A DNA stretch of 64,000 bases from IMG/VR virus record IMGVR_UViG_3300027973_000030, positions 1-64,000 of that record. The stretch is one strand, 5' to 3'. The stretch comes from a virus. Below, piece after piece: positions 1-64,000 of this stretch (position 1 is its first letter; each line of letters begins with the position of its first letter). The position numbers were made by a program, and so were the translations under genes. The notes below the pieces were generated by a model. The model worked only from the letters and a program-made list of their open reading frames with translations. It ran no database searches and was not told the origin of the DNA.

Positions 1-3000
1 TAATAGTGCATATTGAATTTCACTTGCTCCTGTATTATTTAATGTTAAACGTAATCCACCAGGACCACCATCGGCTGTACTAGTAAAATTACCTCCTGCA
101 GTTACACTACTAGAGAATGTAGCTGCTTGTCCTGTAGCTGCTATTTTAAGTCCCCAAGCTCCACTAGTTCCTAAATATAAATCATTTGCAGATATAGCAG
201 CTAGTCCTATACTATAAGCAGATGTTCCAGTCATCATACTTCCACCACCACTTCCTTCTACTCCAATATTCATTCTTCCAGTGCTGTTTTGAGCATCAAT
301 GAAAGTACTTGACGTACCAGTATTTGGACTTAAAGAAAGTGTTTGGTTATTTCTTTTAAGATATACTAATCCATTAAAATAACTTGTATCTCCTATACCT
401 ATTCCACCAGATACTATTAAAGCACCAGTTGATATAGATGTAGATACAGTAGTTGATTGAACAGATAAACTACTAGAAAATGTAGCACTTGTTCCACTCA
501 ATGCACCTGTTAAAGTACCACCAGTTAATAGTAAGTAATTAGCTAATGAAGCAGTTGATACTTTATTATTAAAGGTAGTCCAATCTGTATTTGATAAGTA
601 ACCATTTGTTGATCCACTTGATTGGGTTATAGAAATAGTACCTGCAGTATTTACTAAAGGTCCTGAAAATGTTAATGCTGATTGCTTACTATTAAATATA
701 GTCCAATCAGTGTTAGATAGGAATCCGTTTGTAGAACCGCTTGATTGACTAATAGATACTGTTCCACTTGTGTTAACTAATGGGCCTGTAAAAGTTAAAG
801 TAGATTGTTTACCAGCTAATGACGTAGTAATAGTAGTGGCAAAATTAGCATCATTACCTAGGGCAGTTGCTAATTCGTTAAGTGTATCTAAAGTTGAAGG
901 AGCTGAGTTAACTAAGTTAGCTACAGCTGTTGTAACATAAGATTGTGTAGCGTAAGTAGCGTTATCATAACTCACTGTAGTACCAGACATTCTTACTAGT
1001 CCAGTTCCATTAAGTTGTGGTTGTGCACCTAATGATGCATTATTAATAGTCCAAGTTCTATCTGCTGATAAATCGTAACTAGTACCATTTATAGTAAGAG
1101 TTCTTGTTGTAGATAATCCACTAAAGGCACCTACAGAATATGCATATGATATAATTTCTAATGCATCATTTAGAACGGCAGCATTAGCTAATACAACAGT
1201 TGTACCATTGCTAGCTGTATATTCAGAAGCTGCTAATTTAGATCCATTATAGAATACATCTATTAAACCTGGAGTGTAGCTAACTGTAAAGCTAGTCTGA
1301 CCGGCAGTGGCTGTAAAATAACTTACTTGTCTTAGTGCACTACTAGCTGTAAATGCTGATGTGTATTTTATTACATCAACAATATTGTTTACGCCAGTTC
1401 CTGTAGTTAGCACTACAGTGGTTCCGTTAGTTGCTGTAAAGTCAGCTGATGTTAATCTAACACCATTTATAAATACATCTACAAGTCCCACTACATATCC
1501 ACCTGTTACAGTGAAAGTAGTTTGAGCAGCCGTAGCTGTATAAGTTTGTATTGTTCTAGCAGAAGGAGTGACACCAATTGTCCATGTACGGTCAGCTGTT
1601 AAATCATATGCGTCACCATTAATAGTTAATGTTCTAGCATTTGTTACAGGAGTGTACGTTAAAGCTGTAGTTACATCAGAAGATGTAAGCGTAATAGCAC
1701 CTGTACGGGTATTGAAACTAGTAACACCACCTTGATATTGAGGAATATTTAAAACATTTCCTGATAGTGTTGCTGCTCCACTTGTACCTGTAGTGGTAAG
1801 ACTTGTTATCCTATTAGTATAAGCACTGTCCCAAGTTGTTTGAGATGCGGTTGTAGGTATTGAATATCCTGCTGTTAAACTAAATACACCTGTTGTATTT
1901 GTGTATGTTAAACCAGTTGCAGTAGAACTTAAAGAAACTAATGTGATGTAGTTAGCTCCATTAGTTATTTGATTGTTATTAGTAGGAATGGTTATAACAC
2001 CAGTGGTAGAATTATATCCACCGCTACCAGCAACAAAAGATAAAGCTAATCTAGCTCTAGCATCAGTGTAATATAGGTTACCAGATTCAGTAACCAATGC
2101 AGTTGTATAGTCTCCAGAAGTAGGAGTGATAGCTCCTGTTCTTGTATTGAATGATGTAACACCAGAAGCTATAGTCCATGAACGATCTGCAGATAAATCA
2201 TATCCTGTTCCGTTGATGGTAATAGTTCTAGATTGTGGAACTTTAGTTCCTATAGAAGTTGCTATAGTAGTAGCAAAACTTGGATCGTTTCCAAGAGCTG
2301 CCGCTAATTCATTTAAAGTATCTAATGTAGATGGAGCAGATGCTACTAAGTTGGCTATTTGAGTTCCAACATAAGTTTGAGTGGCATATGAATTAGCAGT
2401 TAAATAAGCTAATACACGTGCGTCTGTGTAGTATAAATTAGTACCCTCAGCTATATTAGTTGTTGTAAGAACAACAGCACCTGTTAAAGTGTTTACACTA
2501 GTTACACCTCCTGTTACAGTGATGACACCAGTGGAAGAATTATATGAGCCAGAACCTGTTACACTAATAGCAGCACGAGCTCTTGCATCTGTGTAATAAA
2601 GATTAGTACCTTCAGTTACTAGTGTAGTGGTATAATCACCGCTCACTGCAATCACTGTACCTGTTCTTCCAAATATTGATACAACACCTCCTATATAACT
2701 AGGGATGTTTAATACACCTGTTGAACTATTATAAGTAGCAGATCCACTAGTGCCAGTGGTGGTTAATGATATAGATGCTCTTGCACGAGCATTAGTATAA
2801 TAAAGATTAGTTGCACCTTCAGGTACTTGGTCTGTATTAGATATAAATCCATTGTAGATTGGATTGTATACATATACATCTAATACATCATTTACTAAAG
2901 CAGCATCTGCCAATGTAAATGTATTACCATTACTTGCTGTAATAGATGTTGGTGTAAGTAATACACCATTTAAGAATACATCAATAAGTCCAGCAGTGTA

Positions 3001-3618
3001 ACCACCAGATACTGTAAATACAGTTTGACCTGCTGTAGCAGTAAATTGTTGTAAAGCTCTAATAGCTCCTACACCAGTAGCAGCTACAGATACAATACCT
3101 GTACCATCAATATTTAAACCACTACCAATCTTGATACCACCAAGAGTGACACCAGAAGCTATTGGTAATGTATAAGAAGTTGGTGCAGCACCATTAACCC
3201 ATTGGGTTCCATTGTACTGAAGTACTTGGTTAGTAGTTGGGGATGTAAGTGTTACATCAGAAAGACCAGCAAGGGTTGTAATAATACTTACTGCATTTGT
3301 AGAAATAGACGTAATTCTACCTTTTGCATCTACAGTTATTGTAGGAATATTAGAAGCATTACCATAACTACCGGCAGTGACACCAGAATTGGCTAATGTT
3401 AATGCAATAGAAGTAGTACCTGACCCAGTGGCGTCACCAGATACAGTTATCGTTTGGTTAGCAGTAAGATACGACTGATTCTTTATGAATGCAGTAGTTG
3501 CTAACTTTGTAGAATTATCATTGGTTGCAGGGGTCTGACCGGTAGCAGTATTGTTAAAAGTAACTACACCATCTACTGTCAGACCGGCCTTAGCCAGTAT
3601 GTCAGATAGAAACTTCAT
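1..3618 (-). CDS. Long tail fibre / receptor-binding protein, 3' end beyond the window edge (>1206 aa); absent from the ORF track
   Basis: ATG at 3618-3616 (MKFLSDILAKAGLTVDG...). The frame was open in every segment translated, down to position 1. Thr/Gly/Ser-rich, with fibre motifs APSTLDTLNELAxALGND (x2), LYYTxAR (x4), TATAxQTxFTV..GLIDVFxNG (x3) and TINGxxYDLxADRxWTI (x3). Confidence 0.85.
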   Translation of the reverse strand, partial: MKFLSDILAKAGLTVDGVVTFNNTATGQTPATNDNSTKLATTAFIKNQSYLTANQTITVSGDATGSGTTSIALTLANSGVTAGSYGNASNIPTITVDAKGRITSISTNAVSIITTLAGLSDVTLTSPTTNQVLQYNGTQWVNGAAPTSYTLPIASGVTLGGIKIGSGLNIDGTGIVSVAATGVGAIRALQQFTATAGQTVFTVSGGYTAGLIDVFLNGVLLTPTSITASNGNTFTLADAALVNDVLDVYVYNPIYNGFISNTDQVPEGATNLYYTNARARASISLTTTGTSGSATYNSSTGVLNIPSYIGGVVSIFGRTGTVIAVSGDYTTTLVTEGTNLYYTDARARAAISVTGSGSYNSSTGVITVTGGVTSVNTLTGAVVLTTTNIAEGTNLYYTDARVLAYLTANSYATQTYVGTQIANLVASAPSTLDTLNELAAALGNDPSFATTIATSIGTKVPQSRTITINGTGYDLSADRSWTIASGVTSFNTRTGAITPTSGDYTTALVTESGNLYYTDARARLALSFVAGSGGYNSTTGVITIPTNNNQITNGANYITLVSLSSTATGLTYTNTTGVFSLTAGYSIPTTASQTTWDSAYTNRITSLTTTGTSGAATLSGNVLNIPQYQGGVTSFNTRTGAITLTSSDVTTALTYTPVTNARTLTINGDAYDLTADRTWTIGVTPSARTIQTYTATAAQTTFTVTGGYVVGLVDVFINGVRLTSADFTATNGTTVVLTTGTGVNNIVDVIKYTSAFTASSALRQVSYFTATAGQTSFTVSYTPGLIDVFYNGSKLAASEYTASNGTTVVLANAAVLNDALEIISYAYSVGAFSGLSTTRTLTINGTSYDLSADRTWTINNASLGAQPQLNGTGLVRMSGTTVSYDNATYATQSYVTTAVANLVNSAPSTLDTLNELATALGNDANFATTITTSLAGKQSTLTFTGPLVNTSGTVSISQSSGSTNGFLSNTDWTIFNSKQSALTFSGPLVNTAGTISITQSSGSTNGYLSNTDWTTFNNKVSTASLANYLLLTGGTLTGALSGTSATFSSSLSVQSTTVSTSISTGALIVSGGIGIGDTSYFNGLVYLKRNNQTLSLSPNTGTSSTFIDAQNSTGRMNIGVEGSGGGSMMTGTSAYSIGLAAISANDLYLGTSGAWGLKIAATGQAATFSSSVTAGGNFTSTADGGPGGLRLTLNNTGASEIQYALL

Positions 3619-3630
3619 TCAGTTTATTTA

Positions 3631-4842
3631 TTAGATTGAGCTAACGACCACTCTATAAGTATCAGCTACAGGTGAACCAGCAAATGTTAATGTAACAACA
3701 GAAGTAGATGTCTTAACAACGTCTACTAACACTTCATTATCAGATGAATCTGTCACTTGAACAAATACATCTTTAGTGCCTAAGTTATGTGTTACTGTTT
3801 GAGCTCCAGCTGCTGCAACTACAACGTTAGTTGCATATTTGTAAGTAGCTAAGTTTGTCTTTAACTTTAATGGAGTAACAATTGTGATATCATCAGTACC
3901 TGTGTTAGTCTCAGTCTGAGTAGCAATTTCTGCAATACCCGTTCTTGTTTCTGTAGCAGTACGAGCAGATAATGTAGCAGGAGTGATAGCTTTTACAGCA
4001 TCAGTTCCTGTTTGTACCTCAGCAGATGTTGCTAAGTAAACAAGACCTAAAACAGTTGTAGTAGCTTGATCACGGTTAACCTCTAATGAAGTCCAGTTAG
4101 AAGCATAAACAGTTGTTGAAGCAGAGTTAACTGTTGCAATCAACATATCACCTACATTAAAAGAAACACCACTTACTGTGCCAGCAACTGATACATACCA
4201 ATAGTCTCCTTTTTTAGTTCCAACTACTGGAGCTGCACCTACAGGGAAAGTACCAACAGAAGCATCCCAAGATCCTTCCAAGTTACCTAAAGCACCTATT
4301 TGAGCATCAACATAAGTTTTAACTGCTGTAGATGTAGGAATGTTAGCATTAGAAGCTGTTGCTAATGTACCATCAGTTATAACTGAAACCTCAGCAGCAT
4401 TTGCTGTACCTCCAGTTACGTTACCTACAACAGTCATTGTAGCAAGCTGTTGTAACTTAGCAAAAGTCACTGCGTTAGCATTGATCTTTACAGTGGTTAC
4501 TGCAGAGTCAGCTAATTTAGCTGTTGATACACCAAGATCTTTAATACGTAGAGTATCAGCATTGATCTCTATGGTAACACTATCAACGTTTACATCAAGA
4601 GTGATTACATCACCGTTACCTGATGTTGAGGCAGTAAGACCTGCTCCACCAAGTACATCTTGAATGTCTCCTGACATGTCAATCCACGCTGCACTATCCC
4701 AGAAGTAAACTCTGGCGTCAGCTGTGTTATAATAAATTTGTCCTACAACAGGTGAGGACGGAGCAGTAGCCAAGTTTTGTAAGGCTACGTTTAGTATCTG
4801 GTTTTTACTAAAGTCCAGACTGGTAAGAACTTTTTTAGACAT
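3631..4842 (-). CDS. Tail fibre-associated structural protein (403 aa)
   Basis: T/A/V-rich, with fibre-type repeats (VSTAKLADSAVTTVKI; ATSAEVQTGTD/ATQTETNTGTD) and a C-terminal THNLGT beta domain; next to the tail fibre gene. Confidence 0.7.
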   Translation of the reverse strand: MSKKVLTSLDFSKNQILNVALQNLATAPSSPVVGQIYYNTADARVYFWDSAAWIDMSGDIQDVLGGAGLTASTSGNGDVITLDVNVDSVTIEINADTLRIKDLGVSTAKLADSAVTTVKINANAVTFAKLQQLATMTVVGNVTGGTANAAEVSVITDGTLATASNANIPTSTAVKTYVDAQIGALGNLEGSWDASVGTFPVGAAPVVGTKKGDYWYVSVAGTVSGVSFNVGDMLIATVNSASTTVYASNWTSLEVNRDQATTTVLGLVYLATSAEVQTGTDAVKAITPATLSARTATETRTGIAEIATQTETNTGTDDITIVTPLKLKTNLATYKYATNVVVAAAGAQTVTHNLGTKDVFVQVTDSSDNEVLVDVVKTSTSVVTLTFAGSPVADTYRVVVSSI

Positions 4843-4858
4843 GATATTTTATTTTAAA

Positions 4859-5386
4859 TTAATTTAAGAAAGCTTTGCCGCTAAATGAAGCTGAAAAGTT
4901 TAAGGTTAAAGTGTTATTATTATTATAAACTACTTCTCCTATTATTTCAGAGCTAGCAGTATCAACGATAGTTACAGAAGGATATTTATTCAAGTTATGA
5001 GTTATACTCCAAGATGAAGCTGGTGTAGATTGATCATGGATATAAGCATAATTAAAATTATCTGATATAAACGTATTATCTCTATAGGTTAGTTTTACAG
5101 TTCTATTAGTAGTTGTATTAGTAATACCAATAGTCATAACTGATCTATTATAAGATTCAGCTATTGAAGCATATTGAGCATCTGTTAAACCTATTGGTTT
5201 AAAACTATTACCATCCCAACTGTAAAAAATGGTAACATCTTTATCATATACTATTAAACCTTTATCATTACTATTTAATGTTGACGCTAACGTTGTACGT
5301 TCTACAGTTGATATAGGGTATAGTTTAGCATTAAGAATCTGGTTCTTATTAAAATCATAATCAACATATATTGTTTGTAGTGCCAT
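4859..5386 (-). CDS. Tail-associated structural protein (175 aa)
   Basis: Shares the N-terminal DFxKNQILN with 3631-4842 and the C-terminal WxIxHNL..P.V...GKAxL domain with 5386-5982. Confidence 0.6.
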   Translation of the reverse strand: MALQTIYVDYDFNKNQILNAKLYPISTVERTTLASTLNSNDKGLIVYDKDVTIFYSWDGNSFKPIGLTDAQYASIAESYNRSVMTIGITNTTTNRTVKLTYRDNTFISDNFNYAYIHDQSTPASSWSITHNLNKYPSVTIVDTASSEIIGEVVYNNNNTLTLNFSASFSGKAFLN

Positions 5387-5982
5387 TATGATAAATATGC
5401 TTTACCAGCTACTGCTTGATTAAAAATTATTCTAATGGTATTATCATCTATATAGTTAATAGTACCAACTATATCAGCTCCTGTTAAATCATTTATTCTA
5501 ACATTTGGTTTTAAGTTCATGTTATGACTTATATTCCAAATTAAAGCAGCTGTTGGTTGTGAAAATACAAAAGAACTATTCTGATTAACAACAATAGATG
5601 GATTTAAGTTAATTCTAGTAATACATCCACCAGAGTTAATCTCAATAATGTTTTGACCAGCCTGCTGTTGATTCATATAGTTCAAACCTACAGTAGGACC
5701 TTTACCATCTCCAGATAAAAAATATCCAGTACCACCTTTAGAGTATAATACATCATCATACTTTACACCTAACCAAGTTTTAAGTTGAACTTTAGTTTCA
5801 GAAAGAGCACCATCATCTTCATTTGCTTCCCATTCAACTAACTCTTTTCTTAAAGAAATAAGTTGATTATCTTGTTTTGGTTCACAAGATTCAATACCAT
5901 ATCTCATCTGTCTATACAAACGATACATGATATCAGCAAACTGCTTATTATATTTTACTTTATTCGGTAGATACGTTCTCAT
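5386..5982 (-). CDS. Tail-associated structural protein (198 aa)
   Basis: C-terminal WNISHNMNLKPNV...GKAYLS is paralogous to the neighbour; stop/start overlap at 5386. Confidence 0.6.
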   Translation of the reverse strand: MRTYLPNKVKYNKQFADIMYRLYRQMRYGIESCEPKQDNQLISLRKELVEWEANEDDGALSETKVQLKTWLGVKYDDVLYSKGGTGYFLSGDGKGPTVGLNYMNQQQAGQNIIEINSGGCITRINLNPSIVVNQNSSFVFSQPTAALIWNISHNMNLKPNVRINDLTGADIVGTINYIDDNTIRIIFNQAVAGKAYLS

Positions 5983-6118
5983 TTTCAGTTTTAATCTGAT
6001 TAATTAACTGTTGTTCATACAAGGTTATACAATTTGCACAAACATTAGTTCCGTTAGAAGCTATTCTGTCTTGACACCCGCATGTAATTTGGGTTCCACA
6101 ATTTGAACACTGTCTCAT
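5960..6118 (-). CDS. Small Cys-rich protein (52 aa), below the ORF-track cutoff
   Basis: Manual translation MRQCSNCGTQITCGCQDRIASNGTNVCANCITLYEQQ...; fills the gap between two same-strand genes. Confidence 0.65.
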   Translation of the reverse strand: MRQCSNCGTQITCGCQDRIASNGTNVCANCITLYEQQLINQIKTENENVSTE

Positions 6119-6140
6119 TATATTTGGTTTTTAGTGAGTT

Positions 6141-6698
6141 TTAACAGTTTGATCCACAAAGAGCATTGGTAATTTTATCCAATCTTTTCTTTGCATACAT
6201 CAAAAGTTCTATACCTGCTTCAGGACTATGACAGTATTCTACCTTAGCTTTAGCTGCATCTATAAAACTTTTTATTAATCGTAGTTCTTCAAGTTTTTCT
6301 TTTACATCAGCTCCTGGTTCACAAGCACTCATCTCTAGTTCACATAAAAGATTATAATATCTATTTACTGTTTGTGTTACACGAAGATAATTATATTCTA
6401 CTTGAACTATGCTATTTGGTGATAAAGAATAATTGATAACATATATACCATCTGGTATAGGTTGAAGATTGTCAGTACATCCTGTCTTTTGTAAACCCAA
6501 AGTACAGGCTGTTAATGTAGTATTAAATCCAGGTAACATCTCAATGTTTACAGGAAGGTTAAACCCTGGAGAAGTAATACTTAGTGTACCACAATCTTGT
6601 CCAATACCATCAGCATATATGCTGGTATCAAAGATACGTAAAACCTTAATATTGTTAGTATCAGGCAGCTCTAAACTTAGCTGATGTTTGCTTGCCAT
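6141..6698 (-). CDS. Putative virion (tail hub/ring-region) protein (185 aa)
   Basis: Lies in the crAss-like structural block downstream of a late-promoter-like motif; function inferred from synteny only. Confidence 0.5.
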   Translation of the reverse strand: MASKHQLSLELPDTNNIKVLRIFDTSIYADGIGQDCGTLSITSPGFNLPVNIEMLPGFNTTLTACTLGLQKTGCTDNLQPIPDGIYVINYSLSPNSIVQVEYNYLRVTQTVNRYYNLLCELEMSACEPGADVKEKLEELRLIKSFIDAAKAKVEYCHSPEAGIELLMYAKKRLDKITNALCGSNC

Positions 6699-6741
6699 TA
6701 GTGTAAACTTTTATAGTTTATGTAAATTTAAAAACGAAGGT

Positions 6742-6758
6742 CCTCAATAATAATATAC
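6742..6758 (-). promoter_or_regulatory. Putative phage late promoter motif (GTATATTATTATTGAGG)
   Basis: One of four GTATATTwTw copies, each upstream of a minus-strand late gene group. Confidence 0.5.
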
Positions 6759-6783
6759 CTATTTTCTAGCACTTTTCCAAAAC

Positions 6784-6816
6784 AAAAAAAAGGGAGGGAC
6801 ATGAGTCCGCTCCCTT
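6784..6816 (-). terminator. Intrinsic terminator after the auxiliary capsid-like gene
   Basis: Minus strand AGGGAGCGGAC-TCAT-GTCCCTCCCT followed by a T-run. Confidence 0.8.
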
Positions 6817-6840
6817 CTTATTAATATTTACTAGAATCTC

Positions 6841-8199
6841 TTAGTAAGTCTCTAAAGTAACAGTGTTACCTGCTGCAGTAGCACTTGACGTGATGAAGTT
6901 AGTAATTGAAGTAGTTGCGGTACCAGCTGGTACGTGAACCACTAACAAATACTGATCATTGTCAAATGTTCCAGTAGGGTTGCTGAAACGTGGTACTGAA
7001 TGTAAGATCATAACTTGATCATACAAAGCATTACGGTTTACAGTAGCCAAAGCTGGATCAGCTTCAATTTCACGCATACGTAAATGTTCTACACGAGAAC
7101 TATCAGGGTAAGCGTTTTGTAAGTAACGACCATCTAAGATCAACTCACGAAGTACAGTTTCACCAGAACCAGATGTAGCCACTGCAGTTTGAACCTCAGC
7201 AGATACAAATCCGTTTGCAGCACAAGGATCACCAGACTCTTCTACGAAAGAAGTGTAGATAATCAATGGCTCTAAATCGTACTTATCGGTAGGAGTGAAA
7301 GTACAAGATCCAAATTTAGTCTCAACATAAGCAGCAGCAATCTCTAAATGAGAGTCTACAGCAGCAATATTGTTTGCAGAAGATGTTACTGGAGTGTAAC
7401 CTGCAGTAGTAATCTCAGCATAAACAGCAGCATTTACGTTAGTAGATGATGTAGCAGCTATACTTAAAACTACGTTTACATAACCAGCTCCACCTGAATC
7501 AGCAGCACCAACGCTTACAATTCTAGCAGCTTCTGGAATACCAGCAGCAATTAACTTACCACCTACAGTGAACTTAGTTCTATCTGCATTAGCCACAACA
7601 ATAGTTGCAGAAGCCGCAGTAGGATCAATCGCTACAGATGCATAAGTTTGATTGTAAACTTTAGCCACTACAAAGTCTTTCAACAATAGAGCTTCATTAA
7701 TTTGGTCTTTCCATTTAAGTAAGACTACGTTTTGGTCCACTGTGTTAGCAGTACCGGCAACAGTGTCACATCCTGTGTAACCATCTAAAGTCTTATACAA
7801 TTGGTGGTTCAAAAAGCGTAAAGCTGGAGAACCTTTGATGTCAAGACGTAAACGGTACGTAGAATCACTGTTAATTGTAGCAGCAGAAGGATCTACTTTT
7901 ACAATTTGGTTTTTAGCAACATCAGAAGTAATCTTCATTACACGGCTGATGTACTTAGGGTTAATCACTTTAGACTTAACTGACTCTTTGTAGCCACCGT
8001 GAACGGGACCAATTTTGTCAGCAGCAAAGTAACTACCTTGAGCAAAGATAAAAGGTGCAGCTTGAGCAGTAACAACTTGGTAAGTCTTGGCATCAAAGAA
8101 ACCAATCTGTCCAGCTGTTAAAGCGTCAGTACCACCAGTTGTTGCTAGAGTTGTACTAGCAGGCAAGAACGACTTGCGGAATGCATTAGGAAAATACAT
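6841..8199 (-). CDS. Auxiliary capsid / major structural protein, crAss-like (452 aa)
   Basis: Ala/Thr-rich 452 aa protein four genes downstream of the MCP and followed by a strong terminator, as in crAss-like head modules. Confidence 0.6.
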   Translation of the reverse strand: MYFPNAFRKSFLPASTTLATTGGTDALTAGQIGFFDAKTYQVVTAQAAPFIFAQGSYFAADKIGPVHGGYKESVKSKVINPKYISRVMKITSDVAKNQIVKVDPSAATINSDSTYRLRLDIKGSPALRFLNHQLYKTLDGYTGCDTVAGTANTVDQNVVLLKWKDQINEALLLKDFVVAKVYNQTYASVAIDPTAASATIVVANADRTKFTVGGKLIAAGIPEAARIVSVGAADSGGAGYVNVVLSIAATSSTNVNAAVYAEITTAGYTPVTSSANNIAAVDSHLEIAAAYVETKFGSCTFTPTDKYDLEPLIIYTSFVEESGDPCAANGFVSAEVQTAVATSGSGETVLRELILDGRYLQNAYPDSSRVEHLRMREIEADPALATVNRNALYDQVMILHSVPRFSNPTGTFDNDQYLLVVHVPAGTATTSITNFITSSATAAGNTVTLETY

Positions 8200-8241
8200 A
8201 GGGCTTTAATTTAAGGGTTTATAAATAAAAAAAAATAAATT

Positions 8242-8655
8242 TTAACTTAAGAACATTAACTTATACTTGGTTGAAGATATCAAACTCTTTACCTCATCTA
8301 GTTGGTTTACTATTTCAGAGAAAGGCATAAGCTTCTGTAAATCAACAACTTCTGTATATAATTCTTTCATGTGAGATATTGCTTCCTGTACAGATCCACA
8401 TTTATATGGACTCACTGCCGGGAAGTCTAGAAGCTTCTCACGAGCTCCTTGATATTGTTCAGCTACACTATCTACTAAATCTGGCATTCCAGTATAAAAC
8501 TCACCAAGAGCTTTATGTGCTGCAAAAGATCCAGGTCCTGTAATCTTCAGATGCAACTGATGCACACTTGTTGTAAGAGCCTGAGCATGAGCTATCATTG
8601 CAGCTGTTTCAGCACAAGGTCCCATTGGTCCAGGTCGTTGTAGTTTCTGCATCAT
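8242..8655 (-). CDS. Dps/ferritin-like protein
   Basis: HQLHL..GSFAAHKALGEFY..DLVDSVAEQYQG matches the ferritin/Dps four-helix metal-site pattern. Confidence 0.7.
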   Translation of the reverse strand: MMQKLQRPGPMGPCAETAAMIAHAQALTTSVHQLHLKITGPGSFAAHKALGEFYTGMPDLVDSVAEQYQGAREKLLDFPAVSPYKCGSVQEAISHMKELYTEVVDLQKLMPFSEIVNQLDEVKSLISSTKYKLMFLS

Positions 8656-9359
8656 TAGCTATTTCTTTGTGCGTTTTGTGTATCTCTTTGATACTGATTT
8701 AAACTTTCTATATCTCCAGCTAAAATAGCTGCTGCTTCATCCACTAGTATTTCACAAATATCATCTTTCAATTCACATTCTACATTAGATGCATTAGTTG
8801 AACCTGTATTAATATTGATACAACCTTGTAATTGAATATCTTTAGGTTTTCTATAATAGATCAATTTTGCATCTACTACGTTAAATTTACCATCTGTATA
8901 TATTCTTACCTTATCTCCCAGAATAGTACAGAATGTTTCTGCCCATTCAAAAGAGGGTTGTTTAAAATTATCTCCTAATAAGATATCTACGTTAGCTTCT
9001 TCAGCTTGATAGATACTTACAAAGTTTCTTGCAGGACAACACTCAGTTTTAGCTTTTGCACTAATCCTTACAAAGTGTAAATAATTAGCCGGTATTGGGT
9101 TAGTCTCAAAGTATTTAGGACTTTCAGTACCTTTTAATTCTACCTCATTAAGAAGAATTTGTAAGTCATCCACTACAGTGACACTTTGTTCAGTTGCTTC
9201 TCTTACAGCATTAAGACCGTGGAGGCGTCTACGCACCCACTCTAACTGAGCTTTATTAAACGCTTCTTGGATCATCCAACATTCTATGTTGTCATAATCA
9301 AAAGAAGCTAGTTTATTCAGCCTTTGCTTGATCTTTATTTGTAAGAGATTGTTATTCAT
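8655..9359 (-). CDS. Tail ring / head-tail connector-like protein (234 aa)
   Basis: FNKAQLEWV...YYRKP...EILVDEAA pattern and position in the crAss-like capsid module. Confidence 0.6.
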   Translation of the reverse strand: MNNNLLQIKIKQRLNKLASFDYDNIECWMIQEAFNKAQLEWVRRRLHGLNAVREATEQSVTVVDDLQILLNEVELKGTESPKYFETNPIPANYLHFVRISAKAKTECCPARNFVSIYQAEEANVDILLGDNFKQPSFEWAETFCTILGDKVRIYTDGKFNVVDAKLIYYRKPKDIQLQGCININTGSTNASNVECELKDDICEILVDEAAAILAGDIESLNQYQRDTQNAQRNS

Positions 9360-9363
9360 ATTA

Positions 9364-10383
9364 TTACTGGTTCCAATACTTTTCTACTTTCTTAGTTAAG
9401 TTTACCAAAATCTCCTCATTTAAAGGATTTTTAAGATATTCAAGAACATCCATTGGTGTTCTACCTAACATTGTTGTAGTCTCCATATGATAAATAAATC
9501 CATCAGCTTTAGTAGCAATAAACTTAAAATACCCACTGTCTTTTATAATTGATCTAATCTTTAATGTTTCCATATCTAGATTAGCAGTATCTAAAAATCT
9601 TTGAGCTGTCTTACGCTTATCCTTTTCTACCAAGTCTCCATTAATATATTTATCCATGTTATCATAGATAACGTCATTAGGTGTAGACTTCTTATACTGA
9701 GCACTGTTAGGATCTAACACTTTAGCTACATATAGTAACTTGTTTTGGTTCTTGTCAAATAACTTCTGAAGTTCAGAAAGAGCTTTATTACGCATCTTCT
9801 TAACCTCTGTTTGTATAGATGCAGTTTCCTCTAACTTATCTAAATAAAACTTAGGAGGAACAGACATTCTGCGTGCTTCTTCTAAGCTTTTAGCTACTAT
9901 TGAGAAACCACCTGCTTCTATAGCATACAATCTAATTAGATCATATGGGTCTTTATCAGGTTCTAAATACAATGGTTCGTTACCACATCTCACTTTAATT
10001 CTATCCCAGAACTCATCGTTATCTGGTTTAAGTAATTTTATCTTGTTCCAAAACTGATCATCTGCAGGATCAACTACATTTGATGCTAGTTCTTTTTCAA
10101 GTTGAGCTACAACAGCACGAATCTGTTTAATCTTAGCTTCTTGTTCTTCAAGTGGTAACTCTTTAATATCTGGGGCATATTCATTTAGACCTGTAAGGAA
10201 TCTTTTGATTCCGTTAATCTCTAAACATGCAATAGGTTCCTCGTGGAACGCTCCGTCAAAAAGACTTAATCCGTATTTCTGAAGTCCCATATTATCAACA
10301 ATAGGGTCAAAGAAAGGACGGATAGCAATACTTGAACGTTTGTTCTGTGGATACTTTTCCACCATTGATACATTACTACTCAT
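9364..10383 (-). CDS. Conserved crAss-like capsid-module protein (339 aa)
   Basis: Immediately downstream of the MCP; synteny. Confidence 0.55.
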   Translation of the reverse strand: MSSNVSMVEKYPQNKRSSIAIRPFFDPIVDNMGLQKYGLSLFDGAFHEEPIACLEINGIKRFLTGLNEYAPDIKELPLEEQEAKIKQIRAVVAQLEKELASNVVDPADDQFWNKIKLLKPDNDEFWDRIKVRCGNEPLYLEPDKDPYDLIRLYAIEAGGFSIVAKSLEEARRMSVPPKFYLDKLEETASIQTEVKKMRNKALSELQKLFDKNQNKLLYVAKVLDPNSAQYKKSTPNDVIYDNMDKYINGDLVEKDKRKTAQRFLDTANLDMETLKIRSIIKDSGYFKFIATKADGFIYHMETTTMLGRTPMDVLEYLKNPLNEEILVNLTKKVEKYWNQ

Positions 10384-10441
10384 ATTTGGTTTGTTTGGTT
10401 TTTATTATAACTGGTTACAAATGTAACCTTTTATATTTAGA

Positions 10442-10498
10442 ACCTATTAGAAGTTGCAAACTTCCCATGTGATCAGTCATGGTATGCGTACAATAGGT
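10442..10498 (-). ncRNA. Candidate three-way-junction, D-armless tRNA-like RNA element
   Basis: ACCTATTG/TAATAGGT closing stem, CCATG-ACTGATCA-CATGG hairpin and GAAG-TTTGCAA-CTTC hairpin. Confidence 0.45.
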
Positions 10499-10576
10499 AA
10501 CCTGCAGATAAATCTACAGGGGGTATTAATGTATCCTTAGCAGGGGATTTTAACCCCCTGCTTTAGATACTATTTT

Positions 10577-12196
10577 TTAGAATGATCCGCCAGTAACTGG
10601 GTTTCTCATAACGATCTTCAATACCTTAGTTGGATCTTTAACCCAAATAGCAGGCATAGTCTGTGTCATGAATACACGGTAACCGTTGAAGTTTCCAGAA
10701 GACTGGAATCCTTGTGTACGTCCCATGTAATCCATTGTACCGTTTTGATAGAACCATTTCAATTGATTATCCCAGCTTAACTTCAACAAGTAAATGTTGT
10801 CATTAGTGTTCTCAGTAATATCAAAGATGATAAAGTTGTAAGAACTTAAAGGGAAACCATCAATAATTGGGTTTTCAATATCATTTGTGTGAATGTTATC
10901 AAACGCTGGGTTCAATACAAACTTAACGTTAGCCAAGAAAGGAATAACGTATTGTGTGTATGCAAAACCAAAGTTTAAGTCCATACCTTTTCCAGTGATA
11001 GCACCAACTTCAGAAGCGTTGATTACTAAACCAGAGTTAATTGCTTCACGCTTAATAGCTTCGTTAACCAATTTCATACCACCTAAACCAGTTTGTACAA
11101 CCAACTGACGCTTAGGATCTGGTCCTTGGAACTCAACCTTACCGTTAAAGAAGTTAAAGATTTCAGATTTAAACAAGTCTAAGTTGAAAGATCCTTTGTT
11201 GTAGATACGCTTGAAAGAGTTATCTAACTGCTTCCAAAGACCCACTGACAAACGGATATCATCTGGACCGTCTTGCTTAACCTTACCACCTTGACCCCAC
11301 ATTAAGTAAGTCTCAATGTCATTTGCAATTTTTGTTAAGTGAGCAGCTTCTAAAGTGGTTAAGAATGTACGAGTTAACTGACCAGATTGGTAAGCTTTCT
11401 TTACATAATCTTTACCCATTTTGTTAGCCATGTCTTCTAAATTAGTAATAGAAGGATCACTAGATTTGTCAAAGTTTCTCCAAAGTTCAACTACAGGAAC
11501 TGTACCGTCAGCTTTCAATCCACCTTTGATCATCAAGTCTGCACGAGATGAGATAGAATAATGAACGTGAGCTTCTGCACCACCTACGTAGTTGTAGAAT
11601 TCACGGAAACCTGCGTTAACATTTCCAATGTCAGAGAATTTTTCACCATATTCACCACGAGCAGAACCTTTACGGAACATTTTAGTACCAATCTTTAAGT
11701 ACTTGTTATCCAAGTATTTAGCATTGTCATTGTTCACTAACTGAACTGTGTAGATGAAACCATCACCAGCTGGGATAATATCGTCAACTGTAATGTACAT
11801 TTCAACACCGTTGTATTTGTCATAAGTGATGATATCACCATGTCCAAAAGAACGCTTGTTTACTTTGATTTTGAATGCTTGACCATCAATACCTTTAGTG
11901 GCATTAGCTGATTCTACATCCTCTGTAATATACGGAAGATCCTGAGTTACCGGAATCTGCCATTTGTACTCACCACGATTGTTATCTACTGAGATAACAT
12001 TCTTACCACCGAAGCTAGACATTTGGTACAAAGGCATTTCTACTTTTTGTGCCATAGCCCACAAATCTACAGGACCTAAATCTGTAGGTTCAGCTGACTT
12101 CAGTAAGTTTGAAAGGTGATACGAGTCTACGTGTGAACTTGTTTGATAACTGGTATCACGTAGAAATATACCATTGTTCAAAACTGGAGTTGCCAT
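10577..12196 (-). CDS. Major capsid protein, crAss-like (539 aa)
   Basis: Size, order portal-scaffold-MCP, and C-terminal AIWVKDPTKVLKIVM typical of crAss-like MCPs. Confidence 0.85.
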   Translation of the reverse strand: MATPVLNNGIFLRDTSYQTSSHVDSYHLSNLLKSAEPTDLGPVDLWAMAQKVEMPLYQMSSFGGKNVISVDNNRGEYKWQIPVTQDLPYITEDVESANATKGIDGQAFKIKVNKRSFGHGDIITYDKYNGVEMYITVDDIIPAGDGFIYTVQLVNNDNAKYLDNKYLKIGTKMFRKGSARGEYGEKFSDIGNVNAGFREFYNYVGGAEAHVHYSISSRADLMIKGGLKADGTVPVVELWRNFDKSSDPSITNLEDMANKMGKDYVKKAYQSGQLTRTFLTTLEAAHLTKIANDIETYLMWGQGGKVKQDGPDDIRLSVGLWKQLDNSFKRIYNKGSFNLDLFKSEIFNFFNGKVEFQGPDPKRQLVVQTGLGGMKLVNEAIKREAINSGLVINASEVGAITGKGMDLNFGFAYTQYVIPFLANVKFVLNPAFDNIHTNDIENPIIDGFPLSSYNFIIFDITENTNDNIYLLKLSWDNQLKWFYQNGTMDYMGRTQGFQSSGNFNGYRVFMTQTMPAIWVKDPTKVLKIVMRNPVTGGSF

Positions 12197-12244
12197 AAGG
12201 CTTTAAAATTTAAGGGTTAATAAATTATTTAGTTAATAAGTTTT

Positions 12245-13525
12245 CTATCTTTTAAAAATGTTAGTAGGTCTAACTAACTTTCTAGATTTAGGTTCATCAT
12301 CCTCTTGATAAGTAGATGTGTTCTTTCTAGATTGTTCTGTCTTTAACTGTCTAACTGTTTGCTCTACTGCTTGATTCTTACCCTGTTTAGTCAATGTTTG
12401 ACGATATTCATCAGGGTTAGATAACAACCATAAAGCTTCTGCAATCAATGGATAATTTGGTTCTACAAATTGGTACTTCTCTAAAAGATGTCCTAACAAG
12501 TTTGTTGGACGTCCACTAATAGATGGATACTGTGGTTGTACTAAACCGCTATATAGTTGAGCTTGTGTCTTCTTGTCTAGCTTTAATCCGTTAATCTCAG
12601 CAGGTCTAAGAGCTTCAAATACATTTTGCATGTAAGCTTCAGCAGCATGTTCCTGTTGTTGTTTTTTAGCTTCTTGTTCAATAATCTGACTCTGTACAAT
12701 TTCTTCTTGCATAGAATCAAGCTTTGGCTTGAACTGTTTAGCTTTCTTTTCTAACACACCTAGATCTTTCCAAGTGGTTACTTCTTCATCAATTTCTTCT
12801 TCATTACCAAAACCAGTAGCTTGTAAATAAGATCTTACAATACCTTCTTGGTCATTCTCATCTTTAGGATCTAAAGATCTCACTTGTTCAACCTGAGCTA
12901 ACGCTTGGAATAAACCTTTAAGATCTTGTCCACCGTCCATTACATACTTTGCAGCATATTGTAACTCATCCGGTAAAGCTTCAAAGAATTCTTTTGGAGT
13001 TTTAGCTGCTACCTCAGACTTCATATTGTCTACGTTAGCTTGCCACAACTCTTCAACATCTTTCTCTCCAAGTGATCCTAAGTACTCTTCAAGATCTTGC
13101 TTTGTTTCATCATAGTCATCAAAAGCAAACATCTCTTTTGACTCTATGCGTTTTTTAAGAAACCCCACTAATCCAGACTTTTCTGTTTTAGGTCTTCCAG
13201 CTTTACTTTTACCTGTAGAATCATCTTCATCAGACTCTCCTAAGTTATCTATAAGATGGTCGGTCTCTTCTTTACTGATTACTTTAGTTCCTTTCGGATC
13301 CTTTTCATCTTTATTACTATTATCATCAGCGTCATTTTTATCCTCTTCATCATCAAGGAAACTTAAATCAGCTTTTGGTTGACTAAAAATATTTGGTTTA
13401 GAATCTTCTTTTTTAGTATCTGCTGGAGTAACAATACTGTCTGCTCCAGGAGCTCCTAACCAACTATCAATGTCAAGGTCTACTTGTTGTACAGATGTCT
13501 GTACATTGTTTTGATTATCAATCAT
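12245..13525 (-). CDS. Acidic scaffold-like protein (426 aa)
   Basis: D/E-rich N-terminus and coiled coils; between portal and MCP. Confidence 0.6.
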   Translation of the reverse strand: MIDNQNNVQTSVQQVDLDIDSWLGAPGADSIVTPADTKKEDSKPNIFSQPKADLSFLDDEEDKNDADDNSNKDEKDPKGTKVISKEETDHLIDNLGESDEDDSTGKSKAGRPKTEKSGLVGFLKKRIESKEMFAFDDYDETKQDLEEYLGSLGEKDVEELWQANVDNMKSEVAAKTPKEFFEALPDELQYAAKYVMDGGQDLKGLFQALAQVEQVRSLDPKDENDQEGIVRSYLQATGFGNEEEIDEEVTTWKDLGVLEKKAKQFKPKLDSMQEEIVQSQIIEQEAKKQQQEHAAEAYMQNVFEALRPAEINGLKLDKKTQAQLYSGLVQPQYPSISGRPTNLLGHLLEKYQFVEPNYPLIAEALWLLSNPDEYRQTLTKQGKNQAVEQTVRQLKTEQSRKNTSTYQEDDEPKSRKLVRPTNIFKR

Positions 13526-13549
13526 ATTTGTTTGGTTTTTTGTGTATCT

Positions 13550-13566
13550 CTACATTAAAAATATAC
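13550..13566 (-). promoter_or_regulatory. Putative late promoter motif (GTATATTTTTAATGTAG)
   Basis: Repeated motif, 25 nt upstream of the scaffold/MCP operon. Confidence 0.55.
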
Positions 13567-13635
13567 AACTTTAAATCTTAAAAATTTACTTTTTTTAAAA
13601 TATTTATATCTAAGGTACGGATAATAGAGCTATAA

Positions 13636-16374
13636 TTATTTCTTCCCTCCCTTAACGTCATATTTATTTTTGTTCTCTCTAGCAATTTGTAACTGTTTGT
13701 CAGCTATTCTCTCTTGTGTCTGCATCTTATCACGCTCAATATTTAACTTCTGCTGGTTAGTAGAAGTTTTATTGATCTCTTGTTCACGTTTAAAGTTCAT
13801 AGTGTCTTGGTAGTTATCCTGTTTTTGAATACCTTCCATAGCATCTTGATAATCAGACATTTGATTTTGGTTAATATCTGACCCTGCACCATAACCAGCA
13901 GCTCTAATTTGAGCCACTGTAAGTTCAGTTTGTCTATCAAGGTCAGCTTGTTCAGCTCTAAACTGCATCTCCATCTGCTTCTGCTTTTCTTGAGATTCTA
14001 ACATCTCAGTTTGCATCTGCTGTTGTTGCTGCTGTTCAGCTTGTTTCATACCATTAGTTTTCTCTTCAGCTTTCTTAAGAACACCAGTTAACTCAGCTAT
14101 AGACTCAGACTTAATAACATTACCTAGATCATAAATAGATGCCCCCATAGTGTTATTATTAACAGCTAAGCTTTTAAGCTGTTCCATAATTGCACGAGAG
14201 TTAGTCTTTGTTGTACAGAAAATATTTAAATCACGCATTAAGAAGTCTGTACCATTCATCTCAAAATTAACCTTCTCATCTGTTCCTGTAATATATTGTA
14301 AACGAATATTAGGTTTATTAGCATGATAATATTGAGCTAAGTCAGTTCTCATTTCGTGAACTCTTGGCATCAAGTTATCAGAGTGTTGTATAAAATACTG
14401 CTCTGTCTGTGCATAAGAAGCGTTCATAGCTTGTTCTACACCAGTGGCAGTTTGTTGAGCAATAGATGCTCCCATACGCTGTGGATTAAGACCAATAGTT
14501 TCAAACGCTTGATTCTTAAAATACGTAGCTAAGTTCACCCTAGATAACAAACGGTTTGTTTGCTCTAAGTTTAACACTTGATAGTGTTGAAAGTTAAGAG
14601 CATTCTCAGTGTTTGTAATAGATGTATCCAAAGGTAGCATTTGGAAGTTCTTCATAGCCACATAGGCTTTAGCCAGATTATTTTTACCCCAGTCTTCTCC
14701 CAAAGAGTGACGTGGCAAAGCGTTCTGGTCTAACATAATAACGGTACCTAATTCATCAACTAAGATGTCAGCTATCTGATTATTTACGATATTATAACCT
14801 ATCTGGTACGGTTTCATAAGATCTACCAGTGAAATACTGCGGGTGTTACGATCACCGAATACAGAACCTTCCACTGGAAGCTTACATCCATACAATGTTG
14901 TATCTCCTTTAAATTGGAAAGGAAGCTTACCTGGTTTACCACCATTAAGTCCTAAGTAAATTGGGTTGATACCACCTGGGTTATTCATACCCCAGAATGC
15001 CGGTCTGTTAGGACCTATTTTAATACCACCCCATACTTCGTTAATCCATATCCAATCAATGTGTTCTCCAAAGATTAAATTATCTTTAGATTTATCTTTA
15101 TAAACTGATGTATTATACATTGGTTTATCTGTCACTTTATAGTTTTCAGATATAACTTCTTGCATAACTTCTCCTTCTTCTGTAATCTTAGTTAAGTGAC
15201 CCACCTTACGTTGAGACTTCCAATATATATTAGAAACACGTAATAAATGAGACTTACCAAAATCTATTGTATCTTCTGAATCAGATAAGATCCATTCTAC
15301 AATATCTCCTGTACCAAACTTAGTGTCATACAAAGAAGTAAACTGCCTGTATGCAAGACTTGGCATCTGAGTATTCCACTCATGAGATCTTGTAGGATCA
15401 TAATAGGTACCATCATTTTGATATCCTTGTACAGCATAACCGGCAGAACGAACAGGGTAGATGGCTTCTAAAGCTTCTAATTGTTCCTGGTTCATCATCC
15501 ATCCGTACTTATCAATAACATCTGATACACTCATCATATCCATTTTACCTACCCAGTTACCCTGAGATATGTAACGGATGTCTGGAGACTTATGATAGAA
15601 TGTTAAAAGAGGATTCCAAAGTTCTAATTCATAGTCATCTTCTTTCATATTGAAATGCCAGAACTCTCTATCTGTAATTAACATGTCTCTAAATGCACGC
15701 TCTTCAAGCTCTTGCATTTTAAAGCGTTCCTCATCTACAGCCATCTGGTGGGATGCCCACTCTTCAATCATTGATCTATAATCTTTACGAAAGAAAGATT
15801 CTATCTCAGGTAGAGATTTAATATTCTCATCACTCATCATCTGTTGAGCTTCTTCTGATTCAAAATCAGCTCCTTGCTCCATCATCTGAGTCATCATCTT
15901 CATTTGAGCATGCTGTACTAACACGTCTTCTACCATTTGACGTTTAGCTTCTAACATCTCATTATATGAAATATCATCAACAGCTCTAAACATAATACGT
16001 GAGCTTCTTTTAGAAAACTCATTACATAATACGTTAATTACATTTGGAATGATTGGGTAAAACTTAAGTTCTAAAGCTGATTCATCCTCTTTTGTAAGAG
16101 TATCAATCAATTCACCCATTTCATTATCTTCTTCTACAATATAGTCTGTCTTATCAATAATACCCTTAGCAAGCTTGTAGTTCTTCATAAGTCTACGAGC
16201 ATTACGTCTAAGTTGTTTCATTCCCTGAAACTCTAACCAATCCAAGTTCCAAGCTCTCCACTCCTCATCTTTCTCTTTCTCAGGTAAAAACTGGATCGGT
16301 TGGGTAAGTGTACCCATCTTATTATAATCCGCTTTTTTACCAGCTTTGAGGTCTAGAGCATTGTATATCTGCAT
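13636..16374 (-). CDS. Portal protein, crAss-like (912 aa)
   Basis: YPIIPNVINVL..E, SLVDLMKPYQ..YN and a Q-rich coiled C-terminal barrel; next to the terminase. Confidence 0.88.
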   Translation of the reverse strand: MQIYNALDLKAGKKADYNKMGTLTQPIQFLPEKEKDEEWRAWNLDWLEFQGMKQLRRNARRLMKNYKLAKGIIDKTDYIVEEDNEMGELIDTLTKEDESALELKFYPIIPNVINVLCNEFSKRSSRIMFRAVDDISYNEMLEAKRQMVEDVLVQHAQMKMMTQMMEQGADFESEEAQQMMSDENIKSLPEIESFFRKDYRSMIEEWASHQMAVDEERFKMQELEERAFRDMLITDREFWHFNMKEDDYELELWNPLLTFYHKSPDIRYISQGNWVGKMDMMSVSDVIDKYGWMMNQEQLEALEAIYPVRSAGYAVQGYQNDGTYYDPTRSHEWNTQMPSLAYRQFTSLYDTKFGTGDIVEWILSDSEDTIDFGKSHLLRVSNIYWKSQRKVGHLTKITEEGEVMQEVISENYKVTDKPMYNTSVYKDKSKDNLIFGEHIDWIWINEVWGGIKIGPNRPAFWGMNNPGGINPIYLGLNGGKPGKLPFQFKGDTTLYGCKLPVEGSVFGDRNTRSISLVDLMKPYQIGYNIVNNQIADILVDELGTVIMLDQNALPRHSLGEDWGKNNLAKAYVAMKNFQMLPLDTSITNTENALNFQHYQVLNLEQTNRLLSRVNLATYFKNQAFETIGLNPQRMGASIAQQTATGVEQAMNASYAQTEQYFIQHSDNLMPRVHEMRTDLAQYYHANKPNIRLQYITGTDEKVNFEMNGTDFLMRDLNIFCTTKTNSRAIMEQLKSLAVNNNTMGASIYDLGNVIKSESIAELTGVLKKAEEKTNGMKQAEQQQQQQMQTEMLESQEKQKQMEMQFRAEQADLDRQTELTVAQIRAAGYGAGSDINQNQMSDYQDAMEGIQKQDNYQDTMNFKREQEINKTSTNQQKLNIERDKMQTQERIADKQLQIARENKNKYDVKGGKK

Positions 16375-16379
16375 GATAT

Positions 16380-16664
16380 TTAATTATTTAAGTCTGCTGA
16401 ATTATCAACAATTGTATTTGTAATAGAAGTAGTACCACTACCAGTCATGGATAAAAAAGTTGGTACCCCTGTTGTACTCCAAGTACCCAAAGGAGGATGA
16501 TATGCAGTACCAGTACTACTAGTTAGAAACTGTGCTAAAGCCTGTTTTGGTTCTTCTTCTTTTAAAAGAGTTAAAGCTTCTTCAAGCGTAAGAGAGCTTT
16601 CTTTAATCAATCTAGATAGGATAGCCATCTTCTGAACATGAAGTTCTTGTGTTGTATTTTCCAT
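16380..16664 (-). CDS. Hypothetical protein (94 aa)
   Basis: Fills the terL-portal gap; LTLEEALTLLKEE helix. Confidence 0.6.
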   Translation of the reverse strand: MENTTQELHVQKMAILSRLIKESSLTLEEALTLLKEEEPKQALAQFLTSSTGTAYHPPLGTWSTTGVPTFLSMTGSGTTSITNTIVDNSADLNN

Positions 16665-16666
16665 AT

Positions 16667-18871
16667 TTATCTTATATTTTTAAAAGCATTTCTAGGTGGT
16701 TGATTGTTCCCACTACTTTTCTTAGTATTTCCCATATGTCTAAAGGGGCTCCAATTTAATTTACTAAATTTTTGGGAGTTAACCAAATTTTCATTTGTAA
16801 CTTCTACACGTTTAGTTAATCCACGGTTAGATTGTTGCACCTTTGCAAACGCTATAAGAGCACAAAAGGTCACTAATCTATCCACGTTTAGTCCATCTCT
16901 GTATGCTTGCATCTCTTTAAGTAGCATAATGTCTGGTATACGTTCTACTCCATAAATAGTTTTTACTATTTCCCCGTCTGGTTTAGTTTCATGATCTAGT
17001 TCTTCTTTGGTAAATTCAATACCATAAGATAAAACTGTACCCTTAAAGAGCGTACCTACGTTCTTCCACCCGTATTCTTGGAACACATTACGATTTGCTC
17101 CTATATCTTTTAAGAAGAGTATCATATCTTTAGGTACTAAATAGCGTTGTTTCTTCTTACTTATCATATACTGTATGAACAAAGCTACGTTATTCTCCAC
17201 TATAGTCCAGGCATTATACCATTCTATGAGTAGTTCTAAACGCTCATGAGTTTTATTAAGATCATCAAAACGTCCACACCAACTAGCTACGATCATATCA
17301 CGTTCTATGGTATTAGTTACCTTACCGTCACCATCATCTTTTATAACTTCCACAGGATTCTTATAGATGTATATAGAACATAACGAGTCTGACGTGGTGG
17401 TCTTTCCCTCACTAACTGGATCCACAGAACCATAGTACATCCCAAATGGTGGACTTTTGTGTGGTCTTTCGTATATACACAGCACTCCTTCTTTATCTTC
17501 AGTCTTCTTAGATACAGGAAAATCCATAATAGGAATCTTCCTAGAAGGTTTATCTATAATCTTTCCTTCAGCATCTCTAGATAGTTCTAAGTATTCTACT
17601 GGATATTCTTTATCTTGTATACGTTGCATTTGTTTAGCTACAAGATGTGGAGGAAATACACTCACCTTACGTGTAGCAAAAGCTTCTTCTATATTTCTAG
17701 GTTGCTGAGATACTGTTAACTGATAAGCTGCCGGATCTAACTGACGTTTCATTCTAACAAACTCAGTTTCTAAAGCTTCTAAAGCTTCTTCCACTTTACT
17801 GTTACCGTATTGATCTATGTAAGGTGGCATTGACCACTGCTCAGGAATAAATAATCCTGTTAACCCTATTGTACCATCTTTATCTATAAGATTAGACTCT
17901 ACACCAAAGAAACCATTTTCTTCTGGATGTAAAATATATTCTTTCATAGGTTCACACTGATCAAGGTCTCCCACTGATCCTGCAGCTATAAACTGTCCTG
18001 TAATAATATGACCAGACTTTAATGCTGGTTTCATAAATCCATAGGTGTCATCCATCTTAGGAGCAATACCTGCTTCCTCGTGAAAGAAATAAGTTACAGG
18101 TCCACCGACACCATGTGTAGGATCTTTCTCAAATGAGTATAAGTTAATTGTAGATTTTAAACCTTTATATGTATCACGTCCTCCTTGTCTCACTTTAATC
18201 TGTTGGTTCCATGCTCCCACCTTATCTGGTTCAGCTGGTCTATACCATGCAGTGTGTTCATTTAAAAAGTTACGGTATTCATTAAGAAACTTCCAAGATC
18301 CTTTCTCATTGATGTAGTCTTTTAGACTAGCTCCTATTTTTAATACGGCACCTGGTTCAAATACCCATTGGTTAATTAACTTAGCCATATGGAAATAAGA
18401 AGATGCTATCTGACGTTTCTTTAGAATAATTGCATGTTTCCAGTTTAACTCTGCTAAGTGTTCATATAGTGCCATATGATACTGAGCATCTCTCACCTTT
18501 GCAAAGTCAAAACGTTTTTCTTCTTTATCATATATGGGTAAGAAATTCAACCACATGTAATAATCTCTAGATATATACCATGTGTCTATAGCATCTTTTA
18601 TAATTATACCATTACGACATTTAGCTTTTTGGTCATCCCAATAATGTATAAAGTCTTTTGTTTTTATAGGTGCTGCACAATAGTACCCTTGCTTCTGAAA
18701 CTTACGAGCTTCAGCATTAAATATTAAACTACTCTCAGTGAAGTTATACTGACCGGGTTCTTTAAATATAGAACGGACAAAGTCTCTAAATTCTTCTCTT
18801 GTATAGAAAGTAGTGACAGTCCATTCTCCCAATTCGTAAGTGGGTATTTCTATAAATATGTTATTTTCCAA
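16667..18871 (-). CDS. terL: Terminase large subunit (734 aa, TTG start)
   Basis: Walker A-like LKKRQIASSY, Walker B FFHEEAG and RNase H nuclease GSVDP...SDSL...IVENN. Confidence 0.92.
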   Translation of the reverse strand: MENNIFIEIPTYELGEWTVTTFYTREEFRDFVRSIFKEPGQYNFTESSLIFNAEARKFQKQGYYCAAPIKTKDFIHYWDDQKAKCRNGIIIKDAIDTWYISRDYYMWLNFLPIYDKEEKRFDFAKVRDAQYHMALYEHLAELNWKHAIILKKRQIASSYFHMAKLINQWVFEPGAVLKIGASLKDYINEKGSWKFLNEYRNFLNEHTAWYRPAEPDKVGAWNQQIKVRQGGRDTYKGLKSTINLYSFEKDPTHGVGGPVTYFFHEEAGIAPKMDDTYGFMKPALKSGHIITGQFIAAGSVGDLDQCEPMKEYILHPEENGFFGVESNLIDKDGTIGLTGLFIPEQWSMPPYIDQYGNSKVEEALEALETEFVRMKRQLDPAAYQLTVSQQPRNIEEAFATRKVSVFPPHLVAKQMQRIQDKEYPVEYLELSRDAEGKIIDKPSRKIPIMDFPVSKKTEDKEGVLCIYERPHKSPPFGMYYGSVDPVSEGKTTTSDSLCSIYIYKNPVEVIKDDGDGKVTNTIERDMIVASWCGRFDDLNKTHERLELLIEWYNAWTIVENNVALFIQYMISKKKQRYLVPKDMILFLKDIGANRNVFQEYGWKNVGTLFKGTVLSYGIEFTKEELDHETKPDGEIVKTIYGVERIPDIMLLKEMQAYRDGLNVDRLVTFCALIAFAKVQQSNRGLTKRVEVTNENLVNSQKFSKLNWSPFRHMGNTKKSSGNNQPPRNAFKNIR

Positions 18872-19150
18872 TTACTTAGTTGAGGTTAATTTATGTATTT
18901 CAACCACATCTCCTTTACACTTATGTAATAGATGCAAAAGAGTTTCAAAACTTTTACTACGCAATACACCATCTAGTTGAGAATTATCCCAATACTTGGT
19001 ATACATATCTCTAGGGATAGCGTTCCATAGTTTGGTATAAGGATTAAAATGAAACACCCAATCATGCATATACTCTTCTGTATCTGATAACTCAGATACT
19101 GGAGCAAACTCTTTAATGTTTTCGTAATCTGTGTAAACTTCTTGTTTCAT
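18872..19150 (-). CDS. Hypothetical protein (92 aa, start MKQEVY...)
   Basis: ATG at 19150 after an A/T-rich leader; the longer track start runs into the tRNA-like gene. Confidence 0.65.
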   Translation of the reverse strand: MKQEVYTDYENIKEFAPVSELSDTEEYMHDWVFHFNPYTKLWNAIPRDMYTKYWDNSQLDGVLRSKSFETLLHLLHKCKGDVVEIHKLTSTK

Positions 19151-19164
19151 AATTTTTAATTTAG

Positions 19165-19333
19165 CTGTAGAGGGTGGACTCGAACCACCAAGGTGAGATT
19201 CAATTGATAACACTACGCTTGCAAGCTGGTGGTCTACCCCATATTATCAATCTATTTCTATATCACCGCCCACGAGACAGGTGGGTACGTTTGCCGGGGT
19301 CATGCTGAGACAACCCAATTTCGTCACTCTACA
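19165..19333 (-). tRNA. Non-canonical, expanded tRNA-like RNA with anticodon GTC (Asp), 169 nt
   Basis: Acceptor TGTAGAG/CTCTACA plus G73; T-arm GGTGG-TTCGAGT-CCACC; anticodon arm CCCAC-CTGTCTC-GTGGG; D-stem ACG/CGT with an inserted hairpin; ~79-nt variable region. Confidence 0.75.
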
Positions 19334-19338
19334 ATGTT

Positions 19339-19851
19339 CTATTGATCATAAGCTAGGTTCTGTCCTCCTCTAACTTGTGATTGTTGTTCATCTTGTAAAT
19401 CTCTATAAGTAGCTTTGAAAGATTGTCTTATTTGATCAAACTTAGCAGCAGCATTTATCAGTGCTGTAATGTTACCATCTCTACCATGTTCAATTTCTGT
19501 AGTCTCCATATACTTAGCAAGCCTCTCCACCATGCTTTTCATACCCATGTAGGCACGATAGGTGGGAGTTTGATATAACTTCTCACAAAACTTAATAGCA
19601 TTGCTAATAAGCTCGTCATCCGTTGAGAAATCAGCATCCACCTCTGCAAGTATTAACTCCTCTTTATCAGTCTCTGCAACATCAAAGAAAGGATTTAAGT
19701 CTGGGTTGGGACAAGTCATATAAAAGACATATGCAAATACCTTCATATATTCTAAAGGATGTTCAACAATTATGTCGTTTAAAGACTTTAATGTGTAACA
19801 ATGTTCACTTGGAACAACCTGTCCGTTCTGTATATCAAATAATCTTACCAT
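19339..19851 (-). CDS. Conserved packaging-module protein, possible terminase small subunit (170 aa)
   Basis: Helical protein upstream of terL ending QVRGGQNLAYDQ; positional inference. Confidence 0.5.
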   Translation of the reverse strand: MVRLFDIQNGQVVPSEHCYTLKSLNDIIVEHPLEYMKVFAYVFYMTCPNPDLNPFFDVAETDKEELILAEVDADFSTDDELISNAIKFCEKLYQTPTYRAYMGMKSMVERLAKYMETTEIEHGRDGNITALINAAAKFDQIRQSFKATYRDLQDEQQSQVRGGQNLAYDQ

Positions 19852-20150
19852 TATTCATCTTTTTTTAAAAAATCCATATTATGTTTTGCTCCTTTAGGCC
19901 ATCTAGACTTCTTAACATTCCAGTCTTCAGGAATAGGCGGTGTTAAACTTTCTCCTGTTGTAGGATTACCATAAACTATTAAATCATTTTGATCTACCGT
20001 GCGTATAATTCCTGAATGATATATACGTACAATAAACTGAGGGTTAGATGTAACACTTCCTGTAATCATAAACATAACTAAACATTCTCCTAACTGTTTA
20101 GCATAAGCATCAAAAGGATTGTGTATTTCATGAACAGTTTGTGTTATCAT
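19851..20150 (-). CDS. Hypothetical protein (99 aa)
   Basis: Coupled start/stop overlaps on both sides. Confidence 0.65.
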   Translation of the reverse strand: MITQTVHEIHNPFDAYAKQLGECLVMFMITGSVTSNPQFIVRIYHSGIIRTVDQNDLIVYGNPTTGESLTPPIPEDWNVKKSRWPKGAKHNMDFLKKDE

Positions 20151-20983
20151 TTAGGTTTTATTTTGTCTCTGTTATCTTCTAACCAATGTATAAGAGCAAT
20201 AGCTTCTTGTTTCAAATAAGGAAGGTCATAAGGTATTATATCTTTTACTATAGGATCAGCATTAGAGTCTAAAGCAGTGATGGGGTTACCAAACTTATCT
20301 ACGCCTACAGTTTCAAACGTAATGTGATGTATAGTGAGTACACCTGGTTTTAATCTAGGATTATGTTTAAGAATCATATACAAATACATACTTAACTGTA
20401 AGGAATAGTGCATTAGATTACAATCATCTAGATGAGCTAATGGCGGTGACATCTTCTGCACCTTGCCATCCCAGCTAGTGTAAGCTTCTGTTTTAATTTC
20501 TTTATTAGTCTTGTAATCAGTGATGTGAACTTCTCCATTTATAACTTCTACTAAATCTGATTGTCCACATATGCCGGCAGACTTTAAATATACTAAATGT
20601 TCTGGATAAACACCATCAGTTATTTTTTGTGTAGGTGAAAATTTAACTCCTTCTTTTTCTATAGGTGTAATAACAGGAATAGTTTTACCATGTCTTTCCA
20701 TTGTAGATAGTTCACAAATATCTGTTTCTCTACAGTTGTGATACCATGTTCCTAATGTTGTAGCACGTAATGCTTCATTAGACCATGCCACCTTAATTTC
20801 TTCAGGTGTCATACCATACCATTTAGACTTCTTAGACTTAGATGACTTTTCAGCTATTCTGTCTGCGTCAAATGGTTGTTTAAAATTAGATATAAAACTT
20901 GTAACCGATATCCAATCTGTTGTGTCTTTTACATCTATGCTTGTGTACTTGTGATCTTGTGGGGTGAATCTCAAAATGCTCAT
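20147..20983 (-). CDS. PD-(D/E)XK nuclease (278 aa)
   Basis: ISVT..., GQSDLV...ITDYKT and YSLQLSMY motifs. Confidence 0.85.
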   Translation of the reverse strand: MSILRFTPQDHKYTSIDVKDTTDWISVTSFISNFKQPFDADRIAEKSSKSKKSKWYGMTPEEIKVAWSNEALRATTLGTWYHNCRETDICELSTMERHGKTIPVITPIEKEGVKFSPTQKITDGVYPEHLVYLKSAGICGQSDLVEVINGEVHITDYKTNKEIKTEAYTSWDGKVQKMSPPLAHLDDCNLMHYSLQLSMYLYMILKHNPRLKPGVLTIHHITFETVGVDKFGNPITALDSNADPIVKDIIPYDLPYLKQEAIALIHWLEDNRDKIKPK

Positions 20984-20994
20984 ATGTTTGTTGT

Positions 20995-21324
20995 TTATAT
21001 TCCTAACTTCTGATTAATCATATCCTCTTCTTCTTGACTCACTTCTGCTTTCCAATGTCCCTTTGGACACTCTGAAGATAATGATCTTGTCTTAAACTTT
21101 AAACTGCAACCGCATCCTCCTAATATTGAGTTACAACATGGACCTGTTCCGGCCACCATACATCCTTTATCATCTTCTGTAAATAGATCACAGAAGGTAC
21201 ATATATCTATTCTGTGTTTAGCTATCTGTTCTACATCTTCTCTTTTAAAAATAGAGTTAGCTACTCCCTCAAGAATCTGACCCTTGGATTTCCATATCTT
21301 GATTATATTCTCTTTTAGACTCAT
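20995..21324 (-). CDS. Cys-rich metal-binding protein (probable start MSLKENI, 109 aa)
   Basis: RxxICxxC...CGCxLxxKxR...CPKGHW motif. Confidence 0.65.
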   Translation of the reverse strand: MSLKENIIKIWKSKGQILEGVANSIFKREDVEQIAKHRIDICTFCDLFTEDDKGCMVAGTGPCCNSILGGCGCSLKFKTRSLSSECPKGHWKAEVSQEEEDMINQKLGI

Positions 21325-21688
21325 TAGTTTTGGTTTTATGAAGTTTAATAAAATCTTTTCTTTGTTTCTCTTCATCCATTAATTTCTTAACAGCTTTCAA
21401 ATCATACAAAGTTTCTACCGTTTTGAATCTAGCAGTCATTTGCTGTAGACCCTTCTGCCGGTTAGTCTCTTCAAACTTTTCCAGCATTTCTATCTTACCA
21501 TCTATCTTCCAACTCTTGATGGTAAAATCTCCAAGATTAGTGATATGTATTCTAGCATGCTTTAAACTAGACAAACTCTTTCTCACTTCTTGCCAATAGT
21601 ATTCAACAACCTCCTTTACAAGATGCTCACTAATTTGTAATTCATTAGCTACTATTGGCAGCAGCTCCTTTGACTTTTTAGGCTTCAA
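21269..21688 (-). CDS. HU/IHF-like DNA-binding protein
   Basis: ELL..VANEL.IS...VKEVV...IHITNLGDFTIK resembles the HU/IHF fold; such genes are common in crAss-like packaging regions. Confidence 0.65.
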   Translation of the reverse strand: MKPKKSKELLPIVANELQISEHLVKEVVEYYWQEVRKSLSSLKHARIHITNLGDFTIKSWKIDGKIEMLEKFEETNRQKGLQQMTARFKTVETLYDLKAVKKLMDEEKQRKDFIKLHKTKTNESKREYNQDMEIQGSDS

Positions 21689-22040
21689 CGCATAAAAATT
21701 TAAAGTCTAACAAAATGTTACCACTTGAATACACTTTAATAATCGGATTGATACTAATCTTTTTCTTGTTCTTCCCTTCTTTTACAATAAGGGATTTCTT
21801 TTCTGCTTTTGTTAAACAGTTTCTAACTGACTGTGTGCTAGAGAATATATCTTTATCACTAGCTTTATTACAGAAGTTTGTAAGCTCTTGCTCACCTTCT
21901 ATAGCTAGTAATGTCAGACAATTTAAGTCTGCATCACTTACAGGAATTTTATATAGATAACAATGCGTCAACAGCTGATATTTTACAATTTCTTGTAGCT
22001 GCATCCGTACACGTTTATCCACTTGGTTTACTATTGCCAT
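21678..22040 (-). CDS. Putative winged-HTH protein (120 aa)
   Basis: STQSVRNCLTKAEKKSLIVK recognition helix plus wing. Confidence 0.5.
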   Translation of the reverse strand: MAIVNQVDKRVRMQLQEIVKYQLLTHCYLYKIPVSDADLNCLTLLAIEGEQELTNFCNKASDKDIFSSTQSVRNCLTKAEKKSLIVKEGKNKKKISINPIIKVYSSGNILLDFKFLCVEA

Positions 22041-22471
22041 TACAATTTGATTTTAAAACTTATATACTCTTCACCGGTCTTTGACCAATTTTTATAGACT
22101 AACACTTCTTCTGCACCAAAGTCTTGAAATACTTTCCAGCTTGCACCTTTACGTGCTTCTCCTATAAAGTATTCAAACCCTGATTCTGTTGCCCAGTCTA
22201 AAGCTTCTTTTACTATATCATGACCTAGACCTTGTCCTCTATGGGAAGGCATCACTGTAAAGCTATCACAATGTACTGCATTATCGCTAGTCCATGTCAT
22301 TATGATTTCTGCTACCAGATCTGTCTTGTCTTTAAACCATATACCCTGGACACAATCACCTTGGGACAAGAGATACGTTTTATACCCCTCGTCCCACTGG
22401 ATTGCTTTAGGATGTTCCCTCTCAAATCTATAAGCTAGTTTATAGTCTCTTAGTTTATAAAGGGTGGTCAT
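22040..22471 (-). CDS. GNAT-family acetyltransferase
   Basis: Acetyl-CoA motif A VMPSHRGQGLG. Confidence 0.8.
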   Translation of the reverse strand: MTTLYKLRDYKLAYRFEREHPKAIQWDEGYKTYLLSQGDCVQGIWFKDKTDLVAEIIMTWTSDNAVHCDSFTVMPSHRGQGLGHDIVKEALDWATESGFEYFIGEARKGASWKVFQDFGAEEVLVYKNWSKTGEEYISFKIKL

Positions 22472-22472
22472 T

Positions 22473-22823
22473 CTATTTCTTTTTTAACTTTTTAATAGGA
22501 GCTTCTTCTGGCTGCGTAGGAATCATAATATCATCTCCAACCATAAACCCACCACTAGCAAGATCTGGATTATTATCTAAATCTTCTTGTGTAAGTGTAT
22601 GAGGTTGCCCTTCTGGTTGTGCAGACTTCTGACCCGGTTGTGTAGTCATCTGAGCAATAAATCCTAAAGCTTTTAATTCTTCTGCTTTAGCTACAGCTAA
22701 ATTAGTGTTAAGCTCTTGAAGTTCTAATTGTACCTTCTTAACTTCAATCTGTTCTTTAAAGAAGTTAATTAACTCTTCTTTGGTGGGAACTTGTTGTTCC
22801 TCTGTAATTTGGTTTTCTGACAT
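22473..22823 (-). CDS. Hypothetical coiled-coil protein (116 aa)
   Basis: ORF in the operon. Confidence 0.6.
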   Translation of the reverse strand: MSENQITEEQQVPTKEELINFFKEQIEVKKVQLELQELNTNLAVAKAEELKALGFIAQMTTQPGQKSAQPEGQPHTLTQEDLDNNPDLASGGFMVGDDIMIPTQPEEAPIKKLKKK

Positions 22824-22841
22824 GTTGGTTTTATTTAAAAA

Positions 22842-23153
22842 TTAAAAATCTAGTTCATCCTTTTCTTCAGCATCAGATTCAGTGCCTGAAGAGTAAAGAC
22901 TCTCATTATACTTTATATATAAATCTTGGAATTCTACATAGGGCGTATCTATAATATACGTATCCCCATATTCTGTGAATATAGTGGTACACCCATTCAC
23001 TAACATTTCTTCATCATCTGATGTAAGCTTACATGCTATTACGCAGTCTATGTCAAAAGCAAATGCCATCCATCTACCTTTGTCATCTAGTCCCATCATC
23101 TCAGCTTTGTCTATATCCACTGTATGGCAGTGAATGTTGCATTTATGTATCAT
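22842..23153 (-). CDS. Hypothetical protein (103 aa)
   Basis: First gene of the minus-strand block, downstream of a late motif. Confidence 0.65.
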   Translation of the reverse strand: MIHKCNIHCHTVDIDKAEMMGLDDKGRWMAFAFDIDCVIACKLTSDDEEMLVNGCTTIFTEYGDTYIIDTPYVEFQDLYIKYNESLYSSGTESDAEEKDELDF

Positions 23154-23169
23154 TGGTTATTAGTTTGGT

Positions 23170-23185
23170 CTATACTATAATATAC
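23170..23185 (-). promoter_or_regulatory. Putative late promoter motif (GTATATTATAGTATAG)
   Basis: Repeated motif at the head of the minus-strand block. Confidence 0.55.
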
Positions 23186-23397
23186 CTAATAAGTTTAAAC
23201 TTAACAAATTTAATATTATATAATTTCATTTCAATATTATATTTTTCAACATGTGTTAACAAACCCCCCTATTACTTTTCTACTGGTATAGCCCCCCTCT
23301 ATGCTAGAGGATGAGATGACCTACTAACCATCGGCTCCCCCTCTTATCATTAGCCCGGGTCTACCCGGTATTTATATCCACATTTAAATCCATAATC

Positions 23398-23643
23398 ATG
23401 GCAATGTATTTTGTAAAAAACACAGACAAAGGTATCGTAGTAGTAAACAACAAACTAACTACTAAAGAGGTAACCTTGAACGGTAAGAAACGTATGATGA
23501 GTACACAAGTAGCTGACCTTAAATTCGGCTTCTTTGCTTGTGAAAACCCTGAAGAGATTGGATACACTAAAGGTGATACAGTACCTGTAGTATTATCTGA
23601 CTCTCAAATTGAAGGCAACCTTTATTGGTGCAATCCTGCATAA
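23398..23643 (+). CDS. Hypothetical early protein (81 aa)
   Basis: First plus-strand ORF, followed by hairpins. Confidence 0.7.
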   Translation: MAMYFVKNTDKGIVVVNNKLTTKEVTLNGKKRMMSTQVADLKFGFFACENPEEIGYTKGDTVPVVLSDSQIEGNLYWCNPA

Positions 23644-23789
23644 GCAGGAACCCTGTAAAGGGTTGGACATTGGTAGTACATGCAGCTTAATTTCTAGCTG
23701 CATGTACGTTACCATGTACGTTACTATCTCTAACCACTGTGTATGTAACCATAAACACTGTGTATTCATCCATCACTAAATTTAGTATT

Positions 23790-23942
23790 ATGCTAAAGCA
23801 TTCTAAAACCCTGAAGTTCCGTACATACGAAGACTTCAGACAATGGTACATGTACATCACTAGTAAGTATACACACCTAACAGCACGTTTGTTATCAAGC
23901 GTTAGCGGTGTGTCTGCAGTTGTAGTAATAATTATGTACTAA
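23790..23942 (+). CDS. Small hypothetical protein (start MLKHSK)
   Basis: Short ORF followed by a hairpin at ~23960-23997. Confidence 0.4.
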   Translation: MLKHSKTLKFRTYEDFRQWYMYITSKYTHLTARLLSSVSGVSAVVVIIMY

Positions 23943-24058
23943 CTGATTGATTATCAGAGAGATAGAGTGTGGTAGGCAACTGTCACGCTCTTTCTTTATG
24001 TATTCCTCACCTGCTATTTATACCAACCGTTAAGCGGATTAAATAGCTATAAACTTCT

Positions 24059-24301
24059 ATGTGTATGGATAACGTTCATTACGACAATCAAAGGATCTAT
24101 TGTAACACTAACAAACTACCGTTCTTTGCATCCTCATCTTGTAACCATACATATGGTTGGGTAAGAGATGACAGATACGGTAAGCTTCAGTCCTTATCTG
24201 AAATGTTAGTAGAAAAGTACGGAGATGATCAAGCATTTAGAATATCATCTTCCTCACATATCATTTCATGTCCAGTTTGCAGCCGCAGCTGGTGTGATTA
24301 G
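24059..24301 (+). CDS. Hypothetical protein (80 aa)
   Basis: ORF with C-terminal CPVC. Confidence 0.45.
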   Translation: MCMDNVHYDNQRIYCNTNKLPFFASSSCNHTYGWVRDDRYGKLQSLSEMLVEKYGDDQAFRISSSSHIISCPVCSRSWCD

Positions 24302-24359
24302 ACAGCTCATTTTTGCACCCTTCTGTATAGTAGTTAAATAGTATTTATATATATCTATA

Positions 24360-24635
24360 CTATAGGGGTCAAATATGAGCTCATGAAACAGGAGTTTATC
24401 TGGTCTACTTCACTGATCAGAGGCTTTATAGGTAGAAGCTTAAAACCTATATTTGAACCTATTAGTTGGTGGACTACAATAACCACACTGAACGAGCAGC
24501 AGTATCTGCTTATCAGGTATCTTGTATGGAGGTAAAGGAAACCATACACCTAGCCTACAGTCTCATATCAGCTCCTTTACAGTTGTATATGTTTCACCCA
24601 AAGGAGTGACGGAGAGAACATTGAGTCTCTCTTAA
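24360..24635 (+). ncRNA. Candidate structured ncRNA 1
   Basis: Intergenic; multibranch stems and a possible pseudoknot (see findings). Confidence 0.45.
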
Positions 24636-24656
24636 TCCTTTACATTTATTTTATAT

Positions 24657-24884
24657 ATGATAGTATTTAATACACTTGCGAAAGCTACTCATTATGTCAA
24701 GCATAAGAACACACAATACCTTACGTATCGTAATGGTCCTTCTTATGACTATGAAGAGTATGAATATCACTACGTTAGCAACAAACGTGTCCTTAAAAAC
24801 TTTGGTTGGGCATGTGGTTGTGGATGTGGTAAAAGTACTAACAACACAACAATTATTGGTAAAATTAAATTAACATCCAAATGA
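24657..24884 (+). CDS. Hypothetical protein (75 aa)
   Basis: ORF with WACGCGCG; overlaps the next start by 4 nt. Confidence 0.55.
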   Translation: MIVFNTLAKATHYVKHKNTQYLTYRNGPSYDYEEYEYHYVSNKRVLKNFGWACGCGCGKSTNNTTIIGKIKLTSK

Positions 24885-25102
24885 AAACGATCACTCTATT
24901 TTTAATATATGTGTTTACACATATGTTTTTCTTCCTATTATTAAGCTTAATAGGTACGTTATGGAACCAAAGTTACTCTGAAGTAACTGGTAATGCAAAC
25001 TGGTTTATTTGCTACACCCTCTTTATAGGTTGGTGGATAGCATTAGTTCCTTGTGTAGAATACTATAGCAGGAACAGAGATTATTTCAAAAGACACTTTT
25101 AA
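24881..25102 (+). CDS. Small membrane protein (73 aa)
   Basis: Two hydrophobic segments. Confidence 0.65.
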   Translation: MKTITLFLIYVFTHMFFFLLLSLIGTLWNQSYSEVTGNANWFICYTLFIGWWIALVPCVEYYSRNRDYFKRHF

Positions 25103-25105
25103 GAT

Positions 25106-25345
25106 ATGTATGGATGGTTAGCCCTGGAGATAATGTCAAAGGGGTCTAACATCTATATTATTGTTAACTACACTAAATCAAATACATTGAAAAAGAGTAC
25201 TAATCCCTTATTAGTATTAATGATATGGTTTTTAGTAACTATAATGTTAGTATTGATAATATCATCATGTTCAGCTGAAAGGCATTATTACGCACCAAAG
25301 CAATACCGCTGCGTAGTTGGTAAAGTAAATTATTGGAAACATTAA
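25106..25345 (+). CDS. Small membrane/lipoprotein (start uncertain)
   Basis: Hydrophobic stretch ending IISSC (lipobox-like). Confidence 0.45.
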   Translation: MYGWLALEIMSKGSNIYIIVNYTKSNTLKKSTNPLLVLMIWFLVTIMLVLIISSCSAERHYYAPKQYRCVVGKVNYWKH

Positions 25346-25358
25346 ATATTTAATCCAC

Positions 25359-25523
25359 ATGGAAAAAACACTAATTAGACGCAAAAACTACAGTCTAAAG
25401 TTTATTAAAAACACAGTATTGTTTGGTATCAGCTATGACAAACCAAATTTATTTATTGCATTTCTATGTTTAATCATAGAGATAGATTTTTCTAGAAGAA
25501 ATCAGGGTAAAAAGACCTTTTAA
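25359..25523 (+). CDS. Small hypothetical protein (54 aa), not in the track
   Basis: MEKTLIRRKNYSLKFIKNTVLFGISYDKPNLFIAFLCLIIEIDFSRRNQGKKTF; followed by a hairpin at ~25543-25575. Confidence 0.5.
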   Translation: MEKTLIRRKNYSLKFIKNTVLFGISYDKPNLFIAFLCLIIEIDFSRRNQGKKTF

Positions 25524-25613
25524 TGGTTTCGTATAGTAAATATAAGCTCCTGCGTTTCTACGTGGGAGCTCTATTTGTATTTTATTTCACACATCCATTT
25601 AAATCATTTAATT

Positions 25614-26222
25614 ATGAAAGAGTTTAAACTAAAAAGCCCATCTACAGGTGAAACTGTATCTGTGGTTATCAATTTAAGTAAATACGACAATGGTCGTACA
25701 GCAATACAATTATTACAAAAAGATTTAGATATGGCTATGTATACACCCTATGCTGTAGCTACCGTTAATCTAACTCATGTATTACTAGCTGAAAATGAAG
25801 TGCTTATCAAAGACTATTCTGAAAATGAAGGTATGTTAGACTTTCTTACAAAGAATAACATAGTGTCTTTTACTCCTAATGGTGTACAATCAGGATATGT
25901 ATGGGTACCAGTTTGTATTCTTAATGATGAGTCTGTATGGGGTGAAACACCAAATGTATACTCACTTGATGAAGAACCTGAATACGACAGTGCTGGTTAT
26001 ACACAGGATGATAGAAAGCCTTTAGTAGCATCATATGTTGATGTTAATGAGCGTAGTGCTCCTAATAGTAATGGTTGGATTTCAATGAATAAATTAGATC
26101 CTGCACCAGATGAGATAAACACCACAACAGGTAAATCTATGTGGAAACTTAAAGGTTATAAAATATGGGCAGATAACTATGAGCAAGCTCAGAAATTACT
26201 ACCTATGATTGAATCATTTTAA
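25614..26222 (+). CDS. Hypothetical phage protein (start MKEFK)
   Basis: YxNGRTAIQL...YAVATVNL...IKDYSENEG motif recurring in phage proteins. Confidence 0.7.
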   Translation: MKEFKLKSPSTGETVSVVINLSKYDNGRTAIQLLQKDLDMAMYTPYAVATVNLTHVLLAENEVLIKDYSENEGMLDFLTKNNIVSFTPNGVQSGYVWVPVCILNDESVWGETPNVYSLDEEPEYDSAGYTQDDRKPLVASYVDVNERSAPNSNGWISMNKLDPAPDEINTTTGKSMWKLKGYKIWADNYEQAQKLLPMIESF

Positions 26223-26233
26223 ATAACTATTGT

Positions 26234-26446
26234 ATGACAAATACATCAAGAGGTATTGTATTAGCTATGCTATGTTTGTTCATAGGATATGCAGCTGGTA
26301 CTATTAATAAAAATCATAACAAAATTGACTTACCCGTAGAATTCAATAAACAAACTATATCCACAGACAGATACAATCCCACATTAATGATGGTAGCGTA
26401 TGATACTGTAGATAATGTTTATATATTTGAATATATGGACAAATAA
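26234..26446 (+). CDS. Small membrane-anchored protein (70 aa)
   Basis: N-terminal TM helix. Confidence 0.6.
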   Translation: MTNTSRGIVLAMLCLFIGYAAGTINKNHNKIDLPVEFNKQTISTDRYNPTLMMVAYDTVDNVYIFEYMDK

Positions 26447-26452
26447 AAGTAT

Positions 26453-26662
26453 ATGAAAAAACTATTAGAAAAACTATTTATTGTTAGACCTCCTATTATG
26501 GAAGGTATGATATATACCTCTCGTAGAGAGCCAATGAATATAACACCGGAATATCAACAATGGTGTACCCAGTTTAATGTATCTATGTTAGCAGATAGAA
26601 GATCTGACAATATACGTGTATTAATGGGTGAAAAGATTAAGTATGTATGTTTACACACTTAG
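26453..26662 (+). CDS. Hypothetical protein (69 aa)
   Basis: ORF in the operon. Confidence 0.6.
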   Translation: MKKLLEKLFIVRPPIMEGMIYTSRREPMNITPEYQQWCTQFNVSMLADRRSDNIRVLMGEKIKYVCLHT

Positions 26663-26664
26663 AA

Positions 26665-26935
26665 GATGGTGAAGTTAACATTAGTTAACATGGGTACGTT
26701 CATATCCTAACCTGTATCACTAGACTTGATCAACCGTGAACTACCGCAGATGAAGACTGAACCTTCTTAATTGAACTAGTAGGATGGCTGCCGTAATGGG
26801 GGCATACCAAAGCGTCTTTTGCATTAGCTAACGCTTTATAAGTCAAAATTACCGTGAGTAGTATTGACTGAACCTGACAGCTTAGCTGTATAGATGTAGG
26901 GAACTTCAGCACAATCAGTACGTCAAGCTGATTAT
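26665..26935 (+). ncRNA. Candidate structured ncRNA 2
   Basis: Intergenic, GC-elevated; closing TGAAGTT/AACTTCA, several hairpins, repeated ACCGTGA and GACTGAACCT. Confidence 0.45.
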
Positions 26936-26968
26936 TTTTAATTTTTCATTTATAAATATAAACCAACC

Positions 26969-27367
26969 ATGTCAACAAAAAAACTGACACCAATCATTGC
27001 TAAAGCATTAGCAGAGAAAGTAAGAGCTGAATTAATAGCTCGCCACAAAGGAAGTTCTGAAACCCTTGTAAAAAAGGTAGAAACTTCTAAATTATATAAA
27101 GAGCTATTAACAACTATTAGTAAAATAGAAGAGCTTGAAGAAAGAAAACAAGTAATTAGAAAGCAAATAGAGGAACAATACTCTAATAAACTATCTGATG
27201 TAAGCGTATCTAACTATCACACACCACCACAAATTAGTGTTAACTACCACTCTACATTTTATGTAGATAGCATTAAAGATATGATCTTAATAGAAGATTA
27301 TATGTCTGATGATACTAAAACACCAGAAGAATTTGTAAACTATATTGCTGATAAAATAAATTTCTAA
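26969..27367 (+). CDS. Hypothetical coiled-coil protein (132 aa)
   Basis: ORF track. Confidence 0.7.
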   Translation: MSTKKLTPIIAKALAEKVRAELIARHKGSSETLVKKVETSKLYKELLTTISKIEELEERKQVIRKQIEEQYSNKLSDVSVSNYHTPPQISVNYHSTFYVDSIKDMILIEDYMSDDTKTPEEFVNYIADKINF

Positions 27368-27371
27368 CATT

Positions 27372-27995
27372 ATGTCACTAAAAGATAGAAAGTTTAACCA
27401 TGAGGAAGATGACTTCCATTTGGCAATGGGTATAAGTGAAGAAACTAAAGTTATATGTAAAGAACGTATATTCTTTACATCATTTAGTAACTCTTTACAA
27501 GCAGATGAGTTATTTGATGATAGAGAAGACGCTCCTAAAGAATTTCGTACAGTTACAGGTGATTTAGAAAGATTAATAGCTACTATCACAAACCCTATAG
27601 AGTACGAATATACATTGCTGATATTTATGATGTACCAGCAAATGGCTAAAGAAGTGTACTCTAGATATAGAAACTTTAACGAAGATTCAGCAGAGTCTCG
27701 TGAAGAAAAGATCAAAATGCAGATACTTAAAGGTATAATGAAACTTAAAGAGTTAAAAGATCGTGAAGAAGCAGGTGAAACATCTGATGATAACGATAAC
27801 TTTGAGATTATCAGTAAAGAAAGTCTTACAGAACGTATTAAATTAGTTAAAAGAAGTGGATATAACTTTGACAAGTATTTAAATCTTGTTAAAACTAATG
27901 GTATGATACCTAAGAAAATTAGCCGTTCAGACTTTGACATCAGTGATCTTTTATCTGGATTATTTTCAGGTGATGATGATAGTAGTGATTCATAG
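27372..27995 (+). CDS. Hypothetical protein (207 aa)
   Basis: ORF track; followed by a terminator. Confidence 0.7.
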   Translation: MSLKDRKFNHEEDDFHLAMGISEETKVICKERIFFTSFSNSLQADELFDDREDAPKEFRTVTGDLERLIATITNPIEYEYTLLIFMMYQQMAKEVYSRYRNFNEDSAESREEKIKMQILKGIMKLKELKDREEAGETSDDNDNFEIISKESLTERIKLVKRSGYNFDKYLNLVKTNGMIPKKISRSDFDISDLLSGLFSGDDDSSDS

Positions 27996-28014
27996 AAGGT
28001 TAAAGTTAGTATTT

Positions 28015-28047
28015 AGAAGAGGAGGGCACTGTTCTCCTCTTTCTTTT
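28015..28047 (+). terminator. Intrinsic terminator
   Basis: AAGAGGAGGGC-ACT-GTTCTCCTCTT plus T-rich tail. Confidence 0.7.
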
Positions 28048-28075
28048 AACTTTAACATATTTAACAACCACACTT

Positions 28076-28363
28076 ATGAAGTTTAATAATCCTCGTATAC
28101 AAAAAGGTTTTGGGCAAGCTACTAGTTTAGTAATGCGTGATCCTGATATATCCCTACGAGACAAAGGTTTATATGCATATTTATGTACTTACGCTAACGC
28201 TATAAGCAATGAACTTGTAGTTAGTGTACATAGAATGTCATCAGAATGTGGTGTTACTACGTCAACAATCAAACGTACACTTGAATCTCTAGAAGAAAAA
28301 GGTATCATTAAACGTATATATCAAGGACCAAGAGTTACAAAACTTACAGTTATTCTAAAATAA
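28076..28363 (+). CDS. Winged-HTH DNA-binding protein (95 aa)
   Basis: DPDISLRDKGLYAYL...SVHRMSSECGVTTSTIKRTLESLEEKGII, a phage replication-organiser-type HTH. Confidence 0.75.
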   Translation: MKFNNPRIQKGFGQATSLVMRDPDISLRDKGLYAYLCTYANAISNELVVSVHRMSSECGVTTSTIKRTLESLEEKGIIKRIYQGPRVTKLTVILK

Positions 28364-28373
28364 AGATCTTTAA

Positions 28374-28682
28374 GGCAACGGGGCCAAGTTCAGATAGTTA
28401 GGTATAAGTACGCTAGTTATAAGTATAATTCTTGAGCCCTACGCCATGTTATTGGCTGATTGCAGTAGACACTTAAGACCCCTCGGGGCAGAGTCGGCTG
28501 TAATAGCTAAATGTTAAAGTCTGATCTCAGGTGCCTACATTATATTCTGTTGAAAGCAAACGGTTCCGTCATTGAGTAATTAAACGACATATTAGTAAAA
28601 TAAATTTCTGTCATATGAAAGATGGTCATGTACTTAGTAGCAGTTCTGATGATAATTAATGTAGTCCCTGAGATAGACTTTT
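28374..28682 (+). ncRNA. Candidate structured ncRNA 3
   Basis: Three consecutive helical domains, including AAGTCT-GATCTCAGG..CTACATT / AATGTAG..CCTGAGAT-AGACTT. Confidence 0.5.
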
Positions 28683-28722
28683 AGCTCAGTATTTAATTAC
28701 AATTCCATATAAATTCATTTAA

Positions 28723-29457
28723 ATGAAAGATTCTAAAGTAGTTGGAAAGATCTTCCAAACAAAAAACTATTCTCAGTTCAAATACAGAGCTGATAATAGA
28801 CCCGTGGACCAAGCTAACGTTCACAAATTAGTAAAAAGCTTTGAAGTAATGGGACAAAAAATTCCAATCAAAGTAGACTCTAGTATGAATGTACTAGATG
28901 GACAGCACCGCTTAAAAGCTTGTGTGCAGTTAAAAATGCCTGTTGTCTTTATTATAGATGACGAAGACATGACAACATCAGAGATAGCTCAATTACAAGC
29001 TACATCTACAAAATGGAACTATGCTGATTATGCACATAGTTTTGCAACTGATGAAAGTTTAATTGATTACAGATTGTATAATAACTTCTGTACGACTTAT
29101 TCAGAATTCCCTCACAGCACAGCTATACTTATGTTAAGTAATTTACGTGCTGCAGGTGGTAATGCTGATCAAGTATTTAAATCAGGTAAGTTTAAAATTA
29201 AAAGTTTTAGTAAAGCAAAAGAAATTGCTGAAACTTTAAGAAAGATGTCTATATATTACAAGAGTTACAACCGTAAAGGTTTTGTATCATCTGTAATTGT
29301 TATGATGAACCACAAAGACTTTAGTCAGGAAAGACTATTTAGAAAGCTTCCAAAGCGTTGTAAAGAAATTCATGATTTCAGCAAAACTGAAGATTATTTG
29401 GATACTTTACAAGATATCTATAACTGGAAAGAACCTAAAAAAGTATATTTCCATTAA
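28723..29457 (+). CDS. ParB/Srx-like domain protein (244 aa)
   Basis: NRPVD...PIKVD...VLDGQHRLKA. Confidence 0.75.
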   Translation: MKDSKVVGKIFQTKNYSQFKYRADNRPVDQANVHKLVKSFEVMGQKIPIKVDSSMNVLDGQHRLKACVQLKMPVVFIIDDEDMTTSEIAQLQATSTKWNYADYAHSFATDESLIDYRLYNNFCTTYSEFPHSTAILMLSNLRAAGGNADQVFKSGKFKIKSFSKAKEIAETLRKMSIYYKSYNRKGFVSSVIVMMNHKDFSQERLFRKLPKRCKEIHDFSKTEDYLDTLQDIYNWKEPKKVYFH

Positions 29458-29462
29458 AATAT

Positions 29463-29745
29463 TTAAAACTGATACACAGAACAACCAGAGCATGACTTGG
29501 ATGGTGTCGTAAGATGATTATATCAGTTTTAATGTTATTACTAGATTGAAGTCAACAGCAATAAAACCGGCTGTGTGAAATGTCCTCTTAGTATTGCACT
29601 GTAGAGAGCCACGACAAAACCGGATATCTAGGAGTAGTTAGTGAAATTTCCACGTATGGAAGCTACTTATATTATCCGAGTAGTAGAATGCACTTATAAA
29701 CAGACGGTAAATCATTCCAATGGTGCCCCGATAAAAGTAACTAGC
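29463..29745 (+). ncRNA. Candidate structured ncRNA 4
   Basis: Perfect 12-bp stem TTAAAACTGATA/TATCAGTTTTAA, a CTAGAT/ATCTAG domain, then a terminator. Confidence 0.45.
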
Positions 29746-29748
29746 GTT

Positions 29749-29788
29749 TAAGATGGTGGAGTTTATTTTTTCTCCACCATCTTTTTTA
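29749..29788 (+). terminator. Intrinsic terminator
   Basis: AAGATGGTGGAG-loop-CTCCACCATCTT plus T-run. Confidence 0.8.
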
Positions 29789-29799
29789 AATTTAAAGTC

Positions 29800-30078
29800 A
29801 TGGATAACAAGCATATGTTATTACTCTGTAGCTGTTATAGCTCAGAACATCAGATGATTATACACTTAGATGAAGGCGGTGACATGTTTGCTCCAGAAGC
29901 ATACGTACACGTACATCTAGTAAGACGGTCCTTTTGGTACCGTGTGAAATATGGGATTAAATACATATTTGGATACACATCTAGATATGGAGCATGGGAT
30001 GAATTTATATTAGATAAAACTCACGTTGTTTCTCTTAGAGAAATAGCTAAACATTTAGATGATGAAACAGTATACTAA
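29800..30078 (+). CDS. Hypothetical protein (92 aa)
   Basis: CSC..EH...FWYRVKYGIKYIFG. Confidence 0.7.
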   Translation: MDNKHMLLLCSCYSSEHQMIIHLDEGGDMFAPEAYVHVHLVRRSFWYRVKYGIKYIFGYTSRYGAWDEFILDKTHVVSLREIAKHLDDETVY

Positions 30079-30625
30079 ACTACCTATTCCTGTAGATACA
30101 GCATGGGATGTACCAAGATATAAATGGCAAAGATATATGCATTGGCGTATAAAAGAGTTCTTTAGATCTATATACAGTCTAATTCAATGGTTTCCAATTA
30201 TTTGGAAAGACAGACATTGGGATGATTACTTTATAACAAAGCTTCTGCAGAAAAAAATTGAATTTCAAAGAGCTTATTTAGTATCAGCTAATAGACATGT
30301 AAACATAGATAGAGATAATTATTGGATGACTGTAGTTCTTAATCTTTTAGAACGTAAGCATTGTGACTATTATTCTATGGAAAAATATGAGTATATAGTT
30401 ATGGGTGAAGATTTATTTTCTGAACCTGAATCAGATACACTTGATGAATATATAGCTAAATATCCTAGTGCTAAACGAACAGCTATAAAAAAGTATGCAA
30501 AAAATAATAAGAGTCTTAATAATAAAGATTCTATATCATTTTATATGAGTCATATACGTCAAGAAAAAGCTGATGATCTAATATTTGAAATTCTTAAAAG
30601 ACATTCTGCCGAATGGTGGGACTAA
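30059..30625 (+). CDS. Hypothetical phage protein (188 aa)
   Basis: WFPIIWKDRHWD...WWD. Confidence 0.7.
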   Translation: MMKQYTKLPIPVDTAWDVPRYKWQRYMHWRIKEFFRSIYSLIQWFPIIWKDRHWDDYFITKLLQKKIEFQRAYLVSANRHVNIDRDNYWMTVVLNLLERKHCDYYSMEKYEYIVMGEDLFSEPESDTLDEYIAKYPSAKRTAIKKYAKNNKSLNNKDSISFYMSHIRQEKADDLIFEILKRHSAEWWD

Positions 30626-30635
30626 ACAAAACTAT

Positions 30636-31181
30636 ATGACAGATGAACAGTTTATAGAAATGAAGGATGAGTATTTAGATAATATGAAAAGCATATTATT
30701 ACGTGCAGGTAATATACAACCTACAATCACCATACTTGGTGACCATAGGAAGGAAAATAAACCTGCTATTATACACATACCTCTTCCTGAAAAAATAGCT
30801 AATTCTGATGAAGGCAAGCAGATGTTTGTAGATGAAATGATACCAGAGTTATCTATAAAAGTTCAAGAAAGGTTTGATGTTAAAGCTGTAGCATTTGCTT
30901 CTGAAGCATGGATGCGTACAGCAGAAAAAGACGAGTTTGATCCTGAAGTGGATAATTACAAAAAGCTACCTATAAAAAAAGAAATTCTTATTATCACAAT
31001 TGATGATGGTAAAGAGACTTTTTGTAATATCTTTGAGATCAAACGTGATGGTAAATCTGTTACACCGGAAGGTGATTTAATAGATATTATAGAGTTGGAA
31101 AAGCTTCCTGAGTTAGAAGCACCTTATAGTGCATCTGGAGGAAGGTTTGGGAAGCTTTATCAAAAGTTTACTAAACAATAA
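30636..31181 (+). CDS. Hypothetical protein (start MTDEQ)
   Basis: SEAWM motif; ATG just after the previous stop. Confidence 0.7.
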   Translation: MTDEQFIEMKDEYLDNMKSILLRAGNIQPTITILGDHRKENKPAIIHIPLPEKIANSDEGKQMFVDEMIPELSIKVQERFDVKAVAFASEAWMRTAEKDEFDPEVDNYKKLPIKKEILIITIDDGKETFCNIFEIKRDGKSVTPEGDLIDIIELEKLPELEAPYSASGGRFGKLYQKFTKQ

Positions 31182-31222
31182 TTTTTAACCGAGAGGGTTA
31201 TCCTCTCACATTAATATAACTT

Positions 31223-31390
31223 ATGATTAATTGGTTCACATCTTTATTTGGTAAAAATAAGATACAAGAGTTAGAGAAAGAAATCGTAGAACTTAAAATC
31301 AAACTACAAGAAAGACAAGAGCATATAGACAAAACTAATGCATATTGGAAGAAAAGATTGCATTTAAGTACTAAGAAAGACAAGTTATAG
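31223..31390 (+). CDS. Small coiled-coil protein (55 aa), not in the track
   Basis: MINWFTSLFGKNKIQELEKEIVELKIKLQERQEHIDKTNAYWKKRLHLSTKKDKL. Confidence 0.6.
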   Translation: MINWFTSLFGKNKIQELEKEIVELKIKLQERQEHIDKTNAYWKKRLHLSTKKDKL

Positions 31391-31472
31391 CTCTATTATC
31401 CAAAGAAAATAGAATAGGTATTTGTAGATTAAGAGACATATACTAGCTTTATAAATACATAAAGCCCCAAAT

Positions 31473-31733
31473 ATGCTCTACCAGTTGCCAAATGGAAAAG
31501 TAATAGAGATGAGTACTGAGCAGTATTTTGAGATGTCCGATGAAGAATTAGATTATTTAGTAGCTTATAACTATGGTGAAGTATTAGAAAACCCATGGTT
31601 TGGCTCAATATTAAGTAAAGCAGATAACTCTAGATCAGAAGATATACCAGATACTATTAAAGAACTTACTGATATAACCGTTTCAGAAAAACTGAACGCT
31701 CCAGATATTGATTTTCAAATTGAAGAAGACTAA
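31473..31733 (+). CDS. Hypothetical acidic protein (86 aa)
   Basis: MLYQLPNGKVIEMSTEQY. Confidence 0.7.
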   Translation: MLYQLPNGKVIEMSTEQYFEMSDEELDYLVAYNYGEVLENPWFGSILSKADNSRSEDIPDTIKELTDITVSEKLNAPDIDFQIEED

Positions 31734-31756
31734 ATTAGTCTAAACTTTTTAAACCT

Positions 31757-31785
31757 AAGCTCCAGCTAACCCTGGAGCTTTTTTT
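31757..31785 (+). terminator. Intrinsic terminator
   Basis: AAGCTCCAG-loop-CTGGAGCTT plus T-run. Confidence 0.8.
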
Positions 31786-31809
31786 ATTTATAATTTAATA
31801 ATTATTATT

Positions 31810-32286
31810 ATGAACAAAGTAGCAGTAGCAGCCGACAAAAACGGTAATGTAATTGGTATTTCACCAAACAATCCAGAATATGGCTGGATTAGAGTAGAAC
31901 AGAACGCCCGTGTCATTAATGACCGTGGTTGGTTACGTAACGCTAAAAGATCAGCGTTAATTAAAGGTAAGGTAGAAGACTTAGTAGCTTCTAACTACAA
32001 AGACGGAGAGGAAATCACAGGTAAAATCATTGTGGTAGAGTCTCACGATCCATTTAACCCAGAAAATCCTGATAGAGATATCAAGATAGCTGGTGATACA
32101 GGTGTAATTTGCCGTGTAGATGATCAAGCAATTTATCGTCAGACGTTCTTTACACCTAATGTAAACGCTCAAGACGAGCTTATTATGCATACTAATGCAG
32201 AAGAAATTAAAGAAGTACAATCTGCACAACGTGCAATTGGTTCTTTAAATAAGTCTCGTTTAAAGGAATTACAAGCAGAACTATAA
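31810..32286 (+). CDS. Hypothetical protein (158 aa), possibly nucleic-acid binding
   Basis: Beta-rich; flanked by terminators. Confidence 0.7.
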   Translation: MNKVAVAADKNGNVIGISPNNPEYGWIRVEQNARVINDRGWLRNAKRSALIKGKVEDLVASNYKDGEEITGKIIVVESHDPFNPENPDRDIKIAGDTGVICRVDDQAIYRQTFFTPNVNAQDELIMHTNAEEIKEVQSAQRAIGSLNKSRLKELQAEL

Positions 32287-32311
32287 TTGCATAGTGTGTT
32301 ATAAACCCCCA

Positions 32312-32344
32312 GGGAGCTTGGAGAAATCTGAGCTCCCATTTTTT
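32312..32344 (+). terminator. Intrinsic terminator
   Basis: GGGAGCTTGGA-GAAA-TCTGAGCTCCC plus T-run. Confidence 0.75.
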
Positions 32345-32372
32345 ATCTATTCCATTACATAAATCCAGCTAT

Positions 32373-32882
32373 ATGCACAATAATCAGAACAAAACCGTAT
32401 CTGCAAACTCTAAAGGCATAGTTATATGTTTTAGAGACGTTAATAAACATAGGTTTATACCTTATGATAGCCAGTACGTAAAACAAATTCAGCTGTATGG
32501 TACCACAAAGTATCAACAGATTGAAGCAGTAGTGTTTAACTCCACTCAAAGAAGGATATATGATGAAGCCTTATACGGGTTTGCCATATACTCTGCAGAA
32601 GAGGTAAAAGCTTTTACACCTACTAAAAAGCATTTCATACAAAAAAACTACCATAGAGTACAAAGGTTTTTAGCTCGTTGGAAAGATGACATTATGAATC
32701 AGCGTATAGACAATTTCTTGCTTAAGTTATTTCATAGATCAGATGTTGTAAAAGAATTTGTAAAAATTACAAGTTCAGAATACCAATTTTCTAATCCAGG
32801 TGAGCGGTTATCAGATGATGTGATAGCACGTAAACTTGTTGAATTTAAACTTTTGCCAAGTAACTTTTTTAACTTAACTTAG
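32373..32882 (+). CDS. Hypothetical protein (169 aa)
   Basis: ORF track. Confidence 0.65.
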   Translation: MHNNQNKTVSANSKGIVICFRDVNKHRFIPYDSQYVKQIQLYGTTKYQQIEAVVFNSTQRRIYDEALYGFAIYSAEEVKAFTPTKKHFIQKNYHRVQRFLARWKDDIMNQRIDNFLLKLFHRSDVVKEFVKITSSEYQFSNPGERLSDDVIARKLVEFKLLPSNFFNLT

Positions 32883-32888
32883 AGCATT

Positions 32889-33119
32889 ATGCAATGTACA
32901 TTTGTAATTAACGGTACAGCACAGTTAGTGTTGATACCAGAAAACGATCTAGATAAACTCTTATTAGATAGAGTGCTAGATGGAGGTAGTTTTATTGAAG
33001 CTGTAAGAATTACACAACCTATTAATATTTTAGGTAAACCCGTAACTGACAGTGTAATATTCAAGAAAAAAACACATTCAACACAAAATAGTAAAGAGGA
33101 TGATACAAGCGAAACTTAA
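32889..33119 (+). CDS. Hypothetical protein (76 aa)
   Basis: ORF track. Confidence 0.6.
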   Translation: MQCTFVINGTAQLVLIPENDLDKLLLDRVLDGGSFIEAVRITQPINILGKPVTDSVIFKKKTHSTQNSKEDDTSET

Positions 33120-33483
33120 GATGTGTGCCGGCTGTAACAAGTCTAAACACATATGGAAGTCTCACGGTAAAGAAAAATACTGTAAGGAATGCTGGTATGA
33201 TATTGAGAAACCAAAGTCTATAGCTCCTATGTCTAAAAAGATGAAGGAAACTGTAGATCAGTATTCAAAGATACGTACTGCATACCTTACAGTAAATACT
33301 TTATGTAAGGCTAAACTATCTGGCTGTACAAGCAATGCTACAGAAGTACATCATAAAGCAGGTAGAGGTGAAAATTATCTACGTATTGCTACATGGTTAC
33401 CTGTCTGCAGGAACTGTCACACATGGATAGAGCTTCATCCAGATGCAGCTAAAGAACTTAATTTATCAGAAAACCGATTATAA
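33100..33483 (+). CDS. HNH-like Zn-binding nuclease (127 aa)
   Basis: CxxC pairs; ATEVHHKAGRG...VCRNCHTWIE. Confidence 0.75.
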   Translation: MIQAKLKMCAGCNKSKHIWKSHGKEKYCKECWYDIEKPKSIAPMSKKMKETVDQYSKIRTAYLTVNTLCKAKLSGCTSNATEVHHKAGRGENYLRIATWLPVCRNCHTWIELHPDAAKELNLSENRL

Positions 33484-33484
33484 T

Positions 33485-33766
33485 ATGGAAACAAATTGGG
33501 AAGAAACTAGAAACAAATACAGAATGGCAGCAGTCCATTTTGCTAACAGATATGGAGTAGAAGTATCTGAACACGTAATTGACGTTATGATATCAGCAAT
33601 GATGACAAGAGATAACGTCTTACAAGGTGGTAGCTTTGTACAATCAGTAGTGGCTAACAATTTAAAAGATGCTATTAGTAATGCAGATGCAGACTGTAGT
33701 AAAAATTTAAGAATCATTACACTGTGTGCAAACTTTTGCTACGCTGAATACGAAATGAATGAGTAA
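33485..33766 (+). CDS. Hypothetical protein (start METNW)
   Basis: GGSFVQSVVANNLKDAISNAD. Confidence 0.65.
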   Translation: METNWEETRNKYRMAAVHFANRYGVEVSEHVIDVMISAMMTRDNVLQGGSFVQSVVANNLKDAISNADADCSKNLRIITLCANFCYAEYEMNE

Positions 33767-34883
33767 AAGAGAAGAAATCCAACAAGAAGCTCTTGATATA
33801 GTTACCAAACATAAACGTTCAGGTCTAGCTATATCAATGGGTGTTGGTAAAACCTTAATAGGTTTGAAATATATAGATTTTTTTCAGAAAGCAAACATGA
33901 ATAAGCTTAAAGTGTTAGTAGTAGCACCAAAGCTTTCTATTTTTGATAGCTGGAAAGACGACTCTGTTAAGTTTAATATTTCACTTGATAATGTTGAATT
34001 TACCACTTACTTATCATTAAATAAATGTGATCCATTTATTTATGATATAGTTATAATGGATGAGTGTCACAGTTTACTAATTAATCACACTTTATTTCTT
34101 AACCGATATAAAGGTAGAATACTTGGTTTAACTGGTACACCGCCTAGACACTTACAATCTGAAAAAGGTAAGATGGTAAGTACATATTGTCCTATGATGT
34201 ATAAATACATTACAGATGATGCTATTGACGATAACATTCTTAATGATTACAGAATTATAGTTCATAAGCTTTCTTTATCTACTGATAACACAATAGCAGT
34301 AAATATGAAAGACAAACAGTTTTATACCTCTGAGCAAAAGAACTATGAATATTGGACTAAACGTCTAATGGAAGCACAGAGTAAAAAGATGGAACAAATA
34401 GCTTCTGTAATGAGAATGCGTACTCTTATGGATTTTCAAACTAAAGAGACTTATGCTAAACAGCTGATGCAAGATATAGAAGAGAAGTGTATTGTATTTT
34501 GTAATACACAAGCTCAAGCAGATAGAATTTGTAAAGATTCATATCATTCTACTAATCCAGATGCTGAAGACAATCTTCTTAGATTTAAAAACGATGAGAT
34601 AGATAAACTTTCATGTGTTCTTCAACTTAATGAGGGTGTAAATATACCTAATCTTAGAGCCGGCATAATTATGCATGCTTATGGTAACGAGCGTAAAAGC
34701 AATCAACGTATAGGTAGATTACTAAGACTTAATCCTAATGATACATCTATTATACACATACTATGTTATAAAAACAGTGTAGATGAACGTTGGGTTACAG
34801 AAGCTCTTAAAGATTTAGATCCTGCTAAAGTGAAACACTTTGATGTAAAAATTGAAACAGATGAATCAATCTTTTATAGGTAA
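33759..34883 (+). CDS. Superfamily II (DExH) helicase (374 aa)
   Basis: MGVGKT, DECH, LTGT, EGVNIP and QRIGR motifs. Confidence 0.9.
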   Translation: MSKREEIQQEALDIVTKHKRSGLAISMGVGKTLIGLKYIDFFQKANMNKLKVLVVAPKLSIFDSWKDDSVKFNISLDNVEFTTYLSLNKCDPFIYDIVIMDECHSLLINHTLFLNRYKGRILGLTGTPPRHLQSEKGKMVSTYCPMMYKYITDDAIDDNILNDYRIIVHKLSLSTDNTIAVNMKDKQFYTSEQKNYEYWTKRLMEAQSKKMEQIASVMRMRTLMDFQTKETYAKQLMQDIEEKCIVFCNTQAQADRICKDSYHSTNPDAEDNLLRFKNDEIDKLSCVLQLNEGVNIPNLRAGIIMHAYGNERKSNQRIGRLLRLNPNDTSIIHILCYKNSVDERWVTEALKDLDPAKVKHFDVKIETDESIFYR

Positions 34884-35256
34884 ACTTATAAAAAAGAATG
34901 GGAGACTAGAGTTTTCTAGTCTTGCCCAATCTAAACAGTTTGAATATTATGCTTCAGATGTACCAGATGGTATGATAGTAGAATGTTTTTACGAAATGAC
35001 TCATGATGATGGCACGCTTCCACAGCTAGCCAAACTTCATGTAATAATTAGACAGCTTGCCAATCATATTGGTGAGACTGCAGAGAATATGAAAATTCTT
35101 ATTAAAGATCGTGCTGGTCTTTGTATATCTAGAGAAGTAGCAGGTAGAGAATACTTTTTAGCTAAAAGCTTTGGTGAGTGTTCTAAAGAAGACTTATCGT
35201 TAGCTATACAAGCAGCTATGGAAATAGGTGAAGAAATTAATTTTCCGGTAGGGTAA
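34861..35256 (+). CDS. Hypothetical protein, NinB-like
   Basis: TLPQLAKLHVIIRQLANHIGE...KSFGECSKEDL resembles the NinB/Orf family. Confidence 0.55.
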   Translation: MNQSFIGKLIKKNGRLEFSSLAQSKQFEYYASDVPDGMIVECFYEMTHDDGTLPQLAKLHVIIRQLANHIGETAENMKILIKDRAGLCISREVAGREYFLAKSFGECSKEDLSLAIQAAMEIGEEINFPVG

Positions 35257-35515
35257 TTTCTTTCTCTTCTAACTGTCCATCAGTTTCAGCTTTATCTTCA
35301 AGAGCTCTGATCAATAACACTACAGTGAATAAGTGAGCCATCCAGTCTTCTGTGATCTCTTTCTTTTCAATAATAGCAGTTTCAAATTCTTTAATTTGTT
35401 CATCAGTCTTGTCTTCTGTAAGATATACAAGAAGGTCTTTTAGCTTTAAATAAAAAGCTGTACCGATAGGGAGATGTATAATAGCATCACTCTTTAATAT
35501 TTTCATTTTTTCCAT
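35237..35515 (-). CDS. Hypothetical protein (92 aa), isolated antisense gene
   Basis: Fills a 294-nt plus-strand gap; has its own TAAATTTG box at 35533-35540. Confidence 0.7.
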   Translation of the reverse strand: MEKMKILKSDAIIHLPIGTAFYLKLKDLLVYLTEDKTDEQIKEFETAIIEKKEITEDWMAHLFTVVLLIRALEDKAETDGQLEEKEITLPEN

Positions 35516-35550
35516 AATGTAGATTTATTCTACAAATTTAATAAATTTTT

Positions 35551-36267
35551 ATGACTGAGACGATAAATCTTGAAGAAATAAAATGTAAGCTTATTGAGCG
35601 TCTAAAACCGTCAGGTTGGGCAGATAAGTTTAAAAGTTTTATACAATCTAGTGATTTTGATAATATACTAGAAACCCTATATAAACAAAGAGAAGACGGT
35701 AAACGCTTTACTCCTCCTCTTAAGCATGTATTTAATGCATTTCAAAACTGTCCGTTAAACGATCTTAAGATTGTTGTAATAGGACAAGACCCTTATCCAC
35801 AGTTTGGTGTAGCAGACGGTATGGCATTTTCTTGTGGTATCACTGGAAAACCTCAACCAAGTTTGCGTAACATGTTTGAAGCTATAGAACAAACAGTTTA
35901 CCAAGAGTTTCCTACGTATCAAGATCCTAATCTTGCACGCTGGGCTAACCAGGGCGTACTGTTATTAAATACAGCTCTTACCTGCGAGGTAGATAAGATT
36001 GGATCTCACGTAAATCTATGGCATGACTTTACAATGTATGTATTAGATATGCTCAACTTAACAAGTTCTGGTTTGATCTTTATGCTTTTAGGTAAGCAAG
36101 CTCAAGAACTAGAACCTTTCATCGGACAGAATCATTATATACTTAAAGCTTCTCATCCAGCTTCTGCAGCTTATACTAAAACAGTATGGGATTGTGGTGA
36201 TGTATTCAACAAAGCTAATGAGATCATTAAAGGTAATAATGGTCCTGAATTTACAATTAACTGGTAA
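35551..36267 (+). CDS. ung: Uracil-DNA glycosylase (family 1)
   Basis: GQDPYP, GVLLLN and SHPAS motifs. Confidence 0.92.
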   Translation: MTETINLEEIKCKLIERLKPSGWADKFKSFIQSSDFDNILETLYKQREDGKRFTPPLKHVFNAFQNCPLNDLKIVVIGQDPYPQFGVADGMAFSCGITGKPQPSLRNMFEAIEQTVYQEFPTYQDPNLARWANQGVLLLNTALTCEVDKIGSHVNLWHDFTMYVLDMLNLTSSGLIFMLLGKQAQELEPFIGQNHYILKASHPASAAYTKTVWDCGDVFNKANEIIKGNNGPEFTINW

Positions 36268-36285
36268 AATTTTAAATACACAATT

Positions 36286-36702
36286 ATGGCAATCAACAAA
36301 GTAGAGATCTATGTATCTCAAATTCTAGAGGATTTAGACAATGGTCTAACCTGGTTAAAGAAAGACGACTTAGGATATGGAAGTATCCAAGATAAGTACA
36401 ATGCAAAAGAGCAACAGATCGCTATGATCCGTAAACATCCTGCTTTAAAGGATGCAGAAACTACAGTTACAGTATTTACTGTAATTGATGATACAAAAAA
36501 TAATAATAATGCAGGAACAACCACCAATGACACTAGTGTCAGACGAGATGAGATCAATTTGGAAAGCTTACCAAAGACTAATATCGGGGACACAAGATCT
36601 ACGGATACAAGCGTCATATCTCAAGGTAACAACCAGACTGCTATTAGAATCACAGCAGAGAGTGGTGCAGAATCCGACCTCGCAGCATTTGCAAACCTTT
36701 AA
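36286..36702 (+). CDS. Hypothetical protein (138 aa)
   Basis: ORF upstream of the MoxR-like gene. Confidence 0.65.
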   Translation: MAINKVEIYVSQILEDLDNGLTWLKKDDLGYGSIQDKYNAKEQQIAMIRKHPALKDAETTVTVFTVIDDTKNNNNAGTTTNDTSVRRDEINLESLPKTNIGDTRSTDTSVISQGNNQTAIRITAESGAESDLAAFANL

Positions 36703-36727
36703 CACACAACCCAAAAATACATTAAAA

Positions 36728-37864
36728 ATGTCTAAAGTAAAATCAATTACAAAAAAGTCTACGCAGGAAGTAAGAACTATTGATACATCATTAATCAATA
36801 AAGAAGAAGTATTTAAAATGCTAGCTCTAGCAGAATCTACAGGTTTACCCTGTTTATTAGTAGGTGCACCTGGCGTAGCTAAAACTAAAACAGTATTGGA
36901 TTATGCAAAAGCTTGGTTAAACAGAGATGGTAATATGACTGCACAAGACTTTGCTAATAAAATCTATATATTAGAGACTGATGAAGGTACTAAAGCATCA
37001 GAGATCAAAGGTATGCCTGATTTAGGTAAGTTATTTACTGAAAATATCTATGATCTTAATACACCAATTGCTGAAGCAGAGATTGTTATCATTAATGAGG
37101 TAGACAAAGCATCTTCAGCTATACGTAATGCTATGTTAGGTGTAATGAACGAGAAGTTCTTATTCAACGGTAAGCACAAAATCCCATGTAAGTGGAAGTT
37201 ATTCATTGCTACATGTAATGAAATACCGAAAGATGAGATTGGATCTCCTTTCTGGGATAGATTTATGTTAAAGCATACTGTTAACCGTGTATCTGCAGGT
37301 GAACTAGTTAAGTATTTTAACAAAGGGGCCCGTAACTACAAAGAAAAGTTTACAATTGGTATACCATCTAAAACTGAAATAGAGTCTTTAGAAGTACCAG
37401 TTAATAAGTTAGAAAAATATCTTGAGGTGGGTTACCAAAACAGTTCAGATCGTACGTTAACTTTCGTACCTAGTCTAACTAAAGCGGTATCATACATCTG
37501 GGACATTAGTATAGATAAAGCACTTGTGAAAACAGCACAAATTATGATTGGACAATCAGCAGGTTCTGAATTACAGAACAAGTTGATGTCTCCAGAAGTT
37601 AAAGCTGTTATGAGCAAAGTGGAAATGTTACATTCTCACAGTTCTAATGAGCAGTTAGAATTAGCTATTGCTGAAATAGAGAGCTTAATCAATACTTACA
37701 CTTCTCGTGGTATCATGGATGAAGGACAAGTAGAAGAAATAGAACTTTCTATGCAGTATATATTACAGAATCACCCTGCTCGTGTAGATAACCAAGGTTC
37801 AGAAGACTTTGAAGCTATGATGTCTGAATCTGAAGTAGAACAAGCCTCTGTTCAAGCTTTTTAA
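36728..37864 (+). CDS. MoxR/RavA-like AAA+ ATPase (probable start MSKVKS)
   Basis: Walker A GAPGVAKT, Walker B-like IINEVDKA, ATCNE and WDRF; followed by a vWA gene. Confidence 0.85.
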   Translation: MSKVKSITKKSTQEVRTIDTSLINKEEVFKMLALAESTGLPCLLVGAPGVAKTKTVLDYAKAWLNRDGNMTAQDFANKIYILETDEGTKASEIKGMPDLGKLFTENIYDLNTPIAEAEIVIINEVDKASSAIRNAMLGVMNEKFLFNGKHKIPCKWKLFIATCNEIPKDEIGSPFWDRFMLKHTVNRVSAGELVKYFNKGARNYKEKFTIGIPSKTEIESLEVPVNKLEKYLEVGYQNSSDRTLTFVPSLTKAVSYIWDISIDKALVKTAQIMIGQSAGSELQNKLMSPEVKAVMSKVEMLHSHSSNEQLELAIAEIESLINTYTSRGIMDEGQVEEIELSMQYILQNHPARVDNQGSEDFEAMMSESEVEQASVQAF

Positions 37865-37932
37865 CACAGGGTTATAGATTGATAGCCAATAACTTTTATT
37901 GGAAAGATTCAAATTTATATAAATACAATGAA

Positions 37933-37981
37933 CTCACTAGCAAGATGGACTTATTTTGTTCATCTGCTGGTGAGCTTTTTT
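37933..37981 (+). terminator. Hairpin / intrinsic terminator between MoxR and vWA genes
   Basis: CTCACTAGCAAGATGGAC...GTTCATCTGCTGGTGAG plus T-run. Confidence 0.65.
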
Positions 37982-38008
37982 AATTTATAATCCTTAAAAT
38001 AAATTAAC

Positions 38009-39526
38009 ATGGCACTGAAAAGTCTCAGTACAGGAAAGCAGTATAAGAATGTTTATACCATCCTAGAAAAAGTAAAGAAAGGAGAGATACAATCTCACTA
38101 TAAAGATACAGAAGGATTATTTGGTAAGCTTAACTTCTATAAAAAAGGAGATCTTATCAAACCTCACATGCATTATATAGATGAAGATAAACTTAGCTCA
38201 ATAGTAAGAGCTCATATTAATGATCCACAAGGAGTTAATACCGACTATAATAAATTTCAAAGAAGTGCTAGTTTTAATAAAATATCTGACGATAGAAAGC
38301 CTGATTTCCGTGCATTTTCTGAGAAATTAATAGAAACTTATAATAAGTTTCCTAAACATCTTAAGAATGACATCTTTAAGATGTTCTATCATAAAATGGA
38401 TAGACTAGACTTTGAAGAGCGTACAGATAAAAATTACGGTCAGTACAAATTTTTAGAAAGAGCTAACAATCCTGTTTCTAAAATTATGACAGAAACAAGT
38501 AATCTTAAGTCTTCAATTTTTGCAAGAAACTTAATGAGATATTTTGCTATGCAGCTAACTATGATGGAATATGTAGATCCAGATGCAGCAAAACAAATAA
38601 TGAATGGTCTTAATGGTAGTTCTGAGTTTGATAATGAAGACTTAGATAAATTAATGAAAGACATGCTTGATAATAAACTATCTAAAAATATGTTAGATGA
38701 TGCTGTAAAAGATGCAACAGAAACATGTAAATCTTTGGATGAAAGTATGCCTAAAGATATACAAGATAGCTTGTTTGAAAACATAAAAGATGGCGGTGGA
38801 GCTTCTAAAATAGGACCTGAGTATCTAAAACAGGTGGCTGAAGACATTAGACGTATTAATCTCTCTTTAGGTTCATTAAAAGAAAAGATTAAAAAACTTA
38901 TGGACAAATCCACGTCATACTTTAGTGCTAAAAAAGAGACTATATATGAAGACTTATTTAATTCTGATAATATATCAGCGTTAGATGATTATGTATTCTT
39001 ACATCCAAAGCTTAGAAAAGTAATGATAGAAGATATCATTATTAAAGACACTAAAGCTATAGGTAAGATTGATATATACATAGACATTTCAGGATCAATG
39101 TCTGGTAACTGTGGAGTAAAAGATAAAGATGGAAATAATATAGATAAGCTAGATTTCTGTAAAGCTTTTGCACTTAAGTTACAAGAACTAGATTTGTTAA
39201 ATAAAATCTACGTATTTAATGATCGTGTAAGAAGTTTAAAAACAGATATATTTACAATAGCTGCTTTAGGTACATCAGGCGGTACGTGCATAAACAATGT
39301 GGTTGAACATATCAATCAACATAGTACTAATGCATTAGTAGTGACAGATGCTGAAGACAGATGTCGTATATATTCCGACAAAGCTTTCTTTATAGGTATT
39401 AACGGTGCTAGATTTGATTACTTTAATGAATCAGTTATGCAACAATACTCTGATGCAGGTCAAGCAGTAGTCTTTGATGGTAGTAAAATCTATAAAGTAG
39501 ATAAAAAAGGTGAAGTTATAGGTTAA
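38009..39526 (+). CDS. vWA-domain protein, ViaA-like MoxR partner (505 aa)
   Basis: MIDAS IDISGSMS, GGT and VVTDAED. Confidence 0.85.
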   Translation: MALKSLSTGKQYKNVYTILEKVKKGEIQSHYKDTEGLFGKLNFYKKGDLIKPHMHYIDEDKLSSIVRAHINDPQGVNTDYNKFQRSASFNKISDDRKPDFRAFSEKLIETYNKFPKHLKNDIFKMFYHKMDRLDFEERTDKNYGQYKFLERANNPVSKIMTETSNLKSSIFARNLMRYFAMQLTMMEYVDPDAAKQIMNGLNGSSEFDNEDLDKLMKDMLDNKLSKNMLDDAVKDATETCKSLDESMPKDIQDSLFENIKDGGGASKIGPEYLKQVAEDIRRINLSLGSLKEKIKKLMDKSTSYFSAKKETIYEDLFNSDNISALDDYVFLHPKLRKVMIEDIIIKDTKAIGKIDIYIDISGSMSGNCGVKDKDGNNIDKLDFCKAFALKLQELDLLNKIYVFNDRVRSLKTDIFTIAALGTSGGTCINNVVEHINQHSTNALVVTDAEDRCRIYSDKAFFIGINGARFDYFNESVMQQYSDAGQAVVFDGSKIYKVDKKGEVIG

Positions 39527-40862
39527 TCTTAGATCCTATAACAGCAAAATATAACATGGGAACCTCGGGATTAGTAGAAATACTAGTCTTGAGTCCTATG
39601 TTTAACTTAAATCTCTTAGTAAAAGAGTAATCAAAACCAAAACCTGTAAGTATACCCATATCTGAAGACTCAGTAAAACTACCTTCTTTAGTAAGATATA
39701 TTAAAGGACTACCTGATAAATATATATCAGGAGATATAGATAACCGTTTACTTAGTGTAAATGGTTTAGTGTAGAATAATAAAATAGAACTAGTTAAACT
39801 AATTTGACTAGATGCATCTATCATTGGGTCCGGCTGGTACGCTGCTTCAGCAAAACTCAAAGTGTAATTGACACCAGTTACACCCCATTTTCCTAATGGT
39901 TTTATGTAAGCATATGTACCAAAACCAAACTTTGTACCGAAAGCATAAGCTGCTGTAAAACCAAAGTTAGATATACCTTGGAGTTTACCTTCATCAAAAT
40001 GCATTAAAGTATATCTAGAACTAATAGCAAACTGTTGTAGATTGCTCCACACCATACCGGTTACTCCCCAGGAAGATTGTCCAGTCATAGAAGACTGTGA
40101 TATCCCACCGGTCATAATAATACTGAAACTATTATCTAGACTTTGCCCACCAGTAAAGTCAGAGTTAAATAATATAGGATTTACTTTAGCAGGTCCCTTA
40201 GCGGCAGCTTTAGATTTAGATCCCCCAGATTTAGATGATGAACTTTTTGATTCAGATTTAGACTCAGACTTAGATTCTGAGCTACTTGATGAAGACTCTG
40301 ATTTAGAATCTGATGATGAAGAAGAACTTTCCCCGCTAGAGCTACTACTGCTAGACTCTGAGCTCGATCCTTGAGAATTGCTTGAACTAGAAGCAGAGCT
40401 ACTAGCTGAGGAAGACGCAGAAGAACTTGCAGATGAAGCAGCACTACTAGAAGCTGATGAGGCGGCTGAACTTGCTGCTGATGAAGCTGCACTAGCCGCA
40501 GCAGAAGAAGCTGCCGTAGAAGCAGCCGCAGAGGCTGCAGCACTTACTGCAGCAGAAACAGCACTGGCTGTAATCTGAGTACTAGTAGCTGTAGCTTGAG
40601 CAACAGAACAGGGAGATAACTTTCTATAATCTTCATAAACTTGATTGAGCCAACTATTAAAAGCCCCGCTCCTAACATCAGCAGACGTAAAGACTCTAGA
40701 CTTATTGTAAAAAACAATAACAGTACTACCAGTGATAGGGATAACAAACGTAGAGACCACTTTTGTACAAGGGTCAACAAATGTCTGTACAAGAGTTTGA
40801 GAGTATCCATAAAATGGTAGGATTACTACTAAAAATAGTAAAAATATAAACCGTTTCATCAT
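39516..40862 (-). CDS. Secreted/outer-membrane beta-barrel-like protein with Ser/Ala-rich linker (448 aa)
   Basis: Signal peptide ending YSQ; ~125-aa SA/SE low-complexity linker; C-terminal alternating aromatic beta-strands. Confidence 0.65.
   Translation of the reverse strand: MMKRFIFLLFLVVILPFYGYSQTLVQTFVDPCTKVVSTFVIPITGSTVIVFYNKSRVFTSADVRSGAFNSWLNQVYEDYRKLSPCSVAQATATSTQITASAVSAAVSAAASAAASTAASSAAASAASSAASSAASSASSSAASSASSSASSSASSSASSSSNSQGSSSESSSSSSSGESSSSSSDSKSESSSSSSESKSESKSESKSSSSKSGGSKSKAAAKGPAKVNPILFNSDFTGGQSLDNSFSIIMTGGISQSSMTGQSSWGVTGMVWSNLQQFAISSRYTLMHFDEGKLQGISNFGFTAAYAFGTKFGFGTYAYIKPLGKWGVTGVNYTLSFAEAAYQPDPMIDASSQISLTSSILLFYTKPFTLSKRLSISPDIYLSGSPLIYLTKEGSFTESSDMGILTGFGFDYSFTKRFKLNIGLKTSISTNPEVPMLYFAVIGSKINL
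40213..40600 (-). repeat. Low-complexity coding repeat (SSAA/SSAS then SESK units)
   Basis: Imperfect 12-nt periodicity encoding ASSAASSAASSASS...SESKSESKSESK. Confidence 0.85.
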
Positions 40863-41590
40863 TTAGTGAAGATTGCTTTCTTCACCATTCTATCTAAAAT
40901 ACGAGCACATGCTATATCTAGAGCTTTTTTCGTAGCAATAGAAATAGTAGATTGATTAAATTTTACAGGGTCTAAACTAGCGTCAGATAATCCTGATGTT
41001 TCTTTAGTACTTTTAGCTTCACCCAATCCAGAACCAGATATAATGGTACCCGTTTCAGCGTCAGTGAATCTCACTTGCAAACCGATACGAGTAACCATCA
41101 ACTGTTTTGTATCCCCCTTTATATACACAGATTCGTCTTCTGATATAGAGTAATCATAGCATTCTATAGTAACAAAGTACTTAGCTAGATTAATCTTACC
41201 ACGACCATCTAGTTTATTCTCAGATATCCCGGCAGCGGAAGCTTGAAACTGCTTCACCATACGGTTTTTAATCTCTGTTTTATCCTCAGTAAACTTGAAC
41301 CTATTAAGGTTCTCTAAATATTCCATAGATATGTTAGCTACGCCAAGACCTACACGCTTTTCTTTAAGCTCAGGGTATTGTTCGTACATCTCATCTGATA
41401 TACCACACTTAAGAATTTGTATAGGTATTTGCACACCTTCATAATCCATAAACTGACTAATGTCTATAGCTTTTTCAAAACTAGCTTTATAATTCTCAGT
41501 GGTAGTCTTAGCTATTTGTGAAAAACCAGTATGCCCTATTAAGAGCATACTGGATAGAAACACAAACCAAACAAAATATTTCTTAATCAT
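40859..41590 (-). CDS. CsgG/HfaB-like (curli assembly/transport family) protein (243 aa)
   Basis: Signal peptide; GLGVANI..EYL..LNRFKF.E..., AKYFV...YD..., IGLQVRFTDAETGTII.G.G.G follow the CsgG-family layout. Confidence 0.7.
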   Translation of the reverse strand: MIKKYFVWFVFLSSMLLIGHTGFSQIAKTTTENYKASFEKAIDISQFMDYEGVQIPIQILKCGISDEMYEQYPELKEKRVGLGVANISMEYLENLNRFKFTEDKTEIKNRMVKQFQASAAGISENKLDGRGKINLAKYFVTIECYDYSISEDESVYIKGDTKQLMVTRIGLQVRFTDAETGTIISGSGLGEAKSTKETSGLSDASLDPVKFNQSTISIATKKALDIACARILDRMVKKAIFTK

Positions 41591-41808
41591 GTTTTTAATT
41601 TAGTAGAGTATTTGGTAAGTAACCAATATAGCAGCCAAAAGACCCCTGACAAGCAGTAGAATATGATATCTGTAGCCCAGAAGCTCCCAGTAATATTTAA
41701 GAGAGTCTTGAATAAAAGATCGTATCCTAAAGGTAGGAAGAACATTGCCAGCATTAAGCTGATATCTTTGAGAGAATTCACGCTCCGTAGTCTGTTTCTT
41801 TTGTTCAT
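41587..41808 (-). CDS. Small 2-TM membrane protein (73 aa)
   Basis: LMLAMFFLPLGYD...WATDIIFYCLSGVFWLLYW; 4-nt overlap with the CsgG-like start. Confidence 0.65.
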   Translation of the reverse strand: MNKRNRLRSVNSLKDISLMLAMFFLPLGYDLLFKTLLNITGSFWATDIIFYCLSGVFWLLYWLLTKYSTKLKT

Positions 41809-41832
41809 CAGGATCCATGGGAGTTAATTAAG

Positions 41833-42450
41833 TTAAACAATATCTTTTATCTTGCCACACTTAAGACATTCTAATTCACCGTCTCCATCAGCGTCACCCC
41901 AAACGTGTTCACACTGACGATGTGCAAAATATTCATCAATCTTACCATCACCATCAAAGTCTAGACCGTCCATTGTACCGTCACCGTCTTCATCAATTTC
42001 TACACCTTTCTTAACTGGTACAGCAATTGGTTGTTCTGCTTTAACTTCAGCTTTAGAAGCTTGTGATTGAGCATTAGCTCTATCAGCAGCAGCTAAAAAT
42101 GCAGGATCTACTAAAGGTGTATGATCTTTAGGAGACTCTTTCATATCGTTTGTATGAGATAGAGTTACACCATCTTCTTCATCCATTTTCTGTACTAACA
42201 TTTTATCTTTATCTGTATCAGAGAACCAATAATCAATAATTTTACCATAAGAGCCAATAAAAGCTCCTAGTAACAATAATAATAACTCTTTCCATTCTCC
42301 TGCAATAGCAGTACCGTATGTAATAGCAGTAAAAATACCTGCTATAATAAGCATAAAAGAACCTAATACTAACGCTGTAATAAACCAGCGTCTTTGCATC
42401 ATTTCTCCTAACAGTTGTTTAAATCCACCAGATTCTGTGTTGTTTTGCAT
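41833..42450 (-). CDS. 2-TM membrane protein with DxDGDG Ca-binding loops (205 aa)
   Basis: Two TM helices; DEDGDG, DFDGDG, DADGDG; CEH...CLKC. Confidence 0.7.
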   Translation of the reverse strand: MQNNTESGGFKQLLGEMMQRRWFITALVLGSFMLIIAGIFTAITYGTAIAGEWKELLLLLLGAFIGSYGKIIDYWFSDTDKDKMLVQKMDEEDGVTLSHTNDMKESPKDHTPLVDPAFLAAADRANAQSQASKAEVKAEQPIAVPVKKGVEIDEDGDGTMDGLDFDGDGKIDEYFAHRQCEHVWGDADGDGELECLKCGKIKDIV

Positions 42451-42467
42451 ATATTTATATTAATTGA

Positions 42468-42770
42468 TTACCACTTTGGAGCTTCTTCTTTAAACTCATC
42501 ACCTTCTTTCTTTTTAACAGGAGCCACAGGTTTAGGATCTGCAGCTTTCTGATTAATAATAACAGTTTTACCTCCAGCAGCTTGAGACTGCTGATTAGAG
42601 TTAGTGATGTTAATAACTGGAGCAGGAGCTGGAGCAGCTGCTTTATCTTCTCCTCCACCAAATAAGGTTGAACCTAACCATGCCCCACCAGCTGTTACAA
42701 CTGTAGCTATAGTACCTAATATTGTTTTTTTTAAACTTGAGCCGGTTGACTCTTCTTTTTCTTCTGACAT
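42468..42770 (-). CDS. Single-TM protein with Pro/Ala linker (100 aa)
   Basis: TM ILGTIATVVTAGGAWL followed by APAPAP. Confidence 0.7.
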   Translation of the reverse strand: MSEEKEESTGSSLKKTILGTIATVVTAGGAWLGSTLFGGGEDKAAAPAPAPVINITNSNQQSQAAGGKTVIINQKAADPKPVAPVKKKEGDEFKEEAPKW

Positions 42771-42776
42771 AATATG

Positions 42777-43154
42777 TTATTTTATAATTATTGGATGTTT
42801 AACTTCTTTACCTTTTATATCTATAAAGATAAGATCATAATCTTGCTTAGTCAAGCCAGATAGATCATATACTTTTTTAGTTAATTCTTCTGTAGCAGTA
42901 AAACCCTCTTTCTTAACTGGGTCTTCTTTACCAAATGGTACAATCTGTACAGAATATTTAGCTCCAACTGTTGTCTCAAACTCAGCTGTAATGCTGTTAC
43001 CCACTTGAGTGATAGACTTGATAGCCGTAGACTCGGATTTAACACCTAAATTAATAGGTTCTGGAGCTGGGATATCTATTTTAGTACAAGCATATAAAAT
43101 GACTGTCACTATAATAAGAAGATATACCACTAATAGTTTACTAGTTTCTTTCAT
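42777..43154 (-). CDS. Lipoprotein with T9SS C-terminal-domain-like fold (125 aa)
   Basis: Lipobox ILYA-C; C-terminus YDLSGLTKQDYDLIFIDIKGKEVKHPIIIK. Confidence 0.6.
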   Translation of the reverse strand: MKETSKLLVVYLLIIVTVILYACTKIDIPAPEPINLGVKSESTAIKSITQVGNSITAEFETTVGAKYSVQIVPFGKEDPVKKEGFTATEELTKKVYDLSGLTKQDYDLIFIDIKGKEVKHPIIIK

Positions 43155-43155
43155 T

Positions 43156-45288
43156 TTAAAAATTGTTATAACCGGTTAACTTAATTTGTGTAGAGTTAAG
43201 ATTTATTCCTAACTGATTTCCTTTAGAATCTGCAGCATCCATAAGAGGTGAAACTTTTACAGATGTAACAATGTTTACACCTTCACCAATTGTGCTAAAC
43301 TTAAGTTTAAATGGAGTGTTAGTTCCTTTAATAAACTCAGAGTTATTCTTATCTAAACCTCCAAACTTTACACGTCCATCTTTAGAACTAGCAAATACAT
43401 ACCAAGTGTTTGGTACATTACTTGTAAGCTCTTCAAATTTTATTTTAGCTGGATCAAATGTAAATTCAAACTGTAAACCAGAAACACTAGAAGTTTTAGC
43501 ATCTATATTTACTGGAATCTCAATTGTATTAGAAGTAACTGTTAAGTTATTTAAGTTTACATCAATATAACTAATATCAGCCGTAGAATTCATTGAAGTT
43601 CCTGTAGACTGTGCTTGTATAGACATAGTTTTAAATGCTGAGTTAGTAGCTAAGCTATTTACAGCATTTGTTTGTACAGTTGCTGTACCTGCAGAGCTTG
43701 TAACTACCTGCGAAGAGTGAGATCTGTTTACATCACCCCATAAAAGATATTTAAGGTCTAAGAAGGCATTAGTACCAAGAGTACCTGTTTTAAAATAAGT
43801 CTTAGGATAAGTAATATTCTTCCAGTTAGCTGCAGTGATGGTCCCCCATGAATGGTTAACATCTACATCAAATTCAAATTCTGCTTTTAAAGCATAATCC
43901 ACACCTTGACCATTAATATCACGTATAGAACTTACATATAACGAAGTACCGTCTTTAGCTTTAATAAGTGTTGAAGGTACAGTGTATTGGGCCCAAGTAC
44001 CATCATTAGATACATATTCAACTGGTCCAGTGTATATATCAAATAACTGAACACTTTTAACAGTGCTAGCTACTGAACTACTAGGAAATTCTCTCATATC
44101 AATACGTAATGTACTTGATGTAGAACCAGGAGTTACATATCCCCATTCTGCTTGACCTGCAATAGTTGTAACATCAGATGCTTTCCATGTAGGAAGACTC
44201 ATATAACCACCGCTACCTGAAGTGTAAGTACTAGGTAACATCATTAGCGTATCTAAACCCGCCACTTGTGCAAGAAGTTTAGGAAGATCACCACCATCTA
44301 TTGTTCTACTACGATTAATATCTGCAGCGTATAATGACTGTCCAGTTTTAATACTCTGACCGTTAGATCCGTCCAGTCCCATAGATGTAAATTCACCTTG
44401 AGCTGTAGTAAAATCAGATATAGTGATTGCATTACTATACATAGTATACAATTTATCTAACTCATGCATTACAGTAACCTCATACACTTTATCAGCAGAT
44501 AAAGAAGCTTGATTGATATCAACTTCACCTGTAGACGTAACAGGGAACATCACTCCTGTATTAGTAAGAGTATCTCTAAATGATACTTTTACATTAGATA
44601 TGCTATACAAGTTAGTATTTAAATCTACTTTAGCTGTTACATACTTACCATAGTTTTGGTTCATGATAACTGCTGTAGATAATGGATTTTCCATTGTAGT
44701 ATTATCATATTGACCAGATCCGTTCCATCCAGCAACAAAGTTTAACTTAATAGGATTAAAAGTGTATGCAGTGGAAGCAGCTTTAAGTCTAAACTTAATC
44801 TTAATAAAATCACTATAACCACTATAAGGCATAGCTGATGTAGTAGACCAAGTAAGCGTAGTTCTTAAAATAGCATATGGATTAGTTGTACCATAGTTAT
44901 AATTAGCGTATTGATAGTTAGTAGTACCATTAGTAGTAGTATTAGCTGCATTACCTGTTGCTACAGGAATAAAATTATAACCAGGATAGTTATAATAAGA
45001 AAGGTTAATAGTAGAGTTCTGAGGTAAAATACCACCGTTTCCACCTGTACCTGTGTGATTAACAGATACTAACTCAAAAACATCTCTGTCATATTGTACA
45101 TCAAATAATAACTGACGAGTAGTGGCATTGTTCATACCATTACCATAAATCACATAATCAAAAACGTCTCCTCTATTAAGAGAAGACCCACCTACATAAG
45201 TAGCAGCTTTGAACTTTTGTTGACTATACGAAAATGTCGCAATAAGTACTAAAAGTGTCGTAAAAAATGTCGTAATAAATTTTCTCAT
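43156..45288 (-). CDS. Secreted protein with cohesin-like and dockerin-like domains (710 aa)
   Basis: Signal peptide; N-terminal FDVQYDRDVFELVSV and C-terminal IEIPVNI..VSGLQFEFTFDPAKIKF cohesin-like segments; ADINRSRTIDGGD dockerin/EF-like loop. Confidence 0.65.
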   Translation of the reverse strand: MRKFITTFFTTLLVLIATFSYSQQKFKAATYVGGSSLNRGDVFDYVIYGNGMNNATTRQLLFDVQYDRDVFELVSVNHTGTGGNGGILPQNSTINLSYYNYPGYNFIPVATGNAANTTTNGTTNYQYANYNYGTTNPYAILRTTLTWSTTSAMPYSGYSDFIKIKFRLKAASTAYTFNPIKLNFVAGWNGSGQYDNTTMENPLSTAVIMNQNYGKYVTAKVDLNTNLYSISNVKVSFRDTLTNTGVMFPVTSTGEVDINQASLSADKVYEVTVMHELDKLYTMYSNAITISDFTTAQGEFTSMGLDGSNGQSIKTGQSLYAADINRSRTIDGGDLPKLLAQVAGLDTLMMLPSTYTSGSGGYMSLPTWKASDVTTIAGQAEWGYVTPGSTSSTLRIDMREFPSSSVASTVKSVQLFDIYTGPVEYVSNDGTWAQYTVPSTLIKAKDGTSLYVSSIRDINGQGVDYALKAEFEFDVDVNHSWGTITAANWKNITYPKTYFKTGTLGTNAFLDLKYLLWGDVNRSHSSQVVTSSAGTATVQTNAVNSLATNSAFKTMSIQAQSTGTSMNSTADISYIDVNLNNLTVTSNTIEIPVNIDAKTSSVSGLQFEFTFDPAKIKFEELTSNVPNTWYVFASSKDGRVKFGGLDKNNSEFIKGTNTPFKLKFSTIGEGVNIVTSVKVSPLMDAADSKGNQLGINLNSTQIKLTGYNNF

Positions 45289-45932
45289 TATAATAGTTTA
45301 TTTACCAATGAAACAGAAGCTTTCTTTAGAGCTGAACTTAAATTTTGTTGGTTAAACTTACCTCCCTCATCTACAAGAAGAGCGGACATACTTACCTCAT
45401 CAGCAGATTCCTCAACAGTTACTTTCTTCTCAAGTTTACCATCTTTGTATAGGTATCCTCTAAGTCTAATAACAACTGACTCTTTATTATTATGTAATAC
45501 TGAAAAACTAGATTGTGTTTTTAATACATCTAGATATATAATTTCTGCTGTAATTTTTAAATTAGAAGCTTTATCTAGTTCATATTCTTTTTCTTGAACT
45601 ACTTCTTCTAATATATTCTTTAGACCAAACTCTAGATTACGATTACCAGCTAAAGAACCTACAACAACTTTATTAGTTACAGATGATATATCTATCTTTT
45701 TAGGTTCTTCATACCAAATATTACCTGGACTGTCTTTAAAGGTTCCATCAAATGTCCAACTAAACCAGTTAGAAATGGCCATAGTCTTTTCTACTTGTCC
45801 TGAAAAGTGCAGGTACACCATATAACCCTCAAAGGTTAATGCAAATGCTAGCCATAGTCCTACAAAGACTAAAAAAGCTTTACCTATTAGGTCAAATAAC
45901 TTTTGGCTGTAATTAATAACGAGTGCTCTCAT
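45288..45932 (-). CDS. Membrane-anchored protein, possibly a distant CsgG-like paralogue (214 aa)
   Basis: N-terminal TM; C-terminal KFNQQNLSSALKKA resembles KFNQSTISIATKKA of 40859-41590. Confidence 0.55.
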   Translation of the reverse strand: MRALVINYSQKLFDLIGKAFLVFVGLWLAFALTFEGYMVYLHFSGQVEKTMAISNWFSWTFDGTFKDSPGNIWYEEPKKIDISSVTNKVVVGSLAGNRNLEFGLKNILEEVVQEKEYELDKASNLKITAEIIYLDVLKTQSSFSVLHNNKESVVIRLRGYLYKDGKLEKKVTVEESADEVSMSALLVDEGGKFNQQNLSSALKKASVSLVNKLL

Positions 45933-45965
45933 ATCTCTATATATTTATTAGAGAGCTTAGTAGTA

Positions 45966-46091
45966 TTATCTACCCTGCCCTCTATATTTACTAACTTTTT
46001 TAGCTTTAGGACCATTACTTTTACGTAAACGTCCACCTTTTCTTTTTCCAAAAGTGACTTTTCTTGAGTCACCAACTTTAGTTTTAGCCAT
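45966..46091 (-). CDS. Small basic peptide ending KYRGQGR (41 aa), not in the track
   Basis: MAKTKVGDSRKVTFGKRKGGRLRKSNGPKAKKVSKYRGQGR. Confidence 0.65.
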   Translation of the reverse strand: MAKTKVGDSRKVTFGKRKGGRLRKSNGPKAKKVSKYRGQGR

Positions 46092-46103
46092 TATTTGTTG
46101 GTT

Positions 46104-46703
46104 TTATGCAAGTAATGCATGATATTCTTGAAAGTGTTTGATACGATCAGGTAAACCTATAGTACCGCCATTAACTCTTTTAGTTATTTTAGTTACTACT
46201 TCAGAACTAGATCCTGTATCTGCAATTAGATTTAAACCATTCTTTTTCCAGAACCATGCTGCAGAAGCTAACGCATGCTTAGAAGAAACTAAGTCTGGAT
46301 TAGCAAGAATATCATCTTCTACGGCTAGATCAAATGCAGTGTAGTTTTGTTTACCAGTTAACTGAATATAACCTCTTCCACGGAATTTATAACCTTCACC
46401 TGAAGCTTCTAATCCATTACCCATTCTACCACCGTATACACGGTTAGCAATCTTTTCTGGTTTACGAGCGTAAGCATCAGCTAATGCTTGAGTAGGAAAG
46501 TATTTCTTAAAAATACCCATAAGACCTTTAGCTGAGTAGTTAAGGTTTTCTTGAGTAAGTCTGAATCCACCAGATTCATGACCACACTGTGCTAAAAAAT
46601 GTGCAAGACGTAAAGACGTATTTACACCAAACGTATCTATGACAGCCGGGATCTGTGCAATTACAGTATCCGGAACATGCCCCCTAAGCTTTTCTAAATT
46701 CAT
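46104..46703 (-). CDS. Glycoside hydrolase family 19 endolysin (199 aa)
   Basis: LAHFLAQCGHESGG, ENLNYS, FRGRGYIQLTG and TKRVNGGTIG. Confidence 0.92.
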   Translation of the reverse strand: MNLEKLRGHVPDTVIAQIPAVIDTFGVNTSLRLAHFLAQCGHESGGFRLTQENLNYSAKGLMGIFKKYFPTQALADAYARKPEKIANRVYGGRMGNGLEASGEGYKFRGRGYIQLTGKQNYTAFDLAVEDDILANPDLVSSKHALASAAWFWKKNGLNLIADTGSSSEVVTKITKRVNGGTIGLPDRIKHFQEYHALLA

Positions 46704-46719
46704 ATGTATAGTGTGTTTA

Positions 46720-46863
46720 TTACTTCTTCTTCTTACTAGCAGTACCAGACTTAATCTTTACTGATGTTTTCTTAACTTCGTTAGCAACTTGAGCTGCAGC
46801 TACTGCTTTCTCAACCTTGCTACCAAATAATAACTTCTTAACTAATTCAATAATCTTTTTCAT
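46720..46863 (-). CDS. Small cationic amphipathic peptide (47 aa, start MKKIIEL)
   Basis: MKKIIELVKKLLFG...KKKK, directly upstream of the endolysin. Confidence 0.6.
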   Translation of the reverse strand: MKKIIELVKKLLFGSKVEKAVAAAQVANEVKKTSVKIKSGTASKKKK

Positions 46864-46864
46864 A

Positions 46865-47491
46865 TTATTTTGTTTTTTTACCAATCTTCCAGTATGTCTG
46901 GAAACCATAAGATATATTACCATTGACATCAGATCCGGCTTTTAAACCATAGATCTTGTCTGATTTAGTTTTTAATATTAATCCTGCTTCTGCAGAATGT
47001 AATCCTAATGTTTGTGTTGTATTAACACCACCACCTACGTATAACTGATTCTTTGGTTTAGCATAATTAGTAACCGTAACTGTTTTAGTAACAAACGGTA
47101 TCTTATAATTATACTGCCAGGATCTACCTATAATTTTATTTTCTCTTACAGAATCTGTAACTGAAACATAACCTAGTGTATCTAGCTTTACACTGTCAAT
47201 GTATATAGCTAATGCTGTATAACTTTTAACAAGATTATCAAACTGTATCTTTAGAGCTGCATAATTAGTATCAGCTAGATATTCAGTTTTACCTTCTATA
47301 AATAAGCTATCATGTATAATCTTAGCCGGCTTAGGTTTAGCAAAGATTAAGCTATCATGAACTGACCAAGTAGTATCATGTACTACAAGAGTATCAGACC
47401 CTTGATGACTAGCTCCACCTATACAACCTTTATTCTGTAAAAGAACAAAGACTACTAGTACACCTATAATGAAAAAATATATTTTATTCAT
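46865..47491 (-). CDS. Membrane-anchored lysis-associated (spanin-like) protein (208 aa)
   Basis: N-terminal TM, repeated D(S/T)(L/V/T) and C-terminal beta-strands ending YWKI; in the lysis cassette. Confidence 0.5.
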   Translation of the reverse strand: MNKIYFFIIGVLVVFVLLQNKGCIGGASHQGSDTLVVHDTTWSVHDSLIFAKPKPAKIIHDSLFIEGKTEYLADTNYAALKIQFDNLVKSYTALAIYIDSVKLDTLGYVSVTDSVRENKIIGRSWQYNYKIPFVTKTVTVTNYAKPKNQLYVGGGVNTTQTLGLHSAEAGLILKTKSDKIYGLKAGSDVNGNISYGFQTYWKIGKKTK

Positions 47492-47726
47492 CTACTTTCT
47501 TTTTAAATGAGAACTTATCTCCAGTGTCACCAATTAATGCTGCTATGCAGATGTACATTACTGACTCTACTAAAGCATCTGAAGGTTTAATATCACCATG
47601 AGAAAAGCTATTAGCAGTTAATGTAACACATAGAAACAGTGCACACATAAAACCTACAACAGGTTTAATGGATGTGGTTCCACGCTCATCTTTGAAAAGA
47701 TCTAAAACCCATTGTTTAAAAGTCAT
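47484..47726 (-). CDS. Holin-like 2-TM protein (80 aa)
   Basis: Two TM helices, charged C-terminus, near the endolysin. Confidence 0.6.
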   Translation of the reverse strand: MTFKQWVLDLFKDERGTTSIKPVVGFMCALFLCVTLTANSFSHGDIKPSDALVESVMYICIAALIGDTGDKFSFKKKVDE

Positions 47727-48024
47727 ACTTAATTGTTTTATAATATTTACCTTTTAACGTTTTGTTATCAGGCAGAACAGCTAGAACTTGTTGAAAATCA
47801 ATAAGTTGTTTAGTAGGTTCTTCTGGAACACTTGCAGTTTTAAACATCTGACGCTCTAAATTATCAATCCTGGTCTTGTCTATATTAGACTGAGCCATTA
47901 ATAACTTTACATCAGATTTTATTTCGTTTACATCATTCCATATGAGTAAACTAACTAAAGATACTAGTGTAGGAAACACCCACACTTTAAAAGCTGCTAT
48001 AGACGGGTTTTCTCTAGGAGTCAT
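47716..48024 (-). CDS. Single-TM coiled-coil protein, holin/antiholin-like (102 aa)
   Basis: TM followed by EIKSDVKLL...RIDNLER. Confidence 0.55.
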   Translation of the reverse strand: MTPRENPSIAAFKVWVFPTLVSLVSLLIWNDVNEIKSDVKLLMAQSNIDKTRIDNLERQMFKTASVPEEPTKQLIDFQQVLAVLPDNKTLKGKYYKTIKYDF

Positions 48025-48033
48025 TGCATTACC

Positions 48034-48303
48034 TTATTTAGTAGGTTGAAACTCATAAACTAGACCAGCAGGCTTTTTTAAGCTAGCAATCAATGAGTTA
48101 GCAATGATTTTACCATTTCTGTCTTTACGTACAAAATATCTCATACTATTCTCACGAATGTTTTGAGGACTTGTAATAGTATCAGCAGCTGGAATCTCAA
48201 TAGTATCTACTGGAACTGGTTGTTCAGCAGAGATACTTTGCATTGTACCCGGAATAGGATATCCTAAATAATCCTTTTGGGCATAAAACTTTTTAGTTAC
48301 CAT
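48034..48303 (-). CDS. Hypothetical protein (89 aa)
   Basis: Internal duplication FYAQKD..G.PIPGT / YFVRKD.NG.IIANS; first gene after the late motif. Confidence 0.65.
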   Translation of the reverse strand: MVTKKFYAQKDYLGYPIPGTMQSISAEQPVPVDTIEIPAADTITSPQNIRENSMRYFVRKDRNGKIIANSLIASLKKPAGLVYEFQPTK

Positions 48304-48354
48304 GTTATAAACGATTTATATATAAACTTAGAATATGTAGAATTTCTATAATCC

Positions 48355-48370
48355 CTACATTATAATATAC
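48355..48370 (-). promoter_or_regulatory. Putative late promoter motif (GTATATTATAATGTAG) for the lysis/envelope block
   Basis: Closely matches the copy at 13550-13566. Confidence 0.55.
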
Positions 48371-48390
48371 AAAATATCAGTCAGATTATC

Positions 48391-48398
48391 TACATTTG
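48391..48398 (+). promoter_or_regulatory. Bacteroidota sigma70-type -7 element (TACATTTG)
   Basis: TAnnTTTG 24 nt upstream of the first replication-block gene. Confidence 0.55.
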
Positions 48399-48422
48399 TG
48401 CATAAAACCTCAAAATTAAGTT

Positions 48423-48959
48423 ATGGAAAACAAAGAGTACGCCTACGCACTACAAGAAAAACTAGTTTCTGAGTTCAGGCAGACATTTTATGAAAAATTA
48501 GGTTATTACCCAATCATTATTACGGAAATACAGACATCTAGCGGTGAATATAAGCCGATAATGACACTAGAAAAGCTAAAAACTATGTTTGATAAGTTTC
48601 TACCAGAAAGACATAACATAAAGCTTAAACTAGAATGCAAACACAGATATAGAGAAATAGTAGAATTAAGACATATCTACTGCTACATAGCAAGAGGTAT
48701 GAAATATGGTCTTAAAATAATAGGTCAGACAATAGGAAACAGAGATCACACCACTGTAATCCATAATGTAAACGTTTTCAATGACTTATACGAAACAAGC
48801 TATGAGTTTCGTGCTAAATATGCAACCATCGTTAAATATATAAAAGATAATCATGAGCCTTCAATTATGGACTACGTGCAGAAAGTACAGCTTGACCCCG
48901 AACCAAATGTTTTTGCTGGATTGTTACAACAGCAGCATAATGCCGGGGACGCTGATTAA
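48423..48959 (+). CDS. DnaA C-terminal (domain IV) HTH protein (178 aa)
   Basis: R.REIVELRHIYCYIAR...IGQTIGNRDHTTVIH is the DnaA domain IV signature. Confidence 0.8.
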   Translation: MENKEYAYALQEKLVSEFRQTFYEKLGYYPIIITEIQTSSGEYKPIMTLEKLKTMFDKFLPERHNIKLKLECKHRYREIVELRHIYCYIARGMKYGLKIIGQTIGNRDHTTVIHNVNVFNDLYETSYEFRAKYATIVKYIKDNHEPSIMDYVQKVQLDPEPNVFAGLLQQQHNAGDAD

Positions 48960-49461
48960 TGAAGATGCAGAATTACTACTGTGTCAGAAAATGGGAGTTA
49001 TAGACATGAGCGGAAAACTTACACCAATAGGTTTACAAGCTCTTGAAGAGTTCAAAACATTTCAAACAAAGACTAAAACTAAAGTAACCACTGAAGTTTT
49101 AGGTAAAGATTTCTTAGCTAAAGTAAAAGAGTATTTAAACATATTTCCAGACTCTACTAAGTTAAATGGAGGAAGAATACCTACATCAAAAGAACTTGCT
49201 AGACAAGGTATAGATGAAATAAAAGATAAATTTGTAAAATTTAGAAAAGCATATCCAAATTATAGTTGGGATCTTATACTAGACGCCACAGAATATTATG
49301 TGTATTTAAAGAGTTTAGATGATTATAACTATATGGTTACCAGTAGTTATTTTATTAGAAAAACAGATCCTCGTACAAAAGAAGTAGCTTCTAAATTAGC
49401 TGACCATTGTCAACTATTAATTGACAATCCAAATATTTTAAAAGATTTACAAGATAGTTAG
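48853..49461 (+). CDS. Hypothetical replication-associated protein (202 aa)
   Basis: Lies upstream of DnaB; overlaps the previous gene by 107 nt. Confidence 0.6.
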   Translation: MSLQLWTTCRKYSLTPNQMFLLDCYNSSIMPGTLINEDAELLLCQKMGVIDMSGKLTPIGLQALEEFKTFQTKTKTKVTTEVLGKDFLAKVKEYLNIFPDSTKLNGGRIPTSKELARQGIDEIKDKFVKFRKAYPNYSWDLILDATEYYVYLKSLDDYNYMVTSSYFIRKTDPRTKEVASKLADHCQLLIDNPNILKDLQDS

Positions 49462-49511
49462 TTTATTTTTAGGAAAAGTAGTATATTTACAATACAAAAC
49501 ACATAAATACA

Positions 49512-49739
49512 ATGACAGAAAAAAACATCACTTCAGACGAAGAGGCTCAAATTCTTGAGCTCTATGAAAAAGTAACAGTAACAATCCCAGGACTTAACAC
49601 AGAAATTAGAGCTATCAGTTTTGATGGTTTTAAACTTGCTGTAGAACAAATGATGCAAATAGCTGACTTAAAAGGTAAGCTAGAAGCGTTAGATGTTTCA
49701 TTAAAAGCTATTAGATCAGCTAAAATAGCTGAACTATGA
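49512..49739 (+). CDS. Hypothetical protein (75 aa)
   Basis: Coupled to the dnaB start. Confidence 0.6.
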   Translation: MTEKNITSDEEAQILELYEKVTVTIPGLNTEIRAISFDGFKLAVEQMMQIADLKGKLEALDVSLKAIRSAKIAEL

Positions 49740-50812
49740 GTATAAAACCCATAGATGATAGAGCTTACGGTGCTAGAAACTATTCAGAAATTCTAGCAGA
49801 AGGTTTAGGTTATATCAATGACAGAAGACATGGTAGGATTAAGTCCTTTAAAACACCATGGTTAGGTTTTAACAGAGCCGGTATAAACGGATTAGAATGG
49901 GGGTCACTACTTACTATTGGTGCAAGACCTGGTAGTGGTAAGACAATGATTTCTAGTCAGATATTACGTGAAGCTCATAAACAAAACCCCGATCAAGATT
50001 TTAACATATTAGAATTCCAATTTGAAATGGGTGCTAAACAATCAGCATCTAGAGCATTTGCTGCAGAAGTAGCTTTGGATTATAATGTTGTGTTAAGTAC
50101 TGATCGTCAATTAGATGACTACGTATATGGATTGATGCAAACACATCTTGCTGAAGTTAAAGCAATGGAAGCTGTTGGCATACGTAGAATACAAATTAAC
50201 AAACCTCTCACTAACAAAGAGATAGTTGATGCTGTACATTTATATTATAATAAACTTGGTGGTAAGCCAATGATTATTACAATAGATCATAGCTGGTTAA
50301 TCAAGAAAAATGCAGACGAGAGAGAAAAGATTGCAACACTCTACAATACAGTAGAAGCATTAATGCAACTTAAGAATGAACTTCCTGTAATTATTATAAT
50401 GCTTACACAGCTTAATAGAACTATAGATGATCCATCTAGAAAAAATCCAGGTTCTGTAGGTAACTTTCCTACATCATCAGATATCTTTGGTGGTGACGCT
50501 CTTATGCAAGGTTCAGATATGGTTGCAGTTTTAAACCGTCCGTATAAATCGGACATTAAAATCTACGGACCAAAATCATATGAATGTAAATCTGAAGATG
50601 TATTCATGCATCTATTAAAAAACAGAAATAATTCAGATGATAACAATCTCATCTATTTAAAAATGGATGGTGTAAGACAGCGTATGATAGAAGTAGCAGA
50701 ACCAGTTTCAAGAAACGCTTCTGGTAACTCTGGTACAGGAAAACCAAAAGGAAGATCTATTGGTCAATTTACAACAGGTAATGTCTCTGCCGACATCGGG
50801 GACGAATTATAA
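49736..50812 (+). CDS. dnaB: DnaB-like replicative helicase (358 aa)
   Basis: GARPGSGKT, FEM, IDH, LTQLNR, SDIFGGDALMQGSD and KNR. Confidence 0.88.
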   Translation: MSIKPIDDRAYGARNYSEILAEGLGYINDRRHGRIKSFKTPWLGFNRAGINGLEWGSLLTIGARPGSGKTMISSQILREAHKQNPDQDFNILEFQFEMGAKQSASRAFAAEVALDYNVVLSTDRQLDDYVYGLMQTHLAEVKAMEAVGIRRIQINKPLTNKEIVDAVHLYYNKLGGKPMIITIDHSWLIKKNADEREKIATLYNTVEALMQLKNELPVIIIMLTQLNRTIDDPSRKNPGSVGNFPTSSDIFGGDALMQGSDMVAVLNRPYKSDIKIYGPKSYECKSEDVFMHLLKNRNNSDDNNLIYLKMDGVRQRMIEVAEPVSRNASGNSGTGKPKGRSIGQFTTGNVSADIGDEL

Positions 50813-50843
50813 CAAAATACATTAACATTTAAAACAAAAGCAC

Positions 50844-51416
50844 ATGTCAAACTTTATGTCAGATGATGAACATAAGGAATGGAAAAAAGCTAAGCTTGAC
50901 GCCATCCGTGATTATCATCAAGAATTAATTGATGATCTTAAAATCTTAAGAACAGATTTTAACATGAAGATGCCGTTCTACAATTCTCGTGGTGAGATGG
51001 TAGTAGGTATCTTTGCATCAGAGTTTAAAAAAGAAAAAGGTTTCTTCTTTGAACTAGTAACTAGAGGTTTAGAACCTATCAACACTGAAAGAACAGTATA
51101 CAGAGTTCAACCAAGTGTAACATTTCAAGATGAATATGAACTAAATGAAAAAGGTTCGTATCTTGTGTCACTGGATGAATTAAGAACTGTTAATCCACAG
51201 TCAGTAGCAATTAGTAAATCTTCTGCTGTTACTAGCAGTGATAGATTTAATACTAAGCAACCAACAGCTCCTACACCAGATGTTATGTACAAAGCTCCAG
51301 CACCTATGGAAGACGCTCCTTATAGTGAAATGACTATAAGAGACTATTACGCTATACATACAGGTAAGCCTGTTAGTGTTAAAACATGGTTAAACGAACT
51401 TATAAAACAAAAATAA
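50844..51416 (+). CDS. Hypothetical protein (190 aa)
   Basis: C-terminal MTIRDYYAI motif. Confidence 0.7.
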   Translation: MSNFMSDDEHKEWKKAKLDAIRDYHQELIDDLKILRTDFNMKMPFYNSRGEMVVGIFASEFKKEKGFFFELVTRGLEPINTERTVYRVQPSVTFQDEYELNEKGSYLVSLDELRTVNPQSVAISKSSAVTSSDRFNTKQPTAPTPDVMYKAPAPMEDAPYSEMTIRDYYAIHTGKPVSVKTWLNELIKQK

Positions 51417-51417
51417 T

Positions 51418-52101
51418 ATGGGACAAGGAATTTTAGTAATTGCAGAATCAGGTAGTGGTAAATCCACTAGTATAGAAAAACTAGATCCAAAAGAAACGTT
51501 TATTATCAACATTGCTAATAAACCATTACCTTTCAGAGGTTGGAGAAAAAACTATACTATTTGGTCTAAGGATAATCCTGCTGGTAACATGTATGATAAA
51601 GCTTCACCTGCAAATATTGAGGCAGCTTTAAAATATATCAGTGAGAAACGTCCAGAGATTAAGAACATTATAATTGATGACTTTCAATACATGAGCTCAT
51701 TTGAGTTCTTTGAAAGAGTAGACGAGAAAGGTTATGAGAAATTCACACAGATCGGTGCACATTTAGCTCGTATAGCTAGACTACCTAAAGATCTTAGAGA
51801 AGACCTTATGATATTCATCTTAACCCATGCAGAAGAATCTACTGATATGGAAGGTAAAAAGAAGTTTAAAGCAAAAACTATTGGTAAAATGGTTGATGAA
51901 AAACTTACTTTAGAAGGATTATTTTCCATAGTTTTGTTTGGTAAAGTAAAAAAAGACAAAGACGGTAACATCAGATATGTATTTGAGACATCTAACAATG
52001 GTGAAAATACATGTAAGTCTCCTAGAGGGATGTTTGAGTCATTTGAGATAGCTAATGATCTGCAACTTGTAAAAGAAGCAATTACAGCTTATGAAAACTA
52101 G
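51418..52101 (+). CDS. AAA/P-loop ATPase (Sak4-like) (227 aa)
   Basis: AESGSGKST, IIIDD and CKSP. Confidence 0.8.
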   Translation: MGQGILVIAESGSGKSTSIEKLDPKETFIINIANKPLPFRGWRKNYTIWSKDNPAGNMYDKASPANIEAALKYISEKRPEIKNIIIDDFQYMSSFEFFERVDEKGYEKFTQIGAHLARIARLPKDLREDLMIFILTHAEESTDMEGKKKFKAKTIGKMVDEKLTLEGLFSIVLFGKVKKDKDGNIRYVFETSNNGENTCKSPRGMFESFEIANDLQLVKEAITAYEN

Positions 52102-52139
52102 TGTATAAATTAAACGTTTAATATTTAAATTCAAACAAC

Positions 52140-52751
52140 ATGTTCAGCACAAAAGGACAAGAAGTCAAAGCAACAGGTGGAGTACAAAAGTCTCTACAAT
52201 CAGGAGTAGTTTACGCACATATCTATAGTGCGTTAGTAAGAGATTCTAAAGGTACTGGTAAAAAGTCCTTAGAATTAGTTTTAGAAACCCCGCCTATAGA
52301 CGGTTTTGAGGGTTGGGCAATCAGTAAAGATGATTTAGAAGGACCTAAGTTTAAAGGTCAGTCATCAAGAGTATCTGCAAGTATCTGGATAGATACATTT
52401 AATGAGACTAGTCCATCTAAAAATGAGATTATGAACAAGCTTAGCGTTATTGCTGTAGAACTAGGTCTTAAAGACGAGTTAGATAAAATTAACGCATCTA
52501 GTATTGAAGACTGGGTTGCTCAAGTAGCAAACCTATTGAAAGGTAAAGATTTATATTTCTTCTTAAAAGGAACTGAAGAAGAGTATAATGGTAAGACTAT
52601 AATTAAATTATCTTTACCTAAGTATAAATTTGCAGCTGCAGATGAAGCTAAGTTAGATAAATTTGATAAGACTAATCAATATCATTATAAAGCTATGCAA
52701 ACTAAAGCTGTAGCTAGCTTTGAGCCAGCTAATGATGATTTTGAAATGTAA
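52140..52751 (+). CDS. Putative ssDNA-binding protein (203 aa)
   Basis: Between the ATPase and primase; acidic tail ending DDFEM. Confidence 0.5.
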   Translation: MFSTKGQEVKATGGVQKSLQSGVVYAHIYSALVRDSKGTGKKSLELVLETPPIDGFEGWAISKDDLEGPKFKGQSSRVSASIWIDTFNETSPSKNEIMNKLSVIAVELGLKDELDKINASSIEDWVAQVANLLKGKDLYFFLKGTEEEYNGKTIIKLSLPKYKFAAADEAKLDKFDKTNQYHYKAMQTKAVASFEPANDDFEM

Positions 52752-52770
52752 GTTGGATTAGTAAATATAA

Positions 52771-52803
52771 CGGGGGGTGTTTCTACACTCCCCTATTTTT
52801 TTT
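52771..52803 (+). terminator. Intrinsic terminator
   Basis: GGGGGGTGT-TTCT-ACACTCCCC plus T-run. Confidence 0.8.
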
Positions 52804-52820
52804 AATTTAAAAACTGTGTT

Positions 52821-53801
52821 ATGTTTAAGACCAAAAACTTGGTACATGACATTAAAGATGTACCAGTAGCATGGATATTTGAACATTTCTGCAAATTAAA
52901 AGAAAAGCTTAATGGTCACGATGTAAAGATAAAGTCTCTCTTCAATTTGAAAGAGCGTACACCAAGTATGTGTATATATTATGACGCTAAGAAATCTTCT
53001 TACCGTTATAAAGACTTCTCATCAGGCAAAGGTGGTTCAGCAATAGATCTTGTAAAAGATATTGAAAACTTATCTTACTACAAAGCTTGTTCTTTAGTTG
53101 TAGAAAAGTACAATGACTTCGTACTTCACAACAATGGGGGTTATGACTTACAAGAATTTAAACAAGCATCTAAGTATAAGGTAACTACCTATATATTTAG
53201 ATCGTGGAATACCCAAGATCAATATTTCTGGACCCAGTTTAATATTGGTACTAGACTTCTTGAAGAGTATCAAGTGAGACCTTTATCAGCATACACTATG
53301 CACAAAGATAATGATGGCAGTCCTATAGACTTAACCATTAAAGGTAATTACTTATACGGTTATTTCAAGACAGACGGTACGCTGTATAAAATATACCAAC
53401 CTAAAACTTTAGATAAAAAGTTTATAAAGGTTGCAGATTATATACAGGGATCAGAACAATTAAAAAATCATAAGTGGTTGATAATCACATCCTCTCTTAA
53501 AGATCTAATGGCATTAAGAAGTCTTAAACTGCCTTTAGATATAATAGCTCCAGACTCAGAGAACACTGTTATACGTAAAGAAGTCATGGAAGGATACATT
53601 AACAAATACGAAAAAGTAATTGTTATGTTTGACTTTGATGACCCCGGTATTAAAGCTATGGAAAAGTACAAAGAACTGTATCCAGAGATTGAACATACTG
53701 CTTTACCTATGAGTAAAGACCCTGCAGATTCTATTAAAGACTACGGTGCCAAAGAAGTCTACTACCGTATAGTCCCATTATTAAACAAAAAAATTGTTTA
53801 G
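52821..53801 (+). CDS. dnaG: DNA primase (DnaG-like, crAss-type) (326 aa)
   Basis: ERTPS...YKDFSSGKGG N-terminal domain; TOPRIM ITSSLKD...FDFDDPG...KDPAD. Confidence 0.85.
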   Translation: MFKTKNLVHDIKDVPVAWIFEHFCKLKEKLNGHDVKIKSLFNLKERTPSMCIYYDAKKSSYRYKDFSSGKGGSAIDLVKDIENLSYYKACSLVVEKYNDFVLHNNGGYDLQEFKQASKYKVTTYIFRSWNTQDQYFWTQFNIGTRLLEEYQVRPLSAYTMHKDNDGSPIDLTIKGNYLYGYFKTDGTLYKIYQPKTLDKKFIKVADYIQGSEQLKNHKWLIITSSLKDLMALRSLKLPLDIIAPDSENTVIRKEVMEGYINKYEKVIVMFDFDDPGIKAMEKYKELYPEIEHTALPMSKDPADSIKDYGAKEVYYRIVPLLNKKIV

Positions 53802-53808
53802 ACTCACC

Positions 53809-53816
53809 TATCTTTG
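53809..53816 (+). promoter_or_regulatory. Bacteroidota sigma70-type -7 element (TATCTTTG)
   Basis: TAnnTTTG 18 nt before the HNH gene. Confidence 0.5.
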
Positions 53817-53834
53817 TAAGAACAAATAATATTT

Positions 53835-54227
53835 ATGCCAAGAAAAATAGCTAGACCACGTAAAACTACAGTAGATAAAACAAGAAATGCTGGTACTATG
53901 ACAGAATCAGTTTTTTGGAGTTTTATACGTAGTACATTGAGACAAAAGTCAAGATGGTGGAAGCCAATTACACAATGTAAAATAGATGCTCGTAGACCTT
54001 ATAAAGGACCTAACAAACGGCAGAAGTTTGAATATGAATGTAATGCTTGTCATAAGTGGTTTCCTGAAAAGAAAATCAACGTAGATCATATAATAGGAGC
54101 AGGTAGTCTTAAATGTAGTAATGACCTTCCAGGTTTTGTAGATAGATTGTTCTGTGAACAAGAGAACTTACAAGTACTATGTGAAACATGTCATGATGCT
54201 AAAACTAAATTAGAAAAACTAAAGTAA
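53835..54227 (+). CDS. HNH endonuclease (130 aa)
   Basis: CNAC...VDHII...NLQVLCETCHDAKT. Confidence 0.85.
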   Translation: MPRKIARPRKTTVDKTRNAGTMTESVFWSFIRSTLRQKSRWWKPITQCKIDARRPYKGPNKRQKFEYECNACHKWFPEKKINVDHIIGAGSLKCSNDLPGFVDRLFCEQENLQVLCETCHDAKTKLEKLK

Positions 54228-54228
54228 A

Positions 54229-54384
54229 ATGGAAGACCCAATTATTGAAGCTGTCATAGAACAGATGAGAAAAGACTTTGAGATGGATGACGTAACAGCT
54301 ATATATGAGTTGTTAGAGTTCACACCAAAGAAGAATTTACTAGGTTATTTACCAGAAGAAATTTCAGAACAATTAGAAAACTAA
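54229..54384 (+). CDS. Small hypothetical protein (51 aa), not in the track
   Basis: MEDPIIEAVIEQMRKDFEMDDVTAIYELLEFTPKKNLLGYLPEEISEQLEN; fills the gap. Confidence 0.65.
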   Translation: MEDPIIEAVIEQMRKDFEMDDVTAIYELLEFTPKKNLLGYLPEEISEQLEN

Positions 54385-54389
54385 ATACT

Positions 54390-54626
54390 ATGGCAATATA
54401 TAGTAATGAAACAGACCCAAATGTTAATGATTGGGATAAGTCAGAAGATGCACAGATATCTAAGCAGGAACTATTAAATAAAGCTGCTGAGCTAAAAAAC
54501 TGTAATGACTTAATTAAAGAATTAGTAGCTCTCCTTGAATATGAGGAAGCTCTAACTGTAGATCCAAGATCCCAACAGAGGATGAGTGCTAAACTAATAG
54601 AACTAGGATTATGGCCATCAAGATAA
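54390..54626 (+). CDS. Hypothetical protein (78 aa)
   Basis: ORF track. Confidence 0.6.
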   Translation: MAIYSNETDPNVNDWDKSEDAQISKQELLNKAAELKNCNDLIKELVALLEYEEALTVDPRSQQRMSAKLIELGLWPSR

Positions 54627-55111
54627 CTACAGAAGAAATAATAGCTAAGTATCCAAAGATATTTGAAGACTATCCTGGTAATCCAGGAAGATGTAATTGG
54701 CATGGTGTACCGACAGGTTGGTTACCAATTATAGATGACTTGTGTGGTTCTATACAAGAATACATAGATCATCATAGATACTCTATAGACAATCCTGATT
54801 ATATAGAAGGATCTACATGGAACTATGATGATATAACTACGCATAAATCTATAATGGTATCTCATGATCAAGTTACCTGCACACAGATGAAAGAAAAGTT
54901 TGGTGGACTCAGATTCTATGAAAATGGTGCAGATAAAAAAGTAGATGGTATGATACACTATGCAGAATACTTAGCTGATAATACATGCCAAGATTGCGGT
55001 TCTAGAGAAGATCTAGGAAGAACATCAGGTTGGATTTCTACAATATGTAGAACCTGTGCAATTGGTAATGGTGATAGAGCTATGGCAGCATGGAAATCTT
55101 TAAACGAATAA
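54611..55111 (+). CDS. Conserved phage hypothetical protein (166 aa)
   Basis: GW..II...QMKEKFGGLRFY...CQDCG. Confidence 0.75.
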   Translation: MAIKITTEEIIAKYPKIFEDYPGNPGRCNWHGVPTGWLPIIDDLCGSIQEYIDHHRYSIDNPDYIEGSTWNYDDITTHKSIMVSHDQVTCTQMKEKFGGLRFYENGADKKVDGMIHYAEYLADNTCQDCGSREDLGRTSGWISTICRTCAIGNGDRAMAAWKSLNE

Positions 55112-55112
55112 T

Positions 55113-55469
55113 ATGGCAGATATAGATCAAGAAATAGATCATAACTCAGCATTCAGAAGACTGATGGCTGATCCTGAATATCAAAAAATGCAGCAAGATT
55201 TTCAGAAAAGACATGATGCAGAAATAGAAATATTAAGTAATGATATGACAGCTGATATGTTAGCTGATATCCGTGATTGGAGATGTGGTACAGGACCAGA
55301 TGATCCTAATACTCACTCATGGAGAGGTGTAGCAGCACAATTTTATGAAAAATATCCTGAATTTAGCTACTCACATAGTATAATGTCTAGTAATCAAATA
55401 TCAGGTATGATGTTATGTCAAGTGGCACAAGAGCTACTAAAACAAGATAACTCTGAAGGATGGAATTAA
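55113..55469 (+). CDS. Hypothetical protein (118 aa)
   Basis: ORF track. Confidence 0.65.
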   Translation: MADIDQEIDHNSAFRRLMADPEYQKMQQDFQKRHDAEIEILSNDMTADMLADIRDWRCGTGPDDPNTHSWRGVAAQFYEKYPEFSYSHSIMSSNQISGMMLCQVAQELLKQDNSEGWN

Positions 55470-55481
55470 AACTTTAATGTT

Positions 55482-55895
55482 ATGAACGGACTAGAACAAA
55501 TTGTATATAGTACCGCTACATGTAAAAAATGTGGTGATGTACTAGTCTCTAGACACAGACATAATTATGTTATGTGTACTTGTGATAATAAAACCATGCT
55601 AGATGGAGGTACAGAATACCAACGTTATGGTGGTGCTGATCTTGATTTAGTAGACTTATCTGCAACTGTATATCTTACAGACGGATTTGAAAAATGTAGA
55701 ACTGCTCCATTATGGGGAACACACGGTATAAACGGTGATGAACCGTATAAACAAATGTCTGTATCAGAAATGAATGATGGACATTTAGAAGCTGTTATTA
55801 AAGAATACGGACACAGAATGGAAAAATGGAGACTCGGCCTCATGCTACAAGAAGTAGAGAAGAGAGCTGAAGAATTAAATAACTCAATACAATAA
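55482..55895 (+). CDS. Zn-binding phage hypothetical protein (137 aa)
   Basis: CKKCGD..SRHRH..CTC...DGG. Confidence 0.7.
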   Translation: MNGLEQIVYSTATCKKCGDVLVSRHRHNYVMCTCDNKTMLDGGTEYQRYGGADLDLVDLSATVYLTDGFEKCRTAPLWGTHGINGDEPYKQMSVSEMNDGHLEAVIKEYGHRMEKWRLGLMLQEVEKRAEELNNSIQ

Positions 55896-55899
55896 CAAC

Positions 55900-56931
55900 A
55901 TGGAACTAGAAGATTTAATGGAAGAGTCTATAAAAATTATGCAAGATGATTTTTACAATAAGAAGTTTTACTTCTCATACAGTAGTTTAAATAAACTTCT
56001 TTGGAGCCCTGCAGTATTTCATAGCATGTATATACTTGGACTTAAAGAAGAACGTACAGATGCTCACTTAGTACAAGGTAAGATTGTGCACGCACTTCTA
56101 TTAGAAGAAGAAAAGTTTAATGACAACTTTATTGTTAGTCCAGGTAAACTACCGGGTGATGGTGTAAGAGCTGTTGTAGATAGAGTGTTTGCTCATCATA
56201 TAGAATTATCACAAAATGGTGACTTACGTACAAAACTAGATGAATTTGATCAAGCAGTTCTTGATGTTATGAAAGATATGAATTATTTTCAAGCATTAAA
56301 AACAGATCAGCAACGTCTAGATAAAATTATCAGTACAGAAACTACTAACTATTGGGATTTCTTAAAGACTAAAGGTAACAAGACTCTTATAGATCAAGAA
56401 ACATTTGATTTCTGTAAGTCAGCGGTAGAGCTAGTTAAGACTAACAAAAGTATATGCAAACTTATTGGTTGTAATAAAACTGAGTTTGATAATATAGATG
56501 TTAGAAACGAGTTGTTCTTACAAACTGAAGCAGGAGAAAAACCTTTTGGTATTAAAGGAATTATAGATAACTTAGTAATCAACCATGATGAAAAGATTAT
56601 ATATATTAATGATATTAAAACAACAAGTAAAGAACTAAAAGATTTTCCTGAAACTATTGAGTTTTATTCTTACTGGTTACAAGCTATAATCTATTGTAGC
56701 TTAGTGGCTAACGAGTATAAAGCTCAAATTGAATTAGGTGGTTATGAATTTAAATTTAACTTTGTAGTTATAGACAAGATGTTTCAAACATACGCTTTTC
56801 CTGTATCAGATGCTACATTAGCAAGCTGGTTAATGAGAATGAGAGAGGTTATGAATAAAGCAGAATGGCATTATGTAAATAAAAGTTATGATCTTCCGTA
56901 CGATTTTGCTACAGGTTCCGTAACTTTGTAA
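55900..56931 (+). CDS. PD-(D/E)XK exonuclease (RecE/Cas4-like) (343 aa)
   Basis: FSYSSL, GKIVH, KGIIDNL..NDIKT and YWLQAIIY. Confidence 0.8.
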   Translation: MELEDLMEESIKIMQDDFYNKKFYFSYSSLNKLLWSPAVFHSMYILGLKEERTDAHLVQGKIVHALLLEEEKFNDNFIVSPGKLPGDGVRAVVDRVFAHHIELSQNGDLRTKLDEFDQAVLDVMKDMNYFQALKTDQQRLDKIISTETTNYWDFLKTKGNKTLIDQETFDFCKSAVELVKTNKSICKLIGCNKTEFDNIDVRNELFLQTEAGEKPFGIKGIIDNLVINHDEKIIYINDIKTTSKELKDFPETIEFYSYWLQAIIYCSLVANEYKAQIELGGYEFKFNFVVIDKMFQTYAFPVSDATLASWLMRMREVMNKAEWHYVNKSYDLPYDFATGSVTL

Positions 56932-56944
56932 ACAAATTGTACAT

Positions 56945-57502
56945 ATGATAGAGAGCTTATATGGTAAATACTTTCAAAAGTCTAGGTCTTTTTTGTACCC
57001 AGCTTTAGGAATTAAAAAGAGCAGTAGCACCCATCCTACAGGTACTTATCTATCCCTTAAAGGAAAAATAGGTCCTGAAGACATGAAGCTTATCTGCAGT
57101 TATAAAAATAGTGAGACTGAAGGGTTTAAAGCATTTGAGGAAAAGATGTTACTCACTAATCCTTTATTTGAACAAGTCATCCCTATTCAAGATTATAAGC
57201 TCTATGTATTTGATTTTCAAATATATAAAGATGACTGGTTCAACTTTTTACTTGGAAAATATTCTAATTTATCAAATGTTCTGAAGAGAGCTATTAAAGC
57301 ATACTATGGTGAGAAATCATCTGAATACAACTACATGGAGTCATATCTGTTTCCCGAAAGGTTCCACGGCTTGTACGCTAAACTTTTAGATGTGGATATC
57401 AAAACAATAAAGTCAAGCGGTGGTGAGCTCTGTGACCCATGTAGTATTGAAAAAGAAACTTTAAAAATTCCTTTAGAACATTTGGTAATGTTAGATAAAT
57501 AA
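56945..57502 (+). CDS. Hypothetical protein (185 aa)
   Basis: ORF track. Confidence 0.7.
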   Translation: MIESLYGKYFQKSRSFLYPALGIKKSSSTHPTGTYLSLKGKIGPEDMKLICSYKNSETEGFKAFEEKMLLTNPLFEQVIPIQDYKLYVFDFQIYKDDWFNFLLGKYSNLSNVLKRAIKAYYGEKSSEYNYMESYLFPERFHGLYAKLLDVDIKTIKSSGGELCDPCSIEKETLKIPLEHLVMLDK

Positions 57503-57511
57503 GTAAATTTG
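57481..57511 (+). promoter_or_regulatory. Full Bacteroidota sigma70-type promoter (TTTG-N19-TAAATTTG)
   Basis: -33 TTTG at 57481-57484 and -7 TAAATTTG at 57504-57511. Confidence 0.65.
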
Positions 57512-57529
57512 TATACTAAAAAAACAACA

Positions 57530-57946
57530 ATGAATAAATCAATGATGCTAGTTACTTCTAGCTGGGGTCCTAGAAAAACCTTTAAACTTATGCCTATTAC
57601 ACCTGATGCTATCTATAACGAAGGGATATTTGACCCAGATAGCAAAGTGTTAGCTTTAATCGGTAAAGAGAAAAAACAGTCTTTACACATGTTAGCTAAG
57701 CTTAATGATTTAGGAGACCCACAAGAACTTAAGATTGGTAAAAGATCTAACGGTAAATCATATGCTGAAGAGCGTAAACCATTAGAGAGCTTTTATGAAT
57801 ACTATGTAGAGCATCCAGAAGAGATTGTTAATATTATTAATATGATTGCTATTAATGCAGACACATTTAATTATAAAGAACATATGGAATCTCCAGCTAC
57901 ACCTCCAGCAGGTCCAAAACATAGCGGGATTATTACAGAAGCGTAA
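57530..57946 (+). CDS. Hypothetical protein (start MNKSM)
   Basis: ATG downstream of the promoter; followed by a terminator. Confidence 0.7.
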   Translation: MNKSMMLVTSSWGPRKTFKLMPITPDAIYNEGIFDPDSKVLALIGKEKKQSLHMLAKLNDLGDPQELKIGKRSNGKSYAEERKPLESFYEYYVEHPEEIVNIINMIAINADTFNYKEHMESPATPPAGPKHSGIITEA

Positions 57947-57976
57947 TTACTACTACTAGCTCCATCAATAACAACT

Positions 57977-58002
57977 AAGGGAAGAGAAATCTTCCCTTTT
58001 TT
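57977..58002 (+). terminator. Intrinsic terminator
   Basis: AAGGGAAGA-GAAA-TCTTCCCTT plus T-run. Confidence 0.8.
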
Positions 58003-58046
58003 CAGCTTCATTAATACGGGGGGACAGCTTAACTGAACAAAAACTT

Positions 58047-60005
58047 ATGGCACAGACAGCATCACCTACCCATTGGGTAATGGACTATGAGACACTTACT
58101 AATTGTTTTATAGCCGTATTCCAACACTATAAAGATGATAATATCAGTGAGATATTCATTGTTACTAAAGATCAAAACGACATAGCTAAATTTATAGACT
58201 TTCTTAATAAGTGTGTAAAACAAAAGCAGTGGCATATATCATATAATGGTCTAGCATTTGATGCTCAGATTTCACAGCATGTGATTAATAATCAAAAAGA
58301 ATACTTAAAACTAGATGGTGAAGAAGCTGCTAAGCGTTTATATGCTTACGCTCAATCTGTTATTGATAAATCAAGTAAAGGGGAGTTTCTAGAATTTGCT
58401 CCTTACAAACTTAAGATCCGACAAATAGATCTATTCAAAATGAACCACTGGGATAACCGTGCTAAGATGAGTAGTCTTAAATGGATACAGTATAGTATGG
58501 ATTGGGAGAACGTTGAAGAAATGCCGCATCATTATTATGAAGATGTAGAAACATCAGAACAATTACAGGATGTAGTTCAATATTGTATCAATGACGTACT
58601 CAGTACTAAGATGATACTTGAACATTCTAAAGAGCAAATACAGCTCAGACAAACTCTTACAAAAGAATATGGTATTGACTTATATTCAGCATCAGAACCA
58701 AGAATTTCTAAAGAGTTATTTCTTTATTTCTTGAGTAAGAAGCTGGACTGGGACAAGTCTGAGATCAAAATGCTCAGAACGCCACGTAATTATATTGTAT
58801 TAGCTGATTGTATACTTCCTTATGTGAAGTTTGTAACCCCAGAGTTTCAAAAGATTCTTGACTACTTCCGTACCAAGGTAATTACATCTACTAAAGATGG
58901 TTTTAAGTTCACTCTTGAAAATAGAGGTGTTAAAACTGACTACGGTCTAGGCGGTATCCATGGTGCAGCAGATGCAGGAGTATATGAAGCTCAAACTGGT
59001 TATACAATTATGACTAGTGACGTTACATCATTCTATCCTAATCTAGCTATTAAGAACAAGTTTCATCCTGAACACCTACCACAAAAAGAGTTTGGTGATC
59101 TGTATGAATGGTTCTTTGAAGAGCGTAAAAAGATTCCTAAGTCTGATCCTAAAAACTACGTTTACAAGATTATCCTCAATAGTACATACGGTTTAACAGG
59201 TGATGAAAACTCATTCCTGTATGATCCACGTATGACTATGCAAATTACAATCAACGGTCAGTTATTATTATCAATGCTTTACGAGATGTTGTGTTTAGCT
59301 ATACCAGAAGCTATGCCTCTAATGCAAAATACAGATGGTTTAGAAATGATGATACCAACATCAGCTATACCTAAGTATATGGAGGTATGTGAAAAATGGC
59401 AAGTAATTACACAACTTAACCTGGAACATGATGAATATTCTAAAATGATCATTGGTGATGTAAACAATTATATAGCAGTAACTAAAGATGGTAAAACTAA
59501 ATGTAAAGGTAGATTTGAGTGGGAAGACTTAGAAAAAAAGAAAGTAAGTGTATTCCATAAGAATAAATCTTTCTTAATTATACCTAAAGCTATCTATGCA
59601 TTCTTTACAAAAGGTATAGAGCCCGAACAGTTCTTAGAAGACAATCAGTCTATCTTTGATTATTGTGCAGGTGTAAAAGCTAAAGGTGGCTGGTATTATG
59701 AGACTAGAAAACTTATTCATGAAAATGATGGGTCATCTATAGAAAAAACTAAACTACAAAAAATAGTAAGATACTATGTAGCTGAGAAAGGTACTAAACT
59801 AATGAAGTGTCACCCGGATGGTCGTGAAGCTCAAGTAGAAGCAGGACCTTGGATGCAAACAGTAGTTAATGACTTAAGAGATACTAATAAACCTCTTAGT
59901 GAATACGGCATTAACAAAGACTATTATCTAGAAAACATTCATAGACAAATAGAACAAATCAACAAGATAAAGCGTAAAAGCTTTACTCAGTTATCATTAT
60001 TTTAA
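58047..60005 (+). CDS. polB: DNA polymerase family B (652 aa)
   Basis: Exo DYET, YNGLAFD and YCINDV; Pol SDVTSFYPN, KIILNSTYG and NTDG. Confidence 0.92.
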   Translation: MAQTASPTHWVMDYETLTNCFIAVFQHYKDDNISEIFIVTKDQNDIAKFIDFLNKCVKQKQWHISYNGLAFDAQISQHVINNQKEYLKLDGEEAAKRLYAYAQSVIDKSSKGEFLEFAPYKLKIRQIDLFKMNHWDNRAKMSSLKWIQYSMDWENVEEMPHHYYEDVETSEQLQDVVQYCINDVLSTKMILEHSKEQIQLRQTLTKEYGIDLYSASEPRISKELFLYFLSKKLDWDKSEIKMLRTPRNYIVLADCILPYVKFVTPEFQKILDYFRTKVITSTKDGFKFTLENRGVKTDYGLGGIHGAADAGVYEAQTGYTIMTSDVTSFYPNLAIKNKFHPEHLPQKEFGDLYEWFFEERKKIPKSDPKNYVYKIILNSTYGLTGDENSFLYDPRMTMQITINGQLLLSMLYEMLCLAIPEAMPLMQNTDGLEMMIPTSAIPKYMEVCEKWQVITQLNLEHDEYSKMIIGDVNNYIAVTKDGKTKCKGRFEWEDLEKKKVSVFHKNKSFLIIPKAIYAFFTKGIEPEQFLEDNQSIFDYCAGVKAKGGWYYETRKLIHENDGSSIEKTKLQKIVRYYVAEKGTKLMKCHPDGREAQVEAGPWMQTVVNDLRDTNKPLSEYGINKDYYLENIHRQIEQINKIKRKSFTQLSLF

Positions 60006-60016
60006 AAAACAATTTT

Positions 60017-60838
60017 ATGCCAATAAAGACAGAGTTCAGAACTGAACAACTTATTAGACAAGCAGCTTTACCTACACATGGTAAAAGCTACACTGTTATT
60101 CCTCACGGTTACGTGATTGATGAAACTAAAAAAGAATTAGCTACTGCAGGATTTACAATTTCTAACGAGCTATACAAGACTAATTTAAATGGTGAAGTAG
60201 CACAAGGTGTCTATCATTTAAATTATGGTAATGATCCTGATATGGGTCTAATGTTTGCATGGTCTAACTCATACAACAAGATGATGAGATTTAAATGTGC
60301 AGTGGGTGCTCAAGTATTTGTATGTATGAATGGTATGGTATCGGGTGACATAGGTAGTTATGCCAGGAAACATACTGGTACAGCACTAGTTGATGTTACA
60401 CAAACTATTCAATATCAGATATCTAAAGCTAAAGAACACTATAATAACTTAATAGCTGATAAAGAAACATTTAAACAAATCACGCTAAGTAAGAAAGAGC
60501 AAGCTTCTATTATTGGTCAGCTATATGCAGATCAAGAAATACTTACTCTTTCTCAAGTAGGTATAGTTAAACATGAGTTAGATGCTCCAAGTCATAATTA
60601 TAATGCTCCTGTAGATTCTGCATGGACATTATATAATCACATTACTTTAGCTCTAAAAGATTCTCATCCAATGAGATATCTTGGAGATCATCAAAAAGTA
60701 CATACGTTCTTTCTAAACAATCTTGGATCTACTACTACAGTGAGTAATATAATTACTTCTCCTATCATAGATGATTTAGAAGAAGAAGCAGTATATGCAG
60801 ATATTGAAGAATCTATATTTGGAGTAACTTTTTTATAA
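60017..60838 (+). CDS. DUF932-like protein (273 aa)
   Basis: YTVIPH, NSYNK...VFVCMNGMV..RKHTG and AWTLYNHIT. Confidence 0.7.
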   Translation: MPIKTEFRTEQLIRQAALPTHGKSYTVIPHGYVIDETKKELATAGFTISNELYKTNLNGEVAQGVYHLNYGNDPDMGLMFAWSNSYNKMMRFKCAVGAQVFVCMNGMVSGDIGSYARKHTGTALVDVTQTIQYQISKAKEHYNNLIADKETFKQITLSKKEQASIIGQLYADQEILTLSQVGIVKHELDAPSHNYNAPVDSAWTLYNHITLALKDSHPMRYLGDHQKVHTFFLNNLGSTTTVSNIITSPIIDDLEEEAVYADIEESIFGVTFL

Positions 60839-60845
60839 TTAAGAT

Positions 60846-60879
60846 GAGTGAGGGAGTGTAATACTTCCTCACTTATTTT
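60846..60879 (+). terminator. Intrinsic terminator
   Basis: GAGTGAGGGAGT-GTAAT-ACTTCCTCACTT plus ATTTT. Confidence 0.7.
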
Positions 60880-60890
60880 CAAGTTTACAT

Positions 60891-61226
60891 ATGTTAAATG
60901 AAAAATCTATAGGAAACTTATTTTCCTGTGTGCTTCAACACCTAAAATGTATAGAAATAAGACTAGAATATGCAAAAGCTGCTAGTACTCAAAAACAAAA
61001 ATACGCTCTGAGTAATGCAGCTCAAAAAGTAAAGGTGGCTATAGATCACTTATGTGGTTTACTACCTGACTCTAATCATATTTTAGAAGTAAAAAAAGAG
61101 TTAGACAAAGCTAACTTAGTATATGTAATGCTTCTCACTGAACAACTAATTAGTTTACCAGAAGAAGATTTAGAAGAAGTAATTGAATTAATAGAAACAC
61201 ATATTAATAATAAATACAAAGAATAA
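60891..61226 (+). CDS. Hypothetical protein (111 aa)
   Basis: ORF track. Confidence 0.65.
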   Translation: MLNEKSIGNLFSCVLQHLKCIEIRLEYAKAASTQKQKYALSNAAQKVKVAIDHLCGLLPDSNHILEVKKELDKANLVYVMLLTEQLISLPEEDLEEVIELIETHINNKYKE

Positions 61227-61228
61227 TT

Positions 61229-61570
61229 ATGAAATGGTATAAACTAAATGAAGACCATACAGTGGAACTATTACCTGATGGTGTATACCCTCTACAAGGA
61301 GATTTAACAGGACCAACTAAACATGTTGGTAACACCTTTGTAGGTGAACAAAGAATATCTACAGTATTTCTACATTTTGATCACAGCTTAGATTTTGGAA
61401 TGAATACAAAATCTTCTAAACCAATATTATTTGAGTCTATGATCTTTGATGGTAGTAATGATGAATATCAGCGTAGATACTGTACATATGACGAAGCTTT
61501 AGAAGGACACAATAACTTAGTAAAAGCTTTAGAAGAAGAAAGACATCCTGACTTTTATTTTAATGATTAA
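61229..61570 (+). CDS. Conserved phage hypothetical protein (113 aa)
   Basis: ISTVFL..DH...LFESMIF...RYCTYDEALEGH. Confidence 0.7.
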   Translation: MKWYKLNEDHTVELLPDGVYPLQGDLTGPTKHVGNTFVGEQRISTVFLHFDHSLDFGMNTKSSKPILFESMIFDGSNDEYQRRYCTYDEALEGHNNLVKALEEERHPDFYFND

Positions 61571-61573
61571 ACT

Positions 61574-61717
61574 ATGAACGAAACAATCAGCTTAGATATA
61601 GACTTAATATCAGAAGAACTATATCAATTATTATTACAAGAATTTTATAACCAACATCCTGAAATAGGAGACAGTTCTTTAGATAACTGGACTATTACAG
61701 CAGATGTAGAAAACTAA
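61574..61717 (+). CDS. Small hypothetical protein (47 aa), not in the track
   Basis: MNETISLDIDLISEELYQLLLQEFYNQHPEIGDSSLDNWTITADVEN. Confidence 0.55.
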   Translation: MNETISLDIDLISEELYQLLLQEFYNQHPEIGDSSLDNWTITADVEN

Positions 61718-61722
61718 ATAAC

Positions 61723-62433
61723 ATGATCATAGGAATTAACGGGTATTCCGGCAGTGGAAAAGACACTGTCGGTATTATCATACAATACTTATCTGTAAAT
61801 GATGACAACCAACCAACTACATCTTTAGAAGATGTATTAGAGTTTACAATAACACACGAGTGGTGGCTAGAAGAACAGTCTGGTTGGGAAATTAAAAAGT
61901 GGGCAGGTAAACTTAAAGAAATAGCTTCTACACTAACAGGTATAGCTAAGCATAAGTTTGAAGACCAAGAGTTTAAAAAAACTAACCTAAGTTCTGAATG
62001 GGATTGTAATCCTCCAGGTAAAGTAGGTACAATGCATAAACAACCTTTAACTGTAAGAGAATTCTTACAAAGATTAGGTACAGATGCATTAAGATATGGT
62101 CTACATGAAAACGCATGGGTTAATGCTCTTATGTCTGATTATACACCTACACAAGTACAATGGGCTCAAGGTCCTATTGGTGGTTATGAAGACGGTGATA
62201 TGCCTAACTGGATTATTACAGACACTAGATTTCCTAATGAAGCAGATGCTATCAGAGAAAAAGATGGTGTACTAATCCGTGTAGAAAGACCTGGCGTAAA
62301 ACCAATTAATGATCATCCTTCAGAAATAGGATTAGATCATTATAAGTTTGACCATGTTATTAAAAACAATGGTTCTATACAAGAGTTAGCAAATCAAGTT
62401 AAAAGTATACTACGTTTACACAAGATGTTATAA
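61723..62433 (+). CDS. Deoxynucleoside monophosphate kinase (236 aa)
   Basis: IIGINGYSGSGKDT, REFLQRLGT, ITDTRFPNE and HPSE. Confidence 0.88.
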   Translation: MIIGINGYSGSGKDTVGIIIQYLSVNDDNQPTTSLEDVLEFTITHEWWLEEQSGWEIKKWAGKLKEIASTLTGIAKHKFEDQEFKKTNLSSEWDCNPPGKVGTMHKQPLTVREFLQRLGTDALRYGLHENAWVNALMSDYTPTQVQWAQGPIGGYEDGDMPNWIITDTRFPNEADAIREKDGVLIRVERPGVKPINDHPSEIGLDHYKFDHVIKNNGSIQELANQVKSILRLHKML

Positions 62434-62435
62434 TT

Positions 62436-63119
62436 ATGAAAATACTACACATCAGTGACACCCACGGGTTTCATAATGACTTCCCTAAAAATTATTTTGA
62501 TGGTATAGATATGGTCATACATAGTGGTGACTGTTCTAATAGTAATCTTCTACATCAATCAATTATTGAAATACAAAGTTTTCTTAACTGGTATGAAACT
62601 GTACCAGTTAAACATAAGATCTTTGTAGCAGGTAATCATGATACAGCAATTGCTAGAAGAGCTATAGCACCTGAAGATATCAGGCTTAGAGGTATTACAT
62701 ACTTAGAAAATGAATCTGTAGATATAGAAGGACTAAAGATATGGGGCTCCCCTATTACACCAACCTTTGGTGATTGGTCCTTTATGAAAGCTAGAGATAA
62801 AACCTTTACTGTATGGGACAAAATACCTGTAGGTACAGATGTCATCGTAGTACATGGACCACCAAAAGGTATACGAGATCTTTCGTTGGATAGACAGAAC
62901 AACTTAGAAATGTGTGGTGATAAGTCATTAGGTAAAAGAATTAAGATAATTAACCCACAACTAGTATGCTTTGGTCATATCCATAACTGTAAAGAGATCA
63001 TAAACCAAGGAGTATCAACTTATTATGGTACTCGTACTGTATTCTCTAACGGTGCTTGTGTAGATGATGGAAGATTTGACCGTGGTCTTACATCTTTTGG
63101 TAATATAATAGAACTTTAA
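62436..63119 (+). CDS. Calcineurin-like metallophosphoesterase (227 aa)
   Basis: SDTH, HSGD, AGNHD, HGPP and FGHIH. Confidence 0.9.
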   Translation: MKILHISDTHGFHNDFPKNYFDGIDMVIHSGDCSNSNLLHQSIIEIQSFLNWYETVPVKHKIFVAGNHDTAIARRAIAPEDIRLRGITYLENESVDIEGLKIWGSPITPTFGDWSFMKARDKTFTVWDKIPVGTDVIVVHGPPKGIRDLSLDRQNNLEMCGDKSLGKRIKIINPQLVCFGHIHNCKEIINQGVSTYYGTRTVFSNGACVDDGRFDRGLTSFGNIIEL

Positions 63120-63146
63120 TAACTTTAATTTTTAAATCAATGACGT

Positions 63147-63374
63147 ATGAAAGATTGTTGCGTATCTTGCGGTGTAGAAACTGCATACGATGAATCAACT
63201 CATGTAGACATGAGAAACGGTTATATAGATGGATTAGGTCAATTATGTTCAAGCTGCTACCTTTATGGTAGTAACCGCAGACATATCCTAGTATCTGAAG
63301 CTACAATTATAAACACTCCTAATGACAATGAGTTAGGTAGTAAGGTAAGAAAAATATATCATGAAGCGAAATGA
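63147..63374 (+). CDS. Small Zn-ribbon protein (75 aa)
   Basis: CVSCG...GQLCSSC. Confidence 0.65.
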   Translation: MKDCCVSCGVETAYDESTHVDMRNGYIDGLGQLCSSCYLYGSNRRHILVSEATIINTPNDNELGSKVRKIYHEAK

Positions 63375-63615
63375 TAACTTGATACAAATTATTATAGACC
63401 AAATGTTTATTATAGCCGGCCATAACGTTAGCTATAATGATATTATTGGTAGAAAAGATGACTGGTATTGTCAATGGACAATGACAGATGACCAACGTAA
63501 AGAATGGATAGACTGGGGCGTAACGTACATCCGTAAGAAAAAACGTTGGAGTAAAAAGTTAGCCGAAAGAGAAATGGCTTTCTTAGATTTATATTGTGGA
63601 CTTAAAAATGTTTAA
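63361..63615 (+). CDS. Hypothetical protein (84 aa)
   Basis: ORF track. Confidence 0.65.
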   Translation: MKRNDNLIQIIIDQMFIIAGHNVSYNDIIGRKDDWYCQWTMTDDQRKEWIDWGVTYIRKKKRWSKKLAEREMAFLDLYCGLKNV

Positions 63616-63616
63616 A

Positions 63617-63886
63617 ATGAAAAAATATATAACAGCAGCATTAAGCTTAGGTACAATTACTTTATTGTTCTACACTATGTTTGATTTAAAAGAACAAGTA
63701 AAACAAGTGGACATTCTACAAAAACAATTAGATAGTGTTACAATATTAAAAGACAGCTTATATGATGTAAGTTTTGGAGCTCAAGTAGAAAATGGTAGAT
63801 ACCAAATGTCTCTAGAGCATTTAAAGACAGTTAATCCTAAAGCAGCTGATGAATTTGAAAACTTCTACGGTCATGAAACAGAGTAA
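63617..63886 (+). CDS. Single-TM coiled-coil protein (start MKKYIT)
   Basis: N-terminal TM followed by a coiled coil. Confidence 0.6.
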   Translation: MKKYITAALSLGTITLLFYTMFDLKEQVKQVDILQKQLDSVTILKDSLYDVSFGAQVENGRYQMSLEHLKTVNPKAADEFENFYGHETE

Positions 63887-64000
63887 ATGGAAATGGGATG
63901 TAATCTTTGTGTGGTTTATTATAGCTGCTACAAGTTTTACGCTCTGGTATAATATTATAAACTGGATAAAGAATTAACATGAAACTATATACAGAAGAAC

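What the first reader, a model, noticed from the sequence alone, without database searches (positions are those of the whole stretch)
19165..19333. Expanded 169-nt tRNA(GUC)-like RNA with extra domains in both D-loop and variable arm, inside the terminase operon
Seen on the minus strand: TGTAGAG TG ACG AAATT[GGGTTGT-CTCAGC-ATGACCC]CGGCAAA CGT A CCCAC-CTGTCTC-GTGGG C[GGTGA...GATTGATAATAT(GGGGTAGACCACC)A(GCTTGCAAGC)GTAGTGTTATCAATT...TCACC]TT GGTGG-TTCGAGT-CCACC CTCTACA G. All four tRNA arms are intact, with a perfect acceptor, T-arm and anticodon stem, and G73 plus GUC fit Asp identity. However, it has a ~20-nt hairpin in the D-loop, a ~79-nt branched variable domain, pyrimidines at 37/38, a U1-A72 pair and no encoded CCA. 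It sits 5 nt after a late gene's stop and 14 nt before the next start. Established: phages carry tRNAs that counter anticodon nucleases, and standard scanners often miss such oversized forms. Inference: a non-translating tRNA mimic (decoy for a host tRNase/toxin, synthetase or ribosome modulator, or packaging-related RNA), or a tRNA with unusual removable inserts; possibly an undescribed ncRNA class.
Basis: partly seen in the sequence, partly recalled or inferred. Interest (0 to 1): 0.85.

Follow-up and report, generated by a model that had tools for sequence, protein, structure and literature searches.

The report
Giant-armed aspartate-type tRNA look-alike RNA
This lake phage carries a real, conserved 169-base RNA gene shaped like an aspartate tRNA with two extra folded arms; it belongs to a large uncatalogued RNA family of Bacteroidota bacteria and their phages that looks built to be handled like a tRNA but not to read codons.

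Summary
Window 19165-19333 (minus strand) encodes a 169-nt cloverleaf with a 20-nt D-loop hairpin and a 76-nt branched variable domain. ARAGORN and Rfam both miss it.

It is not a one-off. I collected 104 distinct viral members and 67 from Bacteroidota genomes. Helices covary strongly: 95% of cells are paired, 36 of 51 pairs change on both sides, and 0 of 500 shuffles reach this. This scan has met the family before on other DNA.

Invariant or nearly so are U1-A72, G2-C71, G73, G34-U35-C36 and C38. Position 37 is always a pyrimidine, and U33 is lost in a quarter of members. Twenty-three phage loci carry an ordinary tRNA-Asp as well.

In bacteria an AsnC-like regulator usually sits divergently upstream.

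Best reading, at moderate confidence: a non-decoding tRNA-like carrier, recognised by host AspRS and possibly amidated by GatCAB.

My co-occurrence tests do not support an obligatory asparagine role. GatB is near-universal in the phylum, and AsnB-type genes occur in 11 of 14 RNA-positive genomes.

Function remains unproven.

The parts
19165..19333 (-). Whole 169-nt tRNA-like RNA gene
   Evidence: Sequence. Covariance model R1 scores it at 172 bits, E 8.7e-43, the only match in the 131-kb phage. The window sequence was part of the model's training set.
19327..19333 (-). Acceptor stem 5' strand (U1, G2 ...), pairs with 19166-19172
   Evidence: 100% of cells paired and 6 of 7 pairs change on both sides. 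U1-A72 in 103 of 104 and G2-C71 in 104 of 104.
19297..19316 (-). Optional hairpin inserted in the D loop; its loop repeats the TGTCTC hexamer of the anticodon-like loop
   Evidence: An insert is present in 62 of 104 viral members, and 32 of those 62 carry TGTCTC. 4 of 6 stem pairs change on both sides.
19269..19285 (-). Anticodon-like arm; loop 19274-19280 reads CTGTCTC (G34 U35 C36 U37 C38)
   Evidence: All 5 stem pairs covary. The loop consensus is Y-N-G-U-C-Y-C in 104 of 104 viral and 67 of 67 bacterial members.
19192..19267 (-). 76-nt branched variable domain: a 5-bp base helix, a conserved internal loop, an 11-bp helix and two apical hairpins
   Evidence: The helices covary (helices 6-8 and 10). 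The domain is reduced to a 23-nt hairpin in 8 related loci.
19228..19240 (-). Invariant 13-mer GGGGTAGACCACC (small G-C hairpin with a bulged A)
   Evidence: Present in 75 of 93 members that were found with a pattern not containing it. It was used as a search handle. It never varies, so covariation says nothing about it (helix 9).
19217..19226 (-). Perfect 10-nt palindrome GCTTGCAAGC (apical hairpin)
   Evidence: A perfect even-length palindrome stands here in 100 of 104 viral members, in 14 different versions. The pair flanking the central GC covaries: U-A 78, G-C 15, other 7.
19173..19189 (-). T arm with a TTCGAGT loop
   Evidence: 3 of 5 stem pairs change on both sides. The TTCGA core was part of my search patterns, so its invariance is partly built in.
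19165..19165 (-). Discriminator G73, followed by C but no CCA
   Evidence: G73 in 104 of 104 viral and 66 of 67 bacterial members. It was in none of the search patterns.
19339..19851 (-). Upstream 170-aa ORF of unknown family; its stop lies 5 nt before the RNA
18872..19150 (-). Downstream 92-aa ORF of unknown family; its start lies 14 nt after the RNA
   Evidence: A syntenic homologue is seen in L037.
16667..18871 (-). Terminase large subunit
   Evidence: phrog_6681, E 8.9e-66.

Best explanation
The element is a gene for a stable, non-decoding tRNA-like RNA.

**Shown**
- It is one member of a large family with a conserved tRNA core.
- It has optional expansion arms.
- It is the phage's only tRNA-shaped gene.

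**Inferred**
- It is cut out of the late polycistronic transcript by the host's tRNA-processing enzymes and receives CCA.
- It folds into an L shape.
- Host aspartyl-tRNA synthetase recognises it through G73, G34, U35, C36 and C38.
- Its invariant U1-A72 pair is the mark that bacterial GatCAB reads on tRNA-Asn and tRNA-Gln. This would let GatCAB convert the attached aspartate to asparagine.
- The pyrimidine at 37, the loose position 33 and the bulky arms keep the product off the ribosome.
- In Bacteroidota cells an AsnC-like regulator next door would control the RNA.
- The phage copy would give the infected cell an unregulated supply.

What happens to the amino acid afterwards is unknown.
For: **A real, structured family**
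- I collected 104 distinct viral sequences.
- 95.2% of pair cells are standard pairs, 36 of 51 pairs change on both sides, and 0 of 500 shuffles reach these values. Slid controls reach at most 54% paired.
- Model R1 finds strong matches (31-151 bits) in 66 of 80 loci fetched from genomes. All 66 carry Bacteroidota-type record titles. The 14 loci from other phyla have none.
- R1 matches 14 of 151 sampled Bacteroidota genomes. One more genome has a copy cut by a contig end.

**Aspartate marks**
- G73, G34, U35, C36 and C38 are present in 104 of 104 viral members and in at least 66 of 67 bacterial members.
- Passages of PMC9976931 name these as the five strong aspartate determinants.

**U1-A72**
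- Present in 103 of 104 viral and 67 of 67 bacterial members.
- Passages of PMC4206432 and PMC9976931 say bacterial amidotransferases rely on U1-A72.

**Not a decoder**
- Position 37 is a pyrimidine in all members. U33 is missing in 26 of 104 and 15 of 67.
- 23 viral loci also hold an ordinary 72-76-nt tRNA-Asp with U33 and A37. The first base is G in 14 of its 15 distinct sequences.

**Regulator**
- A divergent ORF of about 156 aa from the Lrp/AsnC family lies a median 154 nt upstream in 45 of 65 bacterial loci.
- Its best NCBIfam match is AsnC, at 155-164 bits against about 40-53 bits for Lrp. This is below the curated cut-off of 227.
- All 14 RNA-positive genomes of the sample have a close orthologue. 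11 of the 16 close orthologues sit beside the RNA.

**Dependence on the host**
- The phage genome holds no class IIb synthetase, amidase, Asn synthase or AsnC-type gene.

**RNA libraries**
- Contigs from four runs on record as freshwater metatranscriptomes, from four studies, cover the element.
- One 156-nt contig has 1 mismatch over 19178-19323.
- Contig depth is 8-100 on the element and 0-3 on the flanks. No joints were seen.
Against: - **No charging evidence.** Nothing here shows charging, CCA addition or amidation.
- **GatB is not discriminating.** It is present in all 14 RNA-positive genomes but also in 126 of 151 sampled genomes.
- **No sign of an obligatory asparagine role.** AsnB-type genes over the cut-off occur in 11 of 14 RNA-positive genomes and 7 of 14 RNA-negative controls. 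AsnA occurs in 0 of 28.
- **No dedicated synthetase.** RNA-positive genomes have the same three class IIb synthetase genes as 8 of 14 controls.
- **No asparagine link through the regulator's other neighbours.** Where homologues of the regulator are not beside the RNA, the neighbouring genes are unrelated to asparagine.
- **Two aspartate marks are missing.** The bacterial determinant G10 is not kept: the window has A10, and G stands there in 46 of 104. G1-C72, called crucial in bacterial tRNA-Asp, is replaced.
- **Possible steric clash.** As I recall and did not test, class II AspRS approaches tRNA from the variable-loop side, so a large arm might clash.
- **The big arm is dispensable.** It is cut down to a 23-nt hairpin in 8 related loci.
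- **Limits of the RNA evidence.** The RNA-library evidence rests on contigs. They cannot show ends, strand or level, and DNA carry-over is not excluded.
Confidence: 0.4

Rival explanations
1. An uncharged tRNA mimic that works by binding. It would be a decoy or regulator for a protein that reads GUC-type anticodon loops, such as AspRS itself or an anticodon nuclease aimed at GUN tRNAs. Phages would use it to blunt a host response.
For: - The loop is conserved but non-decoding.
- The same TGTCTC hexamer is repeated in the D-loop hairpin in 32 of 62 members with an insert, as if offering a second binding site.
- It is the only tRNA-shaped gene in a complete 131-kb phage.
- It is widespread in phages: at least 149 viral loci.
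Against: - A loop decoy has no need for the invariant G73, U1-A72 and G2-C71 at the acceptor end.
- Bacterial copies are chromosomal genes with their own AsnC-like regulator.
- No defence genes were seen next to them among the neighbours examined.
Confidence: 0.25
2. A carrier charged by seryl-tRNA synthetase rather than AspRS. The body is class II, and a long variable arm plus G73 is the classical serine signature, as in tRNA-Sec.
For: - The window meets G73, G2-C71, R4-Y69, C11-G24 and the large variable region from the bacterial serine set listed in PMC9976931.
- That paper's passage also says Leu-type bodies switch to serine identity when A73 becomes G73.
- The next-best model matches in host genomes are tRNA-Leu (4), tRNA-Tyr (2) and tRNA-Pro (2) of 8 examined, not tRNA-Asp.
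- In one 183-kb phage record the RNA starts 3 nt after the stop of a full-length serS gene.
- The same-strand tRNA just upstream is tRNA-Ser in 39 of 67 upstream-neighbour cases counted.
Against: - SerRS does not read the anticodon, so it cannot explain the invariant G34 U35 C36 C38.
- C72 and G30-C40 of the serine set are not met.
- serS is present in only 2 of 43 long viral records searched and is adjacent in only 1.
- Neighbouring tRNA-Ser genes may reflect a few shared array orders rather than independent events.
Confidence: 0.12
3. A working tRNA-Asp isoacceptor that merely carries expansion segments.
For: - All strong aspartate determinants are present.
- Relatives with a minimal arm are called tRNA-Asp(gtc) by ARAGORN in 3 of 3 such loci tested.
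- One of them matches Rfam tRNA at 41.7 bits.
- GAT plus GAC make up 5.9% of codons in the phage's long ORFs.
Against: - A pyrimidine stands at 37 in every member and U33 is lost in about a quarter.
- U1-A72 replaces G1-C72.
- Phages with tRNA sets carry a normal tRNA-Asp as well, in 23 loci.
- The family stays distinct from canonical tRNA-Asp across bacteria and phages.
Confidence: 0.1
4. A processing or packaging signal. In this reading the tRNA shape serves only to have RNase P and RNase Z cut the late transcript ahead of the terminase genes, or the RNA takes part in packaging.
For: - It lies 5 nt after one late ORF and 14 nt before the next, two genes upstream of the terminase large subunit.
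- No sigma-70-type promoter or terminator flanks it on its strand.
Against: - Identity nucleotides would not need to be invariant for this role.
- Most family members are not near terminase genes.
- The scan does not cover Bacteroidota-type promoters.
Confidence: 0.05

Closest known systems
Bacterial class II tRNAs, especially tRNA-Leu (Rfam RF00005)
   Same: - A 7/5 acceptor/T architecture, U8, a 3-bp D stem, the G18 G19 region, a standard T loop, and an arm leaving the variable region.
- tRNA-Leu and tRNA-Tyr are the next-best matches of the family model in host genomes.
   Different: - The variable arm is a 76-nt branched domain rather than a hairpin of roughly 13-21 nt (a size I recall).
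- There is an extra D-loop hairpin.
- The discriminator is G73, the loop is GUC-type, and position 37 is a pyrimidine.
- ARAGORN and Rfam do not detect it.
Bacterial tRNA-Asp(GUC)
   Same: G73, G34, U35, C36, C38 and G2-C71.
   Different: U1-A72 instead of G1-C72, no conserved G10, a pyrimidine at 37, a variable position 33 and a class II body. It coexists with a normal tRNA-Asp in 23 phage loci.
tRNA-Asn in the indirect pathway (AspRS plus GatCAB; passages of PMC4206432)
   Same: U1-A72 and G73. An aspartate-charging step followed by amidation on the RNA is chemically plausible.
   Different: The anticodon is GUC, not GUU, and the RNA looks unfit for decoding. tRNA-Asn delivers its asparagine to the ribosome. 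No biochemical evidence exists for this RNA.
tRNA-Sec (recalled, not tested)
   Same: A long-armed tRNA that is charged with one amino acid and then converted while on the RNA. This is an analogy for how the RNA might work, not a claim of membership.
   Different: tRNA-Sec has an 8/5 or 9/4 acceptor/T shape and a UCA anticodon, it decodes UGA, and its arm is a simple hairpin.
Phage T4 species 1 and 2 stable RNAs (rnaC, rnaD).
   Same: Stable RNAs of unknown function that are encoded among phage tRNA genes and processed with them.
   Different: The T4 RNAs are not known to keep a full cloverleaf with identity marks.
allo-tRNAs (PMC5389517; abstract seen in the search listing only)
   Same: Unusual long-armed tRNAs of bacteria and phages whose anticodon does not fit their body.
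   Different: Those have 8/4 or 9/3 acceptor/T branches. This family is 7/5.

Membership tests
Canonical decoding tRNA-Asp | Cloverleaf with a 7-bp acceptor stem, a 5-bp T stem and a T loop | tested here: met
Canonical decoding tRNA-Asp | Strong aspartate determinants G73, G34, U35, C36, C38 | tested here: met
   Window; 104 of 104 viral members. The list of determinants comes from passages of PMC9976931.
Canonical decoding tRNA-Asp | G10 and G1-C72, the bacterial determinants | tested here: not met
   The window has A10 and U1-A72. In the family G10 stands in 46 of 104 and U1-A72 in 103 of 104.
Canonical decoding tRNA-Asp | Purine at 37 and a universal U33 in the anticodon loop | tested here: not met
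   The window has U37. Position 37 is a pyrimidine in all 171 members. U33 is absent in 26 of 104 and 15 of 67. That purine 37 and U33 are near-universal is recalled knowledge.
Canonical decoding tRNA-Asp | Short class I variable loop; detected by tRNA finders | tested here: not met
   A 76-nt domain. ARAGORN tRNAs and Rfam gives no tRNA match at E up to 10.
Class II tRNA (Leu/Ser/Tyr) | A 3-bp D stem and a helical arm in the variable region | tested here: met
Class II tRNA (Leu/Ser/Tyr) | Anticodon and discriminator of Leu, Ser or Tyr | tested here: not met
   The loop is GUC. G73 fits Ser only.
SerRS substrate (bacterial serine identity set of PMC9976931) | G73, G2-C71, R4-Y69, C11-G24 and a large variable region | tested here: met
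   Window. In the family: R4-Y69 in 94 of 104 and C11-G24 in 57 of 104.
SerRS substrate (bacterial serine identity set of PMC9976931) | C72 and G30-C40 | tested here: not met
   A72 in 103 of 104. Pair 30-40 is U-G, A-U or U-A.
GatCAB substrate (tRNA-Asn/Gln type) | U1-A72 first base pair | tested here: met
   The rule comes from passages.
GatCAB substrate (tRNA-Asn/Gln type) | GatCAB present in organisms that carry the RNA, more often than in those that do not | tested here: inconclusive
   14 of 14 RNA-positive genomes against 126 of 151 overall.
GatCAB substrate (tRNA-Asn/Gln type) | Aspartylation followed by amidation on the RNA | not testable with these tools
   Needs biochemistry.
Known tRNA mimics in Rfam (tmRNA, YrlA and others) | A match to the family's covariance model | tested here: not met
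   No match at gathering score, or at E up to 10.
allo-tRNA | An 8/4 or 9/3 acceptor/T branch | tested here: not met
   7/5 in all members.

The most novel reading that the evidence does not exclude
A dedicated, ribosome-excluded aminoacyl-carrier RNA. It would be a chimeric identity that lets a discriminating AspRS (through GUC, C38 and G73) and GatCAB (through U1-A72) make asparagine on an RNA that never enters translation. An AsnC-like regulator would switch it on in Bacteroidota. Many phages would have captured it as an 'auxiliary metabolic RNA'. In the phage type, the palindromic apical hairpin might also pair two molecules.
Probability: 0.28. Interest if true: 0.88.

Novelty: new variant of a known kind. 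Interest (0 to 1): 0.72.

Why it matters
If the reading is right, this would be a tRNA-derived RNA kept for work off the ribosome, shared between a bacterial phylum and its phages. It would also be the first case I know of in which phages carry a metabolic helper in the form of an RNA rather than a protein.

Even without a settled function, three points stand.
- It is a large, structured family of 150-200 nt that is absent from Rfam and that standard tRNA finders miss.
- It is the only tRNA-shaped gene that a complete 131-kb phage keeps.
- It shows tRNA bodies tolerating modular expansion arms in the D loop and the variable region. That bears on tRNA evolution and on tRNA-scaffold engineering.

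Tried and rejected
- **Rfam.** No match at gathering score or at E up to 10.
- **Deposited phage genomes.** Three blastn searches of 50,697 deposited phage records, using the window stretch and two other family members, found nothing. No cultured phage or host could therefore be named.
- **Promoters and terminators.** The sigma-70 promoter and terminator scan around the element was uninformative: 27 sites found against 32.8 expected. A look for the Bacteroidota-type TAnnTTTG motif found it within 80 nt upstream in 29 of 66 bacterial loci, at scattered positions. I draw no conclusion from this.
- **Asparagine dependence.** I expected RNA-positive genomes to lack Asn synthetases or to carry an extra AspRS. 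Neither holds.
- **Neighbours of regulator homologues.** Where the regulator's homologues are not beside the RNA, the neighbours were peptidases, transketolase, HemD, biotin carboxylase and others. None has an asparagine link.
- **More phage serS genes.** A search meant to test the serS-RNA association returned only the two contigs I started from.
- **Pairing of the 13-mer.** I considered pairing with the T stem, the acceptor strand or the anticodon-like loop (GAC with GUC). The supposed partners vary without compensation, so I dropped it.
- **Dimerisation through the apical palindrome.** This is not excluded. Such perfect palindromes could equally be footprints of how new hairpins arise by template switching. 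Bacterial members mostly lack this hairpin.
- **Parts of the window stretch without RNA-library cover.** The downstream ORF had no cover. This says nothing either way.
- **Supplementary tables.** Those of PMC4206432 (per-genus AsnA/AsnB/GatCAB survey) and PMC10690425 (lists of candidate viral structured RNAs) were closed. They may list this family or bear on the Bacteroidota counts.
Full report
**Observation**

On the minus strand of window 19165-19333 lies a 169-nt sequence that folds as a complete cloverleaf. It has these parts:
- a perfect 7-bp acceptor stem, then U8 G9;
- a 3-bp D stem;
- a 20-nt hairpin inside the D loop;
- a 5-bp anticodon-like stem with the loop CTGTCTC;
- a 76-nt branched variable domain;
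- a standard T arm;
- G73, with no encoded CCA.

It starts 5 nt after the TAG stop of a 170-aa ORF. It ends 14 nt before the ATG of a 92-aa ORF that precedes the terminase large subunit and the portal gene.

ARAGORN calls no tRNA in the window or anywhere in the phage. Rfam has no match at gathering score, nor at E up to 10. Folding energy alone is not significant (z = -1.5). The case therefore rests on comparative evidence.

**A large family**

All 25 viral contigs that hold the element's 24-base T-arm/acceptor word carry a full homologue. Two degenerate patterns brought in more:
- 92 contigs with the D-arm/anticodon-arm pattern;

One of the listed hits, L103, looked like a chance match in GC-rich coding sequence.

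I parsed 150 elements and obtained 104 distinct sequences of 147-177 nt. On their alignment my proposed structure has:
- 95.2% standard pairs;
- 36 of 51 pairs with changes on both sides;
- 0 of 500 column shuffles reaching these values;
- at most 54% pairing when partners are slid by 1-3 columns.

The sequences were gathered with patterns, so the invariance of the 13-mer, the TTCGA core and part of the loop is partly built in. U1-A72, G2-C71, G73 and U8 G9 were in no pattern, apart from the acceptor 3' strand in the first 25.

**What is conserved and what is not**

| Feature | Viral (104) | Bacterial (67) |
|---|---|---|
| U1-A72 | 103 | 67 |
| G2-C71 | 104 | 66 |
| G73 | 104 | 66 |
| Loop Y-N-G-U-C-Y-C | 104 | 67 |
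| Position 33 not U | 26 | 15 |

G34, U35, C36 and C38 are therefore fixed, and position 37 is always a pyrimidine.

The expansions are modular.
- 62 of 104 viral members have a D-loop insert, of several unrelated types. 32 of these repeat the TGTCTC hexamer of the anticodon-like loop.
- The variable domain comes in at least two architectures.
- In the window's own phage lineage, at the same site between the same two genes, the domain is cut down to a 23-nt hairpin in 8 loci and to about 45 nt in 4.
- The minimal forms are called tRNA-Asp(gtc) by ARAGORN in 3 of 3 loci tested. One matches Rfam tRNA at 41.7 bits.

So the tRNA core with its identity marks is the constant, and the giant arm is an accessory.

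**Not the phage's tRNA-Asp**

- In 66 of 149 viral loci the element lies within 150 nt of a same-strand tRNA gene.
- 23 loci also hold an ordinary 72-76-nt tRNA-Asp with loop CTGTCAC or TTGTCAC. Its first base is G in 14 of 15 distinct sequences.
- The window's phage is a 131,294-nt record rated complete, with 34% G+C. It has no other tRNA-shaped gene.
- It has no class IIb synthetase, amidase, Asn synthase or AsnC-type gene.

**Bacterial copies**

The 13-mer pattern found 120 stretches in species-representative genomes, of which 80 were listed.
- Model R1 matched in 66 of these 80 loci. All 66 have Bacteroidota-type titles: Chitinophagales, Cytophagales, Saprospiraceae and others.
- The 14 loci from other phyla had no match.
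- In an even sample of the phylum, 14 of 151 genomes have a strong match. One more has a copy cut by a contig end.
- A divergent ORF of about 156 aa lies a median 154 nt upstream in 45 of 65 loci. It is an Lrp/AsnC-family regulator.
- The regulator's best NCBIfam match is AsnC, at 155-164 bits. This is well above Lrp but below the curated cut-off.
- All 14 RNA-positive genomes have a close orthologue of it. 11 of the 16 close orthologues in the sample sit beside the RNA.

These results reproduce, with my own searches, what earlier notes of this scan reported on other DNA.

**Mechanism**

Passages of PMC9976931 list G73, G34, U35, C36 and C38 as the five strong aspartate determinants. They add G10, G1-C72 and G2-C71 for bacteria, and they say amidotransferases rely on U1-A72. 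Passages of PMC4206432 say bacterial GatCAB recognises U1-A72.

The family keeps exactly the five strong aspartate marks, together with the amidotransferase mark, in a loop that has lost the features of a decoder. The most economical reading has three steps:
1. the RNA is charged with aspartate by AspRS;
2. it is possibly converted by GatCAB;
3. it is kept away from the ribosome.

Every step after 'the marks are there' is inference.

**Tests that did not help this reading**

- GatB is in all 14 RNA-positive genomes, but also in 126 of 151.
- AsnB-type genes over the cut-off are in 11 of 14 RNA-positive genomes and 7 of 14 controls. AsnA is in 0 of 28.
- RNA-positive genomes have no extra class IIb synthetase.
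- Homologues of the regulator that are not beside the RNA have unrelated neighbours.
- G10 is not conserved.

The controls were 14 RNA-negative genomes picked at regular handle numbers. They are likely from other classes, so the comparison is confounded by phylogeny.

**The serine alternative**

- The body is class II. In host genomes the model's next-best matches are tRNA-Leu, tRNA-Tyr and tRNA-Pro.
- The window meets five of the seven items of the bacterial serine set listed in PMC9976931.
- In one 183-kb phage record the RNA begins 3 nt after a full-length serS gene.
- serS occurs in only 2 of 43 long RNA-carrying phage records. Class IIb synthetases occur in 0 of 43.
- SerRS cannot explain the fixed loop.

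I keep this as a minor rival.

**Expression**

Contigs from four runs on record as freshwater metatranscriptomes, from four studies, cover the element.
- One 156-nt contig has 1 mismatch over 19178-19323.
- Contig depths are 8-100 on the element, 2-3 on the upstream ORF and 0 on the downstream ORF.
- No joints skip the inserts.

Several of these contigs come from relatives rather than from this phage. Contigs cannot show ends, strand or abundance, and DNA carry-over is possible. This is a hint of a stable, unspliced RNA and no more.

**The palindrome**

In 100 of 104 viral members the hairpin after the 13-mer is a perfect even-length palindrome, in 14 versions. The pair flanking the central GC covaries: U-A 78, G-C 15. 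A two-base hairpin loop is unlikely, so the pattern fits pairing between two molecules. It equally fits hairpins that were born as perfect inverted repeats. Most bacterial members lack this hairpin.

**Literature**

Five full-text searches, plus passages of PMC10690425 and of a 2026 preprint on intergenic RNA clusters, turned up no description of this family. Supplementary tables were closed.

**Verdict**

The element is a genuine member of a large, uncatalogued tRNA-like RNA family. It is very probably not an ordinary decoder. Its biochemical role (aspartate or asparagine carrier, serine carrier, or binding decoy) remains to be shown.

Noticed in passing
L037:870-968 (minus strand); also L034, L050, L054, L061, L080, L086, L087: Relatives with the minimal-arm form carry an extra intergenic stretch of about 115 nt between the RNA and the downstream gene. 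It has a stem that covaries between loci around a conserved loop, then a terminator-like hairpin. Rfam has no match to it. The window lacks this stretch.
   Followed up: partly
Bacterial loci, e.g. L186:6457-7170: A TrmB-type methyltransferase gene (PF02390) lies just downstream of the RNA in 9 ORFs from 8 bacterial loci. Other downstream neighbours include DUF819.
   Followed up: partly
G076:C6:179691-181106: In one sampled Bacteroidota genome the RNA lies about 250 nt downstream of, and on the same strand as, a class IIb synthetase gene. By its score group that gene looks like LysRS.
   Followed up: no
L310-L319 (genomes G017, G027, G032, G052, G056, G060, G096, G100, G128, G152): A more distant homologue of the regulator (36-41% identity) occurs in RNA-negative genomes. 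At least nine of these ten are among the genomes without a GatB match. In several loci it follows a HemD-like gene and faces a zinc-peptidase gene.
   Followed up: partly
window 20147-20983 (minus strand): A PD-(D/E)XK-type exonuclease gene (phrog_298, PF12705) lies two genes upstream of the RNA in the same gene string.
   Followed up: no
Viral loci L001-L172: In tRNA arrays the RNA most often follows tRNA-Ser(tga) or tRNA-Ser(gct) (39 cases) or tRNA-Cys(gca) (15 cases). These may reflect only a few shared array orders.
   Followed up: partly
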